DNA from: a virus
Lineage: Duplodnaviria; Heunggongvirae; Uroviricota; Caudoviricetes
Reading direction: 5' to 3' (one strand)
IMG/VR virus record: IMGVR_UViG_2690316099_000001
Length of the DNA: 6,962 nt
Shown here: positions 1-6,962 of the stretch, one piece after another
How the letters are laid out: every line of letters begins with the position of its first letter
How positions within the stretch are numbered: position 1 is the first letter of the stretch
Notes under the pieces: generated by a model
What the model was told of the DNA's origin: nothing
Databases searched by the model: none
Seen by the model: only the letters and a program-made list of their open reading frames with translations
Position numbers and translations under genes: made by a program

Positions 1-47
1 ATACACTAAATCAGTAAGTTGGCAGCATCACCTCATTCGTCTGTTCC

Positions 48-554
48 TTAAATCTTCCAGGAAATTTCTGCATTGCCGTCAGCATCACCGGCACCTGTGA
101 ATTCAGCGTTGGTCAGCACCACGTTTTTGCCACTGACTGACGTGGACATGAATCCACCCAGCGGCACTTTGATGGATTCATCAGTGGAGACGACAACGTA
201 TACCGGATCGCCTTTTTTGATAGTGCTGGCATCAAAATCAGAACCGAGATTAACGGTCACGTAGCCACGCTTCATGGCGTCGCCCGGGAAGTTCTTGCCT
301 GTTCCCACCTGGCGAACCATGTCCGGCTGCGACGTGGTCGGATAAGGGCGCACGTAGATCCCCTTCACCTTGTCTGCGGTATCACCATCTGCCAGCGGCA
401 CGAAAAAACCGTCATCATCGTATTTACCAGCCAGGCCATAGGCAGCGAAGGCGTTATCGGATTTAAGGACCACCGGTTCGACGGTTAAGTCCTGCGGGCG
501 AGAGACAGCCCCGGCAATGCCAACAGGCATCCGGTACAGAAATACATTATTCAT
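48..554 (-). CDS. putative phage head structural protein (possible decoration/cement-type protein; function not established)
   Basis: 168-aa ORF with ATG at 554..552 and TAA at 50..48. It starts 3 nt after the stop of the upstream 406-aa gene, with AAAGGG about 6 nt upstream of the ATG. Its position after the protease/scaffold-like gene in a head module suggests a structural role. No motif I can name with certainty. Confidence 0.55.
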   Translation of the reverse strand: MNNVFLYRMPVGIAGAVSRPQDLTVEPVVLKSDNAFAAYGLAGKYDDDGFFVPLADGDTADKVKGIYVRPYPTTSQPDMVRQVGTGKNFPGDAMKRGYVTVNLGSDFDASTIKKGDPVYVVVSTDESIKVPLGGFMSTSVSGKNVVLTNAEFTGAGDADGNAEISWKI

Positions 555-557
555 TTT

Positions 558-1778
558 TTACCCTTTACGGTTTGCCCAGAATTCAGCGTTTTGTTTGTTC
601 AGGGAAGCGATACTGGTCATGCCCATGTTTAGGCGCTGTGCATCGCCGGTGGTGGCGCGGGTGTTTCGCCCTTTGGCAACCTCAGACACGGCATTAAACG
701 CCATGTCGACCGATTGTTTCGGTAATTTGCGGATATCCGCATCACCGACTATCTGGCGAACCAGCGTTTTGTCAGCAGAAGCCAGAACCTCGCGTTTGAA
801 CGCGGTCGGTTTCATCTTACGGCTCAGATCGATACCCGGAACGATAACTTCGGCACGCCAGGCTGAGTCACCAGTAATCGTGGTTTCCTCTTCATCGTCC
901 TCGCCGTCACCGGTCGGATTATCGTCAGGCTTATTATCGTTATCGCCCGTGGCATTTCTTTCCAGCTTAGCCAGCAGGGCTTTCAGTAATGTTTTGAGGT
1001 CATCATCACTGTCGCCGGTTGGATCTCCGCCCATCTCTGGTGCTTTGTCCGGTAGTGGTTGCTGCGGGGACAGGTTGATGTTGAGATTAACGCCCTGCGG
1101 CAAATCCCCCTCATCTCCTGTAACCGATGCGGGAGCCGACTCCACCAGTTCGTTCATGGTGTCGGCATCTCCTGTCTTGATGGCCGCACGCATGCGGTTC
1201 CACCAGTTTTTCTTTTGATTTGCCATTGTGTCTCTGTCTCCAATTGCACAACGATTTCCGGCTCTGCCTTTAGGGACAAGAGCCACATGGTTTCCGGTAA
1301 TATCGACCTGCTCGGCTTTACCTGGCTCGGTCTGCTCGTACTCCGCGTCATAGCCGCACGACACTTCGCGCAGGCCATCTTCGATAAGCTGAATGGCGCT
1401 TTCGTCTTTGACGATAAGGTCAGCCAGCATCAAATCAGACTGCTCACCCGTCCCGCGCCGGACATTCTGGAGGTGCCCGACAGCAAGCTCTTTCCAGTTC
1501 TCGGGATTTACCAGCCGCACATTCCCGTTTTCATCTTCAGGATGCAGGATCGTGATGCTCATCCCTTCGAATGAGGCAAGCGTGGCCGGATGGAATACCT
1601 GCTCAGGAGAACGCGTGACGACTATTTCACCGAACTTATCGGGTTTCAGTTTTGGCAGGTCATCAGCACCATAGAGCTGCTTACCTGTTCGTCCTATCGG
1701 CACGTCTTTGCACAGCAACGAGCCGTCAGCCAGGCGGTATCGGGTTTCCCCGAGCCTGGTCTCAAAAAAGTATTTCAT
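558..1778 (-). CDS. putative prohead protease / scaffold-like head assembly protein
   Basis: 406-aa ORF with ATG at 1778..1776, 3 nt after the TAA of the Mu F-like gene, and TAA at 560..558. It has a globular N-terminal half, then a long acidic Asp/Glu/Gly/Thr-rich low-complexity stretch (TGDNDNKPDDNPTGDGEDDEEE) and a helical segment (DDLKTLLKALLAKLERN). This architecture resembles fused protease-scaffold proteins of phage head modules; the family assignment is inference. Confidence 0.55.
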   Translation of the reverse strand: MKYFFETRLGETRYRLADGSLLCKDVPIGRTGKQLYGADDLPKLKPDKFGEIVVTRSPEQVFHPATLASFEGMSITILHPEDENGNVRLVNPENWKELAVGHLQNVRRGTGEQSDLMLADLIVKDESAIQLIEDGLREVSCGYDAEYEQTEPGKAEQVDITGNHVALVPKGRAGNRCAIGDRDTMANQKKNWWNRMRAAIKTGDADTMNELVESAPASVTGDEGDLPQGVNLNINLSPQQPLPDKAPEMGGDPTGDSDDDLKTLLKALLAKLERNATGDNDNKPDDNPTGDGEDDEEETTITGDSAWRAEVIVPGIDLSRKMKPTAFKREVLASADKTLVRQIVGDADIRKLPKQSVDMAFNAVSEVAKGRNTRATTGDAQRLNMGMTSIASLNKQNAEFWANRKG

Positions 1779-1781
1779 GGG

Positions 1782-2564
1782 TTATGCTGCCCTTTTCATT
1801 GCGAATGGAACGCGAACAAACACGATCTCTTTATAGCAGCGGCAGTTTGGCAGCTCGCCCGCGTGGCCGGTCATGCCGTCCAAAGTTGGAGGTGAATCCC
1901 AGCGGACGAATTTACCTTTCATGTGATCGTGGGAATCTCGGACATCGCCATCATCGGCTGTACGCCAAATATAACCATCCGAGCCAATAGCTATCGCTCG
2001 GGCCATATCCAGCGCGCCCGTTGCTCTTCCCAGTTCCGTTCGGGCAATCAGATCGGCCCTAGACTTAGCAACATCGCCGGTAGATGCAATCTCTTTAGCA
2101 AACTGCTCCGCCCGACCACCGGTGACAACAGCCTCTATCGCTTTGTTCTGGATGTCGTACACCCTGTCTGCGGCCTCGAGAGGCAGAGATTTGATGTACT
2201 TGACCTGTTCGGCGATGATGGATTGCATCACCTGGCCCACAGGAGCGCTTTCCACAAGATTGCGGAGCTCGCGACTGATGTTCTTGCTGTGTTGCCGCCA
2301 AACTTTCTCGTTCTGCCGGGTTAGGTCCGCAGTAAAGTTTTCCGCGACCTTTGTCGCCCAGGGGGTGATGATTTCACTGTAACGCTCCAGCGCCGCAATA
2401 ATTTCCGTGATACTGTCATTTGAACCATCGTAGCGACCATTTACGATGTCTCCGACCGCCCTCGCTATCCTGCGTAGGCTGGTTCGATACCGGATTTCCG
2501 CCTGACGGCTCCTGCGGTTCGTCATCAGGTTCGCCGATGCCGGGCGGCGCTTCATCTTCGGCAT
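1782..2564 (-). CDS. phage head morphogenesis protein, Mu F / SPP1 gp7 family
   Basis: 260-aa ORF. The C-terminal region (WRTADDGDVRDSHDHMKGKFVRWDSPPTLDGMTGHAGELPNCRCY) matches the conserved core of minor head / F-like proteins. GAGGA lies about 8 nt upstream of the ATG at 2564. The 5' end overlaps the portal 3' end out of frame, so the true start may be internal (for example ATG at 2525). Confidence 0.8.
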   Translation of the reverse strand: MPKMKRRPASANLMTNRRSRQAEIRYRTSLRRIARAVGDIVNGRYDGSNDSITEIIAALERYSEIITPWATKVAENFTADLTRQNEKVWRQHSKNISRELRNLVESAPVGQVMQSIIAEQVKYIKSLPLEAADRVYDIQNKAIEAVVTGGRAEQFAKEIASTGDVAKSRADLIARTELGRATGALDMARAIAIGSDGYIWRTADDGDVRDSHDHMKGKFVRWDSPPTLDGMTGHAGELPNCRCYKEIVFVRVPFAMKRAA

Positions 2565-3498
2565 TCTCGATGTCCTCGTCGGTAATGGATGCCCCGATGC
2601 CGGTTACGTCAGAATTTTCTCGCAAATCAGTCATAGCGGCTTTCAGTGTCATCAGACCATCACCCAGCGCCGTACTGATTGCGTTGGTGGTGTTTAACGC
2701 CACCGTTGAGCGATCGACATCAGACATTTGCCAGAGCGGGTTAAACTCAAACGTGAAATCGTCCGGCAGCGGCTTGCCAAGTTCCGAACGATGCATGATG
2801 TCCAGTATCCGCCGCACCGGAAGACGTAAACGCCTCTCCTGCAACGAACTGATGCGATCGTAATAGTTGGCAAGGTCTGCATCACCGGTAGAAAATCCTT
2901 TCGGGGACTGTCCGAACAACCGCACCAGTGGGATACCAACAGCGCCACTAATCTGTTCTACAAACTGCGAAAGGATGTCATCCAGACCACTGAAGCTGTA
3001 CTGATGGGTTTCAAACTTATCCCGCGAGTCCATGAGCGTCATGCCTTCATTACTCTGGAACTGTCGAATCAGGTCGATATTCTTCAGCAACGCTTCATAC
3101 GCAGGACCACCAAGTGCGATAAGCTCGCGTAGCTTCTCCACGCTGTAGGTACGCAAATGCGCCTTGTAGACCAGCTGCGCCGCGCCGACAGTAGCGCTGT
3201 CGAACGCGGTAAGACGATCCCAGATACGCTCTACAACCGACATTCCCCATTCGTTCTCGGTCATCTTCTGCTGAAATGGCAACGTGACGCCATCAAAGCG
3301 AATCAGGCGACTGTGATGAATGCGCCAGGCAGGAATTCCCGTTGCTGTGGTCACCACATCGTAAAACTCAGGTTTACCCAGGTCCGGCCCCATATCTTTA
3401 ATGCGGCGGGTCAGTGCCGGGTCGACCATCCAGCGGTCGAGCGGGAGAATCCCCTTAAACTTGCCCTTACCGATGGTTTCGGGTCGCAGCGGGGTCAT
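2416..3498 (-). CDS. phage portal protein (largest uninterrupted ORF; C-terminal about 360 aa of the portal reading frame)
   Basis: 360-aa ORF lying between the large terminase and the Mu F-like gene, the canonical portal position. It has an acidic C-terminal tail (DEDIENAEDEAPPGIGEPDDEPQEP). ATG at 3498 is preceded by GAGGGG. The same frame is open upstream to an ATG at 3882 apart from two TAG codons. Confidence 0.75.
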   Translation of the reverse strand: MTPLRPETIGKGKFKGILPLDRWMVDPALTRRIKDMGPDLGKPEFYDVVTTATGIPAWRIHHSRLIRFDGVTLPFQQKMTENEWGMSVVERIWDRLTAFDSATVGAAQLVYKAHLRTYSVEKLRELIALGGPAYEALLKNIDLIRQFQSNEGMTLMDSRDKFETHQYSFSGLDDILSQFVEQISGAVGIPLVRLFGQSPKGFSTGDADLANYYDRISSLQERRLRLPVRRILDIMHRSELGKPLPDDFTFEFNPLWQMSDVDRSTVALNTTNAISTALGDGLMTLKAAMTDLRENSDVTGIGASITDEDIENAEDEAPPGIGEPDDEPQEPSGGNPVSNQPTQDSEGGRRHRKWSLRWFK

Positions 3499-3882
3499 TG
3501 GTGCCTACCCCTCAATCATGATGAAACCCACCGCGCCGCCGTAGAGGCGCGACCATTTCAGCACGTCATTCAGCGCATCCCAGATTTGCAACTCATCCAG
3601 TTGTGATTCGAGAATGCCACGATCTTTTGCATCAATTTCCGAAGTGATGCGAATGCCTTTGCGGGTCATATCATCCGGGATAGCATCGACTGCTTCGCCG
3701 ATGATCTAGGATGAACGATAGGACCATTCCACCAGCATGCGGTTACGACTGGTGAAATTAGCCCGGTAGGTGGATGCTGAGTGCTGGTTAGGTGTCTGCA
3801 TCCCTACGCGGGCAATAAAATTCTCATAACCATCAGCTGTGGCCTGCACAGTTCGCCGCAGGGCTTGTTTGTTTCGTGCCAT
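3499..3882 (-). pseudogene. N-terminal part of the portal reading frame, separated from the main ORF by two in-frame TAG codons (3708..3706 and 3507..3505)
   Basis: ATG at 3882..3880 shares one base with the terL stop (TGA 3884..3882) and has GGGGAG upstream. Hand translation in this frame gives MARNKQALRRTVQATADGYENFIARVGMQTPNQHSASTYRANFTSRNRMLVEWSYRSS, then TAG, then IIGEAVDAIPDDMTRKGIRITSEIDAKDRGILESQLDELQIWDALNDVLKWSRLYGGAVGFIMIEG, then TAG, then AP and the MTPLRPE start of the 360-aa ORF. There is no frameshift. Confidence 0.6.
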
Positions 3883-5285
3883 CAGGCCTGTCTCCCCAGC
3901 TGTTCCCAGATATCCAGCGATGTATCGATTGGCGCGAAGGCCATAATGAATGCATCAGCAACGTTTGGTGACGGTATCTCGCGTTTTGCGAGGTCTTTTT
4001 TACTTTCGACCATCACACGTCCGTTACGGTCGAAATCACGATGAGGTGTTGTCAGTTCCAGTTTCAGCTTTTCAAGCAACGGACAACGAGAATCTATGCT
4101 GATCAGCTCATCCACAGGATACTGTTCTCCGTTGTTAATGGCGTTAAACGTATTTCTGAAACGGTCAGCCACCAGCCACCATGCCTGAGCCTTAAGATTT
4201 GCGAAAAAGTCTTTGTTGGGGATGCCGTTGTACTCGTCATCTGGCTCATGCACACCAGCACCGGCGTTAAACCTCTGGTAATTCACACGTCGCGCGTATG
4301 CGTTCTCGCTCTTCCGGTCAGCGTTAATTTCAGAGAATTTAGCACCGGCAGACGCACCAACACCGATAGAGTCGTAAACAATATCTGCTTCACGCTCCAG
4401 CGCCGCCTGATAAGTACGCTGGCAGCTCTTCAGTAATTCATCTTCTTTGGCCTTCCATTCGTCGGCCCAGAAAACAACGGATCCGTGACGGTAAACGTTA
4501 GCGCACTTATCTGTACCACTGTCAGCCACGTCAAAGCCAATACGCTTTCTTCCACTGGGTTCGAAATTTAACGTTTTGTGCGCATCCACTGCGGCTTCTA
4601 TCCAAGACAGTTTGATGATTGCCGCATCATCATCAGACTCCGGAACGCCCTCATACACATGTTTAAAACCATCCGGATCACGGCGTCGCGCCGCGTCGAT
4701 AACCTTAAGCATGGTGTCAGACAGAAACGGATTTTCGTCATAGTTAATTTTGCGGATGAGAGTGCCTTCGGGCGGATCAACAACGAAGTTGCGCCAGACG
4801 AAATCAGTAACAAGTCCGGGGTTGAATATGAACCAGCATTCCGAACCCTCTTTACGGATCGTTGGCTCCAGAATTTTCCACTGGTATTCCGTCAGTGCGT
4901 GGGCTTCTTCCAGCCACAACACATCGATCCCCTCCAGTGACTTAATTTCTTCGATGTTGCGCCATAATCCATAAAAAACAAATTCCGAGCCAGTAACCCG
5001 GTTAATGATTTTGTTGTTCAGAATACGGAAACGGTGCCGCAGACCAAACCTGTCTATCTGAATTTTGAGCAGGGTATACACCGACTCTTCGATTTTATTC
5101 TGGATCTGACGGGCACAACAAAAACGCAGGGTGTATTTATTCGACAGAAATATGGCAATGCCAGCGGCATCCCATGATTTTGACGATGACCGACCACCAT
5201 AAAGCACTTTGTTACGTGCCCGCATAGTCCAGAAACTACGTAAAGCCGGATTCAGCGTCGGTTTGGATGTCAGAGTAGAAGTCAT
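3882..5285 (-). CDS. terL: terminase large subunit
   Basis: Long ORF (maximal extent 3882..5393) with a P-loop-like motif near the N-terminus (VLYGGRSSSKSW), a Walker B-like DVLWLEEAH, and a C-terminal nuclease-like region with conserved acidic residues (GFDVADSGTD, VADAFIMAF). The first 50 or so codons of the maximal ORF overlap the terS 3' end out of frame, so the start is more likely internal. Chosen start is ATG 5285 (GGAGAG about 10 nt upstream); alternatives are ATG 5312 and ATG 5225. Confidence 0.8.
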   Translation of the reverse strand: MTSTLTSKPTLNPALRSFWTMRARNKVLYGGRSSSKSWDAAGIAIFLSNKYTLRFCCARQIQNKIEESVYTLLKIQIDRFGLRHRFRILNNKIINRVTGSEFVFYGLWRNIEEIKSLEGIDVLWLEEAHALTEYQWKILEPTIRKEGSECWFIFNPGLVTDFVWRNFVVDPPEGTLIRKINYDENPFLSDTMLKVIDAARRRDPDGFKHVYEGVPESDDDAAIIKLSWIEAAVDAHKTLNFEPSGRKRIGFDVADSGTDKCANVYRHGSVVFWADEWKAKEDELLKSCQRTYQAALEREADIVYDSIGVGASAGAKFSEINADRKSENAYARRVNYQRFNAGAGVHEPDDEYNGIPNKDFFANLKAQAWWLVADRFRNTFNAINNGEQYPVDELISIDSRCPLLEKLKLELTTPHRDFDRNGRVMVESKKDLAKREIPSPNVADAFIMAFAPIDTSLDIWEQLGRQA

Positions 5286-5820
5286 TGAGGTCACGCTCTC
5301 CATTGCCATCATCAATACCTGCATCACGGCGAAGACGATCAGCCTCCAGAGACACCTTATCAGTGGCGGCCTTGCGGTAGGCTGTATCAGCAAATATTTT
5401 TCCTACCGTCGCAAGCGTGCCAACGATGGACTCAATACGAACTGTATTGCGCATCATTGCTTTCTCGGCGGCGCTGATATTTTCAATCAGCATCTTCCTT
5501 TCCTGGTCCCCATTAGCATCTTCCAGCGACACCAACCACCGACCAATATTCTCTGCAGCGACAAGGTTGTTAGCACGAAGGCGAAATAATTCGTCCTCGA
5601 GCGTCAACGCTTTAGCGTCCTCTATCACCTCATCTTTGAGCAGAAGGCGACGGGCATAACCACCGTGTTTTAATGCCTGCTGGTTACCGGGTTGGAATGG
5701 GTTAGTCGGGGGATCGGTACGCATTCCGCGTATCGGTTTCGTATCCGGTGTAGATTCTGTTTTTAGTTGCGTACTTTTTTGTGTAAGGCCAGTAATGGCA
5801 GGCTTTCTGCTGGTACGCAC
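5236..5820 (-). CDS. terS: terminase small subunit (start uncertain)
   Basis: ORF immediately upstream of and overlapping terL, containing the motif NPFQPGNQQALKHGGY typical of many small terminase subunits. Stop is TAG at 5238..5236. The listed start is GTG at 5820, but the frame stays open upstream to the N block at 5895; an internal ATG at 5724 is an alternative start. Confidence 0.65.
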   Translation of the reverse strand: MRTSRKPAITGLTQKSTQLKTESTPDTKPIRGMRTDPPTNPFQPGNQQALKHGGYARRLLLKDEVIEDAKALTLEDELFRLRANNLVAAENIGRWLVSLEDANGDQERKMLIENISAAEKAMMRNTVRIESIVGTLATVGKIFADTAYRKAATDKVSLEADRLRRDAGIDDGNGERDLNDFYSDIQTDAESGFT

Positions 5821-5872
5821 TTTCCTTTTTTGCGTACCATTTTTGCAAACCTGCGTACCGCCACTGCGTGCC
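5716..5872. repeat. cluster of TGCGTACC / GGTACGCA octamer repeats with flanking T-tracts (candidate pac or TerS-binding site, or operator array)
   Basis: Copies at 5716-5723 (GGTACGCA), 5767-5774 (TTGCGTAC), 5812-5819 (GGTACGCA), 5831-5838 (TGCGTACC), 5852-5859 (TGCGTACC) and a variant at 5865-5872 (TGCGTGCC). Two direct copies are 21 bp apart. 5812-5838 forms an inverted pair GGTACGC...GCGTACC. By eye I found only one other full octamer in the window (3148-3155). Confidence 0.5.
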
Positions 5873-5895
5873 CAACCAAGCTTTTTGGCCCTCTT

Positions 5896-5945
5896 NNNNN
5901 NNNNNNNNNNNNNNNNNNNNNNNNNNNNNNNNNNNNNNNNNNNNN
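5896..5945. other. 50-nt run of N (masked or unresolved sequence) inside the 5' region of the small terminase locus
   Basis: Direct observation of n characters. Confidence 0.95.
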
Positions 5946-6018
5946 GTAACGCCGTATTTCTCGCCTATATCACGGAGGCTAAGGACTCCGGCCCGGTATG
6001 CCGATTCGATGGCCTCCC
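5946..6018 (-). other. unmasked island between N blocks; minus-strand frame encodes a helix-turn-helix-like peptide (EAIESAYRAGVLSLRDIGEKYGVT), possibly the small terminase N-terminal DNA-binding domain or a separate small HTH protein
   Basis: Only one of the three minus frames is open across the island, and its hydrophobic pattern and the GEKYGV turn resemble HTH DNA-binding segments. It is out of register by one nucleotide with the terS frame across the 50-nt N block. Confidence 0.3.
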
Positions 6019-6247
6019 NNNNNNNNNNNNNNNNNNNNNNNNNNNNNNNNNNNNNNNNNNNNNNNNNNNNNNNNNNNNNNNNNNNNNNNNNNNNNNNNNN
6101 NNNNNNNNNNNNNNNNNNNNNNNNNNNNNNNNNNNNNNNNNNNNNNNNNNNNNNNNNNNNNNNNNNNNNNNNNNNNNNNNNNNNNNNNNNNNNNNNNNNN
6201 NNNNNNNNNNNNNNNNNNNNNNNNNNNNNNNNNNNNNNNNNNNNNNN
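6019..6247. other. 229-nt run of N (masked or unresolved sequence) covering the divergent intergenic region between terS and the DedA-like gene
   Basis: Direct observation of n characters. Confidence 0.95.
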
Positions 6248-6263
6248 AGAAGGAAAGACATTG

Positions 6264-6773
6264 ATGGAGTGGATAAATGCTTTGATGAACTATTTTGTAC
6301 TTCATCCATATCGCCTATGGGGGCTTCTTTTTATAATAGCGTTCACAAAATCCACTTTACTCATTTCGGCGATATTGCCACCAGCATCAATTATGATGGC
6401 CACTGTAATTACAGTCAGCAAGACGACTCTTTCACCATGGGAAGCTGGAATCACGGTCATGAGTGGCGCATGGTGCGGTACTATCGTTAATTACCATCTT
6501 GGTATAATAATTGGGCATATCCCTCAACTTGCATGTATAATATCAAGCCGTTCCAATACAATAGAACGGGTTCGCCTTCAGTTGCAAAATAACTCTGTGT
6601 CAATACTTTTCACTTCGCGCTTTATCGCCGTGCTGCGTTATATTGCTCCTTTGGTGGCAGGAATGTTGCAACTTCATCCAGTGAAAGTGTATACAGTGAG
6701 TCTGATTTCAGCTGCTAGCTGGTCAGCACTTTATGTTGGTAGTTTTAGCTTCGTGTTGCCTTTTTTTAGCTAA
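6264..6773 (+). CDS. DedA/TVP38-like small integral membrane protein
   Basis: ATG at 6264 is preceded by AAGGA about 9 nt upstream; TAA at 6771..6773. The 169-aa product is very hydrophobic with several predicted transmembrane segments, and the segment SRFIAVLRYIAPLVAGM resembles the DedA-family signature (R-F/Y-x3-R-x-h-P-x-h-A-G). The gene is visibly AT-richer than the phage genes. Confidence 0.5.
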   Translation: MEWINALMNYFVLHPYRLWGLLFIIAFTKSTLLISAILPPASIMMATVITVSKTTLSPWEAGITVMSGAWCGTIVNYHLGIIIGHIPQLACIISSRSNTIERVRLQLQNNSVSILFTSRFIAVLRYIAPLVAGMLQLHPVKVYTVSLISAASWSALYVGSFSFVLPFFS

Positions 6774-6962
6774 ACTGCCCATAAAAAGCTCTTGCGAATC
6801 CAGCTTCCCCCATTCCTCTGACAACAGAATCTGATTTGAAGGATAATGAGTAAAATTACCGCTACCCCCCAAGGCATTGGATCCTGATGTACTCCTGAAG
6901 CATTCTCAATGCTGTCTGGTCGCTGATGATTCCGTCCCGGATACCGAGAACGTTTCGTCCAG

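Follow-up and report, generated by a model that had tools for sequence, protein, structure and literature searches.

The stretch of DNA analysed here, referred to as the window (6,962 nt; IMG/VR record IMGVR_UViG_2690316099_000001), carries a phage head module on its minus strand, in which the large terminase gene (terL) is followed by a portal frame and by further head genes (Table 1). The portal frame is the only one of these that is read here as broken by stop codons, and at the left edge of the window the module is cut by an insertion sequence.

Table 1. Features of the window; positions are counted from its first letter.
Feature	Position	Strand	Description and basis
IS1 terminal repeat	1..32	-	truncates the prophage; read from the sequence
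Major capsid gene remnant	33..36	-	first 4 nt (ATGA), all that is left; window compared with FDAARGOS_944
Cement / minor capsid gene (168 aa, Gp24-like)	48..554	-	PF23982, PF22758
DUF2213 head protein gene (406 aa)	558..1778	-	PF09979
Mu F-like head morphogenesis ORF	1782..2564	-	PF04233; annotated in relatives
Portal gene, very probably a pseudogene	2416..3882	-	488 codons + TGA, broken by two in-frame TAG codons; translation
Fragment 3 (360-aa ORF, ATG 3498 to TGA 2418..2416)	2416..3498	-	C-terminal three quarters of the portal
A308V (GCA>GTA)	2960..2960	-	third S. sonnei-specific portal change; C>T transition
Amber codon 126	3505..3507	-	from CAG (Gln) via C>T at window 3507
Fragment 2 (codons 60-125 + TAG; 66 sense codons)	3505..3705	-	translation
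Amber codon 59	3706..3708	-	from TGG (Trp) via G>A at window 3707
Fragment 1 (58-aa ORF: ATG 3882 + 57 codons, then TAG)	3706..3882	-	translation
terL, large terminase (467 aa), intact	3882..5285	-	PF04466, 131 bits; free of in-frame stops; annotated in relatives

Translation of the minus strand gives a single frame of 489 codons from ATG 3882 to TGA 2416, in which the TAG triplets at codons 59 and 126 are the sole breaks and no frameshift occurs. The stop codon of terL (TGA, 3884..3882) shares its final A with the portal start codon (ATG, 3882..3880), forming an ATGA overlap, and a Shine-Dalgarno-like motif, GGGGAGA, lies upstream of this start. The order of 58 sense codons, TAG, 66 sense codons and TAG in one unshifted frame is as given in a preliminary description of this DNA, and the coupling of the portal start to the terL stop, with a ribosome-binding site, proposed there is borne out by the overlap and the motif; its coordinates for the frame, both TAG codons and ATG 3498 agree in every case with the sequence and its translation. 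Within fragment 2, an ORF for 54 aa opens at ATG 3669. The second TAG is followed by GCA CCA (Ala, Pro) and then by ATG 3498, a stop-start spacing of 6 nt, with the motif GAGGGG 9 nt upstream of this ATG.

Several features of the neighbouring genes were also recorded. Up to 149 nt at the 3' end of the portal are shared, in a different frame, with the Mu F-like ORF, whose start differs between annotations (247 aa versus 152 aa). Directly upstream of terL, and overlapping it by ~50 nt, lies a gene for 254 aa (5285..about 6030, minus strand), which matched no Pfam family and gave only sub-threshold helix-turn-helix matches; its position suggests that it probably encodes the small terminase subunit. 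A gene for a DedA-family membrane protein (PF09335; 6261..6773, plus strand), in antisense orientation, separates the lysis cassette from the terminase genes; it is a moron-like insertion that is conserved in the relatives. Two runs of N, at 5896..5945 (50) and 6019..6247 (229), correspond to 16 and 197 real bases in S. sonnei and the E. coli relatives, the masking having altered the length, and they hide the start of the 254-aa gene and the intergenic region.

Portal homology of the three fragments

When the frame is repaired, its 488-aa product matches portal models and solved portal structures. The score against Pfam PF06381 (Phage_portal_3) is 353.8 bits over residues 55-402 (cut-off 33.8 bits), and that against NCBIfam TIGR01555 (HI1409 family) is 255.5 bits, with the match beginning at residue 17 (cut-off 196.25 bits). 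PHROG 146 ('portal protein') is matched over residues 3-488 (E=3e-174), as are two solved portals, that of Pam3 over residues 15-413 (PDB 8hds; E=5.8e-38) and gp19 of E217 (PDB 8fvh; E=8.8e-15). Family models, homology to solved structures and a position directly downstream of terL all agree, and the repaired product is a genuine portal protein. A functional member of the family would have a single uninterrupted ORF for the entire domain; here that ORF is broken by TAG at codons 59 and 126.

Taken separately, the fragments account for parts of this domain. The 360-aa ORF scores 186.1 bits against TIGR01555, below the 196.25-bit cut-off, and covers only model positions 122-400, lacking positions 1-121. 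The 54-aa fragment has a PF06381 match of its own and constitutes the whole of phrog_28295. Since all three fragments fall within one conserved portal domain, they represent an interrupted gene rather than a chance juxtaposition of ORFs. Likewise, conserved portal sequence makes up the 124 codons that precede ATG 3498, because the alignments to PF06381, TIGR01555, PHROG 146 and the Pam3 portal extend into them. By the preliminary description, its reading would have been contradicted by homologous portals that begin at the position of ATG 3498 and show no similarity upstream; the homologues instead start at codon 1, and the relatives have Trp and Gln at the two TAG positions. Trp59 aligns with a Trp of the Pam3 portal.

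Some NCBI records give fragments of the DUF1073 family the name 'anti-CBASS protein Acb1 family protein'. For 2416..3882 this name looks misapplied: the 2025 Pfam entry PF06381 is called 'Phage portal protein', and the solved portals 8hds and 8fvh match.

Ancestral codons and spread of the TAG allele

The closest E. coli copies of the gene (FDAARGOS_943, FDAARGOS_944 and VL40) are an intact 1467-nt CDS for 488 aa (WP_000113499.1) and are three nucleotides apart from the window in this gene, these being the changes W59*, Q126* and A308V. The portal is also intact in S. flexneri SFBU1023, in E. coli ECMA0423, in more distant E. coli copies and in the induced phages vB_EcoM-606R2/689R2/611R5/683R1. 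Of the 115 IMG/VR loci that could be evaluated at codon 59, 111 have TGG and four have TAG; at codon 126, among 121 loci, CAG is found in 117 and TAG in four. The four TAG loci all carry both stops and are all identical to S. sonnei. A pattern scan of species-representative genomes around codon 59, in which either TGG or TAG was allowed, returned three genomes, all with TGG. Intermediates with a single stop (TAG59 only or TAG126 only) were found neither among the 121 IMG/VR loci nor in any locus that we fetched. Because the intact relatives have TGG and CAG, both ambers are derived, S. sonnei-specific changes, each a single G:C>A:T transition. A guess made earlier from the window itself, that the first TAG had been TGG (Trp), thus agrees with every relative examined.

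Frameshifted portal fragments of further strains occur in other databases (P0038, P0040, P0042 and P0045).

Many Shigella sonnei chromosomes, including those of 53G (HE616528.1) and 75/02 (CP019689), match the window at 100% identity over all unmasked bases; these two strains belong to lineage II and lineage IIIc, respectively (PMC5447701). Exact matches to the fragment products are numerous in public assembly blocks (2576 for 360 aa, 2758 for 54 aa and 2737 for 58 aa), with more than 1000 contigs for each fragment. All three products have S. sonnei entries in public databases; the 360-aa product is UniProt Q3Z426_SHISS and the 58-aa product appears, for example, as FORC11_0741. For the 54- and 58-aa fragments, the matches listed were all in S. 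sonnei contexts.

In a comparison with the two closest relatives, we counted seven S. sonnei-specific substitutions over about 6.6 kb. Six are G:C>A:T, and the polarity of the four outside the portal rests on these two relatives. These four comprise one synonymous change each in the DedA gene, the 254-aa gene and terL, and S403N in DUF2213. The portal itself has two nonsense changes and one missense change. G:C>A:T transitions are the commonest spontaneous change, and about 5% of the possible ones in the genes of the window would create a stop. The probability of at least two nonsense changes among six is about 0.03, for a window that was picked because of those very nonsense codons. We considered whether this excess might be a sign of selection or mutagenesis and rejected the idea, as a P value of about 0.03 before correction for ascertainment was judged not meaningful. 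The pattern fits relaxed constraint on a gene without a purpose, with no need for mutagenesis or selection.

Decay of the surrounding element

The left end of the window, GGTGATGCTGCCAACTTACTGAT, is what we take to be the end of an IS1 element, and in all S. sonnei loci genes for InsA/IS1 transposase lie next to it. The prophage of FDAARGOS_944 occupies the same pgl site and is the sole intact relative whose right end was examined. There, the full major capsid gene (PF09950, Major_capside, 294.7 bits) is followed by tail, baseplate and tail fibre genes, ipaHb, a partial invertase gene and pgl-ybhD-ybhH-ybhI-ybhJ-ybhC. In S. sonnei, IS1 is succeeded by the partial invertase gene and then by pgl. 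About 16 kb of the FDAARGOS_944 arrangement, from capsid to ipaHb (a T3SS effector gene), is therefore missing from the S. sonnei locus, since IS1 directly adjoins the partial invertase and pgl. We read this loss as an IS1-adjacent deletion and, less probably, as an inversion that carried the block elsewhere.

The other side of the element is disrupted as well. On the upstream side, IS transposase genes are found in and beside the holin gene, and in lineage III copies they replace the region of the Q-type regulator. Three marks of a degraded prophage are present: the orthologues are intact, other essential genes are lost or disrupted, and the allele is reproducible. A relic that cannot build a capsid from the S. 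sonnei locus would have no role for a portal there.

Two observations concern the wider neighbourhood and a related strain. Compared with FDAARGOS_944, a second IS1 in S. sonnei stands in place of ybhH-ybhI. In E. coli FDAARGOS_943 (L001, 280..5119), an IS2 lies inside terL and the Mu F-like gene has an internal stop, while the portal is intact; here the same element has decayed independently, in a different lineage.

Interpretation and comparison with known systems

We regard the portal frame as an ordinary nonsense pseudogene in a decaying S. sonnei prophage, with a probability of roughly 0.93. The element would be a lambdoid or myovirus-type prophage that integrated beside pgl, and its portal would have lost function through two independent point mutations, one turning codon 59 from TGG into TAG and the other turning codon 126 from CAG into TAG. 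Ribosomes coupled from the terL stop would terminate after 58 codons, and so no full-length portal would be made. The decay would extend to the whole element, with IS1 positioned 4 nt into the major capsid gene, the capsid-to-ipaHb deletion, and IS insertions in the holin and late-regulatory region. In the order of events that we infer, the portal would have come under no selection, and would have accumulated hits, because the capsid needed for assembly was gone. Recent inactivation in a decaying prophage had been among the readings offered in the preliminary description, and it is strongly supported by the intact orthologues, the derived nature of the changes, the deletion of capsid and tail genes and the IS insertions. 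Two points sit less easily with this reading: the number of nonsense mutations, two among a handful of lineage-specific substitutions, is somewhat above the neutral expectation, and the 360-codon ORF remains open and has a plausible Shine-Dalgarno motif. An open ORF of this length is, however, expected in a young clone with only seven substitutions in about 6.6 kb, and it would be a sign of recent inactivation rather than of kept function.

The latter point underlies the alternative that survives best, though we consider it improbable: a 360-aa portal may be produced from ATG 3498 by termination-reinitiation after TAG126 and may have a retained or new function, for example interference with head assembly of superinfecting relatives. 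Re-initiation at this ATG, as suggested earlier for an N-truncated portal, is mechanically possible, given that the start lies 6 nt past TAG126 and has GAGGGG 9 nt upstream, and the ORF is unbroken in more than 1000 contigs. Beyond this mechanical feasibility the proposal gained no support. Such a protein would lack TIGR01555 positions 1-121 and score under the family cut-off, and the absent part aligns with the solved Pam3 portal. It would also have no partners in assembly, the major capsid gene being gone from the locus, and IS elements stand between the late genes and their Q-type regulator. Finally, the gene has also taken the missense change A308V.

A counterpart in S. dysenteriae Sd197 bears on the same question. 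Its ABB62211.1 (P0003) is a 360-aa ORF that opens at the same ATG as window 3498..2416, which is a point in favour of a truncated product. It is identical to the S. sonnei ORF at 355 of 360 residues, keeps the ancestral Ala308, and has four amino-acid changes of its own. Its extent suggests that a stop or break lies just upstream; Sd197 may share TAG126 or may have an independent break there. When IMG/VR was scanned for TAG126 alone, only contigs identical to S. sonnei were returned. There is a slim chance that the 360-aa fragment is translated and kept for a function, such as poisoning the portal-ring assembly of related superinfecting phages, or, as a related possibility, that S. dysenteriae type 1 has the same broken allele because a dead prophage segment recombined between Shigella lineages.

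Less probable still is that the TAG codons are read through and a full-length portal is made, whether by an amber suppressor tRNA, by reassignment of TAG to Gln (code 15), or because the element is a sus/am mutant phage. Both stops are amber, CAG>TAG and TGG>TAG are classical routes to amber mutants, and one of the TAGs replaces Gln, the residue that supE-type suppression or code 15 would insert. However, the two TAGs align with two different residues, Trp and Gln, and all relatives have sense codons at both sites. In-frame TAGs number two in the portal and zero in terL, the DUF2213 gene and the cement gene. The window holds no tRNA, and no tRNA with a CUA anticodon was found in the 21-kb S. 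sonnei loci (about 10 kb on each side), where a tRNA-Met in one of three flanks was the only tRNA; the four prophage tRNAs of a relative (Met, Arg, Thr and Gly) likewise include none with this anticodon. Moreover, capsid and tail genes are absent at the locus, leaving a full-length portal without assembly partners, and the source strains include clinical isolates (53G and 75/02; PMC5447701) and not a mutagenised laboratory phage. The amber-mutant or suppressor-dependent phage that had been envisaged for this locus is therefore unsupported.

Sequencing or assembly error, which had also been raised, can be dismissed: apart from its prior possibility, it has in its favour the extra single-base indels found nearby in some nanopore-only S. 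sonnei assemblies, but complete genomes that differ in project, technology and lineage agree on the bases at both sites, and the same allele recurs in contigs of IMG/VR and in over 2500 assembly blocks, so that base-call error is excluded by an identical allele in complete genomes across S. sonnei lineages and in over 1000 contigs.

The nonsense pseudogene is real but ordinary, and its fragments have long been entered one by one in public records as 'putative bacteriophage proteins'. Little follows from it except for annotation: the S. sonnei products of 58, 54 and 360 aa listed under that name are not genes of their own but parts of a single dead portal gene. The locus also offers one more illustration of prophage decay in Shigella, in which IS elements insert, DNA next to them is deleted and G:C>A:T changes create nonsense codons; here the deletion took with it an ipaH effector gene that relatives have at the pgl site. 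The two TAGs, together with A308V, could serve as markers of the S. sonnei lineage.

Among known systems, functional counterparts are the PF06381 (formerly DUF1073)/TIGR01555 portals, such as those of Pam3 and of Pseudomonas phage E217 (gp19), with which the repaired S. sonnei sequence aligns along almost all of its length. The gene order of the phages that carry them, terL, portal, Mu F-like, DUF2213, cement and major capsid, is likewise the same. Unlike these functional portals, the S. sonnei frame has two ambers and the downstream capsid gene is deleted. Closer still are the intact orthologues of the WP_000113499.1 strains, S. flexneri and the vB_EcoM phages, which belong to the same prophage module at 98-99.8% nucleotide identity; in contrast to S. 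sonnei, they keep TGG59, CAG126 and GCA308 in an uninterrupted 488-codon CDS.

The case also resembles the classical amber (sus/am) phages and the phages that use code 15, in that in-frame TAGs derived from CAG and TGG occur in a late structural gene. It appears to differ from both, as judged from sequence comparison, in that the TAGs are confined to one gene, the mutations seem to be fixed in a natural bacterial clone, and the element would be without capsid and tail genes. A further parallel is the decay of Shigella genomes at large. PMC8072062, with reference to Hawkey et al. 2020 and Feng et al. 2011, describes IS expansion in these genomes and pseudogenisation by IS insertion and point mutation. 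The S. sonnei prophage combines insertions of IS1 and other IS elements, an IS-adjacent deletion and nonsense mutations within one element. It is a further instance of this decay, affecting genes of a prophage instead of metabolic genes, and nothing essential differs.

Follow-up and report, generated by a model that had tools for sequence, protein, structure and literature searches.

An octamer array inside the small terminase gene of a lambdoid prophage covaries with the TerS helix-turn-helix and is a likely pac site

The small terminase gene (terS) of a lambdoid prophage carries, within its own coding sequence, a cluster of short DNA repeats. We found it in a stretch of tailed-virus DNA of 6,962 nucleotides (IMG/VR record IMGVR_UViG_2690316099_000001); "the window" refers hereafter to this whole stretch. 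The repeats are concentrated in terS, they are conserved as DNA words rather than as a peptide, and their sequence changes together with the helix-turn-helix (HTH) of the TerS protein encoded by the same gene. From these comparisons of sequence, we judge it likely that the array consists of cognate sites for the N-terminal HTH of TerS and that it serves as the pac site of a headful-packaging lambdoid prophage.

Layout of the array and its distribution along genomes

The exact octamer, GGTACGCA or its reverse complement TGCGTACC, occurs five times in the window; 0.14 copies are expected, and none of 200 shuffled sequences reached five. Four of these copies, together with two that have one mismatch, fall in the interval from 5716 to 5872 (Table 1), which agrees with the original prediction of five to six copies in about 160 bp. 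The finer features of that prediction are also present: two direct copies stand 21 bp apart (5831 to 5852), an inverted pair (5812-5819 with 5831-5838) is visible in the sequence, and so are T-tracts between the copies.

Table 1. Features of the window discussed in the text. Positions are those of the window.
Feature	Position	Strand	Description
terS (small terminase) CDS	5236..6035	-	phrog_370 match; 254 codons in L001; 5' end approximate
HTH part of terS	5880..6019	-	N-terminal, three predicted helices, residues ~6-43; AlphaFold2, weak domain matches
Linker part of terS	5692..5859	-	Lys/Thr/Gln/Arg-rich, residues ~48-103; holds the array; predicted disorder (AlphaFold2)
Direct copy 0	5865..5872	-	degenerate, 1 mismatch; GGCACGCA on coding strand, TGCGTGCC on window +
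Direct copy 1	5852..5859	-	GGTACGCA on coding strand; codons G-T-Q
Direct copy 2	5831..5838	-	GGTACGCA on coding strand; codons G-T-Q; 21 bp from copy 1
Inverted copy 1	5812..5819	+	GGTACGCA on window +, TGCGTACC on coding strand; codons V-R-T
Direct copy 3	5768..5775	-	1 mismatch; AGTACGCA on coding strand, TGCGTACT on window +; codons S-T-Q; core GTACGCA intact
Inverted copy 2	5716..5723	+	TGCGTACC on coding strand; codons M-R-T
Lone octamer	3148-3155		fifth exact copy, in portal gene
terL (large terminase)	3882..5285	-	PBSX / Terminase_3 family; profile and PDB matches
Portal gene	2416-3882	-	two in-frame stops
DedA / VTT-domain membrane protein gene	6264-6773	+	between lysis cassette and terS
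First N run	5897-5945		49 nt
Second N run	6020-6247		228 nt

On the coding strand, the array reads as four direct copies (GGCACGCA, GGTACGCA, GGTACGCA and AGTACGCA) and two inverted copies, both TGCGTACC. It occupies the 5' third of terS, codons ~44-96 of 254, just after the HTH-coding part. Direct copy 0 is exact in Klebsiella relatives, where it appears as GGGTACGCA and is read W-V-R. Direct copy 3 is the unit that has been expanded in some alleles as a 12-bp tandem, AAAAGTACGCAA. Inverted copy 1 forms a 9-bp inverted repeat with direct copy 2 and was found in 58 of 58 alleles examined; inverted copy 2 was likewise present in 58 of the 58 alleles with this TerS body. Across 52 distinct 5' gene segments, each comprising HTH and linker, 416 sites yield the consensus G-GTACGC-A-a. 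Spacing between sites is 8-21 bp in the window's TerS family and 15+12 or 12+13 bp in the HK639-type family.

Does the motif also abound outside terS? A count across the genome had been set beforehand as a test, and it showed clustering in terS; an even genome-wide density was not seen. The related Klebsiella phage GZ7 has a complete genome of 42 kb, and seven of its ten copies of GTACGCA lie within 167 bp of terS. Similarly, five of the eight copies in the 50 kb around the closely related E. coli prophage L001 (described below) lie within 142 bp of terS. A pac site is expected to be in or next to terS and to be unique in the genome, and the array, with its seven of ten GZ7 copies in terS, behaves in this manner. 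The one exact octamer of the window that stands apart is present in L001; as it is absent from the matching place in GZ7, its occurrence is probably due to chance.

The inverted pair has a counterpart in RNA. In the terS mRNA, window positions 5811-5839 (L001 3057-3085) can fold into a hairpin with a perfect 9-bp stem and an A-rich loop of 11 nt, and the 181-nt region around the pair has a folding z of -2.35 relative to shuffled sequences. The hairpin is only moderately better than the shuffles, and it follows from the motif itself. An Rfam search of the array region returned no known RNA family, and promoter-like or terminator-like sites are not in excess near the array.

The prophage and the masked stretches

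The window is 99.8% identical by alignment to L001, a lambdoid prophage of E. coli strain FDAARGOS_944 that is integrated between ybhA and an integrase. L001 carries a tRNA cluster, a lysis cassette and a DedA gene, followed by terS, terL, and the head and tail genes. The phage genes of the window are all on the minus strand, with terS, terL, portal (Phage_portal_3), Mu F-like head morphogenesis, DUF2213 and cement/minor capsid genes in that order. The DedA gene, on the opposite strand, resembles a moron inserted immediately upstream of the packaging genes.

Two runs of N mask the terS start and some of the sequence for the N-terminal domain, and we read the masked sequence from L001. The matching L001 stretches measure 16 and 197 nt, vs. 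49 and 228 nt for the N runs; the masks are either not length-preserving or accompanied by indels. The first run covers exactly the recognition helix of TerS, and the helix of the window is thus taken from the 99.8% identical L001. It had been suggested that further copies of the octamer might be hidden under the N block. This proved not to be the case: the masked stretches hold none in L001.

The portal gene of the window has two in-frame stops (G>A at 3707 and C>T at 3507) relative to the intact gene in L001. Only five substitutions in 3 kb distinguish the two sequences, and two of the five are nonsense. Judging from these changes, the copy of the prophage represented by the window is probably defective. 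Because of the two nonsense substitutions, the array may be a relic, or out of use, in this host.

The terS gene and the modeled protein

The location in a small terminase gene that the original prediction had assigned to the array is borne out by a profile search: the minus-strand gene that contains the array in its 5' third matches phrog_370 ("terminase small subunit") with an E of 7.5e-95 over residues 1-252. It is located directly upstream of terL and overlaps it, which is the gene order expected of a small terminase. In L001, terS spans 2896-3660 and overlaps the TerL gene (3611-5014) by 50 nt; portal and MuF-like genes follow. As the start codon and the recognition helix of the window's gene lie under N runs, the coordinate of its 5' end is approximate. 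The Pfam and NCBIfam TerS models gave no match to this protein, and sequence searches detected neither a PDB relative nor any similarity to gpNu1. A Foldseek search of the PDB with the AlphaFold2 (AF2) model of TerS yielded coiled-coil noise alone, with every E above 0.4. The protein's putative identity as TerS is founded on the PHROG profile, the gene order and the architecture.

That architecture was examined in an AF2 model of a protein 97% identical to the window's TerS. An N-terminal HTH followed by a helical oligomerization core is expected of a TerS, and the model has this arrangement, although its overall mean pLDDT is only 61. The HTH is predicted to comprise helices 6-15, 20-27 and 31-41 (pLDDT 79-88), and weak Sigma70_r4 / HTH_AsnC matches were obtained for residues 17-41. 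The recognition helix, as read from L001, is TEGAIRKRAK. In the model, the residues that vary between the classes described below are at the start of the third HTH helix. Residues 48-103 are modeled as disordered (pLDDT ~30, without secondary structure), and they coincide with the array. Two long helices, 104-161 and 165-199 (pLDDT 74-90), come after this linker and would constitute the oligomerization core, as expected. Given the predicted disorder of the linker, the array appears to be written into the part of TerS that best tolerates sequence change.

Selection on the motif at the DNA level

At first sight, the copies in the window could be taken for a peptide repeat, as the direct ones are read G-T-Q or S-T-Q and the inverted ones x-R-T. 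Is it the peptide or the DNA that has been conserved? The terS genes of Klebsiella relatives (87-90% identity) have more copies, some of them in another frame (TGG GTA CGC AAT, CAG GTA CGC AAA). Among the relatives, the core occurs in several frames and in both orientations: TGG GTA CGC, GGT ACG CAA, and, inverted, CGT ACC.

We also resampled the codons, holding the peptide fixed and redrawing synonymous codons from the phage's own late-gene usage in 20000 samples. For the window, this procedure gave 0.73 copies of GTACGC, vs. 5 observed (P ~5e-5). The corresponding numbers were 0.79 vs. 8 for GZ7 and 0.22 vs. 5 for HK639, and in neither case did any of the 20000 samples attain the observed count. 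Third-codon positions in the two largest helix-motif classes, measured on 37 and 22 distinct sequences from different species, were 98-99.5% conserved within the sites and 57-67% conserved elsewhere in the same segment. From these codon patterns, we conclude that selection on the motif acts on the DNA and not on the peptide. A reading of the array as a peptide repeat only was rejected on three grounds: the diversity of frames and orientations, the codon resampling, and the conservation of synonymous sites.

The number of copies is not constant. In 58 distinct terS alleles from viral contigs, there are 3 to 10 direct copies, and both inverted copies are always kept. The variation in the direct copies is due in part to expansion of the 12-bp unit AAAAGTACGCAA, and the length of the linker tracks the number of motif copies. 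Two IMG/VR contigs, L076 and L078, illustrate the polymorphism; this unit encodes the peptide KSTQ, and L078 has up to 10 direct copies. Clearly, part of the array grows by tandem slippage of the 12-bp unit.

Natural chimeras of TerS

Whole-protein searches of viral contigs returned close relatives only (84-100% identity). Other TerS proteins share one part with that of the window and differ in another. In the window's prophage and the Klebsiella phages GZ7 and Mulock, an HTH of the TEGAIRKRAK type is joined to the phrog_370 body of the window's phage, and the array is of the GTACGC type. Chronis combines a window-type HTH and a GTACGC array with a diverged version of the C-terminal body of the window's phage. 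HK639, Edno5 and KO-TP1 have a window-type HTH on an unrelated body of ~200-216 residues, and their terS genes nevertheless contain three or four direct copies of GGTACGCA (at codons 59, 64 and 68, and in HK639 also at 90) and a single inverted core hexamer at codon 77 (GCGTAC, encoding V-R). In the Klebsiella phage RothC, the body is that of Chronis from TKPIRGSRT onward, but the HTH is different. Here, the GTACGC array gives way to a pair of TGCGAATTCGCA palindromes, 33 bp from each other, and additional TGCGAA(T) half-sites (L087, 598-642).

These chimeras approximate a two-by-two design. The same HTH on three TerS bodies is always accompanied by GTACGC arrays, and a different HTH on the same body (RothC vs. 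Chronis) by a different array. By this comparison, the motif tracks the HTH of TerS and not the rest of the protein.

A TerS with another HTH is encoded by the Escherichia Stx phage phiSTEC801-Stx1a (L088, ~720-760 and 810-850). In its gene, the same position of the linker holds CGATCATGA, TTGATCATA and CGATCATGA, spaced by 12 bp. These repeats contain GATC (Dam sites) and recall the hexamers of P1 pac. The same locus also carries TGCGCAAA twice, 24 bp apart.

Correspondence between recognition helix and motif

The chimeras raise the question of how closely the helix and the motif correspond across a wider sample. An alignment of the HTH region was searched against one genome per species, which furnished 80 prophage loci from Gamma- and Betaproteobacteria; with nine phage loci, the set numbers 89. 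Five octamer classes account for 79 of these loci. Each has three near-identical direct copies at fixed offsets, with spacings of 15 and 12 bp, and within each class 23.1-23.9 of the 24 positions in the direct octamers are identical. An exact inverted core hexamer is found at a fixed downstream offset in 58 of the 79 classed loci. It switches with the class even though the switch alters the encoded residue (ERVL, ERIL, ERQL).

Table 2. Recognition helices of TerS and the motifs found with them.
Recognition helix	Motif	Remark
[ST][ED]GA[IV]RK	GGTACGCA	
THGA[IV]NK	GGTATCCA	
SHTAINK	GGTTTCCA	
SHVAI[NGA]K or SHPAITK	GGTTACCA	
THQAISK or SHTAIQK	GGTTGCCA	
AESGIRR	GGTGCGCA	single example
SDTAIRK	GGTTCGCA	single example
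NHATILK	GGTAACCA	single example
AHNTILK	GGTGACCA	single example

Helix type and motif are paired one-to-one (Table 2): over the 89 loci, the center of the GGTNNNCA triple covaries with three residues of the recognition helix. Several apparent exceptions turned out to have the array too, its spacing or frames differing slightly, and among the 89 loci it was missing only in L174, L168 and Y11. L174 has an EGAIRKRAK helix without GTACGC copies. L168, from a gammaproteobacterial MAG, has the HTH and lacks the array; as its HTH is followed by unrelated sequence, the protein may not be a TerS. Only ~50-150 bp separate the array from the part of the gene that encodes the HTH, and part of the covariation could reflect this linkage. 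However, all of the copies within a locus agree with one another, which linkage between helix and array does not explain.

We put forward a more specific proposal, which on present evidence we consider evenly balanced between right and wrong: that TerS residues 31, 32 and 35 specify the central three bases of GGTNNNCA, and that many proteobacterial prophages carry the HTH and the array together as a portable cassette for packaging specificity. If the code is true, packaging specificity would be predictable from sequence and could be reprogrammed by a few substitutions. This TerS family would also be a tractable system for studying how an oligomer of the protein recognizes pac by sequence, a problem that has resisted analysis in P22, Sf6 and SPP1. 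The helix-motif pairs offer direct predictions for binding, structural and specificity-swap work.

Proposed packaging role and alternative readings

What might the sites be for? The large terminase encoded next to terS offers a guide. TerL matches Pfam Terminase_3 (E 3.9e-38) and TIGR01547 (E 2.2e-41), and it matches PDB entry 4idh, Sf6 gp2, with an E of 1.8e-78 over residues 10-449. By these matches, TerL is close to Sf6 gp2 and belongs to a clade of the headful type; presumably it is the enzyme with which TerS works, cutting the DNA and translocating it.

Sf6 is listed among the headful packagers (PMC9611059). The DNA-binding domains of TerS are displayed around the oligomer, and a model in which DNA wraps about it exists (PMC4856287). 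Given an Sf6-like TerL and DNA-binding domains so displayed, we read the array as a pac recognition site. The original prediction of a TerS-recognition or pac-type site within terS is supported by the DNA-level selection, the confinement of the motif to terS, its covariation with the HTH, and the Sf6-like TerL; from these, we infer the pac role. In the mechanism that we envision, a TerS oligomer would display several HTH domains, and these would bind G-GTACGC-A-a sites that stand close together in both orientations, with the flanking A-tracts perhaps helping the DNA to wrap or bend. The complex of TerS and array would then recruit the Sf6-like TerL, which would cut nearby and start a headful packaging series. 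Because the sites adjoin the HTH-coding segment, HTH domain and sites would move as one specificity cassette when terS genes recombine. We found no paper on this motif or the helix-motif correspondence, on packaging in HK639 or Mulock, on the termini of this group, or on terS repeat arrays in a literature search of partial coverage; a paper on pac of the T1-like phage TLS proved to have no bearing on the array.

Could TerS bind the array for some other purpose? It might do so through its HTH in order to control terminase expression, either by a roadblock or occlusion within terS or by translational feedback through the hairpin, with the true packaging signal elsewhere. The covariation, after all, shows who binds and not why; the sites are inside the terS transcript, and the inverted pair can form the 9-bp hairpin in RNA or DNA. 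We nevertheless regard this possibility as unlikely. Transcription of the late operon in lambdoid phages starts at a distant promoter, and the neighborhood of the array has neither an excess of promoter-like sites nor a match to an Rfam family. Moreover, the confinement of the motif to terS leaves no other candidate site for the TerS HTH. Finally, in the phages that have been studied, the DNA-binding domain of TerS is the packaging-recognition domain (PMC4856287, PMC9611059).

It is quite unlikely that the array, while still bound by TerS, belongs to a cos-type system comparable to lambda cosB rather than to a headful one. In lambda, the HTH of TerS has three R elements in cosB, beside the TerS gene (PMC4856287), and the GenBank record of HK639 opens 50 bp ahead of terS, possibly at a genuine end of the DNA. 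However, the records of related phages were opened at arbitrary points, at terS or terL by convention, and their ends are therefore uninformative about real termini. The TerL of the window, furthermore, is Sf6-like and of the PBSX / Terminase_3 family, not of the lambda gpA type, and Sf6 is a headful packager; nor did the sequence searches detect in its TerS the gpNu1 similarity that a lambda-type cosB would call for.

Two other readings can be treated briefly. It is very improbable that the repeats are a by-product of a low-complexity linker (GTQ, STQ, xRT) that grows by slippage and has no sequence-specific function in DNA: alleles do differ by whole 12-bp units (KSTQ one to five times) and the linker is predicted to be disordered, but this reading is largely refuted here by the several frames and both orientations of the copies, by the codon resampling, by synonymous positions that are nearly invariant across genera, by the recurrence of the same DNA word, encoded V-R, in an unrelated TerS body, and by its changes in concert with the HTH. 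Equally improbable is an operator or binding array for another phage or host protein, such as a nucleoid protein or the late-gene regulator that the original prediction had offered as its alternative; many regulators typically bind arrays of short repeats, direct and inverted, with A-tracts, and the identity of the binder is deduced from covariation, yet we rejected this candidate since the motif changes whenever the HTH of TerS itself changes, even when the rest of TerS or of the phage differs, and since the array is in mid-gene with no promoter-like excess nearby.

Our preferred reading, a pac site recognized by the HTH of TerS, has some practical bearing. Knowledge of the packaging signal helps to predict which DNA is mobilized by common prophages of E. 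coli and Klebsiella, be it by generalized or lateral transduction or by satellites that mimic the array, and it would help in building vectors that can be packaged.

Comparison with known systems

How the TerS of a headful phage chooses viral DNA is a general problem, and the sites described here are sharply defined by comparative genomics, with domain swaps and at least five helix-motif classes. In P22, pac is a 22-bp asymmetric site in gene 3, and that of Sf6 is in the gene 1 region (PMC9611059). The array resembles these in being a pac signal, putatively, within the TerS gene of an enterobacterial headful phage, and the window's TerL is homologous to Sf6 gp2. It differs from P22, where there is a single 22-bp site and a TerS of a different fold family, in that its signal is a repeated octamer. 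Specific binding of pac DNA by the TerS proteins of P22, Sf6 and SF6 is weak or undetectable in vitro (PMC9611059).

In SPP1, pac (pacL, pacC and pacR) is bound by an oligomer of G1P (PMC4856287, PMC4737164). Like the array, it comprises several recognition sites at the 5' end of a headful phage's TerS gene, with bending by A-tracts and a model in which DNA is wrapped round a ring of HTHs. However, pacL and pacR share no identity, and their recognition is thought to depend on shape (PMC4856287), whereas the sites in the window are identical words with what appears to be a base-specific code.

The cosB region of lambda contains the elements R3, R2 and R1, which are bound by the winged HTH of gpNu1 (PMC4856287). 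The two systems would have in common repeated sites for an N-terminal TerS HTH that adjoin terS, DNA bending, and a recognition helix that sets the specificity. Lambda is a cos phage, and its 16-bp R elements are upstream of Nu1 and are accompanied by an IHF site; the sites in the window are 8-9 bp long, more numerous, inside the open reading frame, and paired with an Sf6-like TerL.

Sternberg and Coulby reportedly described P1 pac as hexamer repeats, TGATCA/G, inside pacA. These hexamers include GATC, and their use is controlled by Dam methylation. The P1 system is similar to the present array in having a cluster of short oligomers in ~160 bp, inside the gene for the recognition subunit of a headful packager. 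The differences are that neither GGTACGCA nor G-GTACGC-A-a contains the GATC that marks a P1-type site, that the proteins are unrelated, and that the array in the window has copies in both orientations and sits in a linker-coding segment after the HTH. By analogy, then, P1 pac is the closest known system in layout and lambda cosB the closest in logic. Short repeated TerS sites in or near terS were already known in kind; the interesting parts of the present case are the recognition code and the cassette-like co-transfer of HTH and sites.

Follow-up and report, generated by a model that had tools for sequence, protein, structure and literature searches.

Morons are well known from the slot directly downstream of Rz and before the packaging genes, where phage lambda carries bor and the DLP12 prophage of E. 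coli K-12 carries borD, both oriented against the late operon. They encode small envelope proteins for the lysogen, Bor being a lipoprotein of the outer membrane. The borD gene, which we take to be identical to vboR, has a perfect PhoP box (12/12) located 69 nt before its ATG. The regulation of vboR has been addressed in an earlier study in which it was treated as a PhoP-regulated gene (PMC2789325). The PhoP box reads (T/G)GTTTA-N5-(T/G)GTTTA in direct orientation and lies about 12 nt upstream of the -10 hexamer (architecture I/II, PMC3335776). The second group of closely related systems comprises the DedA proteins, in whose core an amphipathic helix, a re-entrant helix-loop-helix and a transmembrane helix form a unit that occurs twice (PMC7818093). 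In YqjA the residues E39, D51, R130, R136 and S52 are functionally required, and in UptA of Bacillus subtilis R112, R118, E32 and W146 contribute to C55-P binding, with E32 being the hydrogen-bond partner of R118.

In our study we analyzed a window of 6,962 nt, i.e. the whole stretch of DNA, which belongs to a decaying lambda-like prophage of Shigella and E. coli. In Shigella and entero-invasive E. coli this prophage has become defective. A near-identical E. coli prophage locus (L001, 99.9% identity to the window) was used as reference for the masked DNA. The window contains a DedA-like gene that takes the position of bor and borD and is oriented as they are. The gene and its surroundings comprise the following features.

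1 to 32, no strand assigned: terminus of IS1, identical at 32/32 positions to the IS1A flank of L001
2416 to 3882, minus strand: portal (DUF1073) pseudogene with two nonsense codons, W59* and Q126*, relative to L001
3882 to 5393, minus strand: terL (large terminase), intact in the window
5236 to 6018, minus strand: terS (small terminase), PHROG 370, E=7.5e-95, divergent from the DedA-like gene
6019 to 6247, no strand assigned: masked stretch (N) of 229 nt, the counterpart of which in L001 has 197 nt
6250 to 6254, plus strand: Shine-Dalgarno-like AAGGA, 9 nt 5' of the ATG at 6264, read directly from the sequence
6264 to 6773, plus strand: short gene for a DedA/VTT-domain inner-membrane protein, ORF intact, 169 aa plus stop
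6774 to 6815, no strand assigned: 3' flank of the DedA-like gene, specific to DedA-carrying prophages, where the match to the Citrobacter cassette ends after ~10 nt
6816 to 6962, minus strand: Rz-side DNA with 86-88% identity to more than 1400 E. coli prophages

The only prophage edge visible in the window is the IS1 end, which truncates the prophage directly left of the gp24 head gene. Decay is evident from stops or IS elements in the portal, MuF and terL genes, with IS2 or another IS interrupting terL in L001 as well as L015/L016, while the DedA-like ORF stays intact. The terS gene is interrupted by masking at 5896-5945 and enters the large mask at 6019. As the mask differs in length from its counterpart in L001, positions within it are not exactly transferable. 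The matching DNA of L001 contains the terS start codon (L001 11819), a spacer of ~120 nt that is confined to these prophages and the conserved 72-nt upstream part of the cassette (L001 11942-12013). In L001 terS starts ~195 nt 5' of the DedA-like gene, and in the window the terS start falls within the masked stretch. The Rz-side DNA consists of 46 nt past the Rz stop and the 3' end of an Rz-like spanin gene (6862-6962 with the stop at 6862; PHROG 13, E=4.9e-74), which is found 88 nt downstream of the DedA-like gene, and the lysis cassette runs on past the end of the window.

The DedA-like gene is best read as a moron, an independent cargo cassette located between the lysis genes (holin, lysozyme, Rz) and the packaging genes (terS, terL), and it is antiparallel to the phage late operon. 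The cassette of ~595 bp comprises 72 nt upstream, the ORF and 10 nt downstream (L001 11942-12536). It was also found, with 82.5% identity and in the same slot, in a lambdoid prophage of Citrobacter youngae. The head and packaging genes of that prophage (lambda-type GpA terminase, portal and ClpP-capsid module) are unrelated to those of the E. coli prophage, and homology between the two is limited to the 595-bp cassette. In E. coli prophages with a 98%-identical terS homology ends exactly at the terS start and the DedA-like gene is absent, and prophages sharing the 3' end of Rz lose homology 46 nt beyond the Rz stop. The slot is empty or otherwise filled in related prophages. Besides, the gene differs in composition from its phage neighbours, with a GC content of 0.418 and a GC3 of 0.382 compared to 0.49-0.55 and 0.49-0.61, respectively, for gp24, DUF2213, MuF, portal, terL and terS. 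The distinct composition, the opposite strand, the absence from prophages with a 98%-identical terS and the discrete cassette in an unrelated Citrobacter prophage therefore indicate that the cargo was acquired horizontally. This agrees with the earlier note, which had described an AT-richer gene divergent from the packaging genes and had suggested a horizontally acquired moron as one of two readings.

A comparison of the bor and DedA cassettes revealed no DNA homology, and Bor has no sequence or fold relation to the DedA-like protein. A borD remnant beneath the cassette was considered and rejected, as homology to DLP12 is confined to the lysozyme gene and the 5' portion of Rz, with no DNA derived from borD. 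Among 50,697 phage records there was no close homologue of the protein, and the matches in a few of these records were to host-like DedA genes with only 24-30% identity. A candidate for a third phage context, the IMG/VR homologue L097 (73% identity), was also rejected. There the gene lies next to, but not within, a Mu-like prophage, on the side of the c repressor, and therefore probably belongs to the host flank.

Within the DedA family the protein falls into a narrow subfamily of Enterobacterales, which was captured from a bacterial chromosome. In about 31 species of Enterobacter, Lelliottia and Hafnia the gene is chromosomal, syntenic and compositionally native, and the same applies to Morganella and Arsenophonus. 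An MgtE-like transporter gene adjoins the subfamily gene in Enterobacter, Lelliottia, Hafnia and several Arsenophonus. Two observations indicate that the DedA-like ORF is a real gene and not a chance ORF, namely dN/dS values of 0.24 versus the Citrobacter prophage copy and of 0.15 versus the chromosomal copy of C. amalonaticus, and 32 invariant columns in an alignment of 20 homologues. The ORF is under purifying selection. Between the window and L001 it differs solely by a synonymous change, and an identical, intact ORF is present on at least 1000 contigs. Recent clonal spread, and not selection, could account for its retention in Shigella.

The automatic annotation by PGAP places the start at a TTG one codon earlier (6261), resulting in a protein of 170 aa (WP_011069285.1), and the gene product is already named "DedA family protein". 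In the literature that we searched, no paper was found that mentions accessions of this protein or subfamily. The assignment as a DedA-like membrane protein, also made in the earlier note, was confirmed by a profile search in which residues 41-161 matched positions 3-121 of the 123 positions of the Pfam VTT_dom model PF09335 (E=9.2e-14; 52.4 bits, gathering score 33.9). The scores for the NCBIfam equivalog models were far below the cut-offs (31 bits versus 236 for PRK10847; 19.9 versus 250 and 16.3 versus 300 for the UptA models). Hydropathy and an AF2 model based on a 117-sequence alignment (pLDDT 81.8, pTM 0.76) point to a polytopic helical membrane protein with helices at 2-12; 15-35, loop 36-41, 42-52; 58-84; 87-109; 111-118, loop 119-123, 124-134; and 139-168. 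In this predicted model the helices match the DedA core with regard to their order, and a PDB search yielded no DedA structure for comparison. The product is thus modelled as a minimal DedA core with amphipathic helix, re-entrant hairpin and transmembrane helix, twice over.

With YqjA and YghB the protein has the VTT domain, a conserved Trp and, according to the AF2 model, two re-entrant loops in common, but the identity is only 18-23%. The Arg pair R130/R136 of YqjA corresponds to R119/R125 and S52, the Ser after the first loop, to S42; the equivalents of R112, R118 and W146 of UptA are conserved as well. Both Arg residues are conserved without exception in the subfamily and align with the K-12 paralogues. 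In the best 150 representatives of a search of 1.84 billion, Arg was found at these positions in 137 and 142 cases, respectively. S42 and W153 are also retained in the subfamily, the signature of which reads K29-S30-T31, L38-P39-P40-A41-S42, R119-F120...R125 and W153. In contrast, the Glu that corresponds to E39 of YqjA and E32 of UptA is replaced by Lys29 in 20/20 subfamily members. Glu or Asp occupies this position in 131 of the best 150 matches, and Lys is found there solely in 15 members of the subfamily. Furthermore, G50-D51 of YqjA is changed to Pro-Ala, so that the counterpart of the P-G-D loop reads P39-P40-A41-S42, and this PPAS motif is likewise invariant (20/20). The D51 position varies among other DedA clades (A/T/S/V/D in the best 150 matches) and is therefore a weaker criterion for YqjA/YghB-type membership.

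DedA proteins of the YqjA/YghB type have further transmembrane helices on either side of the core and a length of about 200-250 aa. Compared to YqjA and YghB with their 219-220 aa, the 169-aa protein lacks the C-terminal transmembrane helix and the N-terminal extension. The alignment stops at the last core helix, where the K-12 paralogues are 35-90 residues longer, and their N-termini are longer too. A length of 167-180 aa is found throughout the subfamily. Judged by its residues, the protein appears to be an undescribed variant of the DedA family, a bare core with Lys in place of a near-universal Glu. YqjA depends on this Glu, and its loss here may indicate that the activity is another one or that the classical activity is lacking. 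PAP2 proteins are a lipid-phosphate phosphatase family, and an exhaustive search identified DedA-PAP2(-LssY_C) fusions of about 650-690 aa as the nearest relatives outside the subfamily (E=1e-12 to 1e-8, 24-32% identity over the whole DedA domain). Like our protein these fusions have no Asp at the D51 position. However, they keep the Glu (ESL...PGA) and add a lipid-phosphate phosphatase domain and further helices, whereas the DedA-like protein represents the core alone. Minimal DedA-like core proteins of archaea (e.g. Mt2055, 168 aa, PF06695), likened here by description, belong to another Pfam family and another domain of life.

As the stretch upstream of the gene is masked in the window, we analyzed the region in L001 and in orthologues. 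The L001 sequence contains a repeat, TGTTTA-AGCCT-AAATTA at -69, which is followed by 13 nt and TTAAAT, and this box-like repeat is found at the same distance from the start codon as the PhoP box of borD. The match of the Shigella/E. coli copy to the PhoP box is 9/12, a value also reached by about 34% of shuffled upstream regions. The copy has a 13-nt spacing or, alternatively, a 6-nt spacer, and it fails the composite motif. This motif, which consists of a PhoP-like box, 12 nt and TTAAAT, was present at -62 to -71 in the Citrobacter and Enterobacter copies and in 0.015% of shuffles. The orthologues of Enterobacter and Lelliottia carry a perfect box at about -103 as well as a 10/12 box at about -66 that is followed by 12 nt and TTAAAT, and in Enterobacter the perfect box sits in the intergenic region shared with the MgtE-like gene. 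The copies of Citrobacter and of the C. youngae phage have a 9-10/12 box with 12-nt spacing. The orthologues thus seem to carry a conserved PhoP-box-like promoter, and the box of the Shigella copy appears to be eroded. Because its second half-site is degenerate, PhoP control of the Shigella/E. coli copy is uncertain. In a S. flexneri phoPQ microarray study the DedA-like gene is mentioned neither in the main text nor in the supplementary files, as far as these were accessible. A consensus scan showed no sigma-70 promoter upstream of the gene and no intrinsic terminators anywhere in L001 11700-12720. The gene's own conserved 72-nt upstream segment carries the box-plus-TTAAAT element.

Taken as a whole, these data are best explained, with somewhat better than even confidence, by a moron in the bor slot that encodes a minimal DedA protein handling a membrane lipid for the lysogen and that has its own promoter. 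Like other DedA proteins, the two re-entrant loops would bind the phosphate head group of a lipid and move the lipid across the inner membrane, with the Arg pair R119/R125 together with S42 and W153 being the loop residues presumably involved. The most likely substrate would be undecaprenyl phosphate or a related polyprenyl carrier, and an anionic phospholipid is the alternative. Since the near-universal titratable Glu is replaced by Lys, the protein probably works without proton coupling of the YqjA type, or on a more anionic head group. Expression from its own promoter, which shows PhoP architecture in the orthologues, would benefit the lysogen through envelope maintenance or antimicrobial-peptide tolerance and would not serve the phage lytic cycle. 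The prophage that carries the cassette is defective, but the cassette itself has stayed intact. With such expression the protein would resemble Bor as a small envelope protein for the lysogen.

Other explanations were considered as well. The earlier note had placed the moron at the end of the prophage or, alternatively, had taken the gene for the first host-side gene, with the boundary near the masked region; the mask would then hide the prophage-chromosome junction. A composition unlike that of the neighbouring phage genes, chromosomal orthologues in other genera and L097, which does adjoin the outside of a Mu-like prophage end, are in line with this proposal. However, the phage genes continue rightward of Rz in L001 and L079 with lysozyme, holin, a tRNA cluster, Q-like, replication and immunity genes, and the counterpart of the mask in L001 holds only the terS start and upstream DNA of the cassette and not an attachment site. 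This gene order rules out a boundary or a host gene for this locus, and we give the proposal virtually no credence. The gene as found is a moron of the textbook kind in a slot well known for such cargo, and the main value of the analysis is the corrected interpretation of the boundary. The neighbourhood of the lysis cassette in two unrelated lambdoid prophages might instead suggest that the protein serves the phage, either in lysis timing (antiholin- or spanin-related) or by blocking superinfection through changes to the inner membrane or to DNA entry. Such functions would suit a protein that is small, polytopic and located in the inner membrane, and there is a weak match to PHROG 33251, a phage family of unknown function (E=3.4e-7). 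Nevertheless, the strand opposite to the late operon, the gene's own conserved upstream region and orthologues in more than 50 species, which are vertically inherited, syntenic chromosomal genes without phage neighbours, argue against a role in the phage cycle. Moreover, a PADLOC search gave no defence match and close homologues were absent from the phage records, and we consider a phage function quite unlikely.

The altered residues could also be read as signs of a neutral or decaying passenger, in which the exchange of Glu for Lys and the lack of flanking helices point to a DedA remnant without function that persists only owing to the young age of the prophage remnant. The residues E39 and D51 essential in YqjA are indeed not conserved, the surrounding prophage is visibly decaying and the promoter box of the Shigella/E. 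coli copy appears eroded. On the other hand, neither K29 nor the PPAS loop varies among the 20 members, some of which are long-diverged chromosomal copies, and the short length is common to the whole subfamily. Together with the low dN/dS and the solely synonymous difference from L001, this makes a mere passenger very unlikely. Another function is suggested by the MgtE-like neighbour of chromosomal orthologues and by the perfect PhoP box in the shared intergenic region in Enterobacter. The protein might contribute to Mg2+ (divalent-cation) homeostasis or might modulate host DedA proteins through hetero-dimerisation, rather than transport a lipid carrier itself. According to the title of a paper (PMC10846249), DedA family proteins of Klebsiella pneumoniae are redundant in divalent cation homeostasis and in resistance to phagocytosis, and a dimer model of YqjA places the re-entrant hairpins at the interface. 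However, the MgtE neighbour is absent in Morganella, Citrobacter, Kosakonia and both phage contexts. Its orientation is divergent in Enterobacter and tandem in Arsenophonus, and the adjacency may therefore be inherited synteny. We regard this function as unlikely.

The lipid-handling moron can be extended to a more far-reaching scenario. In this, a phage-mobilised, charge-reversed DedA subfamily would have been part of ancestral PhoP/low-Mg2+ envelope remodelling and would act on another or more anionic head group than UptA and YqjA, e.g. undecaprenyl pyrophosphate or a modified polyprenyl carrier. In Shigella the gene would have been kept from a dead prophage for cationic-peptide tolerance or intracellular survival, as a functional counterpart of bor in the same slot. 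Such a scenario is speculative and, as a whole, of low probability.

For the DedA field the subfamily represents a natural mutant series that could separate lipid binding (Arg pair) from proton coupling (acidic residues). Moreover, a DedA gene has moved between unrelated temperate phages along with a short host-type regulatory region and was retained in Shigella amid prophage decay. The strongly footprinted, putative PhoP-box promoter beside the MgtE-like gene in the Enterobacter orthologues could bear on PhoPQ-dependent colistin heteroresistance in this genus. A comparison of the composition with relatives named no donor of the cassette. The GC3 of the Shigella copy is 0.38-0.40, and values of 0.42-0.46 were found for Citrobacter, about 0.50 for Kosakonia, up to 0.80 for Enterobacter and 0.26 for Arsenophonus, which among the closest relatives is the only one with a GC3 below that of the Shigella copy.

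The open reading frame at 6264-6773 almost certainly encodes a DedA-fold membrane protein. A profile search matched residues 41-161 of its product to the Pfam VTT domain PF09335 (E=9.2e-14; 52.4 bits, exceeding the gathering score of 33.9), the DedA/TVP38/TMEM41 domain (Pfam), which upheld the DedA-like character proposed in an earlier note on this DNA. The NCBIfam DedA and UptA equivalog models scored weakly, with 16-31 bits at cut-offs of 236-300. In the RefSeq pipeline the gene starts one codon earlier with TTG and its product is named "DedA family protein" (WP_011069285.1). The gene had also been described as AT-richer than and compositionally different from the phage genes, and this was confirmed by a GC of 0.418 and a GC3 of 0.382 compared to 0.49-0.55 and 0.49-0.61 in the six phage genes to its left. 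The features of the window are as follows.

1-32: IS1 terminus, 32/32 identical to the IS1A flank in L001 (NZ_CP065615, a near-identical E. coli prophage locus), abutting the gp24 head gene
2416-3882, minus strand: portal pseudogene with nonsense mutations W59* and Q126* relative to L001
5896-5945: masked N-run hiding a portion of the terS 5' region
6019-6247: masked N-run hiding the terS 5' part and the DNA upstream of the DedA gene
9 nt upstream of the DedA reading frame, plus strand: Shine-Dalgarno-like AAGGA, read from the sequence
6264-6773, plus strand: DedA-family open reading frame, intact, 169 amino acids
6862-6962: 3' end of an Rz-like spanin gene, from the L001 gene order and PHROGs

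Among 5,426 complete E. coli genomes, six match window positions 6248-6962 at 99.4-99.9% identity. On the minus strand of L001, Q-like genes, a tRNA cluster, a class II holin, the lysozyme RrrD and an Rz-type "lysis protein" precede the DedA gene, and a 254-aa protein, terL, portal (DUF1073), MuF, DUF2213, Gp24 and tail genes follow it; the DedA gene itself lies on the plus strand between the Rz-type gene and the gene of the 254-aa protein. In PHROGs the latter matched small terminase (E=7.5e-95); for the "lysis protein" the match was Rz-like spanin (E=4.9e-74). Therefore, window 6862-6962 is the spanin 3' end and the prophage runs well past the window. In an ipaH-carrying E. coli O121 locus (L079) the prophage also continues past the spanin side, with immunity, replication and recombination genes. 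The alternative that the DedA gene marks the prophage end or is the first host-side gene is thus refuted, as it is internal with phage genes on both sides. It occupies the position of lambda bor. Likewise, borD of the K-12 prophage DLP12 lies in this slot, directly after rzpD, on the opposite strand and ahead of the packaging gene nohD. Where the two masks measure 50 and 229 nt, L001 has collinear stretches of 16 and 197 nt; either the N-runs do not reflect the true lengths or the window genome holds about 32-34 extra bases per site, and positions within the masks are not exactly transferable from L001.

The gene forms a discrete cassette that is mobile. terS is 95-99% identical in about 130 E. 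coli genomes, whose homology to L001 ends exactly at the terS start codon (L001 11821). PEC399, one example of these, carries a different lysis module and a 61-aa reading frame in the slot, and the DedA gene is absent there. The spanin 3' end is found at 86-88% in more than 1,400 genomes, with similarity reaching only to 46 nt beyond the spanin stop (window 6816); in one of them, non-coding DNA and a spanin fragment alone lie ahead of a Nu1-like gene. The closest homologue of the window protein (78% amino acid identity) comes from Citrobacter youngae and related samples. The prophage around it is lambdoid but a different one, having a GpA-type terminase, a lambda-type portal and a ClpP-capsid fusion; the homologue is again placed between lysis genes and terminase and runs counter to the phage genes. 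At the DNA level the two prophages resemble each other only over L001 11942-12536 (82.5% identity), from 72 nt before the ATG to 10 nt after the stop codon. None of 50,697 deposited phage genomes contained a close homologue, and IMG/VR held 14 near-identical provirus fragments, the C. youngae one and one 73% copy. The 73% copy (L097 2179-6510) adjoins the c-repressor/MuA end of a Mu-like prophage from outside, with SRAP, SMEK and Macro-domain genes as neighbours, and is probably host flank swept into the provirus call.

Foreign composition, the absence of the gene beside a closely similar terS and the cassette in the unrelated C. youngae prophage support the proposed horizontally acquired cargo gene, and we regard it as very probable that the DedA gene is a moron inside the prophage. 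The cassette is independently organised, compositionally foreign and placed in the bor slot. Morons in the lysis-packaging gap are a known kind of element, the superfamily is known and the gene had already been annotated automatically; the exact placement, the cassette boundaries and the recurrence in two unrelated prophages are modestly new. A 120-nt spacer that only these prophages have separates the terS start from the cassette; in it, at L001 11886-11925 (a masked part of the window), an inverted repeat, ACTCCTG...CAGGAGT, flanks a G+C-rich 25-nt loop.

The window prophage is defective, with its portal pseudogene and a truncation on the structural-gene side by IS1. L001 shows an internal stop in MuF and an IS2 in terL, two further copies (L015, L016) have terL broken by another IS, and L079 carries IS600 and IS911 insertions and a truncated terS. 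These independent lesions among hosts point to parallel decay of the same prophage. The DedA reading frame is intact in all of them, and window and L001 differ in it by a single, synonymous change. Two results contradict the idea that the gene itself is a decaying remnant: its unusual residues do not vary across the subfamily, and dN/dS is 0.24 in comparison with the Citrobacter phage copy and 0.15 with the chromosomal copy of C. amalonaticus. These comparisons indicate that the cassette is selectively constrained. The exact 169/170-aa sequence occurs on at least 1,000 contigs, with names mostly of Shigella flexneri, S. sonnei and S. dysenteriae, which fits selective retention, with clonal spread as an alternative. 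The same decayed prophage in the entero-invasive type O121 carries the T3SS effector gene ipaHa beyond the tail-fibre genes (L079 7553-9316), so that DedA moron and virulence effector share one prophage remnant. In the intact relative L001, a four-tRNA cluster (Ile, Arg, Thr, Gly; 14474-14784) upstream of the holin gene and hokD with a QueH (epoxyqueuosine reductase) gene (17767-18815) are more cargo of this element.

An exhaustive HMMER search of 1.84 billion cluster representatives returned no more than 15 proteins with E<=1e-10; at E<=1e-3 the number was 583. With one genome scanned per GTDB species, the subfamily was found in 64 species, exclusively Enterobacterales.

Identity of subfamily copies to the window protein
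Shigella / E. coli: 100%
C. youngae: 78%
C. meridianamericanus, Kosakonia: 72-74%
C. amalonaticus: 57%
About 31 Enterobacter / Lelliottia / Hafnia species: 43-53%
Arsenophonus, Morganella: 36-43%

Only the Shigella/E. coli and C. youngae copies are flanked by phage genes. The Enterobacter/Lelliottia/Hafnia copies form one synteny group, those of Morganella another and those of Arsenophonus a few, and chromosomal copies are native in composition (GC3 up to 0.80 in Enterobacter, 0.26 in Arsenophonus). The family is therefore a chromosomal gene of several genera, inherited vertically and acquired by temperate phages.

The cassette almost certainly encodes a minimal DedA-fold inner-membrane protein. 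Aligned with five K-12 paralogues (YqjA, YghB, DedA, YabI, YohD; 18-23% identity), it keeps the arginine pair (R119/R125, YqjA R130/R136) as well as the first-loop Pro and Ser and the Trp (W153), whereas YqjA E39 is replaced by Lys29 and G50-D51 by Pro40-Ala41, and the protein stops where the paralogues extend into another transmembrane helix. YqjA function requires E39, D51, R130, R136 and S52, which cluster at the modelled dimer centre (bioRxiv 10.64898/2026.09.20.752871; PMC7818093), and in B. subtilis UptA, undecaprenyl-phosphate binding involves the equivalents R112, R118, E32 and W146 (PMC11474028). All 20 subfamily members share K29-S30-T31 and P39-P40-A41-S42 without variation. Among the 150 nearest representatives, the E39 position holds Glu or Asp in 131 and Lys in 15 subfamily members only; the D51 position is variable (A/T/S/V/D), so that the Glu-to-Lys exchange alone counts as truly unusual. 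The narrow Lys-for-Glu subfamily with a minimal DedA core, newly recognised here, is likewise a modest novelty. The nearest relatives outside it are fusion proteins of about 650-690 aa in which DedA, PAP2 lipid-phosphate phosphatase and LssY_C domains are combined, a weak "guilt by fusion" that may hint at polyprenyl or phospholipid phosphate chemistry.

Members of the DedA family transport lipids, those of the UptA type recycling undecaprenyl phosphate; in Burkholderia and Klebsiella, DedA members are reportedly needed for colistin resistance. Based on this family knowledge, R119/R125, S42 and W153 would bind a phosphate-bearing membrane lipid, whose transbilayer movement the window protein would ease. 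Lys in place of the titratable Glu would speak against YqjA-like proton coupling and render the site more cationic, which would favour facilitation without coupling or, alternatively, a head group of more anionic character. The lysogen would benefit through envelope maintenance under PhoPQ-type stress. The specific polyprenyl-phosphate role is less likely than not. A function in the phage cycle, namely lysis timing or superinfection exclusion, is suggested by a single pointer, the adjoining lysis genes, and is opposed by the widespread non-phage orthologues in chromosomes. By synteny and analogy, the protein might also take part in Mg2+ homeostasis or modulate the DedA proteins of the host: in Enterobacter, Lelliottia and Hafnia the subfamily gene is divergent from a CBS-MgtE-type divalent-cation transporter gene (L026 6614-8001, likewise in L023-L053), and several Arsenophonus have this transporter (56% identical) directly downstream of it (L006 8001-10050).

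As the window is masked upstream of the DedA gene, regulatory motifs were read from relatives. The PhoP box consensus is (T/G)GTTTA-N5-(T/G)GTTTA, and architecture I/II promoters have it in direct orientation, with 12 nt between it and the -10 hexamer downstream (PMC3335776). TGTT(T/G)A-N5-GATTGA is present at -65 to -68 in the C. youngae phage copy, C. meridianamericanus and C. amalonaticus, followed after 12 nt by TTAAAT; apart from this motif, BLAST detected no similarity between the upstream DNA of C. amalonaticus and that of the phage copy. Enterobacter and Lelliottia show (T/C)GTTGA-N5-TATTTA, 12 nt and T(T/A)AAT at the same position, and in about 25 species another box, some 37 nt upstream of this one, is perfect (12/12), a score reached by 0/3,300 shuffles. 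In a 14-species alignment the invariant columns fall on the four half-sites and two -10-like elements, with variable spacers, and the composite motif occurred in 0.015% of shuffled upstream regions. This suggests a newly found, footprinted PhoP-type promoter in the chromosomal relatives. The perfect box of Enterobacter, also footprinted, lies in the intergenic region common to the subfamily gene and the divergent MgtE-like gene, at a distance of about 36 nt to a TATTAT on the strand of the transporter, and may serve the latter gene. The composite motif is absent from the Arsenophonus, Morganella and Kosakonia copies.

In the Shigella/E. coli cassette, the 72-nt upstream part contains TGTTTA-AGCCT-AAATTA from -69 relative to the ATG and TTAAAT 13 nt on. 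This copy scores 9/12 as a PhoP box, which 34% of shuffles reach, and, owing to degeneracy of the second half-site or to one inserted nucleotide, does not match the composite pattern. A consensus scan found neither a sigma-70 promoter upstream of the DedA gene nor a terminator around it, and the main text and the examined supplementary files of an S. flexneri phoPQ study do not mention the gene. PhoP control of the Shigella/E. coli copy has about an even chance at best. In K-12 DLP12 (L080 3395-3480), a perfect PhoP box, TGTTTAGGGTTTGTTTA, begins 69 nt ahead of the ATG of borD, presumably the gene also called vboR. This distance equals that of the box-like repeat in the DedA cassette, which shares the slot. 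vboR is listed among PhoP-regulated genes (PMC2789325).
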